DNA of 64,000 bases, taken from contig CAXXFV010000004.1 of assembly GCA_963674595.2 (NCBI GenBank), positions 320,001-384,000 of the forward strand, in the 5' to 3' direction. Source of the stretch: a bacterium (GTDB lineage Bacteria; Zhuqueibacterota; Zhuqueibacteria; Residuimicrobiales; Krinioviventaceae). Of this stretch, positions 1 through 64,000 are shown piece by piece. The stretch's first letter is position 1, and each line of letters opens with the position of its first letter. A program made the translations under genes and the position numbers. The notes below the pieces were generated by a model. It was not told where the DNA came from. It searched no databases and worked only from the letters and a program-made list of their open reading frames with translations.

Positions 1-1209
1 ATGCCCCTTTTAATTTTATCGCTTTTTTTTATTAGCTCATGTGCTGTGAATAATAAAAATGATGGACCTGTTTTTAAGGATGACGTATCATTCTTAAAAA
101 ATTATACACAAACTATTATTTTATCAGATGCTCAGGATAAAGCAAAAGTAGCTGTTTGTCCTGATTATCAGGGACGTGTTATGACCAGTACGGCAACCGG
201 GCCGGATGGTAATAGCTATGGTTGGATAAATCGCGGATTGATAGAGTCTAAAGAAAACAATTTGCATATCAACGCTCTGGGCGGTGAAGACCGGTTTTGG
301 ATGGGACCCGAAGGCGGTCAGTTTTCGATCTTTTTTAAAAAAGACACACCCTTTACCCTGGAAAATTGGTTTACGCCACCGGACATAAACGAGGCATCCT
401 ACAAAATTACGGAACAGGGAAAAGATTTTGTTCAGTTTGAACATGTGATGCAGTTTAAAAATTACTCTGATTTTGTTTTTGATGTAAAACTGGACCGTAT
501 GGTAAAATTGTTAACGACTGATGATGTAAAAAACCTGTTAAATATTTCTGATCTTCAGAGCGTTGACATGGTAGCATTTCAGTCGGAAAATACGGTAACA
601 AATGTCGGCAAGGAAGCATGGAATAAAGAAACAGGCCTTTTATCTATTTGGATCCTTGGTATGTTTAATCCGTCACCGGCATCAACGATTATAGTGCCCT
701 TGAAACCAGGCCCGGAAGAAGAGTTGGGCCCGATTGTTAATGATGCCTATTTCGGAGAGATTCCGTCAAACCGGTTGGTTATTCAGGATAGTTTAATGTT
801 TTTCAGCGGAGACGGCCAATATCGCAGCAAAATAGGCATCTCCCAGAAACGCTGCAAAGAAATTTTGGGTAGTTATGATGCTGAAAAACAGGTTTTGACT
901 ATTGCACATTTAACCTTACCGGAAGGTGAACAGTCCTATGTCAATTCAATGTGGGAGCTTCAGGAACAACCCTATAACGGTGACGTGGTCAACAGCTACA
1001 ACGATGGTCCATCGGAACCGGGAAAAGCACCGCTTGGTCCGTTTTATGAATTGGAAACCTCTTCTCCGGCAGCACAGCTCGAACCCATGCAGTCTTTGTC
1101 ACATCAGCATACAACCATTCATTTTCAGGGTTCCAAAGCTGCTTTGGACAAAATGACAACGTTATTGTTTAACGTTTCATTAGAAAATATCGAGAATGCT
1201 CTGAAATAA
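1..1209 (+). CDS. DUF6786-family putative lipoprotein
   Basis: Signal peptide with lipobox-like ISSC. Motifs GRVMTSTA, YGWIN, GGEDRFWMGPEGGQFS and GPFYELETSSPA recalled from this FCB family. The true start may lie upstream of the window. Confidence 0.7.
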   Translation: MPLLILSLFFISSCAVNNKNDGPVFKDDVSFLKNYTQTIILSDAQDKAKVAVCPDYQGRVMTSTATGPDGNSYGWINRGLIESKENNLHINALGGEDRFWMGPEGGQFSIFFKKDTPFTLENWFTPPDINEASYKITEQGKDFVQFEHVMQFKNYSDFVFDVKLDRMVKLLTTDDVKNLLNISDLQSVDMVAFQSENTVTNVGKEAWNKETGLLSIWILGMFNPSPASTIIVPLKPGPEEELGPIVNDAYFGEIPSNRLVIQDSLMFFSGDGQYRSKIGISQKRCKEILGSYDAEKQVLTIAHLTLPEGEQSYVNSMWELQEQPYNGDVVNSYNDGPSEPGKAPLGPFYELETSSPAAQLEPMQSLSHQHTTIHFQGSKAALDKMTTLLFNVSLENIENALK

Positions 1210-1210
1210 A

Positions 1211-1801
1211 TTGAGAGTTTTATATTTAACAATTTTTATGTTTTTTCCGCTGTTTCTTTTTTGCTCAAAAAATAGCGATGTAAAACAGAACAATTCCCTT
1301 TCATTCGATGTGGATACGGAACTTTTAGGAAACGAGTTGGTCCTTGAGGAACTTGGACTGACCGTTTCCCCTCCTAAAAACTGTAAACCATTACAGCCTC
1401 AGGTTTATAAAGAATTTCTTTCCCGCCTTTCAGAAAAAATGAATCCTGTTGATTCTTTGTTGATAGAACCAAAAGCACTGTTTTTCGATCAGCAGAATAA
1501 TATTCTTTTTTCCGTTTCAAAAATAAATTTTACAGATTCGATATCAACGGTGGAAGATTATGAAAAAGAGTTGATGAAAAAATTTTCAACCCTTGATGCT
1601 AAAAAAGTAATTTTTGAATATAAAAATTTTACTATTCATCAGCTTAGAGTCATTTCTAATGATTCTATTCTATTCAAGCTAATTGTTCTTCAAAAAGAAA
1701 ATTTCATTCAACTGGATTATATCATCCCCAAACAGGGTTATCATAATTATCTAAAGGCCATCGAATCATCCATTGGTTCATTAAAAAGTAACGGAGGTTA
1801 G
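1211..1801 (+). CDS. Hypothetical exported protein/lipoprotein
   Basis: 196-aa ORF with TTG start, hydrophobic N-terminus ending in Cys (LFLFCS), 1-bp gaps to both neighbours. Confidence 0.65.
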   Translation: MRVLYLTIFMFFPLFLFCSKNSDVKQNNSLSFDVDTELLGNELVLEELGLTVSPPKNCKPLQPQVYKEFLSRLSEKMNPVDSLLIEPKALFFDQQNNILFSVSKINFTDSISTVEDYEKELMKKFSTLDAKKVIFEYKNFTIHQLRVISNDSILFKLIVLQKENFIQLDYIIPKQGYHNYLKAIESSIGSLKSNGG

Positions 1802-1802
1802 C

Positions 1803-2096
1803 ATGAAAAAAATGGTTTCACTTTTAATGTTGGTTATTTTGGTATCAATGTTTATGGGGTGTGCGGCACATGTTCATAAAGTCGGAGAAGGCGCACAAAG
1901 CAGAGAATATGTTGAAGCCCGGCAATGGTATGTTTTATGGGGTCTTGTTCCAATAAATGAAGTTGATTCGCAAAGTATGGCCGAAGGCAATACAAATTAT
2001 GAAATTAAAACGGAAAGCTCGGCTTTAGATATTATTATTAACTTTTTTACGTCAATGGTTTCTGTTACTTCCAGGACCGTCACAGTAACCAGATGA
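1803..2096 (+). CDS. Bor/Iss-like small lipoprotein
   Basis: GGAGG RBS, lipobox FMGC, Bor-like motif QWYVLWGLVP. Confidence 0.65.
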   Translation: MKKMVSLLMLVILVSMFMGCAAHVHKVGEGAQSREYVEARQWYVLWGLVPINEVDSQSMAEGNTNYEIKTESSALDIIINFFTSMVSVTSRTVTVTR

Positions 2097-2120
2097 TGAT
2101 AACTTTTCGATGGCCTTTTT

Positions 2121-2708
2121 TTAACTTGCCTGGTTTTGTTTTATTTCAAACGTTTGAATAAATTCATCAAACGATTTGCGCCAGTGATCAATGGTTGGCT
2201 GGGGACCAACAGCTTTAAAAAACCAGGGTCCGTTTGCTGTTTCTGCAATAGCGGCCATCATTGCATAGTCTTTAAATGCTTCTCCTTTGCCATGCCCCAT
2301 CCCCATGTCTGTATTCAGATAAGTACCTGAAACCGTCACAATTGTAATCGGAAGATTATTGACATTAATTTTTAAAATGTCTTTAACATCGTGACTCGGA
2401 CGACCGTCCGGTTGTTGAAATTGGGTCAACCATCGGCTGATATTCATATCCACTGATCCCCCTGTTCCCGGGAAGTAAAACACCGCCAGTTCCGCATCTT
2501 TGTTATTATCGGTACCGGGTAACTGGAATTGCGCTTTACGCATCTGACTGCTGACGTGCTCCTCAATCCATCCGTCAGGTATTTTATAGGTTATTTCGCC
2601 TGCCGGTAAAGGTGTTTTTTCAGTTTTAGGAGTTTGTTCTTTTTTATTACAATAGAAGGCCGTAATTACAAAAAGAGCCAATGCAGCGGAAATGAACAGT
2701 TTTTTCAT
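2121..2708 (-). CDS. Conserved hypothetical exported protein
   Basis: Signal peptide with Cys, GAGG RBS, motifs IPDGW..MRKAQF and GGSVDMNISRW..QF, WFFKAVGP. Confidence 0.7.
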   Translation of the reverse strand: MKKLFISAALALFVITAFYCNKKEQTPKTEKTPLPAGEITYKIPDGWIEEHVSSQMRKAQFQLPGTDNNKDAELAVFYFPGTGGSVDMNISRWLTQFQQPDGRPSHDVKDILKINVNNLPITIVTVSGTYLNTDMGMGHGKGEAFKDYAMMAAIAETANGPWFFKAVGPQPTIDHWRKSFDEFIQTFEIKQNQAS

Positions 2709-2835
2709 AGGAACCTCAATTTAATTTTTTTACAATTACTCCTACAAACATTTAAAAGACACAAATGATTCCGTGAAATTTTTAAATCTTTTAACTATAA
2801 AATGGTATAATATGTTGTGGATCTGGTTCCCGGGT

Positions 2836-4101
2836 TTAAATCAAATCAATAATTGAACCGAAATCCGGATGAAATAATCGTTTATAAATTCTTATGGCAT
2901 ATCGGTCGGTCATGCCGGCGACATAATCGCACAATAACCTCGCAATGACAGTTTTATTGTTTTTATTTTGGGAAATAGAATATTCCAGTTCTTTTGGCAG
3001 CAATGAATCCAAAAAGTTTTTTTCACCAAGATAATTTTCCAAAAAGGTATTCATCAGGCGCTTTATCATATAATGCCCTTTAAACTCTAGTTGTTTTAAC
3101 TGCGGTGAATCAAATACCAGTTCTTTCGACAGCTTTTTGTAAACATTGCATACCTGTTTCACTTGCGGATCAATAACCAATTCATATCTGTATCGGTTTG
3201 TTTTTTCCGACATAAAATTTGAACGTTCTTTTAACTGACAAGCTTTAATAAAATCACCGATTTTTACTCCAAACCGGCTTTCCACATTTCCTGTTCGAAT
3301 AATTTCCAGCACATTATCAACAACGTCAACTTCTTCCTGGTTCAGTCCCCGGTCCAGGGCCCATTTTTCAACTTTTTCAAATGTGATGAATCCTGTTTTT
3401 ATACTATCCACCATATCGTTTAAAGAATAGGAGGTATCATCGGCCCAGTCCATAATCTGGCATTCGATACTTTTAAAAGAATTCAATGGTTTGCCCGGCT
3501 GTAATTCCTGTGGAAATTTTTCATTGTTAAAAACAAAATCCAGAATATGGGCCTGGTCGTCATAAATAAAATGATTTTCCGGATTTTCAAGCTGACTGTA
3601 CAAGGTTTTATATTTCAGAATACTATCAATAAAAGCACGCGTCGGGCTCATTCCTTTTCGCATGTCGGGTTTGGAATAGATGGTTTCCGTAAGAATACGC
3701 AGTGTTTGTCCGTTTCCTTCAAAACCGCCATAGTCTTTCATAAAATCGTTTAATATTTTTTCTCCGGCATGCCCGAATGGCGGGTGTCCCAGGTCATGCG
3801 AAAGACACGCGGCCTCAACAAGGTCCGGATCGATGTAGCAATGTTCATTTAAAATGTCGTTTTGAGATTTTAAATAATTACAGATTGACCGGCCGATTTG
3901 CGCGACTTCAATAGAATGGGTGAGCCGGGTACGGTAAAAATCATACTCCCCGGAAAAAAACACCTGGGTTTTTGCCTGCAGCCGGCGGAACGCAAAACTG
4001 TGAATAATTCGGTCCCGGTCTATCTGAAAAGGTGTCCGGTAGTCGGTGTTTCGTTCTTTAATACTTTGTATGTCAAAATCGTTATAAAAACTGTTTTTCA
4101 T
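2836..4101 (-). CDS. dgt: dGTP triphosphohydrolase (HD domain)
   Basis: DRDRIIHS, RRLQAKTQV, TRLTHSIEVAQIGRSI, HDLGHPPFGHAGE, DYVAGMTD. Confidence 0.93.
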   Translation of the reverse strand: MKNSFYNDFDIQSIKERNTDYRTPFQIDRDRIIHSFAFRRLQAKTQVFFSGEYDFYRTRLTHSIEVAQIGRSICNYLKSQNDILNEHCYIDPDLVEAACLSHDLGHPPFGHAGEKILNDFMKDYGGFEGNGQTLRILTETIYSKPDMRKGMSPTRAFIDSILKYKTLYSQLENPENHFIYDDQAHILDFVFNNEKFPQELQPGKPLNSFKSIECQIMDWADDTSYSLNDMVDSIKTGFITFEKVEKWALDRGLNQEEVDVVDNVLEIIRTGNVESRFGVKIGDFIKACQLKERSNFMSEKTNRYRYELVIDPQVKQVCNVYKKLSKELVFDSPQLKQLEFKGHYMIKRLMNTFLENYLGEKNFLDSLLPKELEYSISQNKNNKTVIARLLCDYVAGMTDRYAIRIYKRLFHPDFGSIIDLI

Positions 4102-4142
4102 ATATCCTCGTTTTAATTTTGTTCATTTTTTACAGAACAAAT

Positions 4143-5249
4143 TTACCTGACCCGGTCATCCAACAGTGTTTTTAAATGAGCGCTGTTTCTGGGAGACCAG
4201 CCAAAAGCCTTTTGCCACACATCTGTTTTTTCCATACATAAATAAACAAAAACAGAATCTGAATGGCCTTTAATCCATTTATACATTTTTTTAAACATTT
4301 CAACACGAATGGGTTTAAAGTAGCGCAGTTTTTTATCGATACCCGGTAACAGTTCACCCAGCACAATGGGAGATTCCGGGTGGTTTTCACGGATAATATC
4401 ATCCAGTCCCGGGGGATAACGTAGCGCGCCCAGGCTGATCCAGGCGATATTTTCCGGTTTGATAACACGAAATATTTTATCCACGGTTTCTTTATAGCCT
4501 TCTTGCCACCCGTCGAAATGGATCATGGGATCAAAATGAAAACCAATTCTGTAGCCGGCTTTTTGCACCTCTTTGGCTGCTTCCAGACGTGCGTCAATGT
4601 CCGGCGCCAGGGATTCTTCCTGTTCCGTAATATGTGAAGCATTTAAAGACCAGGAAACAACCGTGCGTTTGTTATGCTCAATATCTAATATATTTTGTAT
4701 CTGTGGACTTTTACTTTTCAATTCTATAATTGCATTTTGTTTGTCTTTAAAAAAACGGACCAGGTCTGCACCGAGTTCTGTGATGTGATCAAACGTCAGG
4801 CTGTCGCTCAGTTCACCTGTGCCGATGCGGTAGAATTGATTTTGGTGTATCTTTAGTTTTTCCGATACTTCATCATACATTTCATCCAGATTACAGTACA
4901 AGGTTTTGACCGGATTGTTTATATATCCCTGAAGGATGCAATAACTGCAATCGATATCACAACCGGCCGCGACATCGAGATTATAATAAAGGCAGCAGAT
5001 ATGTTTTTGTGTTCCCGGACAAAGCCGCAAAAAAGGGCCCCGTTGTTTGGCAAGCAGCAGTGTTTTAAGGGCGGTGGCTTTTTCTTTTTTTAATAAAGAT
5101 ATGGACAAGATTTCATTGGCGTCGGGAATGACCGACTGTTCAATTTTTGGGAATTTTGCAATAACCTTTTTCGCAAAAGCCGTATGTTGAACGGATTTTT
5201 CAATATATATTTTTTCAGGCACAAATGGCTGGTATTGGTTTTTTTTCAT
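4143..5249 (-). CDS. Spore photoproduct lyase (SplB)-like radical SAM protein
   Basis: CxxxCxxC (CDIDCSYC) followed by ILQGY; GELSDSL, ELKSKS, WSLN, FHFDPMI and YLCME motifs of the SPL-like family. Confidence 0.85.
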   Translation of the reverse strand: MKKNQYQPFVPEKIYIEKSVQHTAFAKKVIAKFPKIEQSVIPDANEILSISLLKKEKATALKTLLLAKQRGPFLRLCPGTQKHICCLYYNLDVAAGCDIDCSYCILQGYINNPVKTLYCNLDEMYDEVSEKLKIHQNQFYRIGTGELSDSLTFDHITELGADLVRFFKDKQNAIIELKSKSPQIQNILDIEHNKRTVVSWSLNASHITEQEESLAPDIDARLEAAKEVQKAGYRIGFHFDPMIHFDGWQEGYKETVDKIFRVIKPENIAWISLGALRYPPGLDDIIRENHPESPIVLGELLPGIDKKLRYFKPIRVEMFKKMYKWIKGHSDSVFVYLCMEKTDVWQKAFGWSPRNSAHLKTLLDDRVR

Positions 5250-6219
5250 CAGACAAGTTCCAGCATTTTTTCGATAATGTGTTTATCCTGCATAGACTGT
5301 AAAGTATTCAGGTGGTTTTGATATTCTTGCAAATTTTTAAAAGAGAAAAAAACATTAAAACTGTTTCCCTCAAATGAAGGCGGCGCCTGGACCCGGATCT
5401 CCGGCGGCAGCTTTGCTTCTGATAAAAGGGTTTTCGTATTTCTCTTTTGTTTTTGAAAATTCGGGGTATCGCCATGAGAAGAGCAGTTGTTTACAGTGTT
5501 CGGCTTTTTGGGCCGGTGTCCATTTGTCCTGGTTTAAAATATTCTGAAAATTTGGCTCATCAAGGAACTCACAAATAGTCATTCCTTTAATTCGTGAAAC
5601 ATCAGAGATCAACATCCAAAAGTCTTTTTGCTGGTTTTTCCCAAGCCGCAGTTCTGTAAAAAATTTATAAACAGCAGCCTGTATTTTATCCTCAAAATCA
5701 CTGAATGTTGCTGCCAGGTCCAGGGAAATATTATCATTAATCAGTGATTTTTGCCACTCCGGGATTAAAAGATGCAGTGGTTGGTGGAGTTGATACACTT
5801 TGGGATTGCGCCCAAGTTTCATCAACGGAAAAAAATCATGGATTATTTGTTCCGGTAAAAGGTTAAAACCTTGTTCCAGTTTTTTTATCACAAAAGAGAT
5901 TTGTATGGCATCCAGTTGTTTTTGTAACGGATTGTTCCTGGATGGCAATTTTAAACAATTCCAAATCATCCGGTGTTGTTTTAATGAAAACAGGAATATT
6001 TTGAATACCCAGTGTTTTTACTGCCTTGAATCGGCTGAAACCGCTGACAATTCGAAAGTTATTATCAGAAATCGGTTGAACCAGTAAAGGCGATAATATA
6101 CCCATTTTTTTTATAGACAGTATTAATTCAGAAATATTATCTGAACTGCAAATTTGAAATGTGGTGTTTTTATCATCTATCTGTTCAGGTTTTATTATTT
6201 TCAAGCTGTTTGTAATCAT
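5249..6219 (-). pseudogene. ParB N-terminal (ParB/Srx) domain protein interrupted by two +1 frameshifts (pseudogene or sequencing errors)
   Basis: ParB motifs SIKKMGILSPLLV and IVSGFSRFKA. Removing one base at T5 5919-5923 and one at 5424-5434 joins three frames into a ~322-aa ORF ending ..LPPEIRVQAPPSFEG..MLELV*. Its TGA overlaps the ATG of the radical SAM gene. Confidence 0.75.
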
Positions 6220-6273
6220 ATTGTTATCCAATTTTATGAACCTTATATGTTGATATTTTTTATGTAAAAACCC

Positions 6274-6302
6274 TTGACTATTTTACAAAATATTGTTATG
6301 AT
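6274..6302 (+). promoter_or_regulatory. sigma70-type promoter of ssb
   Basis: TTGACT-N17-TATGAT with extended -10 TGn; GGAGGAGG RBS downstream. Confidence 0.65.
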
Positions 6303-6353
6303 TCTCAATAATTAATTTGAACGTTTAATTTTATTCAATGGAGGAGGGGGCTT

Positions 6354-6794
6354 ATGGCTTTTGATAGCAAAGGTACCCTGAACAAAGTAATGCTCATCGG
6401 ACGGTTGGGACAAGACCCTGAATTAAAATACACGCCTTCCGGTGCCGCTGTTGTAACGTTGAGTGTTGCAACAAACACGTCATATAAAGCACAGGATGGC
6501 AATATGGTAGAAAATACAGAATGGCATCGTGTTGTTGTATGGCGTAAAACCGCTGAAATGATTGCACAATATGCAAAAAAAGGTGGTCGCTTGTATATTG
6601 AAGGAAAACTGGTCACACGGTCCTGGGACGATAAAGATGGTAATAAAAGGTATACCACCGAAATACAGGCTGATCAGGTTCAGTTTTTAGAGTCACGACC
6701 GTCACAAGGCTCCTCACAGAATGATGAACCGCCCTTACCAGATTCAGATTATACTGAACCTCAAGTTGATGATGCCGACGATTTACCTTTTTAG
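6354..6794 (+). CDS. ssb: Single-stranded DNA-binding protein
   Basis: LNKVMLIGRLGQDPELKYT, TEWHRVVVW, acidic tail DDLPF. Confidence 0.97.
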   Translation: MAFDSKGTLNKVMLIGRLGQDPELKYTPSGAAVVTLSVATNTSYKAQDGNMVENTEWHRVVVWRKTAEMIAQYAKKGGRLYIEGKLVTRSWDDKDGNKRYTTEIQADQVQFLESRPSQGSSQNDEPPLPDSDYTEPQVDDADDLPF

Positions 6795-6910
6795 TTAAAT
6801 TTATCCAGCATAATATGGAAAACACAAAAATTGTGATTTGAATAAGGATATGATGGACTTTATCCAACGTCTTTTTGACGTTGGGTATGTATTAAAAAAA
6901 GGAGTGCATA

Positions 6911-7530
6911 ATGACTGAATCAGTAAACCAAACTCAAACCCCAGCTTCCAAAAGTATTAATATGGGAGGGTGGATTAGTCAGGCCTGGAATATGGTCTTT
7001 TCAGAATTTGGCCCGATATTATTACTCTCAATCATTTATCTTGTCGCTTTGACAGTTGCTTCCTCAACAGTTATTGGAACTTTTGTTTTAGGCGGCCCTT
7101 TAACTGTCGGCTTTTTTTATGCATTATTCCGCAAAATTAAAGGTCAACCTGTTCAGGTGGGCGATATCGGCAAGGGATTTAATTTCTTTGTCGCATCACT
7201 TTTGTCTTATATTTTGATCAGTTTTTTTACAAGTATTGGCTTTCTACTATGTATTATTCCGGGATTTATCGTTACGGCTCTATATATTTTTACGCCTGCT
7301 TTTATTGCTGATAAAAATATGGATTTTTGGGAAGCCATGGAAGCCAGCCGCAAGCTGGTAAGTCAGCATCTTTTTGAAATGGTTATTTTTACTTTAGTCC
7401 TTATTCTTATATCTATTGCCGGCATATTGTTATGTGGAATAGGTTTATTTATCACCACTCCGCTTTGTTTTGCAGCATTGTAATAGCTTATAATGAGCTT
7501 GTTGGTATTGAAACAGAATTTACAGAGTAA
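6911..7530 (+). CDS. Conserved integral membrane protein (probable -1 indel near 7478; ORF as read ends at 7483)
   Basis: Multiple TM helices, GPLTVG, LCIIPG, MDFWEAMEASRKLV. Adding one base near 7478 extends the ORF with IVIAYNELVGIETEFTE* to 7530, directly before a terminator. Confidence 0.7.
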
Positions 7531-7533
7531 ACT

Positions 7534-7562
7534 AAAAGGCGGTTTATAAACCGCCTTTTTTT
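7534..7562. terminator. Bidirectional intrinsic terminator
   Basis: AAAAGGCGGTTT-AT-AAACCGCCTTTTTTT between convergent genes. Confidence 0.85.
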
Positions 7563-7935
7563 ATATTGTTGATTTTGATCCGCAAGGCTTTTTGGCACCC
7601 CCACAACACCCGTTTTGGGCCTTATCGCTTTTTATCTCATTTGATGTGGAAGGTTTAATAGATGTTACTTTATATCCTATAGACGTTACAGCCGTTGTTA
7701 ATAGTTCGTCATTAACCTTTGCCGTATCATAGACTACTTTAGCGTAACTATCTTTTAATGAGACATTCGCTTTTTGAACGCCGTCAATTTTTTCCAAAGC
7801 GCCTTTAACATCTGTTACACATCCGCTACATGTCATTCCTGTTATTTTAATATCAACTGTTTTTACATCACTCGTCCCTGCTAATGAAAGCGTTGCTGCA
7901 AAAATTACTAAAAGCAAAGAATTGAAAATTTTCAT
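7561..7935 (-). CDS. Exported heavy-metal-associated (HMA, MerP/CopZ-like) protein
   Basis: Signal peptide, GMTCSGC metal motif, Cys-rich tail GCCGGAKKPC. Confidence 0.85.
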   Translation of the reverse strand: MKIFNSLLLVIFAATLSLAGTSDVKTVDIKITGMTCSGCVTDVKGALEKIDGVQKANVSLKDSYAKVVYDTAKVNDELLTTAVTSIGYKVTSIKPSTSNEIKSDKAQNGCCGGAKKPCGSKSTI

Positions 7936-8045
7936 AAATCACCTCTTAAATTAAATTGTTAGATATGTAAAAATTTCTAACATTGCTTTGTAAGCGATTA
8001 TTCCTGAACCGTTATGCTTTTTGTAATAAATCTAATGTTATTTTT

Positions 8046-9371
8046 TTAATAGAGAGAAAGGAAAGATAAATCCCCTTTTACCACCTGATTTTGTTTATAT
8101 GCTAAAAGGGCACGTTTTCTGGAAAAGCTGATATCCAGGATTGGTTCAGGATAGTCCTTTGTATCGTATTCCGGGACCCATTTTTTAACATATTTTAATT
8201 CAGGATCGAATCTTTTTAATTGTAATTCAGGATTAAAGATTCGAAAGTATGGAACCGCATCGCAGCCTGTACTTGCTGCCCATTGCCAGTTCCCGTTATT
8301 AGAGGACAATTCAAAATCCAGCAGTTTTTTTGCAAAGTAATTTTCCCCCCAACGCCAATCAATAAGCAAATTTTTCGTTAAAAAACTTGCCGTTACCATG
8401 CGGACCCGATTGTGCATAAAACCTGTTTCATTTAATTGACGCATTCCGGCATCTACAAGAGGGAATCCGGTCATACCGTTACACCATTTATTTAAGTCTG
8501 TTTCACTATTTATCCAATTTATGTTGTTATATTTTTCTTTAAAGGATTGGTGTACCACCGAGGGAAAGTGATACAAAATCATCATAAAAAATTCACGCCA
8601 GACAAGTTCGTTCAGCCAGGTTGCATTTTCCAGCAGTGCCAACGATACCGCTTCCCGTATGCTGATTGTTCCGAACCTGAAATGCAGGCCTAAATACGTT
8701 GTTGCATCCAGCGCAGGGAAATCTCTTGTTTTATGGTAATGTACAATTTTTTCTACGGGAAATACAGGAGGGGGGAATTGAAAACCGGTTTTTTTGAAAC
8801 CAATATCTTTCAGTGAGGGAAAGTCGAATTTTTTTTTATAAAAAAAATTAAACTTGTCCAAGGTGTCATATTGTTTAACAGGGTTTGTGGAAAGCGTTGC
8901 CAGCCATTTGTTTTTATAGGGAGTAAATACTGTATAAGGTGTATTATCTTTTTTAATTATTTCGTTTTTTTCAAAAATGACCTGATCTTTAAATGAAAAA
9001 AATAAAAGACCTTTTGAAATAAAAAGGTCCTTTATTTTTTCATCACGTTCAATTGCGTAGGGTTCATAATCATTGTTAAGGTAAATACCTGCTGAATCGA
9101 ATTCATTGAGCAATCCAGCCCAAATTTTTACCGGGTCCCCATATTTTATTAAAAGACTGCTGTTATAATTTTTTAAATTTTGATCCAGTTTTAAAATTGT
9201 ATTATAAATAAATTCAACACGTTTGTCAGTTGGTTCGAGTTCTTTTAAAATTTTTTCATCAAAAATAAAGACAGGAACCACCGGGTATCCGCTCTCTAGT
9301 GCATGATACAAACCCGTATTGTCTTCCAGTCTCAAATCACGGCGAAACCAGAAAAAAGCAACTTTTTTCAT
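8046..9371 (-). CDS. phrB: Deoxyribodipyrimidine photolyase (class I CPD/cryptochrome family)
   Basis: WFRRDLRLEDN, ELVWREFF, TGFPLVDAGMRQL..TGFMHNRVRM, NNGNWQW, YFRIFNP. Confidence 0.93.
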   Translation of the reverse strand: MKKVAFFWFRRDLRLEDNTGLYHALESGYPVVPVFIFDEKILKELEPTDKRVEFIYNTILKLDQNLKNYNSSLLIKYGDPVKIWAGLLNEFDSAGIYLNNDYEPYAIERDEKIKDLFISKGLLFFSFKDQVIFEKNEIIKKDNTPYTVFTPYKNKWLATLSTNPVKQYDTLDKFNFFYKKKFDFPSLKDIGFKKTGFQFPPPVFPVEKIVHYHKTRDFPALDATTYLGLHFRFGTISIREAVSLALLENATWLNELVWREFFMMILYHFPSVVHQSFKEKYNNINWINSETDLNKWCNGMTGFPLVDAGMRQLNETGFMHNRVRMVTASFLTKNLLIDWRWGENYFAKKLLDFELSSNNGNWQWAASTGCDAVPYFRIFNPELQLKRFDPELKYVKKWVPEYDTKDYPEPILDISFSRKRALLAYKQNQVVKGDLSFLSLY

Positions 9372-9955
9372 CAGTAAATTTCAGCTCTTTTATATCCTCT
9401 GTCTTTTACATGCCTCCATAAGGAACGTTGTAAAATTCGACGAGCCCTAAACAGCCGTGACATAACCGTTCCCAAAGGCACGTCTGCCTTTTCAGAAATT
9501 TCTTTATAGGACAAACCTTCGACATCTGCTAATATAATAATTTGTCGAAAACTTTCTGAAAGTTTATCCAGTGCTTTATTTACGTTATCATCAAAGAGAT
9601 CCTGATATTTTTCATCATCATAAACATTCAGGTTTTCCGGTTCCTTGTATGGATCTTCATCTTCAATTAAAAAGGAAACCTTGTCAATATCAACATGTTG
9701 AGGCATTCTGGATTTTTTTCTATATTTGTTAATAAAAGTGTTTGTCAGAATTTTAAAAATCCAGGCTTTGAAATTTGTACCTTCCTGAAATTGATTAAAG
9801 AACCTATAGGCTCGTAAATAGGTATCTTGAACTAGATCTTCTGCTTCTTCCGTGTTACGTGTCATCCTCAGAGCAGAGCCATATAACAGGTCCATGTGTT
9901 CGAGGGCAATATTTTCAAAGTTGTCTCTTTTTTCAGGGTTTAGTTTTTGTTCCAT
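9371..9955 (-). CDS. ECF-type RNA polymerase sigma factor
   Basis: Region 2 [26 protein letters not shown]; region 4 [21 protein letters not shown]; AGGAGGAGG RBS; stop overlaps phrB start. Confidence 0.93.
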
Positions 9956-9993
9956 TGCCTCCTCCTTTCCCCATTTAAGTTCTCTCTACTATT

Positions 9994-10021
9994 TAGATGA
10001 AAAAGTAAACAAAATGTTTCA
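9994..10021 (-). promoter_or_regulatory. Putative ECF-sigma (autoregulatory) promoter
   Basis: Minus strand TGAAAC-N16-CATCTA, close to the TGAAAC-N16-CGTCTA ECF consensus, about 40 nt upstream of the sigma ATG. Confidence 0.5.
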
Positions 10022-10075
10022 AAATTAATTGAAATACTGAATTTTTTTTAGTTCCTTATAAATAGTAAACTTGAT

Positions 10076-10207
10076 TCAGGGCATTAGGATCAAATACAGA
10101 AAAAAGAAAAGTGTAATGTTTGTAAATGTCAGCAGGAAATGATTTAAAGATGACGGATTTATCCCGATGAGAAATTTGAAGTTATTTGAAATATTTTTAT
10201 ATTTCAT
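10076..10207 (-). CDS. Unannotated 43-aa small protein with hydrophobic C-terminus
   Basis: GAGGTG RBS then ATG; MKYKNISNNFKFLIGINPSSLNHFLLTFTNITLFFFLYLILMP*; upstream TTGACA-N17-TATTTT. Confidence 0.45.
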   Translation of the reverse strand: MKYKNISNNFKFLIGINPSSLNHFLLTFTNITLFFFLYLILMP

Positions 10208-10245
10208 CAGACACCTCATTAATTATAATTTCGGTACCTATAATT

Positions 10246-10274
10246 AAAATATAAAAGACTTTAATTCATGTCAA
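10246..10274 (-). promoter_or_regulatory. Putative sigma70 promoter for small ORF / ECF sigma / phrB
   Basis: Perfect TTGACA (10274-10269), 17-nt spacer, TATTTT. Confidence 0.45.
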
Positions 10275-10594
10275 TAGGATATTTCATTTTTTTTGATTTA
10301 AAACACCTTTTCCGTTATTTTAAATAATTCTAAAGACCTTTCAGGCAAACTAAAAAAGGTGGAAATATTTTTAAAATTACATTGCGTATTTTTTTCAAGT
10401 TATTTATTTTTAATATTAATAACCGGAAATATCTGCAAAACAAGTGATGATCAATGTCTTTCAACGGCAAAAGCATCTTATTGTATACAAATTTCCATTC
10501 TTAATCGATTCGATGTTTTAAACAATAATTTTGGGTGATCTGCACATTTTAAATTCTAAAATTCCGGTTTTCACATATCTAAAAGGAGATGAGA

Positions 10595-10876
10595 ATGACC
10601 ATTTATGTAGGAAATTTGTCGTATGATATTCGAGAAGAAGAGTTAAAAGTACTTTTTTCAGAGTTTGGAAATGTAGAATCCGCAGTAATTATAAAAGATA
10701 AAGAAACCCACAGGTCACGGGGTTTTGGTTTTGTGGATATGTCGGATGCCGAGGGTGAATCTGCTATTGCAGCATTAAATGGAAAAGAGGTTAGTGGCCG
10801 TACCCTGGTTGTTAATGCTTCAAAATCAGATGGTAAAAATCGGTCCGGTCATTTTCGGCCAAAAAAGCGTTATTAA
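10595..10876 (+). CDS. RRM-domain RNA-binding protein
   Basis: RNP2 IYVGNL, RNP1 RSRGFGFV; AGGAG RBS spacing favours ATG at 10595 over 10589. Confidence 0.93.
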   Translation: MTIYVGNLSYDIREEELKVLFSEFGNVESAVIIKDKETHRSRGFGFVDMSDAEGESAIAALNGKEVSGRTLVVNASKSDGKNRSGHFRPKKRY

Positions 10877-10880
10877 TAAT

Positions 10881-10907
10881 AAAAAAAGGCCACTTTTCAG
10901 TGGCCTT
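10881..10907. terminator. Intrinsic terminator (U-tract on minus strand) between convergent genes
   Basis: AAAAAAAGGCCACT-TTTC-AGTGGCCTT. Confidence 0.75.
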
Positions 10908-10910
10908 GAA

Positions 10911-12338
10911 TTAATTTATAGGATCAATCCATCTTTCCCAATTAGTGTCATATATTTCTCCGCGCGCACTCGAATTCACAAGGTCCATGTCCCCCATTTC
11001 ACGTTTATCTACAAAGATAAAACTTACACCCCCTTGAAGGGCGTGATAGTACCAAACTTCATAGGTACGGTTTTCACTGCTGTATTGATGCCGTTCTACT
11101 TCATCCGGTTGGCCATAAATTAACATAACTCTGCCGCGATCTGTCTTATAACCATCTTTGAAATTTCCTTTAAATCGGCGGTTGGCAAATTCAACACGAT
11201 TTAAATAATCTTTTTTATATTCATTTATTGGTGTTCCCGGAGTAGGATCACGTTTGGACCAGAATTCTTTTAGAAATATTCTTTTACCGTCTTCATTTAA
11301 TGTTTTGAATGTTTCTTTCTCTTCCTTTTGGCAAATATAAAGAACCCATTCATATTCTTGGTCCAACTGATCTTCAGACATTGTATTATATTTATGGGCG
11401 TCAATTCCCGCACTTCCTACTTTATTTTGAGTTTGTGCTGCTAAATCGCTTTTCTTCTCATAATCACCCTGACGAAATACATAAAATTTCAAGTTTGAAG
11501 ATGTTATGTTTCCGGTTTCAAAATCTTTAATTTCAATATTTAAATTATAAGGTCCCGAAACAAGAGTGACAACATTGATACCGTTTACTTCAACGGCTGA
11601 TGTACCTGGTTTGGTTTTTATTTTAGGTGTAAAGTCTTTTACAACCTGGTTATCATTATTCAGTATTTTATAAGTGACAGAGTATTTATTAGTGGAATCC
11701 AAAGTTGAAGGTACCAGGTTATAGATTTCAGAATATGTATATAGAAGCGGAGAGCTTATACCATAAACTCTGGATGGGTTCGGGTAAATTAAAAATCCGT
11801 TTTTGTTAAAGGTACTTTGTCCGGTATCCTGTTTTATCAATGTTGCACATTGGATATCGCTTAGTGCCAATGAATTTTTTGCATAGTTTTTAATTGTTAT
11901 CGGAATAATTGTGCTGTCAATTTGAGTTTTGTCGTTGAAATCAAATACGACCAGTTTCAATTTAAACTCTCCGCTTGGAAGAGCAAAAGAGTTTTGAGCA
12001 AACAGCCGATTAGCGCCGGTAATTTCACTTAGACTATCAACATGATTAATGTTTTTCATGACTTTTTGGGAAAATAAAGAGTCATCTTTTAAAATACTGG
12101 CATTGACAAAGAACTCGCCTTTAAACCCTTTATCTTCATCAGGAACAAATTTTAATTGATTCCGAAAGATATCTATTGAAAATTCAAAATAACTCAGACT
12201 ATCTGAGTAGCGAAATTGGGTAAAATCAGATGCAAAACTAAAGTTTGGTTTATCGGCATTATTTGGTTCTTGTGAAAAACAAAAATTTGAAATTGGGATT
12301 GTACCTAAAATGAGGAGCATTAAGAGTTTTTTAAACAT
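10911..12338 (-). CDS. GWxTD domain-containing exported protein
   Basis: Signal peptide; FWSKRDPTPGTPINE..RVEFAN..GYKTDRGRVMLIYGQPD..EVWYY. Confidence 0.85.
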   Translation of the reverse strand: MFKKLLMLLILGTIPISNFCFSQEPNNADKPNFSFASDFTQFRYSDSLSYFEFSIDIFRNQLKFVPDEDKGFKGEFFVNASILKDDSLFSQKVMKNINHVDSLSEITGANRLFAQNSFALPSGEFKLKLVVFDFNDKTQIDSTIIPITIKNYAKNSLALSDIQCATLIKQDTGQSTFNKNGFLIYPNPSRVYGISSPLLYTYSEIYNLVPSTLDSTNKYSVTYKILNNDNQVVKDFTPKIKTKPGTSAVEVNGINVVTLVSGPYNLNIEIKDFETGNITSSNLKFYVFRQGDYEKKSDLAAQTQNKVGSAGIDAHKYNTMSEDQLDQEYEWVLYICQKEEKETFKTLNEDGKRIFLKEFWSKRDPTPGTPINEYKKDYLNRVEFANRRFKGNFKDGYKTDRGRVMLIYGQPDEVERHQYSSENRTYEVWYYHALQGGVSFIFVDKREMGDMDLVNSSARGEIYDTNWERWIDPIN

Positions 12339-15300
12339 TGGTTTTCTCCTTAACGATGTTGAGCTCTTTCAATGGTTCATCCCCTTTTCCATTAAGTAAA
12401 GAGTCAAATTTAACTGAAACAACTCTGGAAACACCCTCCTGTTCCATCGTAACGCCATACATTTGATGAGCAGCACGCATTGTGATTTTGTTATGAGTAA
12501 CAACGATAAATTGTGTGTTATTTGAAAATTCCTGCAATGCCTTTGAAAAGCGGTCCGTATTTTGATCATCCAATGGTGCATCAACTTCATCCAAAATACA
12601 AAATGGACTGGGTTTTACCAGATAAATAGCAAAGAGCAGGGATACAGCCGTAAGAGACTTTTCGCCTCCTGATAAAAGCTGTAACGATGCCGGTTTTTTA
12701 CCACCTGGTGCGGCATAGATATCAATATCGGATTCCAAAGGATCACTTCCTTCGCGAAGCACAAGGTTGGCCCTTCCGCCTTCAAAGAATTTTTTAAAAA
12801 CCTGAACAAAATATTTTTGGACTTCGTTAAAAGTATCTACAAATTTTTCACGGGCAGTTGTATTAATCATATCAATCGTATTCATTAAATTTTCACGCGC
12901 TTTTATCAAATCGTCGCGCTGCCCTTGTAAAAAATCTAATCTTTCTTTTTCCTGTTCATATTCTTTTAAAGCCAGCAGGTTTACAAGTCCAAAATTTTTC
13001 AGCTTTTCTTTCAAGTTTTCTATTTCATTTTGGGTTTCGCCATAAATAAAATTTTCGTCTGGTTTAACACGCTGCAGATCGTATTCATATTCCTCTTTTA
13101 TACGCGCTTTGAGGTTTTCGATTTTCATCCTCATTTCAGAGATATGCATTTCAGTAGCGTGGACAGACTCGGCAAGTTCGTTTGATTTGCTTCTAACAGT
13201 TCGAAGTAATTTATCATATTCGTCGGCTTTGACGTTTGCTTCATATTGTTCTTCTCTTAGAGACTCTAACTTTTCATGAGAAGTGTCTACCTTTACCTGT
13301 AAATCACTGATATGCTCTTCATAGGCAACGTTAACTTTGGATAGTTCTTCTATTTCTTTTGAAGCGCGTTCTGTTTCTCTGTCTCGGGATTCGATTAAAT
13401 TTTTAATCTCATCAAGCTGTTGTCGAAAAGATTCGGTCTCTCTTTTTAATGCTTCCAGTTCGCTTTGTTGCTGTGCAACTTCTACCCTGGTTTTTTGGAC
13501 CAGTTCTCCGGAATGGGTCATTTCTGTTTCAATTTTTTGGACTGTTTCCCGAAGAGAACCCGCTTCTTCAGTAAATTTACGCCTTTGTTCGAAAAGTTCA
13601 CCGGCATCTTCGTTTTGTATTTCGAGATTTTGTCCGAGTGTTCCAACTTCTGTTAAAAGTTTTTGTCTTTCCTGCGCCCTTTTAGTACGATTTTGATCCA
13701 GTGTTTGTTCCTCATAATTGAGCCGTCCGATATCGATTTTCAGGGTAGAATGTTCATTTTCAGATTGTTTTATAACTTTATTTAAATTTTCAATTTCAAG
13801 TTTGTTTTGGTTTAGCTGGTTTTCTTTATCTTCAATTTCATCTAATCTGTTTTCAATGTGTTCTTCAATTTTTGCAATTTCCTTGTTCAGGTCTTCCAGT
13901 TGCTGTTGTCTTCCTAAAAAATCGGATTGTTTTTTGCTCTGGGCTCCGCCGCGAATGACACCCCAGTGTCCTAATACTTCACCTGATAATGTAACTAGAT
14001 TGATATTTTTTGCCCGGACACTGTTGAAAATTCGGTGTGCTGTTTCAATATCCTGTACAACAAGAAAGGACCCTAATAATGCGTCCAAAATCGGTTTTAT
14101 GTTTGGTTCGCATTTAACGATTTCATTACCCCATCCAACAACTCCTAAATCTTCAACTGCCATGTGGGGTGCTTCAGGGGCCGTTATTTGTTCCAGGGGC
14201 AGAAAAGAAACGATGCCTTTCTTTTCCTGTTTTAACAATCCTATCCCTGTTAGCGCCGTAACCTGGTCCTTTACAATCATAAAGGATGACGCTTCACCCA
14301 AAGCCGCCGCTATGGCGGTGCGGTGTTCCGGATCAACCTGAAAAGCATTTGCAACAACACCGAGTGATGAAAAATCTTCCGACTCCATTGTAGCAAGATG
14401 ACGAACTCCTGCCGGAAAATCCTGATAATTTTCCAATATCCGTTTTAATAGTTCAGCTTCATTTTCAAGAACCTGTATCCGATTGTTGTCTTGCTGTTCT
14501 GCCTTTCGTAAATTGGCCAACGTTTTTTCAATCTCTTCTGAACGTCGTAAATAGTTTGTCAGCTTGACACGATTGTCTTCCAGTTCCTGAACAAGCGCTT
14601 CTTCCTTTGCTTCAAATTTGGAGGATTTTACACGGAGTTCTTTTAACTTATCTCGATCGTTTATGTCTTCTTCTTCAAGCTGCTGAAGACGTTTGCTGAG
14701 GTTTTCTTCCGTGGCTTTTAAACGTTCCCCTTCATTTTGCTTTTTACTTAAAGCGTCTGTAATTTTTAAAACATTTTCTTCTGCTTCACGAACGATCCGT
14801 CTTTTTTCTTCATAGTCTGCTTTAATGGCGTTAAAGGTCTCTTGTAAAGAATTATATTCTTTTTGTTTTGTTGATAATTCCTGTTGTAATGATTCAAGTT
14901 TGCTTTCGCTGCCCTGAAGCTGGTTTTTTAAATTTTGTGATCGTTCGATAAATCCGGATCGTTCTGTTGTATATTGTTGAACTGTTTCGTGAAGACTTCG
15001 AATTCTTTCCTTGTTAACTTTGACTCGTTCTTCAATTTTTTGTACTTCACGGTTTAGTTCATTATATATTTGCTGTTCTTTTGATATGGTTTGTTCAAGT
15101 TGAATCAACTGATGACGAATATTTTCATATTCCGCATCTTTTTTAGCCATATCTGTTGCAGCAGATTCACGGTCATCCTGAATCAGGCTAAACTTTGTTT
15201 CCAAAGGTTCAAGCTCATTCAGTGTTTTTGTATATTCATAATTTGCCAGGGTTATTTCCAACTCTTTTAGTTGATTTGAAATTTTTTGATACCTTTGGGC

Positions 15301-15933
15301 TTTTGATACCTGGCGATAAAGAGAACGAACAGTTTTATCAACTTCAGACATAATATCTTCGATACGAATTAAATCTTTTTCCGTACCTTCAAGTTTTCGA
15401 AAAGTGGCTTTTCGGCGAATTTTAAATCTTGTAATACCGGCCGCTTCTTCAAATATCTGACGTCTTTCTTCTGCTTTGCCGTTTAATATTTTTTCAACCT
15501 GCGGCAATTCAATAACCGAGTAGGAATTTGCCGCCATACCTGTGTCCATAAACAAATCACTAATGTCTTTTAACCGGCATTGATTACCGTTTATCAGGTA
15601 TTGACTTTCACCGGAACGAAACAAACGTCGGGTAATAACAACTTCCGAATAATCAACGGGCAACAGGTTTTTATTGTTTTCAATGCGTAATGAAACTTCT
15701 GCCATTCCAACCGGTTTGGCACTGGAAGAGCCATTGAAAATGACATTTTCCATTTTTTCCGAACGCAGAACGCCGCTTTTTTGTTCTCCCATAACCCAGC
15801 GAATTGCATCAACGACGTTACTTTTACCACAACCGTTTGGGCCTACAATAGATGTCATTCCGCTGTCGAAAACAATATTTGTTTTCTTTGCAAACGACTT
15901 GAAACCGACAATATTTAATTCTACTAACTTCAC
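12331..15933 (-). CDS. smc: Chromosome segregation protein SMC
   Basis: GFKSFA, Walker A GPNGCGKSN, coiled coils, hinge, LSGGEK signature, Walker B LDEVDAPLD. GTG at 15933 with AAGG RBS preferred to the 16011 ORF start. Confidence 0.96.
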   Translation of the reverse strand: MKLVELNIVGFKSFAKKTNIVFDSGMTSIVGPNGCGKSNVVDAIRWVMGEQKSGVLRSEKMENVIFNGSSSAKPVGMAEVSLRIENNKNLLPVDYSEVVITRRLFRSGESQYLINGNQCRLKDISDLFMDTGMAANSYSVIELPQVEKILNGKAEERRQIFEEAAGITRFKIRRKATFRKLEGTEKDLIRIEDIMSEVDKTVRSLYRQVSKAQRYQKISNQLKELEITLANYEYTKTLNELEPLETKFSLIQDDRESAATDMAKKDAEYENIRHQLIQLEQTISKEQQIYNELNREVQKIEERVKVNKERIRSLHETVQQYTTERSGFIERSQNLKNQLQGSESKLESLQQELSTKQKEYNSLQETFNAIKADYEEKRRIVREAEENVLKITDALSKKQNEGERLKATEENLSKRLQQLEEEDINDRDKLKELRVKSSKFEAKEEALVQELEDNRVKLTNYLRRSEEIEKTLANLRKAEQQDNNRIQVLENEAELLKRILENYQDFPAGVRHLATMESEDFSSLGVVANAFQVDPEHRTAIAAALGEASSFMIVKDQVTALTGIGLLKQEKKGIVSFLPLEQITAPEAPHMAVEDLGVVGWGNEIVKCEPNIKPILDALLGSFLVVQDIETAHRIFNSVRAKNINLVTLSGEVLGHWGVIRGGAQSKKQSDFLGRQQQLEDLNKEIAKIEEHIENRLDEIEDKENQLNQNKLEIENLNKVIKQSENEHSTLKIDIGRLNYEEQTLDQNRTKRAQERQKLLTEVGTLGQNLEIQNEDAGELFEQRRKFTEEAGSLRETVQKIETEMTHSGELVQKTRVEVAQQQSELEALKRETESFRQQLDEIKNLIESRDRETERASKEIEELSKVNVAYEEHISDLQVKVDTSHEKLESLREEQYEANVKADEYDKLLRTVRSKSNELAESVHATEMHISEMRMKIENLKARIKEEYEYDLQRVKPDENFIYGETQNEIENLKEKLKNFGLVNLLALKEYEQEKERLDFLQGQRDDLIKARENLMNTIDMINTTAREKFVDTFNEVQKYFVQVFKKFFEGGRANLVLREGSDPLESDIDIYAAPGGKKPASLQLLSGGEKSLTAVSLLFAIYLVKPSPFCILDEVDAPLDDQNTDRFSKALQEFSNNTQFIVVTHNKITMRAAHQMYGVTMEQEGVSRVVSVKFDSLLNGKGDEPLKELNIVKEKTNV

Positions 15934-16063
15934 AAATACCTTATATTTAATATAATTATGCAGTAATTCCAGTTTTAAAAAAGCTTTACAAGATACTATG
16001 CATTCAACCAAAAATCAAGAAGATTTTCGTTGTTTCTTGCTGTAAAAAATAATTTAAATGTTT

Positions 16064-18520
16064 TTAAAACAGTAATGAAAAATAATAAAGAGCATAGTAT
16101 AATATCGATTTTGTCAGGTGAAAATAAAGCCCAATGCATAATATTACAAAAAGAAACTGGACCAGACAAAATAACAACGTTTTAAATGTGGATAACTGTA
16201 AAATGACTTCTAATCCTCGAAAAACACGGACTAGAAACCATATTATAAATAACAGCACTAAAAAATAAGCAGGTATAATAAAGGCTGTTTTTGACAGAAT
16301 TCTGTCAAAAACAAGCGCTACTGGTAAAAGCAACACTAGATTTGCCGGAACACCGAATAAAAAACTGATTATTTTCGGCAGCTTTAAAAAACGTTTTTGA
16401 AAAAATATAAACACTTTAAATATAAATGCCTGAATTATTAAAATGATAAAAAATCCGGCTATAGATACAACAACCGCGATTGAGGGATGCTGGATGATAT
16501 AAATTATTTTACCTTTTGCCTGAGGTGTAGAAAAAAGCCAGGTTAATATTTCATCAAACAACATGGTGTTGCGAAAGTGATAGATAATTCCGGTAAAGAT
16601 CAGCGTGAGTGAGGTAAAAGCCACCACTCCGGTTGCTGCCACCGGAAAATGCAAAATATGGCGATTTTCTATCAGGTCTGTATAAAAGCCATGAGGAAAC
16701 AGAAAAATTCGTCTCAGGTATTTTTGCAGTCTTTTGTCGTTTTTAAGATATAAAAGAAATAGAAAAATAACGGCAAAACCGATAATGATAAATGCATTGG
16801 TGCCATTTAATTTGGATTCCGGTGCAATCAGGTCCGGTTGCGGCAAACCTTTAAATGCCGCTTTGACAACATCGTAGGAAGGGCGTTTGTTATTGTTTTG
16901 GTCTTTCATGCCCGTCATAGACATCCTGGTGTTTGTTTGGGAGCACGAAAATGTGAGCGGTGTATCACCTTGCCAATCCTGTAAAGCAGCGGCAATAATA
17001 TCAGTTTCGGATGTTTTATTAAAATTGCTAAATATATTTTGATAAATCAACGCCTGCTGTTTTTCCATGTCGATTTGTTTTTCAGCATGACTACAAACAG
17101 GCACCTGAAATCTGTAGATAATTTTGGGTGAATTTGGATCCGGTAAAAATGAAGGGATTTGAGTATTATTATAAATGACAAAATCTTTAATCATCCAGTC
17201 GGTCGGAGGAACCGTTTCCATTATTTCGTCCCGATAACAGGCGTAAACAGGGCGGCTGGTCACAGACTTTACTGTTGAACAAAGGTCGGTAAGAAAGTTG
17301 TGTGTTGTTTTGTCCTTTAGAGAAAATCCTGTGCCCAATCCCCAGGCTATAATTGACGGATGATGATCAAATGTGCTGATAAAATGTTCGACCGTGCGGG
17401 ATATTTTTTTTCTGTAATTTTCGTTTTTAAAAAAGGCCGGCGGAATATTATTTATCGGCAGGTCCACTAAAACGTGCAGTCCGATTTCGTCACAGACATC
17501 AAGAAAATTCAACGGCGGTGTCATGGAAATAAGCCGAACAGCGTTGGCGCCGGTGTTTTTTATTTCCAAAAGATCGTCATAGATTTTTTCCTTTAGTGAA
17601 TCGGATGGTATGGTTTGAAAATTTTTGCTGTATACCCATTCAATTGTTTTTAGGGGAGCATTTTGAACAGGTTCTTTTTGTGCAATTGCGATTGATAATT
17701 CATTGGATTGAATTATATTCCCGGCATCTTCCAGCCGGAATTTGTTTGTAACCGGGTTTTCAGGCGACCAAAATGTAACTTCATTATCCGGAATTTGAAA
17801 TGTATATTGAACAAGATGATCGCTTTTTTCACCGGCTGTTGCCGGGCTTTTCCATTTTGTTTTTTCAGAGGTTTGATCAATCAATAAAAGCCGGCAGTCT
17901 GAAAGTTGGTTTGGAGCTGCCTCATAATCACAAGTCAGAATTTTAAATTGTTCTTCTCCTGCACCAGATATTGTTATTTTACGGATAAAGGGCTTGGCAA
18001 CGGACACTATTCGAACCGATCTGACAACCTCAGCAAGAGAAACCGGAAGGCCCTGGTTTTTAACCAAAAGCGGTAATGTTGTTTTTAAATCGGATTTTCT
18101 GTTTATATCAATTGTAATTGTTAAAAACTTTTCTGTTAAAAAAAGTTTGGCCGGTAATTTAATAAGCGCGGGCATAACAGTCTGTTCAATATCACTCAAC
18201 AGTTGATCGTTAACAAAGACCGAACCGATGCCGTTAATACCATCAATGGCTAAAAAGGAACTGTTATTTTTAATAAAGGAATCCGGTTGAAAAAATGTTG
18301 TAAGAGTAAATTTTTCAACCGTATATTTTTGTAATGATGAAAATTTTGTTTCGTGTTTGTTCTCGTGCTCAATAATAAATTTTTCAGTCAGGTCAATGGT
18401 CCGGCAGGAATTGAATTCTGTTAATGTTTTCACTAAAGGCACGGTGGTAATGTTGTTTTGTGCGTACAGCGTTGTGCACAGGAAGAAAAGAACAAGGTTT
18501 AGGATGTTACGGAAAAGCAT
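16064..18520 (-). CDS. GH2-like TIM-barrel protein with C-terminal multi-pass membrane domain (probably catalytically degenerate)
   Basis: Signal peptide; GH2 remnants WSPENP, IKNTGANAVRL, LDVCDEIGLHV, HHPSIIAWGLG; several C-terminal TM helices. Confidence 0.7.
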   Translation of the reverse strand: MLFRNILNLVLFFLCTTLYAQNNITTVPLVKTLTEFNSCRTIDLTEKFIIEHENKHETKFSSLQKYTVEKFTLTTFFQPDSFIKNNSSFLAIDGINGIGSVFVNDQLLSDIEQTVMPALIKLPAKLFLTEKFLTITIDINRKSDLKTTLPLLVKNQGLPVSLAEVVRSVRIVSVAKPFIRKITISGAGEEQFKILTCDYEAAPNQLSDCRLLLIDQTSEKTKWKSPATAGEKSDHLVQYTFQIPDNEVTFWSPENPVTNKFRLEDAGNIIQSNELSIAIAQKEPVQNAPLKTIEWVYSKNFQTIPSDSLKEKIYDDLLEIKNTGANAVRLISMTPPLNFLDVCDEIGLHVLVDLPINNIPPAFFKNENYRKKISRTVEHFISTFDHHPSIIAWGLGTGFSLKDKTTHNFLTDLCSTVKSVTSRPVYACYRDEIMETVPPTDWMIKDFVIYNNTQIPSFLPDPNSPKIIYRFQVPVCSHAEKQIDMEKQQALIYQNIFSNFNKTSETDIIAAALQDWQGDTPLTFSCSQTNTRMSMTGMKDQNNNKRPSYDVVKAAFKGLPQPDLIAPESKLNGTNAFIIIGFAVIFLFLLYLKNDKRLQKYLRRIFLFPHGFYTDLIENRHILHFPVAATGVVAFTSLTLIFTGIIYHFRNTMLFDEILTWLFSTPQAKGKIIYIIQHPSIAVVVSIAGFFIILIIQAFIFKVFIFFQKRFLKLPKIISFLFGVPANLVLLLPVALVFDRILSKTAFIIPAYFLVLLFIIWFLVRVFRGLEVILQLSTFKTLLFCLVQFLFVILCIGLYFHLTKSILYYALYYFSLLF

Positions 18521-18563
18521 AAATTGTCCTGAAAATGTTATTAAATATAAGCACGTTCAGGTA

Positions 18564-20576
18564 CTAGTCAAGTACCTGAACCGCCTTTTTAGTTGCAGTT
18601 ATTAACGGATCAACAGAAATGGGACTACCAACAGCTTGCTGCATCCAGGCGTCGGGTGTGATGGAACCGATTTTACACATCCGTTCCATTTCCTGACCCA
18701 GGTTTTTATCCTTTAAATATTGTTCAATCTGGAACATAATGATATGGCCCAGAGAATAGTCCGGCAGGTATAAACCGGCGTCGATCATGTGGGAATAGAT
18801 TCCCAGCAAAATAACATCGTTGATTCCAAAAATCGGGGCGTAATATTCATTCCATACATTTTTAGCAATGTCCATAACAGCATTTTTCAGGTCGGCTTTT
18901 GAGGCATCAGGATGGTCATATAACCAATGCCATACTTTTATATCCACAAGTCCGACGGCCGCAATTTCACAGGTGGACCAGTATGTATCCAAAGCTTTCA
19001 GGTATTCCGCTTCTTCATTGTCGGTGTTCTTGCCAAGTACCAGCATATCTCGTGATTGAAAGACAAAAGCAAACGCTTCCGTAAAAGCCGTGTTGGGTAC
19101 ACCATGCAGCATATAGTGGTCGATCAGGTTTAAGGAAAAAACCTGTTCCACGTTGTGGCCCAGTTCATGAATGGCGATATTAAATCCTTTATAGGTCATG
19201 CCGGTTTTGGCAATTCGGGTCCTTAAATGGGCCTGATCGGCGCGGCGTTCCGCACCCATAGCATGACCGGCGCCTCTGGAAGGATCCACAACAATTTTCG
19301 TTTTTAAAAATTGGGCTGTTTTTTCATCGAATCCCAACTTTATCAAAATATTTGTCAAATCGTTTTGAAAGGCCGCTACATTGGGATATTTTTCACCAAC
19401 CAGTTTATCCAGTTCACTTTGGTTTACACCGCTGCGTTGCTCAAAACCGTTGTACCAAATATCAAAAGGAAGTAAATCGCGGTCCAGTCGTTTGGAAATC
19501 AGTTTTGCTACTTTTTTCGCAACCGGGTCTTTGAGCATAGTAACCAGCAAAGATTCAAATTTTTGTTCCGGTATTTCCCGGTCTCTTTGAAATTTTCTGT
19601 CCATTTTTGTTGGAAAGGTCGGATAGTATGGGTCGCTGTTTTTTTCCGCCTGAAAAATATCCAAAAGCATTTGATAACGGGTATCCGGTTCGGAGGGTTT
19701 TTCAACAGGTTTTTGGTCTGAATATAGGGTGTTGCTAAAGGGATCCCACTGATATTCTCCGCTGTTTATAACTGCCTGTGGAATTTCCTGACGGATAATA
19801 CGCTCCATGACCTGCTGTATCATTTTTTGCCTCACCAGGCCATCGGCATTGGCATATTGGGATTTTAGCTCATCACGTAATCCCCAATGCGAAATAAGCC
19901 GCAGATTTTCCGGAAAGAGTTTTTGATCGTCATCGGCAGCCAGATTATGCATAAATATATTATAATTGCTGATATAATCATCAGCTTTAACATAAGCTTT
20001 TGTTAAATTTTGAGAAATCTCTGCGGGAACCCGGTCACTAAAGTTTGCCGTTAGTCGTGCCCATGCCCAGTCCTTTCGGGTCCAGGTGGAATTTTTCTCT
20101 AGGATTTCTTCCAGGTTATAAATAGGGTGGTTTAAAAGGACTATGAAGGCGTTTTTTGTTTTAAACAAATCCTCTGCAATATGAGCATAGGGATCATATT
20201 CGGCAAAGAGATAATCAACCGGCAAAAGGCGCCCGATGTCCAGTTGTATCGGTTTTGAAAAGTCACGATAAATTTCCAAACTGTGTCCGTACAAAGTTTC
20301 CAGATTGGTTTCATAACGTTGTAAGGTCAGGTCCAGTTCTTCCGGATTCGTTATAAAATTTTCCATACAAAATTTTGCAAATACGGCATCATCACCGTCT
20401 TCTTTTTGCCAAAATTGGGCAACCTGAGCAACACCCTTCTCAATACGTGCCTGACAGGTTTTTCCGTGCTGAGCAATGAGTTTTTCTGATACGGATTGTA
20501 TAACAGATTTTTCCACAGTTCCTCCTGCAAAACTAATTCCCCATAGAATGAAAAGGCTTGCAATGATTTTTTTCAT
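18564..20576 (-). CDS. Exported gluzincin-like metallopeptidase (hypothetical)
   Basis: Signal peptide; HELGH followed by NTAFTEAFA (HExxH...E). Confidence 0.6.
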   Translation of the reverse strand: MKKIIASLFILWGISFAGGTVEKSVIQSVSEKLIAQHGKTCQARIEKGVAQVAQFWQKEDGDDAVFAKFCMENFITNPEELDLTLQRYETNLETLYGHSLEIYRDFSKPIQLDIGRLLPVDYLFAEYDPYAHIAEDLFKTKNAFIVLLNHPIYNLEEILEKNSTWTRKDWAWARLTANFSDRVPAEISQNLTKAYVKADDYISNYNIFMHNLAADDDQKLFPENLRLISHWGLRDELKSQYANADGLVRQKMIQQVMERIIRQEIPQAVINSGEYQWDPFSNTLYSDQKPVEKPSEPDTRYQMLLDIFQAEKNSDPYYPTFPTKMDRKFQRDREIPEQKFESLLVTMLKDPVAKKVAKLISKRLDRDLLPFDIWYNGFEQRSGVNQSELDKLVGEKYPNVAAFQNDLTNILIKLGFDEKTAQFLKTKIVVDPSRGAGHAMGAERRADQAHLRTRIAKTGMTYKGFNIAIHELGHNVEQVFSLNLIDHYMLHGVPNTAFTEAFAFVFQSRDMLVLGKNTDNEEAEYLKALDTYWSTCEIAAVGLVDIKVWHWLYDHPDASKADLKNAVMDIAKNVWNEYYAPIFGINDVILLGIYSHMIDAGLYLPDYSLGHIIMFQIEQYLKDKNLGQEMERMCKIGSITPDAWMQQAVGSPISVDPLITATKKAVQVLD

Positions 20577-20704
20577 AACAACTCCAAGTTTTATGTTTTA
20601 AAAAAAGTAATATACTATTTTTCAAAACGTGAGTCAATACTCTGAGAATTATTGTTTTGTTTCAAAGGAGATATGGTTATATTATAAACAAAAAAAAGGT
20701 AGAC

Positions 20705-21052
20705 ATGGATAAAAATTCAAAACTGGTTTATTCAACCCATTCAAATGAAATCACTTGTCCGCGTTGTGGCAAGCTTGAATGTGAATGTTCAAAAGAAAAA
20801 AAATCCAGCCCCCAGGGTGCTTTAAAAATTTCCCTGGACCGTAAAGGACGAAAAGGAAAAAGTATGACACTGGTTGAGGGATTTTCGGTCAATCCCCAGC
20901 ATCTTGCCGATATTGCCAAAGAGCTGAAACAATTTTTAGGGACCGGAGGAACAGCCAAACAAGGTCGTATCGAAATTCAAGGGGACCAACGATCCCGTAT
21001 TAAACAAAAACTCGAAGAAATGGGGTATAAGACGAAATTGGTCGGAGGATAG
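20705..21052 (+). CDS. yciH: SUI1/YciH-family translation initiation factor
   Basis: LVYST, CPRCGKLECEC, LDRKGRKGKSMTLVEG, LKQFLGTGGT, IEIQGD. Confidence 0.88.
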   Translation: MDKNSKLVYSTHSNEITCPRCGKLECECSKEKKSSPQGALKISLDRKGRKGKSMTLVEGFSVNPQHLADIAKELKQFLGTGGTAKQGRIEIQGDQRSRIKQKLEEMGYKTKLVGG

Positions 21053-21077
21053 TTTTTAATAGAAAATCCCGGATGGA

Positions 21078-22493
21078 ATGACAATGAAAAAAACAATCTT
21101 GATTTTATTACCGCTGATTTATCTGAATTGTTCATTATTTATCAAACCACAACATAATACAGAGCACCCAAACTGGGATGATGCCGAGGTAATTTTAAAA
21201 AATATTTCTGCCCCTCGGTTTCCCGATGTAGATTATTTAATAACGGATTATGGAGCAGTCGGGGACGGAGAAACCGATAATTTTGCTTTTTTTAAAAAAG
21301 CAATCAAGGAATGTAATGAACAGGGGGGAGGGCGTATAATTGTTCCAAAAGGAGTTTTTCTGGTAAAGGGTCCGATCCATTTAAAGAGTAATGTTCATTT
21401 GTATCTATCCGAAGGAGCTGTTTTACGTTTTAGCGCAGAACCTCAATATTATTTGCCCATGGTTTTAACAAAATGGGAAGGATGCGAGCTCTATAATTAT
21501 TCGCCTTTTATTTATGCCTATCAGGCGACAAACGTTGCCGTTACCGGTTCCGGTACAATTGATGGCCAGGCAGCCGGGGGTTTTGCCACCTGGAAGACAA
21601 AACAAAAAGCAGACCAGTTGCTTTTACGGCAGATGGGTAATGATGGCGTTCCTGTTTATGAACGGTTGTTTGGAGAAGGACACTGGCTTCGTCCGAGTAT
21701 GATCCAGCCTTTTGGCTGCAAAAACGTTTTGATAGAAGGTGTAACAATTTTGGATTCCCCGTTTTGGGTGGTTCACCCGGTGTTTTGCAATAATGTTATT
21801 GTCAGAAATATCAACGTAAACAGTTGGAATACGAACAATGACGGTTGTGACCCGGATGCCAGTACCAATGTTTTGATTGAAAATTGTGTGTTCTTTACCG
21901 GCGATGATGGTGTGGCCATCAAGTCCGGGCGGGACCAGGACGGTTGGCGGGTTGGTCAACCAACAGAGAATGTGATCGTGAGAGATTGTGATATAAAGTC
22001 CATAGCAAACGGACTGTGTATTGGCAGTGAAATGTCCGGTGGTGTTCGTAACATTTTTATGGAAAATTGCCGGGTAGACAGCGCCATGTCGACGATATAT
22101 TTCAAGTCCAATCTGGATCGCGGTGGTATGATTGAAAATGTTATGGTCCGTAATATTCATGTAAAACGGGCAAAAGGGGCTGTTATACGTTTTGAAAGCA
22201 ATTACAAAGGCCATCGAGGAAATTCCTATACACCTGTTTTTCGTCATTTTTATCTTGAAAATATTACCTGTGAAAAAGCGGATAATATCGGCATTTATGC
22301 AGAAGGAATTGAAGGAACACCCATGGAGTATCTGAATTTTAAAAATGTGGAAATCAAACAGGCAGAGGTGGCATCCCATTTTCGGTTTGTAGAAAATGTA
22401 ACTTTTGATAAAGTTTTAATTAACGGACAACATGTCAATAACACAACGATTATAAATAAAGAGACCGGTTCCAAAGAGAAAATGGGATGGTGA
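21078..22493 (+). CDS. GH28 polygalacturonase-family glycoside hydrolase (lipoprotein)
   Basis: DYGAVGDG, GPIHLKSNV, NNDGCDP, GDDGVAIKSG, IGSEMSGG. Confidence 0.9.
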   Translation: MTMKKTILILLPLIYLNCSLFIKPQHNTEHPNWDDAEVILKNISAPRFPDVDYLITDYGAVGDGETDNFAFFKKAIKECNEQGGGRIIVPKGVFLVKGPIHLKSNVHLYLSEGAVLRFSAEPQYYLPMVLTKWEGCELYNYSPFIYAYQATNVAVTGSGTIDGQAAGGFATWKTKQKADQLLLRQMGNDGVPVYERLFGEGHWLRPSMIQPFGCKNVLIEGVTILDSPFWVVHPVFCNNVIVRNINVNSWNTNNDGCDPDASTNVLIENCVFFTGDDGVAIKSGRDQDGWRVGQPTENVIVRDCDIKSIANGLCIGSEMSGGVRNIFMENCRVDSAMSTIYFKSNLDRGGMIENVMVRNIHVKRAKGAVIRFESNYKGHRGNSYTPVFRHFYLENITCEKADNIGIYAEGIEGTPMEYLNFKNVEIKQAEVASHFRFVENVTFDKVLINGQHVNNTTIINKETGSKEKMGW

Positions 22494-22593
22494 GGAAAGC
22501 GTGTTATTACATTTATTTACTTTCATTTATAATTTATAATAGTTATTATAGGGACAGTGTATAAGGGCATATTAAAACTAAATAGAGGAGAAA

Positions 22594-24063
22594 ATGGACC
22601 GTCGAGATTTTTTTAAAAAAACTGTTTCCGCAGGTATGGCCTTTTCTTTTGCCGGCTGTGCTTCGCAAACGGCTCCTCATTCCAAAGTAAGAGGAGCAAA
22701 TGAGAGAATTCGTATTGGAATTGTCGGCCTTCGAAGCAAAGGAAAACACCATATCGAATTATTCCATAAAATTCCTAATGTACAAATTGCCGCTCTTTGT
22801 GATGTTGACACAGAGTTTCTGGACGAGCAAAAAAGCCAGTTCGACGAATGGGGAGAAAAAGTCAAGCTTTATAAAGATATTCGCAACTTGCTGGAAGATA
22901 AATCAATCGACGCGATAAGTGTTGTCACGCCGAACCATTGGCATTCTTTGATGGGAATTTGGGCCTGTCAGGCTGGTAAAGATGTATATGTTGAAAAACC
23001 GGTTTCACACAATTTATGGGAAGGAAGAAAACTGGTCGAAGCGGCCAGAAAATATAACCGAATTGTTCAGGCAGGTACTCAAAATCGGACGGATGAAGCC
23101 GTGCAGCAGGTTTTTCAATATATAAATGAAGGCCATATTGGCGCTATCAAAGTTGCCCGAGGTTTTTGTTATAAACGTCGTAAAAATATTGGCAAAGTGG
23201 CCGGCCCTCAACCTATTCCTGCGAATATTGATTTTGATTTGTGGACCGGACCTGCTCCGTTAAAGCCACTTAGACGCAGTCGTGTTCATTATGACTGGCA
23301 CTGGCAGTGGGATACCGGAAATGGTGATATTGGTAACCAGGGCATTCATGAAATGGATATGTGCCGATGGGCCATAGGACAAGATAAACTTCCACAGCGT
23401 GTGATGAGCTTTGGCGGGCGTTTTGGTTACGATGACGATGGTGAAACGCCAAACACTCTGGTAACTATTTTAGACTATAAACCGGTACCTATTATTTTTG
23501 AGGTAAGAGGCCTGCCGAAACAGAGTGATATTGAAGCGATGGACAACTATCATGGTGTAAGGATTGGTGTTGTTATCGAATGTGAAGACGGCTTTTTTGC
23601 CGGCGGACACGGCGGCGGCTGGATCTATGATAAAAATGGTAAAAAGGTCAAACAATTCAGCAGCCCGGGTGGCGGCGAACATCAGGCCAATTTTATTCAG
23701 GCTGTCCGCAGTCGAAAAAGGTCAGATTTAAACGCAGACATACTTGAAGGACACCTTTCTTCGGCGCTTTGTCATATGGGTAATATTCCATATAATTTGG
23801 GAAAATTGGTTGATAAAGACGAGTTAACGGATACAATAAAATCAAATCCGATTGCCTCGGAAGCGTTTGAAAGGTTTGAAGATCATTTAAATAAAAATAA
23901 TGTTGACCTTTTAACAGACCGTCCCACTTTGGGAACCTGGCTGGATTTTGATCCGCAAACAGAAAAGTTTGTGACAAAAAATAAATTTGATTTTGGTTAT
24001 TGGGCAAACAAACTGGTAAGAGGTCATTATCGGGAACCCTTTGTTGTCCCTGAAAGTGTATAA
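22594..24063 (+). CDS. Tat-exported Gfo/Idh/MocA oxidoreductase
   Basis: DRRDFFK twin-arginine signal; TPNHWH, GKDVYVEKP, GDIGNQGIHEMD. Confidence 0.9.
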   Translation: MDRRDFFKKTVSAGMAFSFAGCASQTAPHSKVRGANERIRIGIVGLRSKGKHHIELFHKIPNVQIAALCDVDTEFLDEQKSQFDEWGEKVKLYKDIRNLLEDKSIDAISVVTPNHWHSLMGIWACQAGKDVYVEKPVSHNLWEGRKLVEAARKYNRIVQAGTQNRTDEAVQQVFQYINEGHIGAIKVARGFCYKRRKNIGKVAGPQPIPANIDFDLWTGPAPLKPLRRSRVHYDWHWQWDTGNGDIGNQGIHEMDMCRWAIGQDKLPQRVMSFGGRFGYDDDGETPNTLVTILDYKPVPIIFEVRGLPKQSDIEAMDNYHGVRIGVVIECEDGFFAGGHGGGWIYDKNGKKVKQFSSPGGGEHQANFIQAVRSRKRSDLNADILEGHLSSALCHMGNIPYNLGKLVDKDELTDTIKSNPIASEAFERFEDHLNKNNVDLLTDRPTLGTWLDFDPQTEKFVTKNKFDFGYWANKLVRGHYREPFVVPESV

Positions 24064-24099
24064 TCAACAAGGTGAACTTTTTTGCAGCCCGGATAGATT

Positions 24100-25035
24100 A
24101 TGCATCTTGAGAAAAAATCGACACAAATTTATAAAACCCGGATCGATAAGGTTATCCAATATATTACTTGTAATTTAGGTGAAAAATTGTCTCTTGAAAA
24201 ACTGGCAAAAGAGGCTTATTTTTCACCTTTTCATTTTCATCGTCTTTTTTCAGCAATAATCGGGGAGACACCCAACGAATTTATAAATCGTTTGCGGATT
24301 GAAAAAGCAGCCGGCATGCTTCTTTATAATCCCAATAATTCCATTACAGAAATTGCCATTGTTTGCGGTTTTTCTTCATCCGCTTCTTTTTCCCGTTCCT
24401 TTAAGCAGTATTTTGGCTTTTCGGCAACGGAATTGCGTAAATCAGGAAAAAGCAAGATTCGACAAAAGCTGAGCAAAGAATGTAAAATAATTACCCTCCG
24501 GCATGATTATCTTTTGACTGATCAATTAAACAGTCAAAATAATCCCAACAGGAGGTTTTCCATGGATGTAAAAATTAAAATAATGCCCGAATTTCGGGTT
24601 GCTTATATGGCACAAAATGAGGGTTATATCACTGAAAAAATTCATAAAACATGGGACCAGCTTTGTAAATGGGGAGCAGCCAGGGACTTGTTAAATCAGG
24701 ATACTCTGCTAATCGGTATCTCTTTTGATGATCCTGAAATTACGCCATTAAATAAATGTCGATACTATGCTTGTTTTACGGTCCCACCGGAGGTACAGGG
24801 AGACGACCAGGTGGGTATCTATAATATTGAAGGCGGTAAATATGCTGTTTACCATTTTGAAGGTACAGAAATCCAAATTATGACTACCTATAAAGCCGTA
24901 TATGGTGAATGGCTGCCGTCCAGCGGTTATCAGCCGGATGATAAACCCTGTTATGAAATTTATCTAAACAATCCGGATACGGATCCGGAGGGTAAATATA
25001 TTATGGATATTTATTTACCTGTTAAACCGTTATAA
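24100..25035 (+). CDS. AraC-family regulator with C-terminal GyrI-like effector domain
   Basis: [32 protein letters not shown]; GyrI-like DDPEITP..CRYYAC, GGKYAVY, EWLPSSGYQPDD.PCYEIY. Confidence 0.92.
   Translation: MHLEKKSTQIYKTRIDKVIQYITCNLGEKLSLEKLAKEAYFSPFHFHRLFSAIIGETPNEFINRLRIEKAAGMLLYNPNNSITEIAIVCGFSSSASFSRSFKQYFGFSATELRKSGKSKIRQKLSKECKIITLRHDYLLTDQLNSQNNPNRRFSMDVKIKIMPEFRVAYMAQNEGYITEKIHKTWDQLCKWGAARDLLNQDTLLIGISFDDPEITPLNKCRYYACFTVPPEVQGDDQVGIYNIEGGKYAVYHFEGTEIQIMTTYKAVYGEWLPSSGYQPDDKPCYEIYLNNPDTDPEGKYIMDIYLPVKPL
24451..24564 (+). promoter_or_regulatory. Intragenic AraC-type tandem operator, promoter and RBS for a GyrI-only isoform
   Basis: AGCAA half-sites at 24451 and 24472 (21-bp period), TATCTT at 24508-24513, AGGAGG at 24550-24555, in-frame ATG at 24562. 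Confidence 0.5.
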
Positions 25036-25042
25036 TTTATTT

Positions 25043-25068
25043 GCTGTCTAAAATTTATTTTAGACAGC
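25043..25068. repeat. Perfect 12-bp inverted repeat (terminator or operator)
   Basis: GCTGTCTAAAAT-TT-ATTTTAGACAGC between the AraC gene and nfo. Confidence 0.6.
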
Positions 25069-25097
25069 CTGATGTTTAATTAAAAAGTGGTTGCTTT

Positions 25098-25949
25098 ATG
25101 GAATATAAAATAGGCGCACATGTCAGTATTAGCGGCGGTGTAGAAAATGCCCCTCTGAATGCTTTAGAAATCGGTGCAAAAGCTTTTGGAATTTTTACCA
25201 AAAATCAGAGACAGTGGGCTGCCAAACCGCTTGCTGAAGAAAATATTGAGCTGTTTAAAAAGAACTGTGATGAATATGGATTTTCTCCCGATTTTATTTT
25301 ACCTCATGACAGTTATTTGATTAATCCCGGGCACCCGGAACAAGCGGCGTTTGAAAAGTCCAGAAATGCTTTGCTGGATGAAATGCAGCGCTGCGAACAA
25401 TTGGGTTTAAAATATTTAAACTTTCATCCGGGAAGTCACCTGAATGTTATTTCAGAATCAGAGTGTCTAAAACGCATTGCAGAGTCGATCAATTTTGTTT
25501 TGGAGAAAACGTCCGGTGTTACTGCTGTTATCGAAAATACAGCCGGACAGGGAACAAACATGGGCCATCGGTTTGAACATTTGGCGGAAATTATTTCTTT
25601 TGTCGAGGACAAATCACGGGTCGGTGTTTGTCTGGATACATGCCATGCTTTTGCTGCAGGGTATGATATACGTACACCACAAGCATTTGAAAAAACGATA
25701 GCTGATTTTGATCAAACCATAGGATTGTCATATTTAAAAGCGCTTCATTTTAATGATGCCAAAAAGGACCTCGGCAGCCGGGTGGACCGTCATGCCAGCC
25801 TGGGAATGGGTTTTATTGGTTGGCAGGGATTTTCAAATTTTATGAATGATTCGCGTTTTATGGAAATGCCGATAATCTTGGAGACAACAGACTCTTCCCT
25901 GTGGCCGGTTGAAATTGAATCATTATATAAATTGTCACGCTCTTTTTAA
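25098..25949 (+). CDS. nfo: Endonuclease IV
   Basis: [55 protein letters not shown]. Confidence 0.96.
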
Positions 25950-26036
25950 TATAAATTCTTTGAAATATAAATACAGATTCATACATTCCTTGATTGATTA
26001 GAATATTATTGACAATTCTATTACGAAAGAGGTTAT

Positions 26037-27113
26037 ATGACATCCAAAGAACGATTAATTGCAGCCATTGAAGGAAATGATATTGATCATATTCCATTTT
26101 CTCCAAACCTGGCTTACCTGTGGGAACATTTTCCCGATGATATTCAAAAAAAGGGACAACTCGATTTTTTAAAAATGATCGGCGCTGATCCTTTATGGCG
26201 CGGTGCACCGTGTCCTGTTAAAGAAATTTTACCTGAAATGGATAAAAAGGAATTTGTTGAAAATGATCGAAAGGTTACTGTTTTTTCAACACCTGTAGGA
26301 CAGTTACGATTGGGCTATATGAAGAGTGATCACGGAAACACCGAATTTCTCGTGGAACATCCGCTAAAAACAGAAAATGATTACAAAGTTCAAATGTGGA
26401 TCGAGGAGAATACAAAATTCGAATATGACCCGGAACCTGTTAAAGAACATTTTAAAGGTGAAGGTAGAGAAGGACTTTCACTTGGAATGCTGCTTCCCCG
26501 TAGCAAATCTGCTTTTCAACACCTGGTGGAACACCTTGCCGGTACTGAAGAATTAGTATATGCATTAATGGATTTTCCTGAAACCGTGACCATGCTGTGG
26601 GAAAAAATGGTGGAAAATAATCTTAAAGCTGCCAAAATTGTAGCCGCCGCTGATTACGATTATTTCATCACATGGGAAGATTCCAGCACGCAAAATTATT
26701 CACCCACTCAATATAAACAATATATCAGTTCTGAAATTCAACAGTGGTGTAAAATCCTTAAAGAACATGATAAAAAATACATCCAGCACGCGTGCGGTCA
26801 TGTAAAGGACCTGGTGCTGCAAATGAAAATGGATGGTGTTTTTGCTGTGGAAAGTATTTCGCCGCCGCCAACCGGCAATATTGAAATTAAGGATGCACGT
26901 GAAAAAGTAGGTTCTGATTTTGGCATCATCGGCGGTATAGAACCGACAAAGTTTTTGCATTATGACAACAACCAACTTGGTAAATATGTAGAACAAATTA
27001 TTAAAGAAGGAAAAGGCGGTCCGTTTATATTGGGAAATTCCGATTCCTGTCCGCCCGGAGTGACAATAGAAAAATTCAAACTTGTTGCCGACATTGCCAG
27101 GGCATCAAGTTAA
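26037..27113 (+). CDS. Uroporphyrinogen decarboxylase (UroD/MtaA-CmuA) family protein
   Basis: MTSKERL..AIEG..DHIP, TPVG, HACG, IIGGIEP, FILGNSDSCPPG. Confidence 0.8.
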   Translation: MTSKERLIAAIEGNDIDHIPFSPNLAYLWEHFPDDIQKKGQLDFLKMIGADPLWRGAPCPVKEILPEMDKKEFVENDRKVTVFSTPVGQLRLGYMKSDHGNTEFLVEHPLKTENDYKVQMWIEENTKFEYDPEPVKEHFKGEGREGLSLGMLLPRSKSAFQHLVEHLAGTEELVYALMDFPETVTMLWEKMVENNLKAAKIVAAADYDYFITWEDSSTQNYSPTQYKQYISSEIQQWCKILKEHDKKYIQHACGHVKDLVLQMKMDGVFAVESISPPPTGNIEIKDAREKVGSDFGIIGGIEPTKFLHYDNNQLGKYVEQIIKEGKGGPFILGNSDSCPPGVTIEKFKLVADIARASS

Positions 27114-27148
27114 TAAAATAATATAGATCAAATAAACAGGAGAATTTA

Positions 27149-29338
27149 ATGATTCGGAACAAATGGGTTGTTATTCTTTTATTATTTTTATTCTCCTCAT
27201 CTTTTGCTGATAATGCAAAAAAACCAAAAATCGGCCTTGTCCTTAGCGGAGGCGGGGCCAAGGGTTTTGCGCATATCGGTGTTTTAAAAGTTCTGGAAGA
27301 ACTGGAAATTACCCCGGATTATATAACCGGTACCAGCATGGGCAGTATTGTGGGGGGCCTGTACGCCATTGGCTATTCTGCCGAACATCTGGAAAATTTG
27401 GCTCTGACACAAAACTGGTCGGAATTGTTTTTGGACCAGATCTCCAGAAAAGATATATCAATAACAGAAAAAGAGCAGGACTCTAAATACGCCGGGACCT
27501 TTGAGTTTAAAGATTTTAATATCGTATTTCCCACCGGGCTTCTTAATGGTCATAAACTTTCTGCTTTAATATCCAGATTAACATGGTCTGTGCATCATGT
27601 TGATGATTTTAATAACTTTTCCATACCTTTCAAGTGTATTGCCGCCGATATTGAAACCGGTGAAGCCGTTGTTTTGGATCATGGTTTTTTACCCGATGCC
27701 ATACGGGCCAGTATGGCTATACCATCTGTTTTTACACCAATAGAGCTTGATAATCGTCTTTTAGTTGACGGGGGCATTATTCGGAATTTCCCTGTTACCG
27801 ATGCAATTGATATGGGTGCAGATATTACAATTGGTGTTGATGTTGGGGCCCCTCTTTTACCTAAAGAAGACTTGAATTCACTCGTTAAAATTATTAATCA
27901 GGCAATCAATTTTAAGGCTGTTGCTTCTACAAAGGAACAGCGTAAACTTTGTGATTTTTTGATCACTCCTGAATTGCGTGATTTTACAATTATGAGTTTT
28001 GAAGATGTTGAAGCGATCATTGCACGTGGTGAGCAGGCGGCCAGGAGTATTTATCCGCAACTGAAACAACTGGCAGATTCCCTCAAATTCTATCATAAAC
28101 AGGAACATCGTCATATTCCGGCTGTTCAAATTAAAGAGATTTACATACATGATGTCAAAATTTTAGGGCTTTCACAGGTATCCAGACAGCTTGTGTTGGG
28201 AAAGTTAATGTTCCCCGTTCCGGGAACCATTACGCCGGATGAATTGGAACAGGCGATATCCAGAATTTATGGCAGTCATTTTTTTGAACGAGTCACTTAC
28301 AAGTTTGAACCGACTCAGGAGGGAATGCATTTAATTATTAATGTGATTGAAAAATCAACGGATATGTTTCGTTTCGGAATTAATTATAACAGCCAGTTTA
28401 ATGCTTCATTACTGTTAAACACAACTTTTCGAAATTTGTTGGGGCATGGTTCAAAATTATTACTTGATATGAAATTCGGTGCAAACCAGGGACTTGGTAT
28501 TGCTTATTATTATTATACGAACTGGAATCCTGGTTTGGGTATTGGCATTGAATTAACTGAGAATGAGTATGATTTTAAATCTTTTGAAAATCACAAAACA
28601 ACAGCCGCTTATGATAAAGATATCATAAGCCAAAATTTGGTTTTGGAATCGGTCCTCTCAAATTCGATATGCAACGGTGTCGTCCTGCAAACACAGGAGA
28701 CAAATCTGGAAGCGGAATTTTCTTTTCTTGACAAAACGCAGAATTTGAAAATGGATTATTTTAATATATATGGATATTTAAAATTCGATACCTTTGATCA
28801 TGCTGATTTTCCCAAAACGGGTATTCAACTTTATGCCGAAGCAAAAAAAATAACAAATATGGTTAGTGAAGATTATGATGAGAATAAAATATCCTTTGAA
28901 AGATATTTTATTTCTTTTGAAAAAGCCACGGCTGTTCATAAAAAATATTCATTATTAAACCGACTTGTTGTCGGTGCAATTCATGGGAACAATGTTCCTT
29001 ATGATCAGCAGTTTTTTTTCGGTGGAATTGTGCAGCCTGAAAATTATATTTTCCCATTTTGGGGTATGGATTTTATGGAGCATTCTGCAAAGAATTTTGT
29101 GATTGCGGGTTTGGGTATGCAATATGAATTACGACAAAATGTGTTTGTTCAATGTAAAATCAATGGAGCTAAAAAAAATGAAATTTTTGAAAATCTGTTT
29201 CACGAAAAGGGTATTCATTGGGGCGGAGGTATTGCACTGGGAATTGATTTCCCGATCGGCCCTTTAACAATAACTTTTGAAAAAAGCAAATACACCCGAG
29301 GATTTAACACGTTTGTTAATTTGGGGCATTATTTTTAA
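27149..29338 (+). CDS. Patatin-like phospholipase with POTRA and beta-barrel (PlpD/type Vd-like)
   Basis: Signal peptide, LSGGGAKG, GTSMG, DGG, POTRA-like segment, C-terminal barrel ending GHYF. Confidence 0.88.
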   Translation: MIRNKWVVILLLFLFSSSFADNAKKPKIGLVLSGGGAKGFAHIGVLKVLEELEITPDYITGTSMGSIVGGLYAIGYSAEHLENLALTQNWSELFLDQISRKDISITEKEQDSKYAGTFEFKDFNIVFPTGLLNGHKLSALISRLTWSVHHVDDFNNFSIPFKCIAADIETGEAVVLDHGFLPDAIRASMAIPSVFTPIELDNRLLVDGGIIRNFPVTDAIDMGADITIGVDVGAPLLPKEDLNSLVKIINQAINFKAVASTKEQRKLCDFLITPELRDFTIMSFEDVEAIIARGEQAARSIYPQLKQLADSLKFYHKQEHRHIPAVQIKEIYIHDVKILGLSQVSRQLVLGKLMFPVPGTITPDELEQAISRIYGSHFFERVTYKFEPTQEGMHLIINVIEKSTDMFRFGINYNSQFNASLLLNTTFRNLLGHGSKLLLDMKFGANQGLGIAYYYYTNWNPGLGIGIELTENEYDFKSFENHKTTAAYDKDIISQNLVLESVLSNSICNGVVLQTQETNLEAEFSFLDKTQNLKMDYFNIYGYLKFDTFDHADFPKTGIQLYAEAKKITNMVSEDYDENKISFERYFISFEKATAVHKKYSLLNRLVVGAIHGNNVPYDQQFFFGGIVQPENYIFPFWGMDFMEHSAKNFVIAGLGMQYELRQNVFVQCKINGAKKNEIFENLFHEKGIHWGGGIALGIDFPIGPLTITFEKSKYTRGFNTFVNLGHYF

Positions 29339-29745
29339 TTTTGTAATTTCAACAGTTTGTCTAAAAAATCCTGCGGACCGGTACTGGATAAGGCGAGTGA
29401 TTCCATGGGGCATGGGCCTGTATTGGTGCGATTGATAATAACAGGTGTTCTTTTTTCATACTTTAAAACAATATTGTTTTCCGCTAATATTTTTTCGGCT
29501 GATTCACTTGCGAGTGGTGTATAAACACGACTAACTTTAGCTAGAATACATAAATAAGCGGCGGCCAACCCGATAACTTTATCAACAACGATAGAGCCTT
29601 CCATTTCTTTTCTTTTTTCCAGATAACAAGTTAATAACGGTTTGAGCATCGATTCGCTGGATTGATATATAATCTTGTCGTTATTATAAATTCGAATTGA
29701 CAAATGGTCATCCAACATTTCTTTTATCAGTTTTTTCCATTCCAT
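29335..29745 (-). CDS. DUF1893 (TM1506-like) protein
   Basis: LKPLL, VVDKVIGLAAA, INRTNTGPCPMESL. Confidence 0.8.
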   Translation of the reverse strand: MEWKKLIKEMLDDHLSIRIYNNDKIIYQSSESMLKPLLTCYLEKRKEMEGSIVVDKVIGLAAAYLCILAKVSRVYTPLASESAEKILAENNIVLKYEKRTPVIINRTNTGPCPMESLALSSTGPQDFLDKLLKLQN

Positions 29746-29898
29746 TATATTTTTTTCCGGATCTAAGAATTCATGTTAAATTGTTTGCCGGAATATAAGA
29801 AATAGAAAATCTTTATCAAAAGTTTTCCTGTTACATAATTAATAAATTTTTAATATATTGACGTGTTTGGCGTTTGTTGAATAAATTTAAGGTGAATA

Positions 29899-30297
29899 TT
29901 GGAACATTATAACCTGATTAAAAAAGCATTGGAAGCCAGAAAATTTTCCATTGCACCCTATTCAAACTTTACCGTTGGTGCCGCCGTAGAAACGGATGAT
30001 GGTGAAATTTTCCAGGGCTGTAATATTGAATCCAGTTCCTTTGGTTTGACGATATGTGCCGAACGGGTCGCGCTTTTTAAAGCGCTGTCGGAGGGCAGGA
30101 AAAAAATTAAAGCTATTGCCATTGCTTCTCCTAAAGCATTCTTTTGTCCCCCATGTGGCGCCTGTCGCCAGGTTTTATGGGATTTTGCAAAAGAGGCATG
30201 CATCATTCTTGTTACATCGAAGGAAGAGGTAAAAGTCTTATCCCTATCTGATTTATTGCCGAATGCTTTTGATAAAGGATTATTATCTGATGAATAA
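29899..30297 (+). CDS. cdd: Cytidine deaminase
   Basis: APYSNFTVGAA, GCNIE, ICAER, PCGACRQ. Confidence 0.95.
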   Translation: MEHYNLIKKALEARKFSIAPYSNFTVGAAVETDDGEIFQGCNIESSSFGLTICAERVALFKALSEGRKKIKAIAIASPKAFFCPPCGACRQVLWDFAKEACIILVTSKEEVKVLSLSDLLPNAFDKGLLSDE

Positions 30298-30910
30298 AGT
30301 TATCGTAATCGGTGTATCAGGACCATCAGGTTCCGGCAAAACCCATTTTGTGAAAATGCTGCAACAGACTTTATCAGATGTTAACACGGCCGTCCTCTGT
30401 CAGGATGACTATTATAAAGACCAGTCAGACATAACGCTGGATGAGCGGGAATTAATGAATTATGATCATCCAAATGCCATTGATTTTGATTTATTGGCGT
30501 TACATATTATTAATTTAAAACAGGGACATGCTGTGACCCGTCCTGTTTATGATTTTACAATCCACACCAGAAAAAATGAAACGGTGCTTGTAAATCCCTG
30601 CCCGGTTGTTATTGTAGATGGTATTTTGCTGTTATCTGTTCCGGAGGTTTGTGATCTTTTGGATGTCAAAGTGTATATTGAAACACCGCCGGATATTTGT
30701 TTTATCCGGCGATTACAGCGGGACACCAAAGAACGCGGGCGGTCTGTTTCTTCTGTTATTCATCAATATCTATCAACCGTCAGGCCCATGTTAAAGGAGT
30801 TTATTTTACCCGGTAAGAAAAATGCCGATTTTGTTGTTCCGGGTACTGAGGATAGTTCAAAAAATTTTAAAAGGGTAATAACTCGAATTAAAGAACAGTT
30901 CAAACGCTAG
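30290..30910 (+). CDS. udk: Uridine kinase
   Basis: GVSGPSGSGKT, QDDYYK, NYDHP.AID, RRLQRD..ERGR; ATG at 30290 overlaps the cdd end. Confidence 0.93.
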   Translation: MNKVIVIGVSGPSGSGKTHFVKMLQQTLSDVNTAVLCQDDYYKDQSDITLDERELMNYDHPNAIDFDLLALHIINLKQGHAVTRPVYDFTIHTRKNETVLVNPCPVVIVDGILLLSVPEVCDLLDVKVYIETPPDICFIRRLQRDTKERGRSVSSVIHQYLSTVRPMLKEFILPGKKNADFVVPGTEDSSKNFKRVITRIKEQFKR

Positions 30911-30924
30911 GTGGTTATTTTTCC

Positions 30925-31131
30925 ATGTCAAAAATTTTAATTTATATTGGTATCTTTTTTATTGTTGGAGGACTGGTGGTTTTTCTGTTTGAAAAAGTGG
31001 GAATCCATCTCGGTCGGCTGCCGGGAGACATTTTTATTAAAAAAGAAAACTCGAGTTTTTATTTTCCGATAACGACGTGCATTGTTGTTTCAATTTTATT
31101 GTCACTTTTATTTACGATTTTTAGAAAATAA
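30925..31131 (+). CDS. DUF2905 small membrane protein
   Basis: LGRLPGDI..K...FYFPITTCIVVS. Confidence 0.88.
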   Translation: MSKILIYIGIFFIVGGLVVFLFEKVGIHLGRLPGDIFIKKENSSFYFPITTCIVVSILLSLLFTIFRK

Positions 31132-31150
31132 AGTGTTTTAGGAGCTAAAC

Positions 31151-31723
31151 ATGTTGAACATTGTTCGAAAGGACATTGGGTGGATTGAAGTTATTTGCGG
31201 GAGTATGTTCAGCGGCAAAACAGAAGAACTGATTCGCCGGATTAAAAGAGCGGAAATTGCCAGGCTTAAAATCGCTATTTTTAAACCGCATCTTGATGAC
31301 CGTTATTCAAAGCAGGATATTGTGTCGCACGATGCACAACGGATCCCGTCCGTTCCGGTGGAGAGTGCCGGAGATATTTTGTTGCAAAGCAAAGATGCGG
31401 AAGTGATTGGTATTGATGAAGCACAGTTTTTTAATTTGGATTTGGTGGATGTTTGCCAGCAATTAGCGGACCAGGGGAAAAGAGTGATTGTTGCCGGTTT
31501 GGACCAGGATTATAAGGGCAGGCCGTTTGAACCAATTCCGCAGTTGCTGGCTGTTGCCGAATATATAACCAAAACCCTGGCCATTTGTGTAAAATGTGGA
31601 AATCCGGCAAACAGAACACAACGCCTGAGCCATGATTCGGAACGGGTTGTGGTTGGGGCGGATCGTATTTATGAAGCACGCTGTCGTTTTTGTCATGAAA
31701 TTTATAATAAAGAGGACATTTAA
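31151..31723 (+). CDS. tdk: Thymidine kinase
   Basis: [30 protein letters not shown], Zn-binding CxxC pairs, YEARCR. Confidence 0.96.
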
Positions 31724-31737
31724 ATAAAGGAAAAGAA

Positions 31738-33315
31738 ATGAGATTCATGGGAATTATTGGGATCGTTTTTTTATTATCCGTTGCCTTTTTATTTTCAACT
31801 AATAAAAAAGCAGTTAAAACCCGCATTTTGTTGTGGGGACTGGGACTTCAGTTACTCTTTGCCACTATTATCCTCAGCCAGTCATTTCTTTCATGGCTGG
31901 GTATGTTTGTTTTTTTTACAATGATTGTGGCTTATCTTTTTAAAGATATGCTTTTTAAAGATAAAAAAATAGCGTTCCTGCCGGTCATTTTTATTTTTGC
32001 CGGTGCCGTTGTAATCATCTTTGCCGGATATTTATTGGATAGTTTGAATGCGGCCTCTTTCTGTTGTATCCTTTTACTCATTATTCCCTTTGTATTGAAA
32101 TTTTTTAAAAAGCAGAGTTTAATAAAATATTCTGTCTTTTTGTTTTTTTATATTTTTATTGGAATGGTTATTCACCGACAAATTTATGGCCAGCATCTTT
32201 TTTCTGTTTTAGCGGATTATGTTTATCGCTTTTTAAAACTTGCAGACCTGGGCAGTGTCTTTTTATTCGGCAATTTAGCCAAGCCGGAGTATTTTGGTGA
32301 ATTCGGCTACCAGTTTGCCTTTTCTGTTTTACCGACTATTATCTTTTTCTCAGCCTTAATTTCAATATTATATTATCTGGGGATCATGCAGGCTATTGTA
32401 AAAGCAATTGCCAAATTTATGCAATGGACCCTGGGAACGTCCGGCGCCGAAACGTTAAACTGTTCCGCAAATATTTTTGTTGGTCAGGCTGAAGCGCCGT
32501 TGGTTATACAACCCTTTTTAAAAGATATGACAATTTCTGAAATAAATGCCGTTATGACCAGTGGATTTGCCACCATTGCCGGAAGCGTTTTGGGCGGGTA
32601 TATTCGTATGGGTGTGGACGCCGGGCATTTGATTGCCGCCAGTGTCATGTCTGCTCCGGCAGCGTTGGTTATGGCCAAACTTTTACTGCCGGAAACACAA
32701 CAATCAAAAACAACCGGGAATGTTTCTTTCCCGGAGATAAAAAAAGCCAGTAATATCCTGGATGCTTTATCAAGCGGAATTGTCGATGGATTAAAACTGG
32801 CCGTTTATGTCGGCGCCATGTTGATTGCTTTTGTTTCGCTTATTGGTTTAATTGATCTGTTTTTTGGTTTTTTTGACAAACTTGTGGATGCACGTTTGTT
32901 GGGTGGAAGCTTGATAGAAGGTAAAAACGAATATGCCGGTATTTTTCCCGGTAGTTTAAAAACATTGTTTGGAACAATTTTTTCACCGATTGCCTATATC
33001 ATGGGTGTGCCCTGGGCTGATGCTCCGGATGTGGGCAATTTGCTGGGAATTAAAATAGCTGTTAATGAATTTGTCGGTTATGCGGAACTGGGAAAACATA
33101 TTAAGGCTATGGATTTGTCGCCGAAATCTTTGGTTATAGCAACCTATGCTCTATGTGGATTTGCCAACTTTGCCTCTGTTGGTATTCAGATCGGCGGTAT
33201 CAGCGCGCTGGTCCCGTCCAGACGCCCGGATATTGCCAAAGTCGCGCTGCGTGCGATGCTTGGCGGTGCATTGGCTTCCTGGTTGACGGCTTCCATTGCC
33301 GGTATTTTACTTTAA
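31738..33315 (+). CDS. nupC: Concentrative nucleoside transporter (NupC/CNT family)
   Basis: LPTIIFFS, ANIFVGQAEAP, GFATIAGSV, SVMSAPA, NEFVGY, LCGFANFAS.GIQIGG. Confidence 0.92.
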   Translation: MRFMGIIGIVFLLSVAFLFSTNKKAVKTRILLWGLGLQLLFATIILSQSFLSWLGMFVFFTMIVAYLFKDMLFKDKKIAFLPVIFIFAGAVVIIFAGYLLDSLNAASFCCILLLIIPFVLKFFKKQSLIKYSVFLFFYIFIGMVIHRQIYGQHLFSVLADYVYRFLKLADLGSVFLFGNLAKPEYFGEFGYQFAFSVLPTIIFFSALISILYYLGIMQAIVKAIAKFMQWTLGTSGAETLNCSANIFVGQAEAPLVIQPFLKDMTISEINAVMTSGFATIAGSVLGGYIRMGVDAGHLIAASVMSAPAALVMAKLLLPETQQSKTTGNVSFPEIKKASNILDALSSGIVDGLKLAVYVGAMLIAFVSLIGLIDLFFGFFDKLVDARLLGGSLIEGKNEYAGIFPGSLKTLFGTIFSPIAYIMGVPWADAPDVGNLLGIKIAVNEFVGYAELGKHIKAMDLSPKSLVIATYALCGFANFASVGIQIGGISALVPSRRPDIAKVALRAMLGGALASWLTASIAGILL

Positions 33316-33332
33316 AATTTTTGGTCTCGTTT

Positions 33333-34166
33333 ATGTTGTTAAAAGAAAAAGTAAAAGAATCGCTTGATTATATTTTAGCAAAACTGCCGTTTCAACCACA
33401 GGTTGCTGTTATGTTGGGCTCCGGGTTGGGTACCTTTGCAGAATGCATGCGTGAATCTGTTTCTATTCCTGTAAAGGATATTCCCCATTATCCCTGTTCA
33501 ACCGTACCGGGTCATGCCGGAAAATGGATTGTCGGCAAAATTGGTTCTGTTCCGGTTTTGTGCATTCAGGGACGGGTCCATTATTATGAAGGTTATAGCC
33601 TGGAACAGGTTACCTATCCTGTTCATTTAATTGCCGGTTTGGGTATTAAAACATTTATCGTAACAAACGCAGCCGGCGGGTTAAATCCTGATTTTTTACC
33701 GGGAGATTTTATGCTGATTACGGACCATATTAATATGGGCCTTAATAATCCGTTAATCGGTAAACCGGAAAACCAGTTGGGACCGAGATTCCCGGATTTG
33801 TCACATGCCTATGATTCCGGGCTCATTGAACTTGCCGGTCAAACAGCGCAAAAGTTTGGAATGAAGGTGCATAAAGGAGTGTTTTGTTGGGTAACCGGCC
33901 CGTCCTATGAAACGGCCGCCGAAGTAAAAATGCTGCAAAAAATCGGCGGAGATGCCGTATCCATGTCTACTGTGCCGGAGGTTATTGTCGCCAAACAAAG
34001 ACGTCTGCGCGTTTTGGGAATTTCACTGATTACCAATTTGGCAACAGGGCTTTCCAAAACAAAATTAACCCATCAGGAGGTTACCAACGCGGCGGCCGGG
34101 GCGATGCAAAAATTTGAACAATTAATAACAAATATTATTACTCAGCTTGATCTAAAACCCTTGTAA
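33333..34166 (+). CDS. punA: Purine nucleoside phosphorylase (PunA/XapA type)
   Basis: LGSGLG, STVPGHAG, QGRVHYYEGY, TNAAGG, GPSYET.AE, MSTVPE; ATG at 33333. Confidence 0.93.
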   Translation: MLLKEKVKESLDYILAKLPFQPQVAVMLGSGLGTFAECMRESVSIPVKDIPHYPCSTVPGHAGKWIVGKIGSVPVLCIQGRVHYYEGYSLEQVTYPVHLIAGLGIKTFIVTNAAGGLNPDFLPGDFMLITDHINMGLNNPLIGKPENQLGPRFPDLSHAYDSGLIELAGQTAQKFGMKVHKGVFCWVTGPSYETAAEVKMLQKIGGDAVSMSTVPEVIVAKQRRLRVLGISLITNLATGLSKTKLTHQEVTNAAAGAMQKFEQLITNIITQLDLKPL

Positions 34167-34221
34167 AAATATAAATTTGATACATAAAAATAAATGTATC
34201 AAAATTCCAGGAGATTTTAAA

Positions 34222-36660
34222 ATGTCAAAACTGCCGATTTTACCATTTCCTCAAAAAGTAATTCATTCTAAAGGTGAATTAAAATTTTCAGATAAGTTTG
34301 TATTTTCCCATTCCGGTATAGACGATAACGAGAAAGAACATTTAAAAAATGTTTTAAAAATATGGAACGTAAATTTATCTGAAAAATCTTATCAGGGGCA
34401 AGAGCCGTTTCAGGTGATATGCCTTTACAATCCCGATAAAATCTCCGATCCAGACAAAACCGTTGCTGCAATCTCGGATGAATTTAATACAGAGATGAAA
34501 GACGAAGGATACATTTTGGATATAAATGAACATTATGTCCTTCTTTTGGCAAAAACCGCCAGGGGTATGTTTTACGCTATTCAGTCTTTAGGCTTTTTAG
34601 TCGAGGCATCCGAAAATCAGACATTACCCTGTGTTAAAATTCTGGATTGGCCTGATTTAAAAATGCGCGGCATTACCGACGATATCAGTCGCGGTCAGGT
34701 TTCCACAATGGAAAATTTTAAAAACATTATTCGTTTTCTGGCAAAGCACAAAATGAACACCTATATGATTTATATTGAAGATCTGTTTCAATTTAAGTCC
34801 TATCCTGAAATTGGAAAAAACAGAGGTGCCTTGTCTGCTAAAGAATGTGTGGAATTGCAAAATTATTCTGAAAAATATCATGTGGAAATTATTCCAATTT
34901 TTCAGACACTTGGTCATTATGAAATTTTGTTACTGCATCCGGAATTTATCGACCTGGCTGATTTTCCAGGGGCCGGTAGTTTGAATGTCACCTCGGAAAA
35001 GACCTATGAATTTTTGAAAAAAACACTAGATGAAATCGTGCCGGTATTTCAATCTGTTTATTTTCATATGGGAGCCGATGAATCTTTTGATGTCGGATCA
35101 GGAGCGAGCCGGCAGAAGACAGACCGGTTCGGTATTGCCAGCGTTCATGCCCGGCATTATCAGCGTGTTCTTAAAATCATTGAAAAGTATGATAAAAAGA
35201 TCATGATGTATGGCGACATTGTTCTGGAACATCCTACGATATTAAATGAAATCCCCAAAGACCTGATCATGTTTGACTGGCATTATGATATACAGGCAAA
35301 ATACGAATCGGCTGAAATTTTTAAAAAAGCAAACCAGCCTTTTATTGTCTCTGCCGGATGCCAGAACTGGAGCCGGTTTTTCCCGGCCATTGACGACGCA
35401 AAGGCCAATATAATTCAGTTTACCAAAGACGGATATGATAACGGGGCCCTCGGTTCCATAACGTCAAGCTGGGGTGATTTTGGTGCCGCCAACTTTAGAG
35501 AACTGAATTATTATGCCTATGCTTTTTCCGCCGCCTGTTCCTGGAATATTCATCAGATAGATTATATTCTTTTTGAAGTTAATTTTTTCAAATCCTTTTA
35601 CGGTTGTGATGATCCGGCCGTTAAAAGTGTTTATCATCATCTTAGCCGGGCTTCCCAATACTATGAACATATTTTCCTTTATGCTCACCCCTTTTATCCC
35701 ATCGAAAATGATTTAAAAAATTTAATATACAGGGCCAATCATCTTGAACCTATGGCTGATGTTGTTCAAAAGGAAATTCTTCAATTAAAAAAGAGTGTGA
35801 AAAAAAACGCAGATCATTTGGACTTTTTACAGCACAGCGCTGAACTGTATGCCTGGACAGGTAAGCTGAGTCAGTTGCAACTGGAGTTGCTGCAAAATGA
35901 CAAATCTGCATTTGATCCGGATGAGAAAAAATATAAAGCCGGGGTCCTTACCAGTCGAATTGAAAACCTGGTCTTCGAACTAGAAAATATTAAAAAGACG
36001 TTTGAATCTTTATGGCTGCGGACGAATAGAAAAGATAATTTAAAAATAATAATGGACCTGTTTGACCGAATCGGGTTGTATTTGGAAATAAAATTACAGG
36101 AAATAAAATCCGGAGATTTTTCTTTTAACGGCAAAATGCCGGCGCCTTTTGTTTCACATCCGGTCATTAATGGCGAAAATAATTCTGTTGTCTATGCACG
36201 CCGTCGTTTTTATATGGAAGAAAAAACCAACAATGCCTGGATTCAGATTGCTGCTGATTCCGATGCTGAAATTTGGATTAATGAGAAAAAAGTCGGTCGT
36301 GTTTTTTCATGCCGTTCCTTGTCGGCTATTGCTGAAAATGAGCGGGTAAAGGCATGGGAGGTTTCCGATCTTATAACACAGGGTGAGAATATTATTACTA
36401 TTAAAGTTAAAAACTATCGGCGTAATGGGAACGCTGCTTTTAATTGCTGGTTTGAAGCAGTGGATGTGAATGTTGTTTTAACAAGCGATTGCTACTGGCT
36501 GGTAAACAAAAATTGTCAGGAAGGATGGCAGAAAATTGATTTTGATGATCGGCATTGGCTGAATTCCGTCCCGATCGATAATTCCTGGATTATGTCGCGT
36601 CCCTATTTTTCTCATAACCTGCCCGGACGAATAGAGTTTTTTAGAAAAATGTTAATTTAA
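34222..36660 (+). CDS. GH20 beta-N-acetylhexosaminidase with C-terminal jelly-roll domain (no signal peptide)
   Basis: EGYIL, DWPDLKMRG..DDISRG, QTLGH, FHMGADE catalytic motif, DWHY; AGGAG RBS before ATG 34222. Confidence 0.88.
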   Translation: MSKLPILPFPQKVIHSKGELKFSDKFVFSHSGIDDNEKEHLKNVLKIWNVNLSEKSYQGQEPFQVICLYNPDKISDPDKTVAAISDEFNTEMKDEGYILDINEHYVLLLAKTARGMFYAIQSLGFLVEASENQTLPCVKILDWPDLKMRGITDDISRGQVSTMENFKNIIRFLAKHKMNTYMIYIEDLFQFKSYPEIGKNRGALSAKECVELQNYSEKYHVEIIPIFQTLGHYEILLLHPEFIDLADFPGAGSLNVTSEKTYEFLKKTLDEIVPVFQSVYFHMGADESFDVGSGASRQKTDRFGIASVHARHYQRVLKIIEKYDKKIMMYGDIVLEHPTILNEIPKDLIMFDWHYDIQAKYESAEIFKKANQPFIVSAGCQNWSRFFPAIDDAKANIIQFTKDGYDNGALGSITSSWGDFGAANFRELNYYAYAFSAACSWNIHQIDYILFEVNFFKSFYGCDDPAVKSVYHHLSRASQYYEHIFLYAHPFYPIENDLKNLIYRANHLEPMADVVQKEILQLKKSVKKNADHLDFLQHSAELYAWTGKLSQLQLELLQNDKSAFDPDEKKYKAGVLTSRIENLVFELENIKKTFESLWLRTNRKDNLKIIMDLFDRIGLYLEIKLQEIKSGDFSFNGKMPAPFVSHPVINGENNSVVYARRRFYMEEKTNNAWIQIAADSDAEIWINEKKVGRVFSCRSLSAIAENERVKAWEVSDLITQGENIITIKVKNYRRNGNAAFNCWFEAVDVNVVLTSDCYWLVNKNCQEGWQKIDFDDRHWLNSVPIDNSWIMSRPYFSHNLPGRIEFFRKMLI

Positions 36661-36674
36661 ACAAGTTTGTTTAT

Positions 36675-36702
36675 AAAAAAAGCGCCCCGAGGGGCGCTTT
36701 TT
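36675..36702. terminator. Bidirectional intrinsic terminator
   Basis: AAAAAAAGCGCCCC-GA-GGGGCGCTTTTT. Confidence 0.88.
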
Positions 36703-36707
36703 CATTA

Positions 36708-38636
36708 TTAATCAAACTTTTCTTCATTTTCTTTATCTTCAAGCTTTTTATACCATGCCGGAAAACGTTCCTTAACTTCCTCTTTTGTTATTTTACCGGT
36801 AAAACCTGTCAGGTTTATCGGATAGTCTTCCGGGTGGAAAATGGCAAAAAACATGTGATATAACACGATGGCTAATGTTGCGAGCCAGGCTTCATAATAA
36901 TGAATCGTCTCCGAGACTTTAATAATCCATGACGGGAAAAAGAACGTGGCGGTCGTGGGAAACCACAAAACAAATCCTGTAAAGGCCATCACGGCTGTTC
37001 CCCAAACCAGTGCCCAGTATTCGGCTTTTTCAATATAGCCGTATCTTTCAAACTTGGGCCGTTCTTTTGACAGTCCCATATGATATCTCATGTTTGCAAA
37101 AAACAAACGGACATCGCTAATATCCGGCATAAGGGCCGATAATTCACCGCGCCAGCTTTTGGCAAAAAACAGATAAAAAAGATGATAGATTCCTGCAATC
37201 AGCATGGTAACGGCTGCGGTCCTGTGAAGGATTCCGCGAATTGTTTCGTTAAAGCCGACATAAGAGAGAATTTTTACCCATCCTGCTTCAGGAAATTTTA
37301 ATGCAAAACCGGTAATGACCAGTATTGTAAATGTTACAAACATGGTGATATGCTGAATGACCCACGGTTTGTCAAAACGCTGGATTGTTTTTTGTGCCAT
37401 TAATGAACGGTATTTGGCGCGTACATAGGCGAACCAGATAATTAAATTATGTATAACCATTCCACCGATAACAATGACGATAAGGTAGATATATATAATT
37501 TTAATGAGTTCCGCTAATCTGTCCTCAGTAGAAGTCGGGCTGGTATGGATATAACTTCGTGCAAATGCTTCGGTGACATTAATATGACATTCACCGCATG
37601 TTTTTTGCAGATTAGCCGGATGAATAGTAGAGTTTGGATCATCTTCTCCAAAAATATTATGGATCCCATGACAGCTTGTACAATTTGCTGCTATTTTGGA
37701 ACCTCCTGAAGAGGCAAGTCCATGATAACTGTTTACATAGGAGGAAACAGGGTCAGGTAATAATCCATACTTTTCATTCAGTTTCGGCAGTCCATGACAG
37801 GGTGCACATGTTTTTTCTGCAATATTTAAAGCATATGTTGGAGATTTTGGATCTCCCGGTGAAAGTATTTCATGCTCACCATGACAGTTGGTACATGTTG
37901 GAGCTTCAAAAGCACCTTCTTTTAAGGAAATTCCATGAATGCTTTTGGAATATACTTCGGTGACATCACTATGACATTGCCCGCACGTAGTTGAAATGTT
38001 TGTAATGTAAATTGGAGAGCGGGGATCTGATTTTGGTAACAAACGATGGCTGTCATGGCAACTGTTACAACTGGCAGCCGTTTCATTACCTTCATTTAAA
38101 GCATGGCCATGGACACCTTTTTCAAATTTTTCAAACGGTTTTGCTATCTTTGGTGATGAACCTGAACCTTCGGCAACGCCACCATCCTGGTGACATGCAC
38201 CGCATGTTGCCGGTAGATTAATCGGATAGGTTTTGGATTCAGGATCACCGGAGCCTTTTATATTATGTGTTCCATGACAGGATGAACAGGTCGGGGCGAA
38301 TTCGTTCCCTTGAGCTAAGAATTGTCCATGTATTCCTTCAGCATAAGCTGCTTCTGCATCATCATGGCAATTGCTGCATTGAACCTTTTCCAGGGTTTCC
38401 GGATGCGGGTCTCCCTCTGCATCTGTATGACAGTCGTTACATGAAAAATCACCATGAACAGAATTTTTAAACAATTCTTCATCTACATAAATAGATATCT
38501 CTTTGCCGGATTCTGTTACTTTGGTTAAATCTTTTTCAGCATGGCACTCGAAACAACTTGACTGGCATAGTGCTTTATTAATAAAAATTGAGAAAATGAA
38601 AATGCCTGCCAATAAATAAATAATTTTTGCTCTCAT
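36708..38636 (-). CDS. Multiheme cytochrome c fused to cytochrome b membrane domain (CbcL-like)
   Basis: Signal peptide, 11 CxxCH motifs, then an FdnI-like cytochrome b region with His ligands and RYGYIEKAEYWA. Confidence 0.88.
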   Translation of the reverse strand: MRAKIIYLLAGIFIFSIFINKALCQSSCFECHAEKDLTKVTESGKEISIYVDEELFKNSVHGDFSCNDCHTDAEGDPHPETLEKVQCSNCHDDAEAAYAEGIHGQFLAQGNEFAPTCSSCHGTHNIKGSGDPESKTYPINLPATCGACHQDGGVAEGSGSSPKIAKPFEKFEKGVHGHALNEGNETAASCNSCHDSHRLLPKSDPRSPIYITNISTTCGQCHSDVTEVYSKSIHGISLKEGAFEAPTCTNCHGEHEILSPGDPKSPTYALNIAEKTCAPCHGLPKLNEKYGLLPDPVSSYVNSYHGLASSGGSKIAANCTSCHGIHNIFGEDDPNSTIHPANLQKTCGECHINVTEAFARSYIHTSPTSTEDRLAELIKIIYIYLIVIVIGGMVIHNLIIWFAYVRAKYRSLMAQKTIQRFDKPWVIQHITMFVTFTILVITGFALKFPEAGWVKILSYVGFNETIRGILHRTAAVTMLIAGIYHLFYLFFAKSWRGELSALMPDISDVRLFFANMRYHMGLSKERPKFERYGYIEKAEYWALVWGTAVMAFTGFVLWFPTTATFFFPSWIIKVSETIHYYEAWLATLAIVLYHMFFAIFHPEDYPINLTGFTGKITKEEVKERFPAWYKKLEDKENEEKFD

Positions 38637-38760
38637 TGTTTATCAGCTCTCATATTTTAACAATAAAATTCAAATTTTTGATTTGTCTGATGTACCAGCA
38701 TTGAACGATTAACATTTCAATTTTTATAGGTTGTTTCTCCCCGTATAGTTTGTTAAAATG

Positions 38761-38786
38761 CGTCCGGATAATTTAATATCCGGACG
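38761..38786 (-). terminator. Stem-loop downstream of the tetraheme cytochrome gene
   Basis: CGTCCGGATA-ATTTAA-TATCCGGACG; only a short U-tract. Confidence 0.55.
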
Positions 38787-38792
38787 TAAATT

Positions 38793-39347
38793 TTATTTGG
38801 CTGCGGGAACCGGATGAGCAATTTGTGCAAAAAATTCCTCATAATTAAAAGCTTTATATGTGGGGCTTTCAGAGTTATGACACGTTAGGCAGGTTTCCTT
38901 ACTTCCACGTGTGTAGGAAACAGCTTTGGCGTCTTGCTTTCCTGCTGCCAGGTCTTTCATAACTTTCATTGATTTGTATAATGAACCCGGGCCGTGACAA
39001 GCTTCACAACCAACGCCTTCATCCTGTTTAAAGGTGGCAGCTTTATCGGATGCCGGAGCATCAAAAGCAGTTACATGACATTTTAAACATTTGGCGGATT
39101 CTTGTGGATTTCCGGTTACTCCTGCTTTTGTTGCAACTGTTTTTGCTTCTTCTGTGGCTAATGTTGCAAAAGCTTTTGCATGCGGGCCGTTTTCCCATTT
39201 TTTATACTGCTCACCACTTTTTACACTTTTATGGCACATTTTACATTTTGCTGCACCAACATATTGTGCTTTTTTCCCTTGAGCAAATAATGAGAAGGCG
39301 AAAATCAAAATAAACAGAACAGGTAATAAATGTAATTCTTTTTTCAT
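38793..39347 (-). CDS. Periplasmic tetraheme cytochrome c (c554-like)
   Basis: Signal peptide; YVGAAKCKMCH, CLKCH, EGVGCEACHGPGS, CLTCH. Confidence 0.88.
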   Translation of the reverse strand: MKKELHLLPVLFILIFAFSLFAQGKKAQYVGAAKCKMCHKSVKSGEQYKKWENGPHAKAFATLATEEAKTVATKAGVTGNPQESAKCLKCHVTAFDAPASDKAATFKQDEGVGCEACHGPGSLYKSMKVMKDLAAGKQDAKAVSYTRGSKETCLTCHNSESPTYKAFNYEEFFAQIAHPVPAAK

Positions 39348-39499
39348 AACTCCTCCAAGTCATTGAAGCATGTTATAACGTCTGATAATATATGTAATTA
39401 ATCAATAGTATTTGAAAATAGCAATAGAATATTTACCTTACTGTTTAGAAATTCGACATTTTACTACAAGTGATGTGTTATAATTGAAAGAATTGAGTA

Positions 39500-40639
39500 A
39501 TGATTTTTTTTGTGTTATTCTCCATTGTTATCATTATTGGTGTTTTTGAACGGTTTGTATTAAATATATACCAAAAAAGAATTCCTTACAGGATTTTGGT
39601 GAACGGTACACGTGGTAAATCTTCAATAACACGATTGATTACCGCTGCTTTACAACAAAATGGATTCAAAGTTCTTGCAAAAACAAGCGGCACTGATACA
39701 ATGCTTATTTTGCCGGATGGAACAGAAAATAAAGTCAGAAGAACAGGTATTGCCACCGTTGCTGAACAAATGACAGTGATAAAATATGCTACCCGGCAAA
39801 AGGTTCAGGTTCTGGTTATCGAATGCATGTCATTGCGTCCTTCACTGCAGCAAATAGAATCACAGGTAATTATTAAACCACATATTACTGTTATTTCCAA
39901 TGTCCGGCCGGACCATCTTGATGTGTCCGGTTCTACTCTGCAGGAAATTGCTTCCACGTTTTCTCAAACAATACCCAGGCATGGGATTGTTATTACAGCC
40001 GAACAGACCTTTGATTATATTCTACAAAATATTGCCGACTTGCGCAACTCACAATTGAAAAAAATTACATCCAGCCAAAATATTGATACAACAGGATTTT
40101 CTTATTTTGAGCATGAAGATAATATTGAAATTGCCATAGCGGTATGTGAGCAATTAGGTTTGAATCGAAACCTGGTGTTGCCGAGTTTTAAAAATGTGAT
40201 CCCGGATAGAGGCGTATTAAGGCGCTTTACGGCCTATGTAGAAGAAAAAAAAATTAATTTTGTAAACGCCTTTGCAGCGAATGATATTGTTTCCACAAAA
40301 ATAATTTTTGAAAAATTGAATATTACATGTAACTATATTCTTGTTGTTAATTTGCGAAAAGAGAGGCCGCATCGGACCTTAGATATGCTGGAATTATTAC
40401 CCGGTTTGTCTGATGCCGTTTTTTTTGTTTTTATCGGAGATTATGTTTCTGTTTCAAATTACCTGAAAAATTCAGGCATTGATCAAAATAAAGTACTTTA
40501 TATGTTCCAAAAAGAAAAAGAGGAAATTATTCGCCTGTTAGGAAAAATTGCTCAAGATGAAACCACCCTGGTGGGAATCGGTAATATAAAAGGTATAGGG
40601 GGAGAACTTGTTGACTGGTTTCAAAAACAGTCCCTGTAG
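39500..40639 (+). CDS. capB: Poly-gamma-glutamate synthase CapB/PgsB-like Mur-ligase-family protein
   Basis: N-terminal TM, RILVNGTRGKSSITRLI, AKTSGT, IECMSLRP, NVRPDHLD, FVNAFAAND, GIGNIKGIG. Confidence 0.85.
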   Translation: MIFFVLFSIVIIIGVFERFVLNIYQKRIPYRILVNGTRGKSSITRLITAALQQNGFKVLAKTSGTDTMLILPDGTENKVRRTGIATVAEQMTVIKYATRQKVQVLVIECMSLRPSLQQIESQVIIKPHITVISNVRPDHLDVSGSTLQEIASTFSQTIPRHGIVITAEQTFDYILQNIADLRNSQLKKITSSQNIDTTGFSYFEHEDNIEIAIAVCEQLGLNRNLVLPSFKNVIPDRGVLRRFTAYVEEKKINFVNAFAANDIVSTKIIFEKLNITCNYILVVNLRKERPHRTLDMLELLPGLSDAVFFVFIGDYVSVSNYLKNSGIDQNKVLYMFQKEKEEIIRLLGKIAQDETTLVGIGNIKGIGGELVDWFQKQSL

Positions 40640-40645
40640 AGTGCA

Positions 40646-43600
40646 TTACCACTCATATTTAAAAATGATATCAAAACCGCTGTCCTTTGATGACCCTTCC
40701 AGCAATTGTAAAAATAAAAATTTGTTCACCTGATATTCAAGAGTCACATTTTCCGGGACAAAATCGTCGTCTACATTTTCACCAAAGCCTTTTTGGTAGC
40801 TTAGAAACAAATCGTTTGTTAAATATTTTCCAACATAAAAGGCAGCATTTTGCCAGCTATCCTGCCCCTTTATTTCGATAAAATCAAGATTAAACTTTTT
40901 TCCCAATGTTTTGGAAAGTTGAGCGGACAGCAAATTTGTAAAAATACCTCCGGCAATACCACCTGTACCGGTACTGGATGCTAAAGTCTTTTTTTGTCCG
41001 GTTGAAATTTGATGAATGCTTTGACCGAACATAATGTAGGATAATGCATCTCCTTCGGTAATGGTTTGTTCATCCAGTTTAAAACTTAACGCCGGAGATT
41101 TAGCCGCTCCCTGAACAGTGATATATAATGTATGCTTTTCTTTCATCCCGTCCCGGAATACATAACTCGTATTTATTTCAACATTGGGATTGCTGAAATC
41201 ACCTCCCTGGAATGTAATGGTACCATCAATAACCGAAAACCGCCTGCCGTAAAGTTCATAAAATCCCCTAACTATTTTTAATTGGCCAAATAGTTCCGTC
41301 TTTTTTCGGTTTTTTACAAGATCAAGATCACCTGAAATTTCAAAACGCATATCCGGACTTTTTATCCATGTGTTTCTGGGAATTTTAACTTTATACTTTC
41401 CTGACATATTTTCCCAGATATTGGGTGAATCAGATTTTTGTGGTTTTTGTAGTTCCGCAATTCGTTCACGCTTAAAAACGGAATCTGTTTTAAATGCCTT
41501 TTGGGCCTGAACTAAAAGCGGTCTGTTTTGCGGCATCGGTGTTTGAGACTGATCAAGTGCCGGTAAATAAAAGCTGGAACGTTGAACCGTCATACCACCA
41601 TTAAAAAGGAGTGAATCCGGTGTTCCATTAAAAGTCGATTGGCCGGTAACCTGTAATTCATAGTTATTGTTTTTTACCAGATAAAAATCTTTTAACGACA
41701 GATCCAGGTCCGACGATTGAATAAATCCTGTTACAGCGTTTGGATTATATTTGACATATCCGGATGCCTTGATAATTCCTTTATCTCTAAATGCATTAAA
41801 CTCTTTAATTTGAATTTTATCCTGTTCAGCACTCAATAAAAGATTTATATCTTTATAATCTATACCCCATTTCGGCAACTGAACATGACCCTTTGTCAAG
41901 TTAACATAACCATCCAATATGGGTTTTTCCAACGTATTTTTTACCTGAAGATCACTTATCAGGCTGCCTTCCAGTTGTCCGATATTTTGATTTTTATATA
42001 GATTTTCGAGTGATATCGGGCTGGTTTTTAATTTCAGGTCAAGTGGTTTATCTTTTACGAAAACCGGCCCGGGATTGGTAAAGGAAAATAAAACAGGCAC
42101 TGTCCCCTTGAATTGAAGGGTGTCCTTTTTGCTCGTAGCCATATTCAGCAAACAGGACAGAGAATTATCATAAAAATTAAAATCGGTATTTATAAAATTC
42201 ATTTTTATATAGTTTTTGTATTTAATATCCCTGGCCTGAATTTTTCCTTTAATTTCCGGAGCAATTGCCGTCCCCTGAACCTTTATTTCCGCATCAATAA
42301 AACCCTGTGGAATAAAGACCGAATTTTCAAAATAAACATTTGACAGATTGATATTCAGATTCTCGTCGCCCTTTGTGCTGAAAAATCCGTCAATCGCTAA
42401 TTTACCGGACACGTTGTTTTTAATTTTTGATAAATTGAAATGACGAATCGTATAATTTGTATCAGATATGGTAATATAGGTGGAATCACTTCCTCCTGAC
42501 CATTGATTTTGAAAAAATGTAATTTCAAAACTGGGAATGTGAAAAGTCAAAAGGCCGTCCATTTTCGTATCTATTTCCGTTGATAAAGAAAGAGAATCGG
42601 ATATTTGAACAGCCAGTTTTGAATTTATGTTTCCATCCTCAACCAAAGATTTTAAACCGAGTTTATCTATATTAAATGTCCCGCTGGAAAATTTAATACA
42701 ATCGAGTTCTGCGGAACCGGCAAAATCATTCGTTGTTTTTAACATTTTTAAATTACCTTTTAAAGAATCTGCTTTGCCAAAGTTGGAATGAATGTCGGTG
42801 ATCAGCATGGAAAGGTCATTGTATAAAGAGTCCGGAGGGCCGGTGATTTTACCGGTTATTTGTCCTGATGCGCTTAATGAATCCGTTATTGCAGGTAATG
42901 ATGTCAGGTCTTTAAATAAAATATCATAATTAAAATTTAAACTGTTTTCCGTATAATCACCGTTTGCGTTTAAATCGGCGATATTTGTTACAATGAAAAG
43001 TGAATCCAGAGAAATGTCTGTTGATTGTAAATGAGCCGAACCTGACAGAGTATCTATTTTTATCTGATGAAACTGAGACCCGGAGCCATTACATAGAATA
43101 TTTATATCAGGATTTTTAAATTTCGGAAAATTTCCGAAAGCTGAAATGTTAATATTTAAATCTGATAAAAGAGAATCTTTATTCAACGGGATGGCTGTGT
43201 TACCGTTTTCTAGTGAACCATAAAATTGAAAAACATTTTCTGAAAGCAGTTTTTTAACATTTAGCTGCGTATAGAGTTTTGCAAACGGTGAATAAAATTT
43301 TAAATTATTTTCCAGTTTATTCCCAACAATAAGACCATTCATGTTCAAAGAATCAATTTTATAGTGATTGTAAAAGCAGTCGGTAAAATTTGCATTATAT
43401 TGTGTATTTAAATTTTTTAAATCTAAACCGCTGCCGTCTATAGTCAGATGACCGTTTAATTTTGTTTTTTGATGAGAGTCTAAAAACCATTGATGAAGCA
43501 GCATGTTTTCAAAATTTACCTGAATATTATAAAACAGGGACGGCCATTCTTTATTTAAAATTTGGGCAAAGGGAAAAATTTTACCTGTAATAAATAATTT

Positions 43601-44479
43601 TTGGTCCTCATCTGTTAATTGGATGGAGAGATAAACAGAGTCATTTTTGGTTTTTGTATTTAAATGAATTTTGGGATGGTTTTTTATATAAATATCCGGC
43701 AGGACAAACTGAAATTCTTCCATAGAAACGGGCCGGGTATCCAGTTCAGCTGAAATTTGTAACGAGTCTTTTTCAGAAAAACCGGCATTTATTGAAATTT
43801 GATTTTGCGCTGTTTGAATTGAAAAATCACTCAATTTGATAATGTCATTACTTTCTTCGAGTGAGAACAGACATTGTTTAATTGAGAAATCCGGGTTTTG
43901 CGTTTTTAATGAAAGGTTTAAAAGGTTTATCTTTTTTAACTGATTTGAATATAAAGCGGACATTGACAAATCCAGATCTGATATCTGGAACGGATGTTGT
44001 TGTTGATGTAATAACATGGATAGGTATGCGTTCAGGATGTTCAGAGAATGTACATCTATTGTAAATGGAAAATCGGTTGGCTTTTTCTCCGGCTGTTTTT
44101 CGTCCTGCTGAGGTGGGTTTTTGATAACGTTTTGCTTTTGATAATTAATTTTTGGTGAACGGATGGAAATGTTTTCAATATAAATTTTTTTATGTAATAA
44201 TGATACCGGGCGCCATTTTATGGATAATTGGGGGACAGTTAACAGTGTGTCGGTTTCATCATTGAATTGAATATTTGAAAAGTTAATAGTATGAAAAAGA
44301 TTGCCATCCAGTTTTTCTATTGAACAATCCAGGCCTGTTAAATTGTTCAACTGATCTGTTACCAGTGATTTGATTTTGTTCTTGAAAAATTTTGTTTGGC
44401 TGACGCCCAAAAAAATAACACATAACAATAGACATGCTGCTATAATATAAAGCAAAGATTTTAGGATAAATTGTTTCAT
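40646..44479 (-). CDS. tamB: Translocation/assembly module TamB (AsmA-like)
   Basis: N-terminal TM anchor, long beta-rich body, C-terminal G.Y.LYGRRF..G.ITFQG..NP, VGKYL, GFDIIFKYEW. Confidence 0.85.
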   Translation of the reverse strand: MKQFILKSLLYIIAACLLLCVIFLGVSQTKFFKNKIKSLVTDQLNNLTGLDCSIEKLDGNLFHTINFSNIQFNDETDTLLTVPQLSIKWRPVSLLHKKIYIENISIRSPKINYQKQNVIKNPPQQDEKQPEKKPTDFPFTIDVHSLNILNAYLSMLLHQQQHPFQISDLDLSMSALYSNQLKKINLLNLSLKTQNPDFSIKQCLFSLEESNDIIKLSDFSIQTAQNQISINAGFSEKDSLQISAELDTRPVSMEEFQFVLPDIYIKNHPKIHLNTKTKNDSVYLSIQLTDEDQKLFITGKIFPFAQILNKEWPSLFYNIQVNFENMLLHQWFLDSHQKTKLNGHLTIDGSGLDLKNLNTQYNANFTDCFYNHYKIDSLNMNGLIVGNKLENNLKFYSPFAKLYTQLNVKKLLSENVFQFYGSLENGNTAIPLNKDSLLSDLNINISAFGNFPKFKNPDINILCNGSGSQFHQIKIDTLSGSAHLQSTDISLDSLFIVTNIADLNANGDYTENSLNFNYDILFKDLTSLPAITDSLSASGQITGKITGPPDSLYNDLSMLITDIHSNFGKADSLKGNLKMLKTTNDFAGSAELDCIKFSSGTFNIDKLGLKSLVEDGNINSKLAVQISDSLSLSTEIDTKMDGLLTFHIPSFEITFFQNQWSGGSDSTYITISDTNYTIRHFNLSKIKNNVSGKLAIDGFFSTKGDENLNINLSNVYFENSVFIPQGFIDAEIKVQGTAIAPEIKGKIQARDIKYKNYIKMNFINTDFNFYDNSLSCLLNMATSKKDTLQFKGTVPVLFSFTNPGPVFVKDKPLDLKLKTSPISLENLYKNQNIGQLEGSLISDLQVKNTLEKPILDGYVNLTKGHVQLPKWGIDYKDINLLLSAEQDKIQIKEFNAFRDKGIIKASGYVKYNPNAVTGFIQSSDLDLSLKDFYLVKNNNYELQVTGQSTFNGTPDSLLFNGGMTVQRSSFYLPALDQSQTPMPQNRPLLVQAQKAFKTDSVFKRERIAELQKPQKSDSPNIWENMSGKYKVKIPRNTWIKSPDMRFEISGDLDLVKNRKKTELFGQLKIVRGFYELYGRRFSVIDGTITFQGGDFSNPNVEINTSYVFRDGMKEKHTLYITVQGAAKSPALSFKLDEQTITEGDALSYIMFGQSIHQISTGQKKTLASSTGTGGIAGGIFTNLLSAQLSKTLGKKFNLDFIEIKGQDSWQNAAFYVGKYLTNDLFLSYQKGFGENVDDDFVPENVTLEYQVNKFLFLQLLEGSSKDSGFDIIFKYEW

Positions 44480-44481
44480 TT

Positions 44482-46335
44482 TTAAAAAGCCTGCCCAACG
44501 CTGATGTGTATTTGTACATTGTTTTCGTTATCCCATACAGGACGGCCAAGGTCAATTCTTACCGGCCCTATGGGAGTTTTGTAACGAAGTCCGCCGCCGG
44601 CTGCATATCGTATTTCATTCACAGAGATGTGGGAAGCAGAATTCCATACATTTCCCATGTCATAAAAAACAACACCGGATAAAGGACCGATGATTGGAAA
44701 ACGCCATTCAATACTTTGTTCAAATAGTCCGTTTCCTCCTGTCGGAATGCCGTTTTTTTTCGGTCCAAGCTGGGCCCTTAACCATCCTCTTACGGAATAG
44801 GCGCCGCCGCTAAAAAACCGATCTTCATAAGGAATGAAATTATGAGCATCACGGGAGGTAACGGCCCCGGTTTTTATCCGCCAGGCAAAAACCGTTTGAT
44901 ATGTTTTTATATACCTGCGATGTTCGAAAAGGATTTTTGTAAAATGAAATGTACTTTTTAATCCAAGTCCGCTGTATTTTAGGTTTAGCGCTGTATACGA
45001 TCCGGTCTCTGGTGAAAAAAGGGGAAATGAATTATCGTAGGTCATGCTCCAGTTGATGGAGGATTTGTTATATAATTGGTTGTCCTGAATGAGTTGTGTT
45101 TCAGTTATCATATTATTTAACAACTGGTGTTTTACCCGTTCAAATGTGTAACCGATTGTTCCGTTCAGATGTTGTGAAAATTGTATTTGAACAGGAACGT
45201 CAACACCAAATTCTTCAATAACATACCCCGGTTCTTTTTCTTTTTGTATAAATGGATTTATAACAAGATTTGTTTTATGATAAAGAAACATGGGTTGGTG
45301 CCATGCAACATCTAAATGATAAGGTTCCAGATAAGAGTGTTTAAAATTTATTATCGCCCGCCGTGCGCTGTTAAAAAGCCCGATTCTTTGAAACCGGCAA
45401 AAAACCCGAAATCTGTCCTCACGACCATAACCGGCACCAAATTTTATGGATTTTTGGGGAGACTCTTTGACATAAACAGTAACCGGAATTTTTGTGTTTT
45501 GCTGCGGTTCCAGGTTCGCCTGCAAGCTGACAATTTGAAACAACCCGGTGGCATATAAATTTTCCTGGGTTTTCTCCATTAACTGTTGGTTATAAACATC
45601 ACCGGTTTTGAAGGGTATTAATTTATTAATAAATGAACTTTGAACTTTATTGTTTCCCTCCTGGACGATTTGTGAAAAAACGCACTTTAGGCCGGAAACA
45701 ATTTCCCAGGAAAGATTTAGTTCGTTGGTGTTTGTTATTTTTAAAGTGGAATTTATTTTTATATAGGGGTAGCCAATGTTTTGAAAATAATTTATAATAA
45801 ATTGTTTGTCGGCATGAAATAACCGATCTTTAAAAAGAGTATTTTTTTTCAAATTCAATTTGGGTTCAATGGCCGATAAAGCTTGCTGCCATGCAGAGTC
45901 CGGAATGGAATTTTCATGGTTAAAAACCAGCTCTTTAACAAAAACCGGTTCGTTTTCATCAATCTGAATGTGGATTTCTACTTTGTCTTTTTCAACTTTT
46001 TTAATTTCCCGGATTTTAACATTGGCATGTAAATATCCCTCTTTTTGATAAAAAATTAAAAGACGGTCAAGATCGTTTTCCAGGATTTCACGACTGAATA
46101 AAAACGGAGATTTTCGTTTAATGGTTTTTTGAAACCACGAACGCGTATACATTGAAACTTGACGCAATAGTTCCGGTTTTGTAAAATGATGATTTCCATA
46201 AAATTCAATTTTTGTAACAACACTGTTTTCCTGTGCCTGAGAAAAAAATGGTAAACAAAAACACAGCACAGCACATATCGTTAGTTTTGCAAAAAAATTA
46301 TGAAAATCCATAAATAATGGAATTCTTTTAATCAT
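44482..46335 (-). CDS. tamA: Omp85-family TamA/BamA outer-membrane protein
   Basis: POTRA repeats, RFFSGGAYSVRGW, GLRYKTPIGPVRIDLG, terminal SVGQAF; adjacent to tamB. Confidence 0.85.
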   Translation of the reverse strand: MIKRIPLFMDFHNFFAKLTICAVLCFCLPFFSQAQENSVVTKIEFYGNHHFTKPELLRQVSMYTRSWFQKTIKRKSPFLFSREILENDLDRLLIFYQKEGYLHANVKIREIKKVEKDKVEIHIQIDENEPVFVKELVFNHENSIPDSAWQQALSAIEPKLNLKKNTLFKDRLFHADKQFIINYFQNIGYPYIKINSTLKITNTNELNLSWEIVSGLKCVFSQIVQEGNNKVQSSFINKLIPFKTGDVYNQQLMEKTQENLYATGLFQIVSLQANLEPQQNTKIPVTVYVKESPQKSIKFGAGYGREDRFRVFCRFQRIGLFNSARRAIINFKHSYLEPYHLDVAWHQPMFLYHKTNLVINPFIQKEKEPGYVIEEFGVDVPVQIQFSQHLNGTIGYTFERVKHQLLNNMITETQLIQDNQLYNKSSINWSMTYDNSFPLFSPETGSYTALNLKYSGLGLKSTFHFTKILFEHRRYIKTYQTVFAWRIKTGAVTSRDAHNFIPYEDRFFSGGAYSVRGWLRAQLGPKKNGIPTGGNGLFEQSIEWRFPIIGPLSGVVFYDMGNVWNSASHISVNEIRYAAGGGLRYKTPIGPVRIDLGRPVWDNENNVQIHISVGQAF

Positions 46336-46383
46336 TGCAGTTTGGGCAATTGTGCTTATTAGAATTTTTTAAAAGAGTGATTT

Positions 46384-48951
46384 TTATTCGTTATACCAGG
46401 TAATAAGACCCATTTCATGTGGATTTAAAAAATTATCATTCTTTGGGTAAACACGAACCGACAAACCATGTTGACCGGTATGGTTGCAATTTACATCCGC
46501 TTTGTAAATAAAAATATTTTCCTTTTGCTCTGCAAGAGACATTACCATGGTTTGACCGTTAATGATCTGACCATGATAATCCAACTGACCATAAAAAACC
46601 TCTACATTAACATCATCAGGTAAAAGTCGTCCGAGAATTAAATCGGCATGAACCTGAATTTGATCACCAACTTTAACATTTGTTTTGTTAAAATGATTCA
46701 CGTTTTGGATTTTAATTTCATTCCAATATAGTTTTATATTGTTTTTCCATGCTAAAAGTTCCTGAACTGTTTTAAAATGGTCTGTGGAAAATTTTTCCCA
46801 GCTTTTATTACAGGGGATGTAAAATTTTTCGAGATAATTGCTAACCATTCTATTGGTGTTAAAAACAGGACACGTTTTTCGCATACTGTTTTTCATCATG
46901 GCAACCCATTGTCGTGGAATTCCGTTTCCTCGGCGGTTGTAAAAGAGAGGAATAACTTCATTTTCCAAAAGATGATACAATGCTTCCGATTCCATCATAT
47001 CCTGTTCTTCGGCATTTTGATAAGATTCGCCAAGACCTATTGACCAGCCCATATTGTTTTGATAGGCTTCATCCCACCATCCGTCGGGAATGCTGAGGTT
47101 TAGGGCACCGTTGGCTCCGGCTTTCATTCCGCTGGTTCCACTGGCTTCTCTGGGTCGAACCGGATTGTTAAGCCAAACATCCACACCCTGAACCAGGTAA
47201 GAGGCTGTTTGCATATCGTAATTTTCAACAAAGACAATATGTTGTCTAAATTCTTCAGAGCGGGCAATATTGGCAATGTCCCTGATTATTTTTTTTGCAT
47301 TATTATCCCGGGGATGGGCTTTTCCGGCAATAATTATTTGCACGGGCATGTCTTTATTTGTGAGGATTTTTAATAATCGTTCCTTATCTCTAAACAGCAG
47401 GTAAGCCCTTTTATACATTGCAAATCGACGGGCAAAACCTATTGTCAGCGCTTCCGGATTAAGAACTTCGTTTGCTTCTTCAATTGTTAGTGGATTTGCT
47501 CCGGAATTTTTTAATTGTTGTTTTAATTTATGTCTGGTAACAGCAACCAGTCTTTCCCGTCTGCGTTCATGGGTGCGCCAAAGTTCTTCATCGGGTATGT
47601 TTTGTATTCTACTCCATTGTTTTAAGTTGGTATAACTTCGGTACCATTTTGAACCGAGGTACCGGTTAAAAAGTTCGGCCATATCTGCAGATATCCAGGT
47701 TCTGATATGAACCCCATTCGTAATATGACTGATCGGTATTTCATTCGTCGGCACATTCGGCCATAAATATCCCCACATTTCCCGGGCTACTTTACCATGC
47801 AATCGGCTGACGCCGTTATAGAATCCTGCCATGTTAATGGCAAATATTGCCATGTTAAAGTGACCATTGGTTTCTTTCAGATGAACGCCGCCTAATTGAT
47901 GAAATTGTGTTGGTGAAAGATTAATAGATTTATAATAATGTGAAAGATAGGTATCCACAAGGTCGGGAGAAAACTCGTCTATCCCTGCCGGAACAGGAGT
48001 ATGCGTTGTAAATAACGTTCCGGCCCTTACTGTTTCTTTTGTTTGTTCAAATGATAAATTTTGATCTTTATTTTGTTCCATTAAAAATTTGGCTCGTTCA
48101 AGGGCCAGAAAAGCCGAATGGCCTTCATTCATGTGACAAACTGTCGGATGTATATTTAAAGTGGTCAATGCTCTGAATCCGCCAATACCAAGAATTATTT
48201 CCTGTTTAATACGCATTTCATTATCACCTCCATAGAGTTGAGATGTAATGATTTGGTCATCAGGATGATTTTCAGCTACGTTCGTATCCAGTAAATACAG
48301 CGAAATTCTCCCGACTTGGGCTCGCCAAACCTGCGCTTTTACATTCCGTTTTGGAAATTCAACAGAAATGGTTAATGGTAATCCGTCTTTTGTCTTTTCC
48401 AAAGTTATCGGCAAATTAAAAAAATCATTTTTTGGATAGATTTCCTGCTGCCATCCGTCTTTGGACAGATATTGTTGAAAATATCCTTCCTGGTAAAGCA
48501 GGCCGACAGCAACGAGCGGCAGGCCTAAATCGCTGGCTGATTTTAAATGGTCTGCTGCTAAAATTCCCAGACCACCTGAATAAATCGGCAGACCCTTTGC
48601 TAATCCATATTCCATAGAAAAATATCCAACCTTTAGGCTCTTGTGTTCCGGGTAGGTTTTATCAAACCATGATTGGCGATTCAAATGGTCGTACAGGTTT
48701 TCTTTAACCCTTTCCAAATGGGAGAGAAAACCATCATCTGTGGCCAGGTTTTCGAGCCTGTTCTGATTAATACTTCCTAACAAGGCAACAGGGTTCCGGT
48801 TACAAGATTCCCACAAGTTTGAATCAAGACGACGAAACAAGGCTTCAGAATCATGGTCCCAGGACCAGTACAAATTATAGGCAAGTTCTTTTAAAAAAAG
48901 TAATTCCTTTGGTAGTGAAGCAACAACCCGAAATTTTTCAATTTTATACAT
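46384..48951 (-). CDS. glgP: Alpha-glucan (glycogen) phosphorylase
   Basis: LAYNLYWSW, YFSMEYGL, YSGGLGILAADHLK, HMNEGHS, GFARRF, EASGTSGMK. Confidence 0.95.
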   Translation of the reverse strand: MYKIEKFRVVASLPKELLFLKELAYNLYWSWDHDSEALFRRLDSNLWESCNRNPVALLGSINQNRLENLATDDGFLSHLERVKENLYDHLNRQSWFDKTYPEHKSLKVGYFSMEYGLAKGLPIYSGGLGILAADHLKSASDLGLPLVAVGLLYQEGYFQQYLSKDGWQQEIYPKNDFFNLPITLEKTKDGLPLTISVEFPKRNVKAQVWRAQVGRISLYLLDTNVAENHPDDQIITSQLYGGDNEMRIKQEIILGIGGFRALTTLNIHPTVCHMNEGHSAFLALERAKFLMEQNKDQNLSFEQTKETVRAGTLFTTHTPVPAGIDEFSPDLVDTYLSHYYKSINLSPTQFHQLGGVHLKETNGHFNMAIFAINMAGFYNGVSRLHGKVAREMWGYLWPNVPTNEIPISHITNGVHIRTWISADMAELFNRYLGSKWYRSYTNLKQWSRIQNIPDEELWRTHERRRERLVAVTRHKLKQQLKNSGANPLTIEEANEVLNPEALTIGFARRFAMYKRAYLLFRDKERLLKILTNKDMPVQIIIAGKAHPRDNNAKKIIRDIANIARSEEFRQHIVFVENYDMQTASYLVQGVDVWLNNPVRPREASGTSGMKAGANGALNLSIPDGWWDEAYQNNMGWSIGLGESYQNAEEQDMMESEALYHLLENEVIPLFYNRRGNGIPRQWVAMMKNSMRKTCPVFNTNRMVSNYLEKFYIPCNKSWEKFSTDHFKTVQELLAWKNNIKLYWNEIKIQNVNHFNKTNVKVGDQIQVHADLILGRLLPDDVNVEVFYGQLDYHGQIINGQTMVMSLAEQKENIFIYKADVNCNHTGQHGLSVRVYPKNDNFLNPHEMGLITWYNE

Positions 48952-49071
48952 AAATTTTTCCTGATTTTCAATTTTTGTTAAACAATTTAAACAATGACAA
49001 AAACATACGTATCTTTACAATTTAATTCAATGAAAATAACGCCATTCTTGAAACGAAAACATATCATTCAG

Positions 49072-49087
49072 TGGCATATAAATTGCT
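49072..49087 (+). promoter_or_regulatory. sigma-54 (-24/-12) promoter of the cohesin/dockerin cluster
   Basis: TGGCAT-ATAAA-TTGCT, i.e. GG-N10-GC, in an intergenic position. Confidence 0.7.
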
Positions 49088-49367
49088 TTATTTGGTTTGC
49101 TATATTGTTTCAGATAACAAACTTTAAAAGAAATTATTTCATGGAATTTTTAAAAACAAACAGAATTTTTAATATATAAAAAATAAAAGGTTATTAGTTT
49201 AAATTCGGCCTGTATATTATGACAGGTCATGGTTGGAAGGAGGTGGTTATCCACAGAGTTTTTATTTGTATCGCTTTGAGTTATCGTATCAACAGGATAC
49301 AAGTTTCACTTTTTTCACAAGATAATACTAAAGAATTAAAATACGTTCATTTAACCTATCGGAGGGT

Positions 49368-50780
49368 GTGATGAAACGTTCATCAACCAGTCACATCTTT
49401 ATCATGTTTATTGTGGTACTATTTGCATCCACTGCAATCTTTGCTGCAGAGGGTGATTCGCTTTCAGTTACCGAAGGCAGCGGACTACCGGGTAACGGCG
49501 GATATGTTTTTTCTGTAAATCTTAAAAATGTAACAACCATTAAAGGATTATATTTTACGCTGCATGATTCCCCTGATTCTTTAACGGTAACCAATGTTGC
49601 AACAACAGCACGATCTGCCAATTTTCGGGTTTCTTTTACCCAAGTCGATGGATATTTAAAAGTTATAATGATCCCGCTTGATGGAGTTACCACGTTCCTG
49701 ACAGCAGGTGATGCTGCAATTTTAAATATTACGACAGGTGTCAGTGCCGACGCTGTTGGAGGAACAAAGGCCCTGCTGACCATCCAGGATGTTGTTTTAG
49801 CGGATGGTACAAACGGAGCTGTAACCAGCCACCAGGTTGACGGTAATTTTTGGTTTGGACAAAAGGGTGATGTTGTCTATAATTCTGTCGTAGATTTGTT
49901 TGATGTTTTGCGATTGATAGACATTGCGATCAGCCGTCCTCCGGCAGCAACTGAATATGAACGGTGGGCCGGTGACCTGGACAGCAACGGTTATATTGAT
50001 GTTGTAGACATCGGTGAAGCAATCGATCGTGCGGTGTCTGTTCCAGCGCCACCTGCTGTTAACCAACCGCTTAGTTTGGAATCGAATGGTTATGCAGAAA
50101 TTCAAATGCCTGCTTTGCCGACGAATTTTACGGGTAAAATAAACATACCTGTTAAAGTTAATACAACCGTACCTGTCACTGGTATGCAGTTTGAATTTAA
50201 TGTAGACTCTAAAAAATATATTATTGAACAACCTGAGCTTACTGAAGTTTCTGCAAACATGAGTATTGTTAGTAAACGTCAGGGTGAAAAGTATAAGGTA
50301 CTGATTTGCGGGACTGCAGGACAAATGCTGCCGGCCGGCGAATTAACAGTATTGAACTTGTCTGTTAATATAACGTCACCATTGGATCAGGCGGAAATAA
50401 TTGAGCTTAAAAATGTTTTAGCTGGAACCGAAAATGCATCCAAGATTGAAACAAATTTAAGCCAGGATGTTTCAGAAGTTGCTCATGTTCCCTCTTCCTT
50501 TGCACTTTTACAAAATAGTCCTAACCCGTTCAATATGTCTACAGAGATTACATATGATATTCCTAACATAAATCAGCAAGTATCTGTTAAATTGCAGATT
50601 TTTAATATGCAAGGACAGTTGATCCGTACGCTTGTTAATAGTAAAAAAGCGGCGGGCCGATATCGTGTCAATTGGAATGGAATGGATAAATTAGGCCATT
50701 ATGTTTCCTCCGGCGTCTATTTTTATAAATTAAGCGCTGGTGATGTTGTGCTTTCGAAAAAAATGGCGGTCATGAAATAG
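49368..50780 (+). CDS. Secreted cohesin-dockerin-cohesin protein with FlgD-Ig/T9SS-type C-terminal domain
   Basis: Signal peptide; cohesin-like sandwich; duplicated Ca-loop dockerin (GDVVYNSVVDLFD / GDLDSNGYIDVVD); Pro linker; second cohesin-like domain; LLQNSPNPFN..IFNMQGQLIRTL..WNG..SSGVYFYKL tail. Confidence 0.78.
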   Translation: MMKRSSTSHIFIMFIVVLFASTAIFAAEGDSLSVTEGSGLPGNGGYVFSVNLKNVTTIKGLYFTLHDSPDSLTVTNVATTARSANFRVSFTQVDGYLKVIMIPLDGVTTFLTAGDAAILNITTGVSADAVGGTKALLTIQDVVLADGTNGAVTSHQVDGNFWFGQKGDVVYNSVVDLFDVLRLIDIAISRPPAATEYERWAGDLDSNGYIDVVDIGEAIDRAVSVPAPPAVNQPLSLESNGYAEIQMPALPTNFTGKINIPVKVNTTVPVTGMQFEFNVDSKKYIIEQPELTEVSANMSIVSKRQGEKYKVLICGTAGQMLPAGELTVLNLSVNITSPLDQAEIIELKNVLAGTENASKIETNLSQDVSEVAHVPSSFALLQNSPNPFNMSTEITYDIPNINQQVSVKLQIFNMQGQLIRTLVNSKKAAGRYRVNWNGMDKLGHYVSSGVYFYKLSAGDVVLSKKMAVMK

Positions 50781-50822
50781 ATAGGTGTAAGAGGAAATAA
50801 CTTAAAAGTGAGGTAATTTAAA

Positions 50823-52616
50823 ATGAAAAACAAAAACATCCTCTCAATGTTTCTTTTTGTCCTGTCTATGGCCATAACCAGTTATGTCATGGCAGGCACA
50901 ATTGTTGATGATTTTAATCGTTCGACTCTGGGTGCAAATTGGACGGCAGACCCCGAGTATGTAATCGATACAAATACAATGTCCAATAATTCAACGACCT
51001 CTTCATGGGGGTTTTTAGCGGTTTATAACGCCATTATCAATCCTATGGAAGTATCTTTCCGATGGGCTGTAGGTGGTGACGTTGAGGGAGCCAATTCCGG
51101 CGGTGTAGCAATTTATTTAAATTCCGCATCAGTCAATGCAACAGGATATTTTGTTTTGCGCCGATATAGTAAAATTGATTTACATCCTATTGTGAATGGT
51201 ATAGCTGATAGAACAACAGTTCTTGGCACCACCTCGGCAACCCAGGCAACACCCCAACCCGGTGATGTTATTAAGGTCATTCCAACCACTGATGCCAGTG
51301 GTCACCATTTTGATTTGTATGTAAATGGTGTTTTTGACGGAAGAGTCAGTGATGCCACCAAAACTTATGCTAATGTAAGTAACGATTTATATAGTGGTGT
51401 TGTATTGTATGGAAATCGAAATAATAATATTGATGATTTTACAATTAAAGCGCCGACAATTACTGTTACAGCCCCCAATGGCGCCGAACTGTGGCTTGTA
51501 AATTCGGCCCATAACATTACCTGGACGTCTTCGGATTTTTCAGGAAATGTCAAAATAGAATATTCTGTTGATGCCGGCACATCCTGGAGTACAATTGCAG
51601 CATCTGTTACCAACTCTGGATCATACACCTGGACAATTCCAAATGCTCCTTCTGCTTCAACTGTGGTCCGTGTTTCTGATGCAGCTGATGGTTTTCCTTC
51701 TGATGTTAGTAATGCTGTTTTTGAAATTGTGCCGGAAACAGAAGATATTCAGGTTGTCAGTCCAAATGGTGCTGAAAATTGGATCGTCAACACCAATCAA
51801 ACAATTCAATGGAATGCCACAAGTATTATACCTTTTGTAGCTATAGATTATTCTGTAGATAATGGCGTATCCTGGACATTAATCGTTGCCAGTACAGCGA
51901 ATGATGGAAGTTATACCTGGACAGTACCGGCGCAAATTACCACTCAAGCCCTGGTCCGTGTACGCGATGCATTGGATTCATTACCTACTGATGTAAGCAA
52001 TGCTGTTTTTAGTATTTCTGCTCTTGTTTCTTTGGAGGTACCGGCTGCCAGTGGACAACCTGGTACAGGTGGTAATGTTGTTACTGTAAACATGAATAAT
52101 CAAACAAATATACGAGGAGTATTTTTTAGATTGACCGATTTGCCGGATTATTTAACTGTTGAAAGTGTAACTCCCGTTGGTCGGGCATCTACGTTTACTG
52201 TTGATTCAGATGAAACCGGTGGCTATTTGCAAGTCCTTTTGGTAAGTATGTCCGGTGCTGTCATTCCTACAGGAAGTGGCCCGATTGTTCAAATCAGTTA
52301 CCAAATTGATAATGCTGCACCTTTTGGAACGACTTCCGGTATGAATTTATCTCATGTAACATTGAGTAATGCAAACAGTGAATTGGTTGTGCCGGAATTA
52401 GTAAATGGTGATTTTCATTATGTTCTGTCAGGTGATATGGACGCTGATGGTGATGTTGATTATTCAGACGCTGATGGCGGTGACATTGACCGTATGCTGG
52501 AAATAATTATGGGAACCGGTGCTGCTGTATCTGATTATGAAATGCTTGCCGGCGACCTTGATAATGATGGTGATATTGATCTTTATGATGTTTTGAATGT
52601 TTTTGATTTGATCTAA
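50823..52616 (+). CDS. Secreted protein: N-terminal beta-sandwich, two Ig-like repeats, cohesin, C-terminal dockerin
   Basis: Signal peptide; DDFNR..LGANW N-domain; two PNGAE.W..YSVD.G.SW..GSYTWT.P..SDVSNAVF repeats; cohesin-like; GDMDADGDVD / GDLDNDGDIDLYD. Confidence 0.78.
   Translation: MKNKNILSMFLFVLSMAITSYVMAGTIVDDFNRSTLGANWTADPEYVIDTNTMSNNSTTSSWGFLAVYNAIINPMEVSFRWAVGGDVEGANSGGVAIYLNSASVNATGYFVLRRYSKIDLHPIVNGIADRTTVLGTTSATQATPQPGDVIKVIPTTDASGHHFDLYVNGVFDGRVSDATKTYANVSNDLYSGVVLYGNRNNNIDDFTIKAPTITVTAPNGAELWLVNSAHNITWTSSDFSGNVKIEYSVDAGTSWSTIAASVTNSGSYTWTIPNAPSASTVVRVSDAADGFPSDVSNAVFEIVPETEDIQVVSPNGAENWIVNTNQTIQWNATSIIPFVAIDYSVDNGVSWTLIVASTANDGSYTWTVPAQITTQALVRVRDALDSLPTDVSNAVFSISALVSLEVPAASGQPGTGGNVVTVNMNNQTNIRGVFFRLTDLPDYLTVESVTPVGRASTFTVDSDETGGYLQVLLVSMSGAVIPTGSGPIVQISYQIDNAAPFGTTSGMNLSHVTLSNANSELVVPELVNGDFHYVLSGDMDADGDVDYSDADGGDIDRMLEIIMGTGAAVSDYEMLAGDLDNDGDIDLYDVLNVFDLI
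51453..52017 (+). repeat. Tandem duplicated ~95-aa Ig-like domain within the 597-aa protein (approximate bounds)
   Basis: ITVTAPNGAELW..VSNAVFEI versus IQVVSPNGAENW..VSNAVFSI. Confidence 0.8.
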
Positions 52617-52625
52617 AACAATATA

Positions 52626-52652
52626 ATAGGGGCAGGTTTTTTCTGCCCCTAT
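52626..52652 (+). terminator. Intra-operon stem-loop (terminator or mRNA stabiliser)
   Basis: ATAGGGGCAG-GTTTTTT-CTGCCCCTAT. Confidence 0.65.
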
Positions 52653-52678
52653 ATATTTAAAAAGATAGGTTTCATTGA

Positions 52679-53455
52679 ATGAGAAAAATAATCCCTATAT
52701 TTTTGTTTTTATTTTCTTCTGTTTTACTGGGATCAGATGCTTTTGTGAGTGTTAACGGTGGTTCGGGATCTCCGGGTTCAGAAAATAATATAATTTCTGT
52801 TTCATTGACAAATAGCGTTCCGGTTAAAGGTATCCAGTTTAAAATAACGGATATTCCTAATTATCTGATACCGGATACTATTCTGGTTTCATCTCGAACA
52901 GAAGGTTTTAGTATTAATTTTAATGAGCTGGAAGAAGATAACAGTTTAATTGTAATTATGATTTCTTTTAATAAATTGATTCCTGTGGGCAGTGGTACAA
53001 TAATGGATATTTATTATCGTGTTTCCAGCAGTGCGGAACCAAACCAGACATTGCAGCTTGTCATTGATGAGTTAAAAGTAACAGGAGAAGAGAATAACTA
53101 TCTCGATGCAGAATCATCCAATAGTAAATTTAAAATTTCAAGTATTACGGTTGTTGAGGATGATGATATTATTCCTGAGAATTTTAAGCTTTGTCAAAAT
53201 TATCCGAATCCGTTTAATCCGACAACTCGGATATCTTTTTCAATTCCTGAAAGCAATTTTGTCAAATTGGAAATTTTCAATTCATTGGGGCAAAAAGTTC
53301 GTACGCTTTTAAATGGAAAAATGAACAGAGGGCAGCATGTTGTGCAGTGGGACGGAATAAACGACTATGGAAATTTTGTGCCGGCCGGTACCTATTTTTA
53401 TAGAATTAACGCAGGAGAATTTACAGACACGAAAAGATTGTCTTTAATTAAATAA
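52679..53455 (+). CDS. Secreted single-cohesin protein with FlgD-Ig/T9SS-type C-terminal domain
   Basis: Signal peptide; cohesin-like domain paralogous to those of the two upstream genes; LCQNYPNPFNPTT..IFNSLGQKVRTL..WDG..AGTYFYRI. Confidence 0.8.
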   Translation: MRKIIPIFLFLFSSVLLGSDAFVSVNGGSGSPGSENNIISVSLTNSVPVKGIQFKITDIPNYLIPDTILVSSRTEGFSINFNELEEDNSLIVIMISFNKLIPVGSGTIMDIYYRVSSSAEPNQTLQLVIDELKVTGEENNYLDAESSNSKFKISSITVVEDDDIIPENFKLCQNYPNPFNPTTRISFSIPESNFVKLEIFNSLGQKVRTLLNGKMNRGQHVVQWDGINDYGNFVPAGTYFYRINAGEFTDTKRLSLIK

Positions 53456-53474
53456 AGTACAGCTTTCGTTTTTA

Positions 53475-54293
53475 CTACCTGGGAAGTGTAGTTAATATTT
53501 TTTTGATATTGGAAAATTCGGGATCATTGGTTCGTAAAGTGGATTTGACAGGGACTTTGGAAAGTTCCTGTCTCACTTTACGATAACGTGAAGAAGTTGC
53601 CGGATGCGTTGTTAACAACAGGGCAACACTTTCAATGTCATCTGTTTCTTTCTTACCGATTATTCTCAATATGTCCAAAAGTCCATCCGGTGAGTAATTT
53701 GTTTTCCAGGCATAATTAATTGCTTTTGCATCTGCGAGGAATTCCTGGTCCTCCGGATAATCAAGGATTGTACCATCTGAATAAAGATGTTCTATTATTT
53801 GAGTGGCAATTTCCGGGTTCTCACCGATAACTGATTGTGCGGCAAAAGCAAATGCATATTTTTCTGCTATTCTGTCAACAGCATTCCGTTCGGCAATATG
53901 AACAATTTCGTGGGCAATAATCAAAGCAATTTCACTCATATTTTCAGAAGCTTCAATTAATCCTCTGAAAAGATAGATGGAACCGCCAGGCAGGGAAAAG
54001 TGGTTTATATCATCTTCGTTTATGACATAAACAGAATAGGTGAGTCCGTCCCAATCTGATTGGGTACCAATTTCTCTGGCAATTTGTGTAAAATAATCTG
54101 TTATCTGTTGGTTTCGAACAATTTTAAAATGTTTTGGCATCTGCTTTGTAAGAGAACGACCCAGTTCCAGTTCTTCGTCAATAGAAACAAACTTGATTTT
54201 ACCCGAGTTTTTTGAACCTGCGCATGAAAAATAAAGCGTTATACTTAACGCAAACAGGAGGAGCATTGTTTTTTTTATCACCATCTTCACCAC
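53475..54293 (-). CDS. M48-family metallopeptidase lipoprotein
   Basis: Lipobox-like YFSC, EELELG, INHFSLPGG.IY, AHEIVH, E..AD, THP. Confidence 0.85.
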   Translation of the reverse strand: MVKMVIKKTMLLLFALSITLYFSCAGSKNSGKIKFVSIDEELELGRSLTKQMPKHFKIVRNQQITDYFTQIAREIGTQSDWDGLTYSVYVINEDDINHFSLPGGSIYLFRGLIEASENMSEIALIIAHEIVHIAERNAVDRIAEKYAFAFAAQSVIGENPEIATQIIEHLYSDGTILDYPEDQEFLADAKAINYAWKTNYSPDGLLDILRIIGKKETDDIESVALLLTTHPATSSRYRKVRQELSKVPVKSTLRTNDPEFSNIKKILTTLPR

Positions 54294-54298
54294 TGTTT

Positions 54299-56314
<2,016 letters not shown>

Positions 56315-56317
56315 TTA

Positions 56318-57280
56318 TTATACTTTAGCTAATATTTTTTTTACCAAATCTGTATTAATATTTCTTCCTGTAAGTATGGAAACAACTTTGTTATAACTGT
56401 TTGAAATTTTACCTGCCAGCAAAGCGGCAATGCCCACAGCAGCCGAGCCTTCAATAAGGATATGTTTTTCCTGCATAAGAAGCTGAATGGCCTGATAGAT
56501 ATCATCTTCTTCAACAGTTACAATTTCATCGACATATTCTTTTACAAGTTGTAACGTCAAGTCACTGACAAATCGCCCGGCCAGTCCGTCGGCAATGGTT
56601 TCGCCGATAGCTGTTTCAACTACATGACCGGATTTTAAGGCATTTATCATGGCCGGATTATTGGCTAGCTGTATGCCGATAACTTTGGTTTTGGGGAGGT
56701 AATTTTTTATGGCATAGGCAATTCCGCTGATCAGACCTCCGCCTCCTATGGGTACGAGAACGGCATCTGCCTCCGGCAAATCTTTTGCCAGTTCAAGGGC
56801 AATCGTGCTTTGTCCGGCAATAACTTGCGGATCATCAAAAGCGTGAACAAAAGTAAGATTATAATCTTTTTTAATTTGATGAGCCAGCAATTCGGCTTCG
56901 TCGTAATCTTTACCGGCCTGAATAACGGTACAGGGATAGAGGCCCAGTTTTTTAATTTTCGCCGGTGATGCATTTGCCGGTAACACGATTTTAGCATCAA
57001 TTTTAAATAGTTCCGCTGCATAAGCAACGCCAAGCGCGTGGTTTCCGGCTGAGGCCGTTATAATACCTCTTTCTTTTTCATCTTTATCCAGAGAGAGTAA
57101 ATGGTTGATGGCACCACGAACCTTAAAACTGCCGGTTATTTGCCAGTTTTCCATTTTAAGGAAAACCTCTTGTCCCAACTGTTTTGATAAATATTTAAAA
57201 GGCTCAACAGGAGTTTTTCGAACAAGGTGTTCAATTTGTTTTTGGGCCTGCTCCGGTGATATTTTAGTTAAAGATTTCAA
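56318..57280 (-). CDS. ilvA: PLP-dependent threonine/serine dehydratase
   Basis: LKMENWQITGSFKVRGA, ASAGNHA, PIGGGGLISG, TIADGL; short form without regulatory domain. Confidence 0.82.
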   Translation of the reverse strand: MKSLTKISPEQAQKQIEHLVRKTPVEPFKYLSKQLGQEVFLKMENWQITGSFKVRGAINHLLSLDKDEKERGIITASAGNHALGVAYAAELFKIDAKIVLPANASPAKIKKLGLYPCTVIQAGKDYDEAELLAHQIKKDYNLTFVHAFDDPQVIAGQSTIALELAKDLPEADAVLVPIGGGGLISGIAYAIKNYLPKTKVIGIQLANNPAMINALKSGHVVETAIGETIADGLAGRFVSDLTLQLVKEYVDEIVTVEEDDIYQAIQLLMQEKHILIEGSAAVGIAALLAGKISNSYNKVVSILTGRNINTDLVKKILAKV

Positions 57281-57283
57281 GTT

Positions 57284-58180
57284 TTACCTTTTTTTGAAAA
57301 TGGCTTTAATAGTATAAATGGCGATTTTGGGATTTTCTTTTAATCGACGCATGGAATACGCATACCACTTTTTACCAAAAGGAACGTAAACACGCATTCG
57401 GTGTCCCTGTTTTACCAGAATGTTTCTAAGCTGTTCATCTACGCCCAATAACATTTGAAATTCATATTCATCTTTTGATAAATTATATTCGTCTATTAAT
57501 TTTAATGCTTGCCAGACAACTTTTTCATCATGTGTTGCAATACCGGCATAACAGTTGTTACGGAACGCAGTTTCTACGAGTTGTGCAAAATTATTATTAA
57601 CAATTTCACCGTCTTTATAGGCAATTTCTCTGGGTTCTATATAAATCCCTTTACACAATCTGAAATTGCCTTTTTGTTTAGCAAGGTTTTGTATATCCGA
57701 AACTGAACGCCTTAAATAAGCTTGTAAAACAATTCCAACATTCGTGTGTGTTTTTAATATTTTTTCAAAAATATCGATTGTGTCATGCGTACAGGACGAA
57801 TCTTCCATGTCTATCCGCACAAAATTATTATGCTTTTTTGCATTATCTGCAATTCTTACTATGTTATTATAACACAATTCTTTATCAATTAAAAGACCTA
57901 ATTGGGTTGGTTTGATGGAAATGTTGGCAGTTAATTTGAAAGTTTCAATTGCGTTTAAAATTTCATCATAAATATTAATGGCATCTTCACACTCCTGTAT
58001 TTTGGTTGCACTTTCTCCCAACAGGTCAATTGTAGCCATAATATTGTTTTGGTTCAGCTTTTTAACGACATCGACAGCATCCTGGAGTTTATCGCCGGCA
58101 ACATATCTTTTGGCAAAGAATCGAACAATGGGTTTCGGCACCATGGGCATCAAAAAAATGACAAATTTGTTTAATAGCAT
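57284..58180 (-). CDS. Monofunctional proline dehydrogenase
   Basis: RYVAG, IDLLGE, SIKPTQLG, RIDMED, LQAYL, RLCKG.Y, IATHD, EFQMLLG, YVPFG..WY.Y..RRLKE. Confidence 0.92.
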   Translation of the reverse strand: MLLNKFVIFLMPMVPKPIVRFFAKRYVAGDKLQDAVDVVKKLNQNNIMATIDLLGESATKIQECEDAINIYDEILNAIETFKLTANISIKPTQLGLLIDKELCYNNIVRIADNAKKHNNFVRIDMEDSSCTHDTIDIFEKILKTHTNVGIVLQAYLRRSVSDIQNLAKQKGNFRLCKGIYIEPREIAYKDGEIVNNNFAQLVETAFRNNCYAGIATHDEKVVWQALKLIDEYNLSKDEYEFQMLLGVDEQLRNILVKQGHRMRVYVPFGKKWYAYSMRRLKENPKIAIYTIKAIFKKR

Positions 58181-58456
58181 TTGCCGTCCTTTCAATAGAT
58201 GAATGGTTTGGTGTTAAAATGTGGTATTCTACCGAGATAACAGACATGTCAAATTGATGTGGATTTACGCTTTTTCAGGCTCCTTTTATTTTAATAAATA
58301 TTTACAATTTCAAATTAAGTGTTATATAAAAAAGAATCAAGAAGAAACTCGGATTTGGTTATAAATATTAGAAATAGAGTGAAAAATTTTTGGTTGATTT
58401 TAAGTCAATAAAAAGTTATATTAGAAAGATTAGTTAAAAATGGAGGACGCCCTTGG

Positions 58457-59236
58457 ATGGGCAAAGTAATAGCAGTTGCAAATCAAAAAGGTGGTGTTGG
58501 CAAAACAACAACATCTGTTAATCTGGCAGCGTGCTTAGCAGTTGCCGAATATTCAACATTGCTCATTGATATAGATCCTCAAGCCAACAGTACAAGTGGT
58601 TTGGGTTTTGATCCTAGAAAATATGATAAAACGATTTATGATATTTTAATAAATGATCTGGATCCTGAGCAGGCATTAATTGATACGGAATTAAAGTATT
58701 TAAAGCTGATCCCTTCTTCCATTAACCTTGTTGGTGCGGAAGTTGAGTTGGTGTCGGCTATTTCACGAGAACATAAATTAAAAAGAGCTTTAAAAGACAT
58801 TCGTGAAAAATTTGATTTTGTAATTTTTGACTGTCCACCCTCTTTAGGTTTGCTTACCTTAAATGCGCTTACGGCCTCTGATTCTGTTTTGATCCCGATC
58901 CAGTGTGAATACTATGCCTTGGAAGGATTGGGACAACTATTGAATACCATCCGTCTTGTGCAAAAACATCTTAACGACCGTTTGGAGGTTGAAGGTGTAT
59001 TGCTGACAATGTATGATTCAAGGTTGAATTTATCACGTCAGGTTGCTGAAGACGTTCGTAAATATTTTGAAGGTCGTGTTTTTGAGGCGTATGTCAGGCG
59101 AAATGTTCGGCTAAGTGAAGCTCCAAGTTTTGGAAAGCCGATAATTTTGTATGATGCTGTGTCTCCAGGAACTGAAAATTATATGAGTTTGGCTGAGGAA
59201 ATAATCAAGAATGGTGAACCGAAAAGCGCTGGGTAG
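58457..59236 (+). CDS. parA: Chromosome partitioning ATPase ParA/Soj
   Basis: [45 protein letters not shown]. Confidence 0.96.
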
Positions 59237-60062
59237 AGGTCTTTCAGCTTTGTTGCCGGATGAACCGACGGAGTCGGTTAGTGCCGGTCAGTTGCATCAG
59301 ATTGATGTTAAAAGCATTAGTCCGAATCCCTTTCAGCCTCGTTTAACATTCGATTCTGAAAAGCTGGAAGAATTGATGCGTTCCATTTCAGAAAATGGTG
59401 TTGTTCAGCCTATTACGGTGCGCCGTATTCAAGATGGTTATCAGTTGATTGCCGGTGAAAGGCGGTTTCGGGCTGTTACAGAGTTAGGAGTTGATAAAAT
59501 TCCTGCTTATGTATTGGAAGTTCAAACCGACCAGGAAATGCTTGAGCTGTCAATTGTTGAAAATATTCATCGAGAAGATTTAAATTCTATAGAAGTCGCC
59601 AAAGGTTACAAAAGACTCATTGACGAATGTGGCCTAACCCAGGACCAGGTAGCACAAAAAGTTTGTAAAGACAGGACCACTGTTACAAATTTTTTGCGAT
59701 TACTAAAGTTGCCGGCACAAATTCAGGCCAGTGTGCAGGAAGGTGCTTTAACGATGGGACATGCTCGGGCTTTGCTGACCCTTCAGGATGTTGGACAGCA
59801 GCTTGCTTTGTGGAAAAAGATAGTTCAAAATGATCTTTCTGTTAGAAGTGTTGAACAAGCTGTTAAGAATAAAAAGAAAGAAAAAAGTCCGAAAAAGCCT
59901 GATGCCAAATCATATTATTTGGAAGATGTAGAAAACAGAATGCGTGTGAAATTGGCAACAAAAGTATCTGTTAATATGAAAGGCAAAGGCGGTTCTGTTG
60001 CTATTGATTTTTATTCTGAAGATGATCTGGAGCGAATCGTATCTATGATCTGTGATGAATAA
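59211..60062 (+). CDS. parB: Chromosome partitioning protein ParB/Spo0J
   Basis: [40 protein letters not shown]. Confidence 0.96.
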
Positions 60063-60075
60063 ATGATTTTTAAAT

Positions 60076-60960
60076 ATGACCAAAAAAAATAAACATAAAA
60101 AAAATATTCAGGTTCTTATTATACCTGATGATAAAGATGAACCAAAAGCATTTAGTTTTCCAGTAGCCAGACTTAAATTCTTTAAAGTTCTTGCTGTGGT
60201 TTTAATAATACATATATTAGTAGGTATTTTTTCATATTATCAGTTTTACCGTATTTACAAGAAAAATGTAGAGCTTGTAGAGACAAATAAAATTTTGGGG
60301 GAAAACAACAAGAAAATTTATCAGTTGGCTTCTGCTTTTAGTGAACTGGAGAACTCTCAAACCAAGATCAGGGCTGCTTTAGGATTAGGCAGTATTAACA
60401 GTCCTCAGTTAATGGTTGAAGAACCGCAGGAGCAGCAGACATTGGTTCCCAGTGTTATGCCTGTTGTTCAAAGCACTCAAGAAGAATCGAATGTTTCCGG
60501 TGAAGTGATTCGGGAAAAATTGGGTTTTCTAAAACGTTCAAAAAGCAGTTTTCACGATTATGAAAAAAGCGTACCTACTTTTTTGCCTGTTGAAGGTATT
60601 TTAACAAGCGATTATGATCAAGGCGTCCAGCAAAGCAAACGAACCCATCGCGGTATTGATATTGCCGCAGCAAGGGGTTCTTTTGTTCATTCTGCTGCTG
60701 ATGGCATTGTGGTTTTTGCGGGTTGGACCTATGATCTTGGTAATTTATTGATTTTATACCATGGTAGCGGTTTTTTTACATACTATGGTCATAATCAAAG
60801 ATTACTGGTTACACGCAACTCTCTTGTTAAAAAGGGAGATGTTATTTCATTATTAGGCAATTCAGGTCATAGTTCCGCCCCACATTTGCATTTTGAAATA
60901 TGGAAAGACGGAATTCCTTTGGATCCCAAAGATTACCTGTTTGCATTTTCCGGATTATAA
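60076..60960 (+). CDS. M23 peptidase with N-terminal TM/coiled coil
   Basis: HRGIDIA, YGH, G.SGHSSAPHLHFEI. Confidence 0.9.
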   Translation: MTKKNKHKKNIQVLIIPDDKDEPKAFSFPVARLKFFKVLAVVLIIHILVGIFSYYQFYRIYKKNVELVETNKILGENNKKIYQLASAFSELENSQTKIRAALGLGSINSPQLMVEEPQEQQTLVPSVMPVVQSTQEESNVSGEVIREKLGFLKRSKSSFHDYEKSVPTFLPVEGILTSDYDQGVQQSKRTHRGIDIAAARGSFVHSAADGIVVFAGWTYDLGNLLILYHGSGFFTYYGHNQRLLVTRNSLVKKGDVISLLGNSGHSSAPHLHFEIWKDGIPLDPKDYLFAFSGL

Positions 60961-61000
60961 GTAATAGAATATATAAAAACCTGAATAACGGATGTAAATT

Positions 61001-61384
61001 ATGAAAAACTCTGAACGGATGGGTGATTTAAATACTATATTGGGTAAGGGTTCGAGTTTTGAAGGAACTCTTGTCGTTGATCATAGTCTTCGTATCGACG
61101 GAAGTCTAAAAGGTAAAATAAAAGCATCTGATACCTTGGTCGTTGGTAAAGAAGGTCAAGTTGATGGTACTGTTACAGTAAAAAATCTGACTGTTGGCGG
61201 AAAAATGAAAGGAAATATCACCGTCATAGGTAAAACCGTACTAGAAAGCAAGGCCGAATTTGCAGGCGAGTTAAAAACATCAAAATTAGTTATTGATGAA
61301 GGTGCCATGTTTGACGGATCCTGCTCGATGTCAAATGTAAATACCGGTTCTGTTGAACAGAATAATAGTAATAAAGTTAACTAA
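61001..61384 (+). CDS. Bactofilin (polymer-forming cytoskeletal protein)
   Basis: TILGKGSSFEGTL, LRIDG, V.G repeats, LVIDEGA.FDG.C.M. Confidence 0.92.
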   Translation: MKNSERMGDLNTILGKGSSFEGTLVVDHSLRIDGSLKGKIKASDTLVVGKEGQVDGTVTVKNLTVGGKMKGNITVIGKTVLESKAEFAGELKTSKLVIDEGAMFDGSCSMSNVNTGSVEQNNSNKVN

Positions 61385-61432
61385 ACTTGCAGGTTTAAGG
61401 TAGAAAAAAGTAAAAGAAAAGACCTTGGCAAT

Positions 61433-61633
61433 TTGGATTTGGGATTGCAGTTTGCAGTCGCAATTGCTATAGGATTTTTTGGCGGATATTATATTGACGG
61501 CAAAATTGGCACTTTGCCTGTATTTGTTATTATTGGTTTGATTATTGGTAGCGTAGCCGGTTTTTTAAATATTTATCGTGCCGTATACTCTGACAAGGAC
61601 AAAAACAAATCTAGTAATGAGTCAAAAACTTGA
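61433..61633 (+). CDS. AtpZ/AtpI-family protein
   Basis: LGLQFAVAI..G..GGYYID..GT.P..IIGL..G..AGF; start uncertain (TTG). Confidence 0.8.
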   Translation: MDLGLQFAVAIAIGFFGGYYIDGKIGTLPVFVIIGLIIGSVAGFLNIYRAVYSDKDKNKSSNESKT

Positions 61634-62003
61634 ATCGTTGAAAATGTTTTTATTACTGACATTTATTGCTTATATTGTCGGTGGTAGTATTGTTTATATT
61701 TTTTTGAGCAAAGGCTATTTTATAGCCGTTTCAATTGGATATTTTTTAAGTGTTGTAAATATTATAAGCGGCTATTTGTCTATTAAATGGGCCTTTCGTC
61801 GTGATAACAAAACATTTTATCTAACGGTCTTTGGCGGTTTAGGAATAAGGCTGTTATTATTTGTTTTTGCACTTTTTTTTATGTTTTATTTTTCAACATT
61901 ACCAATTTTAGGATTTGTTTTATCCTTTATAATTTTTTATATTTTGATGCAATTTAATGAAATTCGGTTAATAAATCAGGAATTAAAGTCTGTAAAGAAA
62001 TAG
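61617..62003 (+). CDS. ATP synthase protein I-like membrane protein
   Basis: Four TM helices, GGLGIRLL, located just before atpB. Confidence 0.7.
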   Translation: MSQKLESLKMFLLLTFIAYIVGGSIVYIFLSKGYFIAVSIGYFLSVVNIISGYLSIKWAFRRDNKTFYLTVFGGLGIRLLLFVFALFFMFYFSTLPILGFVLSFIIFYILMQFNEIRLINQELKSVKK

Positions 62004-62009
62004 AAAACA

Positions 62010-62849
62010 ATGGTTGAACAAGTTACAGAAAAAGTTATGGAACATCATGAGGTAGCACAACACGCCGCTGATGCGGCACAACATGCTGCTGAACATGGTG
62101 GAGGTGGTGCAGATTTTATCATGCATCATATATTAGCTCAGCCGGTTATCAAATTACCTACGGTTTTTGGAATCGATTTAACAATCACCAATCATGTTAT
62201 TATGATGTGGATCGTTTCAGTGATTTTGATAACAGCTTTTATTGCAGCTTTCCGTAAAAAGCAAGCTGTGCCGCGTGGTCTTGCAAACGCATTGGAATCA
62301 CTTGTTGCGTATATTCGGGACGACGTAATTGTACCAAATGTCGGTCACGCAGGAATGGGATATGCGCCTTATCTGCTTACGGCATTCTTTTTTGTTTTAT
62401 TGTGTAATCTTTTAGGGCTTGTACCCTATGGTTCAACAGCAACCGGAAATATTGGTGTAACAGCTACCCTGGCGCTTTTAACTTTGTTTATAGGTCAAAT
62501 TGCCGGAATTAAAAAGCACGGAGTCCTTGGTTATTTTAAACATTTTATTCCGGGTGGCTTGCCGATATTTATTATACCGATTATGATTCCGGTAGAAATT
62601 GTAAGTTTAATGGCAAAACATATTGCACTGGCTATTCGTTTGTTTGCCAATATGATTGCCGGCCATATTACAATTTTGGCTATTATGAGCCTTATCTTTA
62701 TTTTTAAAAGTTTTGCCGTTGCACCGGCGCCATTGGCAATTATTATATTTTGTGCCTTATTGGAAGTTTTGATTGCCTTGATTCAGGCCTATGTGTTTAC
62801 CATTCTATCGGCCGTTTTTATTGGTGCATCGTTAGCAGAAGAACATTAA
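62010..62849 (+). CDS. atpB: F0F1 ATP synthase subunit a
   Basis: NLLGLVP, ATGNI.VT, LAIRLFANMIAGH, LIQAYVFT.LS. Confidence 0.96.
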   Translation: MVEQVTEKVMEHHEVAQHAADAAQHAAEHGGGGADFIMHHILAQPVIKLPTVFGIDLTITNHVIMMWIVSVILITAFIAAFRKKQAVPRGLANALESLVAYIRDDVIVPNVGHAGMGYAPYLLTAFFFVLLCNLLGLVPYGSTATGNIGVTATLALLTLFIGQIAGIKKHGVLGYFKHFIPGGLPIFIIPIMIPVEIVSLMAKHIALAIRLFANMIAGHITILAIMSLIFIFKSFAVAPAPLAIIIFCALLEVLIALIQAYVFTILSAVFIGASLAEEH

Positions 62850-62908
62850 TAATATTTTAATAGTAGAAAATAACTCAATACATTAGCTTTTTTTCACAAG
62901 GAGGTAAA

Positions 62909-63136
62909 ATGGACTCTCAAGCATTAGCATATTTGGCAGCAGGTATTGGAGCTGCTGGTGTAACATTTGGTGCTGCATTTGGTATTAGTAATTTGGCAAG
63001 TACAGCCATGCAAGGAATCGCCAGACAACCTGAAGCTGCTGGTGAAATTCGTGGTGCAATGATCATTACAGCCGCTATGATCGAAGGTGTTGCATTGTTG
63101 TCTGCGGCTATTTGCTTTTTATTAAGTGTAAAGTAA
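62909..63136 (+). CDS. atpE: F0F1 ATP synthase subunit c (H+-type)
   Basis: ARQPE loop, MIEGVAL carboxylate; lacks the Na+-binding Q..ES/T signature. Confidence 0.96.
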   Translation: MDSQALAYLAAGIGAAGVTFGAAFGISNLASTAMQGIARQPEAAGEIRGAMIITAAMIEGVALLSAAICFLLSVK

Positions 63137-63157
63137 TATTTAACTGATTGTGTTACT

Positions 63158-63652
63158 ATGGAACTAATGACTCCTGAAGGCGGAACCATATTTTGGACTG
63201 CCATAACATTTCTTATTTTAATGTTTATTCTGGCAAAATTTGCCTGGAAACCGATTCTGCAAACACTTGATGAACGTGAAAAACGTATCAAAGAGTCGCT
63301 TGATGAAGCTGAAAAGGCAAGAATTGAATCAGAAAAAACATTAGAAAAACAAGCAGAGATCATTGAAGCAGCCAAAAAGGATGCTCAGGAGATCAATGCT
63401 AAAACTCGAAAAGCTGCTGAAGACGCAAAAGAAGAAATTGTAGCAAATGCTCAAAAAGAAGCTGAAGCAATAATTTCAAAGGCTAAAAAAGATATTGAGC
63501 TGAGCCGGGACAAGGCCATGCAGGATATACGTGATTTAGCTGTCGAGCTTTCAATGGCAGCAACTCAAAAATTAATAGGAAAATCTCTTGATAAAAATGA
63601 GCATCAGTCTCTCATTCAAGATTCTCTTAAAAAATTGGGTGAAATGAATTGA
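63158..63652 (+). CDS. atpF: F0F1 ATP synthase subunit b
   Basis: FWT..TFLIL..LAKFAWKPI..LDERE..I, followed by coiled coil. Confidence 0.95.
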   Translation: MELMTPEGGTIFWTAITFLILMFILAKFAWKPILQTLDEREKRIKESLDEAEKARIESEKTLEKQAEIIEAAKKDAQEINAKTRKAAEDAKEEIVANAQKEAEAIISKAKKDIELSRDKAMQDIRDLAVELSMAATQKLIGKSLDKNEHQSLIQDSLKKLGEMN

Positions 63653-64000
63653 AAACACATCCATTAGCAAAAAGATACGCACGTGCTCTTTTTGACCTTG
63701 CTGATCAACAAAATATTTTAGACCAGGTCAAAGAAGAAGTTCAGTCTTTTCGCAAATTGTTGGATAGTGAAAAACGATTGCGTGTATTTTTATTAACACC
63801 AGAGATCTCACGGCAACAAAAGTCGGACGTTGTAAAGGAACTGTTTAAAAACAAAGTTTCGGGTGTTTATCTTAACTTTTTATTATTGTTGGTTCGTAAA
63901 GGTCGCCAGAATTTTTATTCAGAGATTGATTATGAATTCAACAACCTATATGATAAAAAACTTAACAGATTACGTGCAACGGTTACCACTGTCCTGCCGT
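63649..64000 (+). CDS. atpH: F0F1 ATP synthase subunit delta (partial, runs off the window)
   Basis: TTG start overlapping the atpF stop; MKTHPLAKRYARALF..FLLTP..NFLLLLVRKGR; not in the ORF track because no stop lies in the window. Confidence 0.9.
   Translation, partial: MKTHPLAKRYARALFDLADQQNILDQVKEEVQSFRKLLDSEKRLRVFLLTPEISRQQKSDVVKELFKNKVSGVYLNFLLLLVRKGRQNFYSEIDYEFNNLYDKKLNRLRATVTTVLP

Follow-up and report, generated by a model that had tools for sequence, protein, structure and literature searches.

A three-gene cohesin-dockerin locus that may encode a non-enzymatic surface assembly in an FCB-group bacterium

Three adjoining genes on the + strand, at 49368-53455 of the analysed window (64,000 nucleotides of contig CAXXFV010000004.1), encode proteins, here P1, P2 and P3, that carry cohesin and dockerin modules (Table 1). 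Judging from the sequences, we propose with moderate confidence that they form a conserved non-enzymatic cohesin-dockerin assembly on the surface of this uncultured, T9SS-bearing, KSB1-type bacterium, in which P1 and P3 would hold the lectin-headed P2 to make a multivalent adhesin. Cohesin-dockerin modules outside cellulosomes are a kind long known; what is new here is the non-enzymatic variant.

Gene layout and module composition

The ORF list confirmed the three co-oriented frames described in the first-pass annotation, and the coordinates and motifs given there were found again in the translations. The P1 and P2 genes are separated by 42 bases and the P2 and P3 genes by 62 bases. The true start of P1 is likely the ATG at 49371, and a GGAGG (49362-49366) lies 5 nt upstream of it. 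The P2-P3 spacer holds a 10-bp, GC-rich hairpin, followed on the + strand merely by ATATTT, which may serve as a weak terminator or else stabilise the mRNA. The domain orders proposed earlier stand: P1 has a signal peptide, cohesin 1, dockerin, cohesin 2 and a T9SS type A C-terminal domain (CTD); P2 has a signal peptide, a ConA-like lectin/CBM-type head, two Ig-like domains, a cohesin and a C-terminal dockerin, without a CTD; and P3 has a signal peptide, a cohesin and a T9SS type A CTD. Glycoside hydrolase and peptidase families were found neither in the three proteins (Pfam, NCBIfam) nor in the ortholog sets of P1 (46 rows), P2 (37) and P3 (25), in agreement with the earlier description of an operon devoid of such domains.

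Table 1. Features of the P1-P2-P3 locus (window coordinates)
Feature	Position	Strand	Residues and basis
P1 gene	49368-50780	+	470 aa ORF
P1 cohesin 1	49446-49856	+	aa 27-163; Pfam Cohesin
P1 dockerin	49857-50045	+	aa 164-226; family profile, ortholog Pfam calls
P1 cohesin 2	50073-50501	+	aa 236-378; divergent cohesin
P1 T9SS type A C-terminal sorting domain	50502-50777	+	aa 379-470; TIGR04183, FlgD_ig
P2 gene	50823-52616	+	597 aa ORF
P2 ConA-like lectin/CBM-type head	50895-51455	+	aa 25-211; VIA fold matches
P2 Ig-like stalk repeats (two)	51456-52019	+	aa 212-399; Pfam, model
P2 cohesin	52020-52424	+	aa 400-534; Pfam Cohesin
P2 dockerin	52425-52613	+	aa 535-597, extreme C-terminus; family profile, ortholog Pfam calls
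Hairpin, P2-P3 spacer	52626-52652	not assigned	
P3 gene	52679-53455	+	258 aa ORF
P3 cohesin	52736-53137	+	aa 20-153; family profile
P3 T9SS type A CTD	53186-53452	+	aa 170-258; TIGR04183

The paralogous cohesin domain that P1-P3 had been said to share was recovered by BLASTP and HMM with similarity far above chance. P1 cohesin 1 is 34% identical to the P2 cohesin (E 2e-24) and 27% to the P3 cohesin (E 2e-14), and the latter two share 26% (E 1e-17), whereas P1 cohesin 2 is more remote from the others (21-24%, E 5e-5 to 6e-3; all BLASTP). That these are real cohesins, as suggested earlier, is supported by Pfam in P1 and P2 and by the fold match to solved type I cohesins (Z 18.9-19.1). P1 cohesin 1 scores 28.3 bits (Pfam Cohesin, cut-off 24.1), and its model (residues 25-164) aligns with 5nrk_A over 137 residues (VIA Z 18.9, rmsd 2.0 A), type II cohesins giving lower values (Z 11-12.5). 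The P2 cohesin scores 24.1 bits, equal to the cut-off, and aligns with 5nrm_A over 133 residues (VIA Z 19.1, rmsd 1.9 A). Pfam Cohesin gave no match in the P3 of the window taken alone and matched 7 of the 25 P3 family members; the only cohesin match of the P3 family profile is the Archaeoglobus fulgidus cohesin 2xdh_A (1.2e-4). The P3 and P1 families align with an hhalign probability of 100 (E 9e-49), P3 corresponding to P1 minus the dockerin and cohesin 2. A flexible 15-residue linker precedes P1 cohesin 2, whose HMM matches the cohesins of P2 (5e-8) and P3 (4e-6) and P1 cohesin 1 (2e-5) and whose profile matches the NagJ cohesin 2ozn_A with E 0.022; Pfam Cohesin matches its homologue in the distant relative L088 (9e-11). 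In a scan of all 17,599 ORFs in the genome, the P1-family cohesin HMM matches P1, P2 (E 2e-28) and P3 (E 7e-19) only; by this HMM, the P1-P3 modules form a closed set.

The dockerins assigned earlier to P1 and P2 are real at the family level, by Pfam calls in orthologs and profile matches to solved dockerins. Those of the window itself lie under the Pfam cut-off (14.3 and 7 bits against 22.9), the excised stretches giving a sub-threshold Dockerin_1 E of 0.047 for P1 and a non-significant 9.3 for P2, and a genome scan with PF00404 missed both. Dockerin_1 is called in 21/46 P1 and 23/37 P2 family members; the P1 family profile matches the dockerins 3kcp_A (4e-5) and 4uyp_B (1.2e-3), and the P2 family profile matches 4uyp_B (1.4e-4), 2ccl_B (9.5e-4) and 1ohz_B (4e-3). 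The two dockerins are 42% identical (BLASTP, 7e-10), that of P2 is matched by the P1-dockerin HMM (E 1.5e-5), and duplicated D-x-D-x-D/N-G...D...D loops are conserved in the alignments of both families. The P1 dockerin is joined without a linker to the last strand of cohesin 1 and has three helices in the AF2 model (pLDDT 91-94). Its two EF-hand-like loops are D168..D179, with Val at position 3, and the canonical D203..D214; position 3 of loop 1 is non-acidic in many aligned orthologs as well, and this, like the sub-threshold Pfam scores, counts against the adhesin reading. The P2 dockerin likewise starts directly after its cohesin; its second loop (D578..D589) is canonical, and its first repeat carries a 5-residue insertion, opposite a gap in no fewer than 90% of the 37 rows of the alignment.

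The N-terminal part of P2, previously called a beta-sandwich, does hold a domain, which we refine to a ConA-like lectin/CBM-type head. By VIA it matches the C-terminal domain of the mycobacteriophage Douge central fibre gp20 (8zdp_v, Z 18.2), the galactocerebrosidase lectin domain (3zr5_A, Z 16.1), CBM66 (4b1m_C, Z 14.2) and the legume and ERGIC-53 lectins (Z about 12.5), and in Pfam merely a weak Laminin_G_3 match was obtained (E 0.12). Language-model look-alikes include enzyme-named families (3keto-disac_hyd among others) with low feature overlap; the head is unlikely to be catalytic. The stalk is all-beta in the AF2 model and matches Reelin_subrepeat-B (28.1 bits) and, below threshold, Kre9_KNH in Pfam; its repeat recurs, in as many as 38 copies, in giant proteins. 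The whole-protein AF2 model of P2 has a pLDDT of 89.5 and a pTM of 0.47, and the fairly compact model of P1 has 86.8 and 0.69.

Export, conservation and other modules in the genome

The T9SS-type CTDs noticed earlier on P1 and P3 are type A sorting domains (P1, TIGR04183 36.6 bits against a cut-off of 23, and FlgD_ig 40.2 bits; P3, TIGR04183 40.3 bits). The genome has SprA (853 bits) and PorU (880 bits), both above their cut-offs, and a PorV-like protein (239 bits, cut-off 250). By eye, Sec-type signal peptides are recognisable in the P1 and P3 sequences. The CTD is present in 46/46 P1 and 25/25 P3 family members, and the CTD family was found in 0/37 P2 family members. P2, which lacks this domain, thus has no evident passage across the outer membrane, and this counts against the adhesin reading.

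The conservation of the trio in KSB1, which the first-pass annotation had suggested checking, extends across KSB1-type genomes, the P1-P2-P3 order and strand being kept in each of the 24 related loci whose downstream DNA is long enough; six of the 24 have a tandem pair of P2 paralogs. P1 orthologs occur in 40/167 genomes of the phylum, including all genomes of two sister families (8/8 and 14/14). With this P1 query, an ortholog is absent from 12 of the 18 genomes of the same family, the majority of these being 90% complete or more; the system is hence dispensable, which is also counted against an adhesin. In distant relatives, a variable non-catalytic head is followed by Coh-Doc-Coh2-CTD in one protein, and the next gene encodes Coh-CTD.

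The genome survey for dockerins, likewise suggested before, gave 8 Pfam matches outside the locus, on FG-GAP/ASPIC proteins, a GDSL lipase fusion and an S8 subtilase. Throughout the genome, which encodes further CTD-bearing cohesin proteins, CTDs are found on cohesin proteins and are absent from dockerin-only proteins. The P1-dockerin HMM matches P2, a fragmented S8-dockerin gene on C10 (split into at least 4 frame pieces) and, weakly, one C25 protein, the C10 and P2 dockerins being matched about equally (E 1.5e-5 and 6e-6). Six canonical dockerin proteins of the genome were not matched by this HMM at E 0.01 and carry a different dockerin subtype.

Comparison with known systems

The type I pairs compared were Acetivibrio cellulolyticus ScaB Coh6/Cel5 dockerin (5NRK/5NRM) and C. 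thermocellum CipA/Xyn10B (1OHZ, 2CCL). The trio shares with cellulosomal type I cohesins the fold (Z 18.9-19.1, rmsd 1.9-2.0 A) and a sequence signature (alignment to 3kcp_A), with their dockerins the duplicated calcium loop and helix (family-profile match), and, as far as sequence and models tell, the anchor-plus-adaptor logic. Unlike cellulosomes, the trio has no glycoside hydrolase or CBM3 scaffoldin, belongs to a Gram-negative host, is anchored by a T9SS CTD where cellulosomes use SLH domains or sortase, fuses cohesin and dockerin without a linker in one protein, and carries a lectin-like head as cargo in place of an enzyme. The A. fulgidus cohesin (2XDH) is among the best fold matches (Z 18.3 for both models). 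In A. fulgidus, too, cohesin and dockerin occur in one chain, and to our knowledge these proteins have no known function. Both systems use the modules outside cellulose degradation; however, the trio is bacterial and T9SS-linked, with a conserved three-gene operon and a lectin head. Peer et al. reportedly surveyed non-cellulosomal cohesin and dockerin modules in 2009. The sole solved-structure sequence matches of P1 cohesin 2 are the Clostridium perfringens NagJ/NagH modules (2OZN, 2O4E, 2JH2; E 0.02-0.03). These toxin-complex modules resemble the trio as a non-cellulosomal pair joining secreted proteins, but they are Gram-positive, join glycoside hydrolases and have another dockerin subtype.

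A further system, in 'Ca. Stygibacter' (Cloacimonadota, FCB group), is cellulosome-like and was deduced from sequence alone (PMC8542988, Front Microbiol 2021). Its scaffoldin (3,755 aa), which combines tandem cohesins with CBMs, is described as recruiting GH18, GH57, S8 and C25 enzymes; a T9SS-type CTD on this cohesin protein would attach it to the cell's own surface, and the partners have a signal peptide and a C-terminal dockerin without a CTD. The same distribution of CTDs recurs genome-wide here, whereas the present locus has three small proteins, no enzyme and adaptors with both modules; both systems are deduced from sequence. The idea is less novel than the first-pass annotation implied, non-cellulosomal modules being long known and a CTD-anchored scaffoldin having been proposed in Cloacimonadota (PMC8542988). 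The Chlorochromatium epibiont, also of the FCB group, has a cohesin-dockerin pair in adjoining genes, Cag_2037/Cag_2038, one encoding an Ig-repeat stalk protein that has a dockerin at its C-terminus and the other a protein whose N-terminus is a cohesin; the interaction was modelled by AlphaFold 3 and surface tethering was proposed (bioRxiv 10.64898/2026.03.19.712371). As described there, this pair differs from the trio in its giant proteins, T1SS/RTX export, alginate lyase/epimerase-like catalytic domain and type II cohesin.

Possible assemblies

The trio cohesins might mainly dock other dockerin cargo encoded elsewhere, such as secreted proteases, making the operon the scaffold of a non-cellulosomal enzyme complex. 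The dockerins outside the locus, including the GDSL lipase fusion and the S8 subtilase, are consistent with this, as are the match of the P1-dockerin HMM to the C10 S8 peptidase dockerin and the scaffoldin-plus-enzymes model already described for Cloacimonadota (PMC8542988). However, the six canonical dockerin proteins are of the other subtype and could be served by the other CTD-bearing cohesin proteins, the C10 gene is in pieces, and the linkage of P2 to P1/P3 in 24/24 loci points to P2 as the main partner; we regard a cargo scaffold as fairly improbable. Alternatively, P2 might polymerise head to tail into a filament with lectin-stalk side arms, P3 and/or P1 being the anchored base that takes the last free dockerin. 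P2 combines a single cohesin with a single dockerin, both from the same closed subfamily, tandem P2 paralogs occur, and P3 is a socket without a plug, as expected for the base of a chain. In cellulosomes, however, a dockerin as a rule avoids cohesins on proteins of its own type, and the fusion of head-Coh-Doc to Coh2-CTD in distant relatives, where each subunit is anchored, fits a short complex better, so that such a filament seems quite unlikely.

Since the cohesin-dockerin junction lacks a linker in both P1 and P2 and the P1 model is compact, contacts in cis may occur. The dockerins may then be satisfied intramolecularly or be calcium-stabilised spacers, and P1-P3 may be independent surface or periplasmic beta-sandwich proteins sharing domains by descent. 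By means of the linker that precedes cohesin 2, the P1 dockerin might bend back onto that module, P2 has no known exit from the periplasm, and in a crude test the canonical dockerin-binding face (strands 8-3-6-5) was not more conserved than the opposite face (p 0.56 in the P1 family, 0.86 in the P2 family). Nevertheless, strand 9 of cohesins belongs to the other sheet, away from the face that binds dockerins, and a dockerin without a linker would thus be poorly placed for its own cohesin. Furthermore, the calcium loops of both dockerins are kept under selection, the multi-domain model of P2 is not compact, and the dockerin-less, anchored P3 stays beside dockerin-bearing genes across class-level divergence. 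Independent proteins of this kind are, in our view, rather unlikely.

The modular surface scaffold, adhesin or filament of the first-pass annotation is supported in part, its modules, CTDs, non-catalytic make-up and conservation having been upheld; the chaining, branching and Ca2+ dependence foreseen there are predictions. In the adhesin that we prefer, P1 and P3 would leave the cell through the type IX system and, either attached to the outer surface or shed from it, would display type-I-like cohesins there. The C-terminal dockerin of P2 would dock, in a calcium-dependent manner, in a cohesin of P3 and/or P1, and the P2 cohesin and P1 dockerin would permit more head-to-tail links. The cell would thereby gain a multivalent array of lectins with which to adhere to a glycan-bearing target, be it a particle, a polymer or a neighbouring cell.

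Gene layout and conservation of the trio

The three adjoining genes P1, P2 and P3 are separated by spacers of 42 bases (P1-P2) and 62 bases (P2-P3). Transcription of P1 diverges from that of the upstream alpha-glucan phosphorylase gene across a gap of 416 bases, and an M48-type peptidase gene, convergent to P3, ends 20 bases past it. Because of the GGAGG ahead of it, the ATG at 49371 is the likelier start of P1. In each of the three proteins, an N-terminal hydrophobic segment resembling a signal peptide was read by eye from the sequence. Promoter-like sites (19, vs 18.5 in shuffles) and terminator-like sites (4 vs 3.2) were at shuffle level. The T tract of the hairpin in the P2-P3 spacer is poor on the + strand, and the hairpin scored as terminator-like on the - strand only, where no gene ends. 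The base composition gave no sign of a foreign island, with a GC content of 0.37-0.40 across the region.

Positions of the trio and of neighbouring features in the window
Feature	Position	Strand	Description
Alpha-glucan phosphorylase gene	46384-48951		upstream of P1, divergent
GGAGG	49362-49366		ahead of ATG 49371 (P1)
P1	49368-50780	+	ORF, 470 aa
P2	50823-52616	+	ORF, 597 aa
P2 dockerin insertion	52470-52484		residues 550-554 of P2
P3	52679-53455	+	ORF, 258 aa
P2-P3 spacer inverted repeat	52626-52652		perfect 10-bp, GC-rich, 7-base loop
M48-ligA	53475-56311		downstream of P3, convergent

The first-pass annotation had proposed to look for the trio in related KSB1-type genomes, and there it proved to be conserved. 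About 48 full-length relatives of P1 were found (38-52% identity), whose sources name KSB1 or unclassified bacteria. The P1 alignment consisted of P1 and 45 of these sequences; a fragment (296 aa), a form of 518 aa, two partial sequences and every match confined to the CTD (the T9SS type A C-terminal sorting domain) were excluded. For P2, 36 of 39 relatives were aligned, after removal of two fragments and of a copy with 99% identity. A full-length P1 ortholog was present in 27 genome loci, three of which end too early to follow the genes downstream, and in all of the remaining 24 the order P1-P2-P3 and the strand are kept, with two P2 paralogs in 6 of them. Upstream, 23 of the 27 loci have the alpha-glucan phosphorylase gene, and downstream, 15 of the 24 have M48-ligA; this conserved housekeeping neighbourhood suggests old vertical inheritance, not a mobile island. 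At E <= 1e-40, P1 had a match in 40 of 167 genomes of the phylum, including every genome of two sister families (8/8 and 14/14) and 6 of the 18 in the window's own family.

In the farthest P1 matches, with 29-32% identity (L087-L090, from the related genomes G129, G147, G097 and G120), a head is fused to the cohesin-dockerin-cohesin 2-CTD block. The fused heads are non-catalytic (a BNR/sortilin-like propeller, an fn3-Kre9-BACON arrangement and an unassigned stretch of 250 aa), and a P3-like cohesin-CTD gene follows each of the fused forms; G097 has both the fused pair and an ordinary trio. Thus, the conserved core is a cohesin-dockerin-cohesin 2-CTD protein together with a cohesin-CTD protein, with exchangeable binding heads.

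Cohesin and dockerin modules

The domain shared by the three proteins had been taken for a cohesin, and this assignment was upheld by Pfam and by VIA comparison with solved cohesins. Pfam Cohesin (PF00963, cut-off 24.1 bits) matches residues 50-159 of P1 with 28.3 bits and residues 403-529 of P2 with 24.1 bits, equal to the cut-off; the sequence of P3 itself gave no match to PF00963. By ortholog family, the matches number 36/46 for P1, 19/37 for P2 and 7/25 for P3. The motifs by which the shared domain had originally been noticed are a general cohesin signature, as the same columns align with the CipA cohesin. In confident AlphaFold models made from the ortholog alignments (pLDDT 86.8 for P1 and 89.5 for P2), the P1 cohesin 1 and P2 cohesin have the nine-stranded jelly-roll cohesin fold; residues 25-164 of P1 match 5nrk_A (Z 18.9, rmsd 2.0 A, 137 residues) and residues 400-534 of P2 match 5nrm_A (Z 19.1, rmsd 1.9 A, 133 residues). 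Since the type II cohesins in these lists stay at Z 11-13, the fold of the two modelled cohesins is type-I-like. With the single sequence of P1 or P2 as query, the search of solved structures yielded no useful match, and only the family profiles gave matches; the P3 family profile matches the Archaeoglobus cohesin 2xdh_A (E 1.2e-4).

Among the trio cohesins, BLASTP aligned P1 cohesin 1 with those of P2 (34% identity, E 2e-24) and P3 (27%, E 2e-14), and the cohesins of P2 and P3 with each other (26%, E 1e-17). By hhalign, P3 matches the P1 family with a probability of 100 (E 9e-49) and corresponds to P1 minus the dockerin-cohesin 2 block. The second domain of P1 is, judging from sequence comparison, a divergent cohesin: it has 21-24% identity to the other trio cohesins (BLASTP, E 5e-5 to 6e-3) and cross-matches with them at the HMM level, its profile matches the cohesin of C. 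perfringens NagJ (E 0.02), and its homologue in a distant relative matches Pfam Cohesin with E 9e-11. When the P1-family cohesin HMM was run genome-wide (6.6 Mb, 17,599 ORFs), it found only P1, P2 (2e-28) and P3 (7e-19); the trio cohesins form a closed subfamily, distinct from the other cohesins of the genome. The outward residues of strands 8-3-6-5 were not more conserved than those of the other sheet in the P1 cohesin family (0.519 vs 0.550, p 0.56) or in that of P2 (0.565 vs 0.634, p 0.86), by a crude test, weak either way, in which strand limits came from DSSP and inward or outward orientation from hydrophobicity without coordinates.

The dockerin assignment of the first-pass annotation held at the level of the families, although the window's own proteins stay below the Pfam cut-off. 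The excised stretches scored 14.3 bits (P1, E 0.047) and 7 bits (P2, E 9.3) against Dockerin_1 (PF00404, cut-off 22.9), and a genome scan with PF00404 at E 0.01 missed both. However, Dockerin_1 is found at E <= 0.01 in 21 of the 46 P1-family rows and 23 of the 37 P2-family rows. Furthermore, the P1 profile matches the dockerins of CipA (in 3kcp_A, 4e-5) and of ScaB (4uyp_B, 1.2e-3), and the P2 profile matches 4uyp_B (1.4e-4), 2ccl_B (9.5e-4) and 1ohz_B (4e-3); the two dockerins share 42% identity with each other (E 7e-10). These profile matches identify the P1 and P2 modules as dockerin homologues at the family level. Each has two tandem 12-residue calcium-loop motifs as predicted sites (D168..D179 and D203..D214 in P1; D538.. 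and D578..D589 in P2), each leading into a helix and with conserved positions 1, 5, 9 and 12; the second loop is canonical in both, and the first often lacks an acidic residue at position 3. In the models, each dockerin has three helices with high pLDDT, and in P1 as well as in P2 the dockerin directly follows the last cohesin strand with zero linker. The first dockerin repeat of P2 contains a 5-residue acidic/glycine insertion; at least 90% of the 37 aligned rows are gapped there, and the 99%-identical database copy has the insertion too.

The P2 head and the lack of catalytic domains

The model of the P2 head (residues 24-211) has a concanavalin-A-like beta-sandwich fold according to VIA. 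It matches the C-terminal domain of a mycobacteriophage central fibre (8zdp_v, Z 18.2), the lectin domain of galactocerebrosidase (3zr5_A, Z 16.1), CBM66 (4b1m_C, Z 14.2), and legume lectin and ERGIC-53 (Z about 12.5); its best structural matches are all non-catalytic. In Pfam, the head gave only Laminin_G_3 (E 0.12). On the basis of the model, the P2 head is a ConA-like domain of the lectin/CBM type and a putative carbohydrate binder. Its look-alikes in a language-model comparison (Atlas), which share at most 139 of 256 features with it, are ConA-like accessory families, one of them enzyme-named; these look-alikes are leads only, and the enzyme name a caveat. The head is followed by two Ig-like repeats, of a type that giant proteins among the matches listed carry in up to 38 copies. 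A HMMER search with the whole of P2 gave 16,990 matches, mostly to the Ig-like repeat, with one ortholog (P0220) among the best 150; for the P2 orthologs, a region-restricted search was used instead.

As the first-pass annotation had stated, the trio has no recognisable catalytic domain: neither P1-P3 nor the ortholog sets (46, 37 and 25 rows) matched any family of glycoside hydrolases, lyases or peptidases. A cellulosome was rejected, as neither a glycoside hydrolase nor CBM3 was found in the three operon proteins and the seven further dockerin proteins scanned.

Export, wider genome and significance

The C-terminal domains of P1 and P3, earlier described as export signals of FlgD/T9SS type, could be specified as T9SS type A sorting domains (TIGR04183/PF18962), with TIGR04183 scores of 36.6 and 40.3 bits (cut-off 23). 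The CTD is present in all 46 P1-family and all 25 P3-family members and in none of the 37 of the P2 family. The genome encodes SprA (852.7 bits, cut-off 200) and PorU (879.7 bits, cut-off 420), and a PorV-like protein scores 239 bits, just below the cut-off of 250. PorV-like barrels are numerous, with 21 matches, one of them near the cut-off. The P1-family CTD HMM gave 221 domain rows genome-wide (E <= 0.01), and the predicted T9SS secretome is therefore very large. A search for secretins of the type II route found two secretin-family frames, with 153 and 75 bits vs the GspD cut-off of 351.

The survey of the genome for other dockerin-bearing proteins, suggested in the first-pass annotation, yielded eight PF00404 matches outside the trio, together with seven PF00963 matches in six proteins, five of them above the cut-off. 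Five of the six other cohesin proteins have a T9SS CTD, and the sixth is lipoprotein-like. Six large dockerin-only proteins (loci L082, L083, L084 and L085, on contigs C18, C7, C23 and C15) have the dockerin at the extreme C-terminus and no CTD; their other domains are FG-GAP/ASPIC, a GDSL lipase fusion and an S8 subtilase, two being unassigned. These six proteins have a distinct dockerin subtype (GDINQDGEITTTDYT.WYN repeats) with a conserved stretch 'RNHL.IMS' ahead of it, and the P1-dockerin HMM had no match to this subtype in the genome. An S8 subtilase-dockerin gene (L086 1205-2848; G000:C10:6204-7848, -) lies in at least four frame pieces (253, 172, 80 and 74 aa), and is either a pseudogene or affected by assembly indels. 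The P1-dockerin HMM matches its dockerin about as well as it does that of P2, and from this likeness the protein may be a present or former enzymatic cargo of the trio cohesins. A second P1-like layout (L079, G000:C25:58922-62736) consists of a 597-aa cohesin-dockerin-CTD protein, with about 200 unassigned aa before the CTD and canonical Pfam cohesin and dockerin domains, and a following gene for a 671-aa cohesin-PKD-InlB-B-repeat-CTD protein. Two cohesin proteins are neighbours at another locus (L078, G000:C23:213152-221504). One, of 363 aa, combines a lipoprotein-like signal (LSGCSS) with a cohesin at its C-terminus; the other, of 2,403 aa, is of the VWA/PKD/BNR kind, matches cohesin twice and bears a T9SS CTD.

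We propose that P1 and P3 would be displayed by the T9SS and that P2 would be held by them through the predicted cohesin-dockerin contacts; the P2 cohesin and the P1 dockerin could add further links, giving a multivalent lectin array for adhesion. A bolder idea, which we consider improbable, is that in T9SS bacteria a dockerin may stand in for the CTD as the export address: P2, as well as the dockerin-only FCB proteins, would fold in the periplasm, plug into a cohesin of the P1 or P3 carrier and cross the outer membrane as a passenger via the SprA translocon, a known carrier of folded proteins, so that the cohesin-dockerin pair would be a type IX hitch-hiking system as well as a surface tether. 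According to a review (PMC9251779), the T9SS transports folded proteins and a folded CTD is required; thus, a passenger on a CTD-bearing cohesin carrier is physically conceivable. Export by riding on such a carrier was not stated in the titles and abstracts of the literature searched.

The best-known role of cohesin-dockerin pairs is to hold Gram-positive cellulosomes together. Such modules are reportedly known also outside cellulosomes, from the 2009 work of Peer et al. In the trio, the predicted pairs appear to mount a lectin-type head, and no enzyme, on T9SS-anchored proteins. A CTD-anchored scaffoldin and enzymes with C-terminal dockerins were inferred in Cloacimonadota (PMC8542988), and a cohesin-dockerin gene pair was modelled in a Chlorobiota epibiont (bioRxiv 2026); the literature search found no publication on a cohesin in KSB1. 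We regard the trio as a new non-enzymatic, lectin-bearing form of the already known cohesin-dockerin systems.

The trio is a clean, small and vertically conserved case in an uncultured Gram-negative phylum and, with four cohesins, two dockerins and modules of fewer than 150 residues, a tractable set for specificity rules beyond cellulosomes. Should the parts fail to bind one another, many FCB-genome annotations of 'orphan' cohesins and dockerins would have to be reinterpreted. The most valuable lead is the sharpened question of the route to the surface taken by dockerin-tailed proteins that have no CTD in T9SS organisms. If these proteins do ride out on cohesin carriers, type IX secretion would have a mode so far not described, and there would be a new source of orthogonal display parts.
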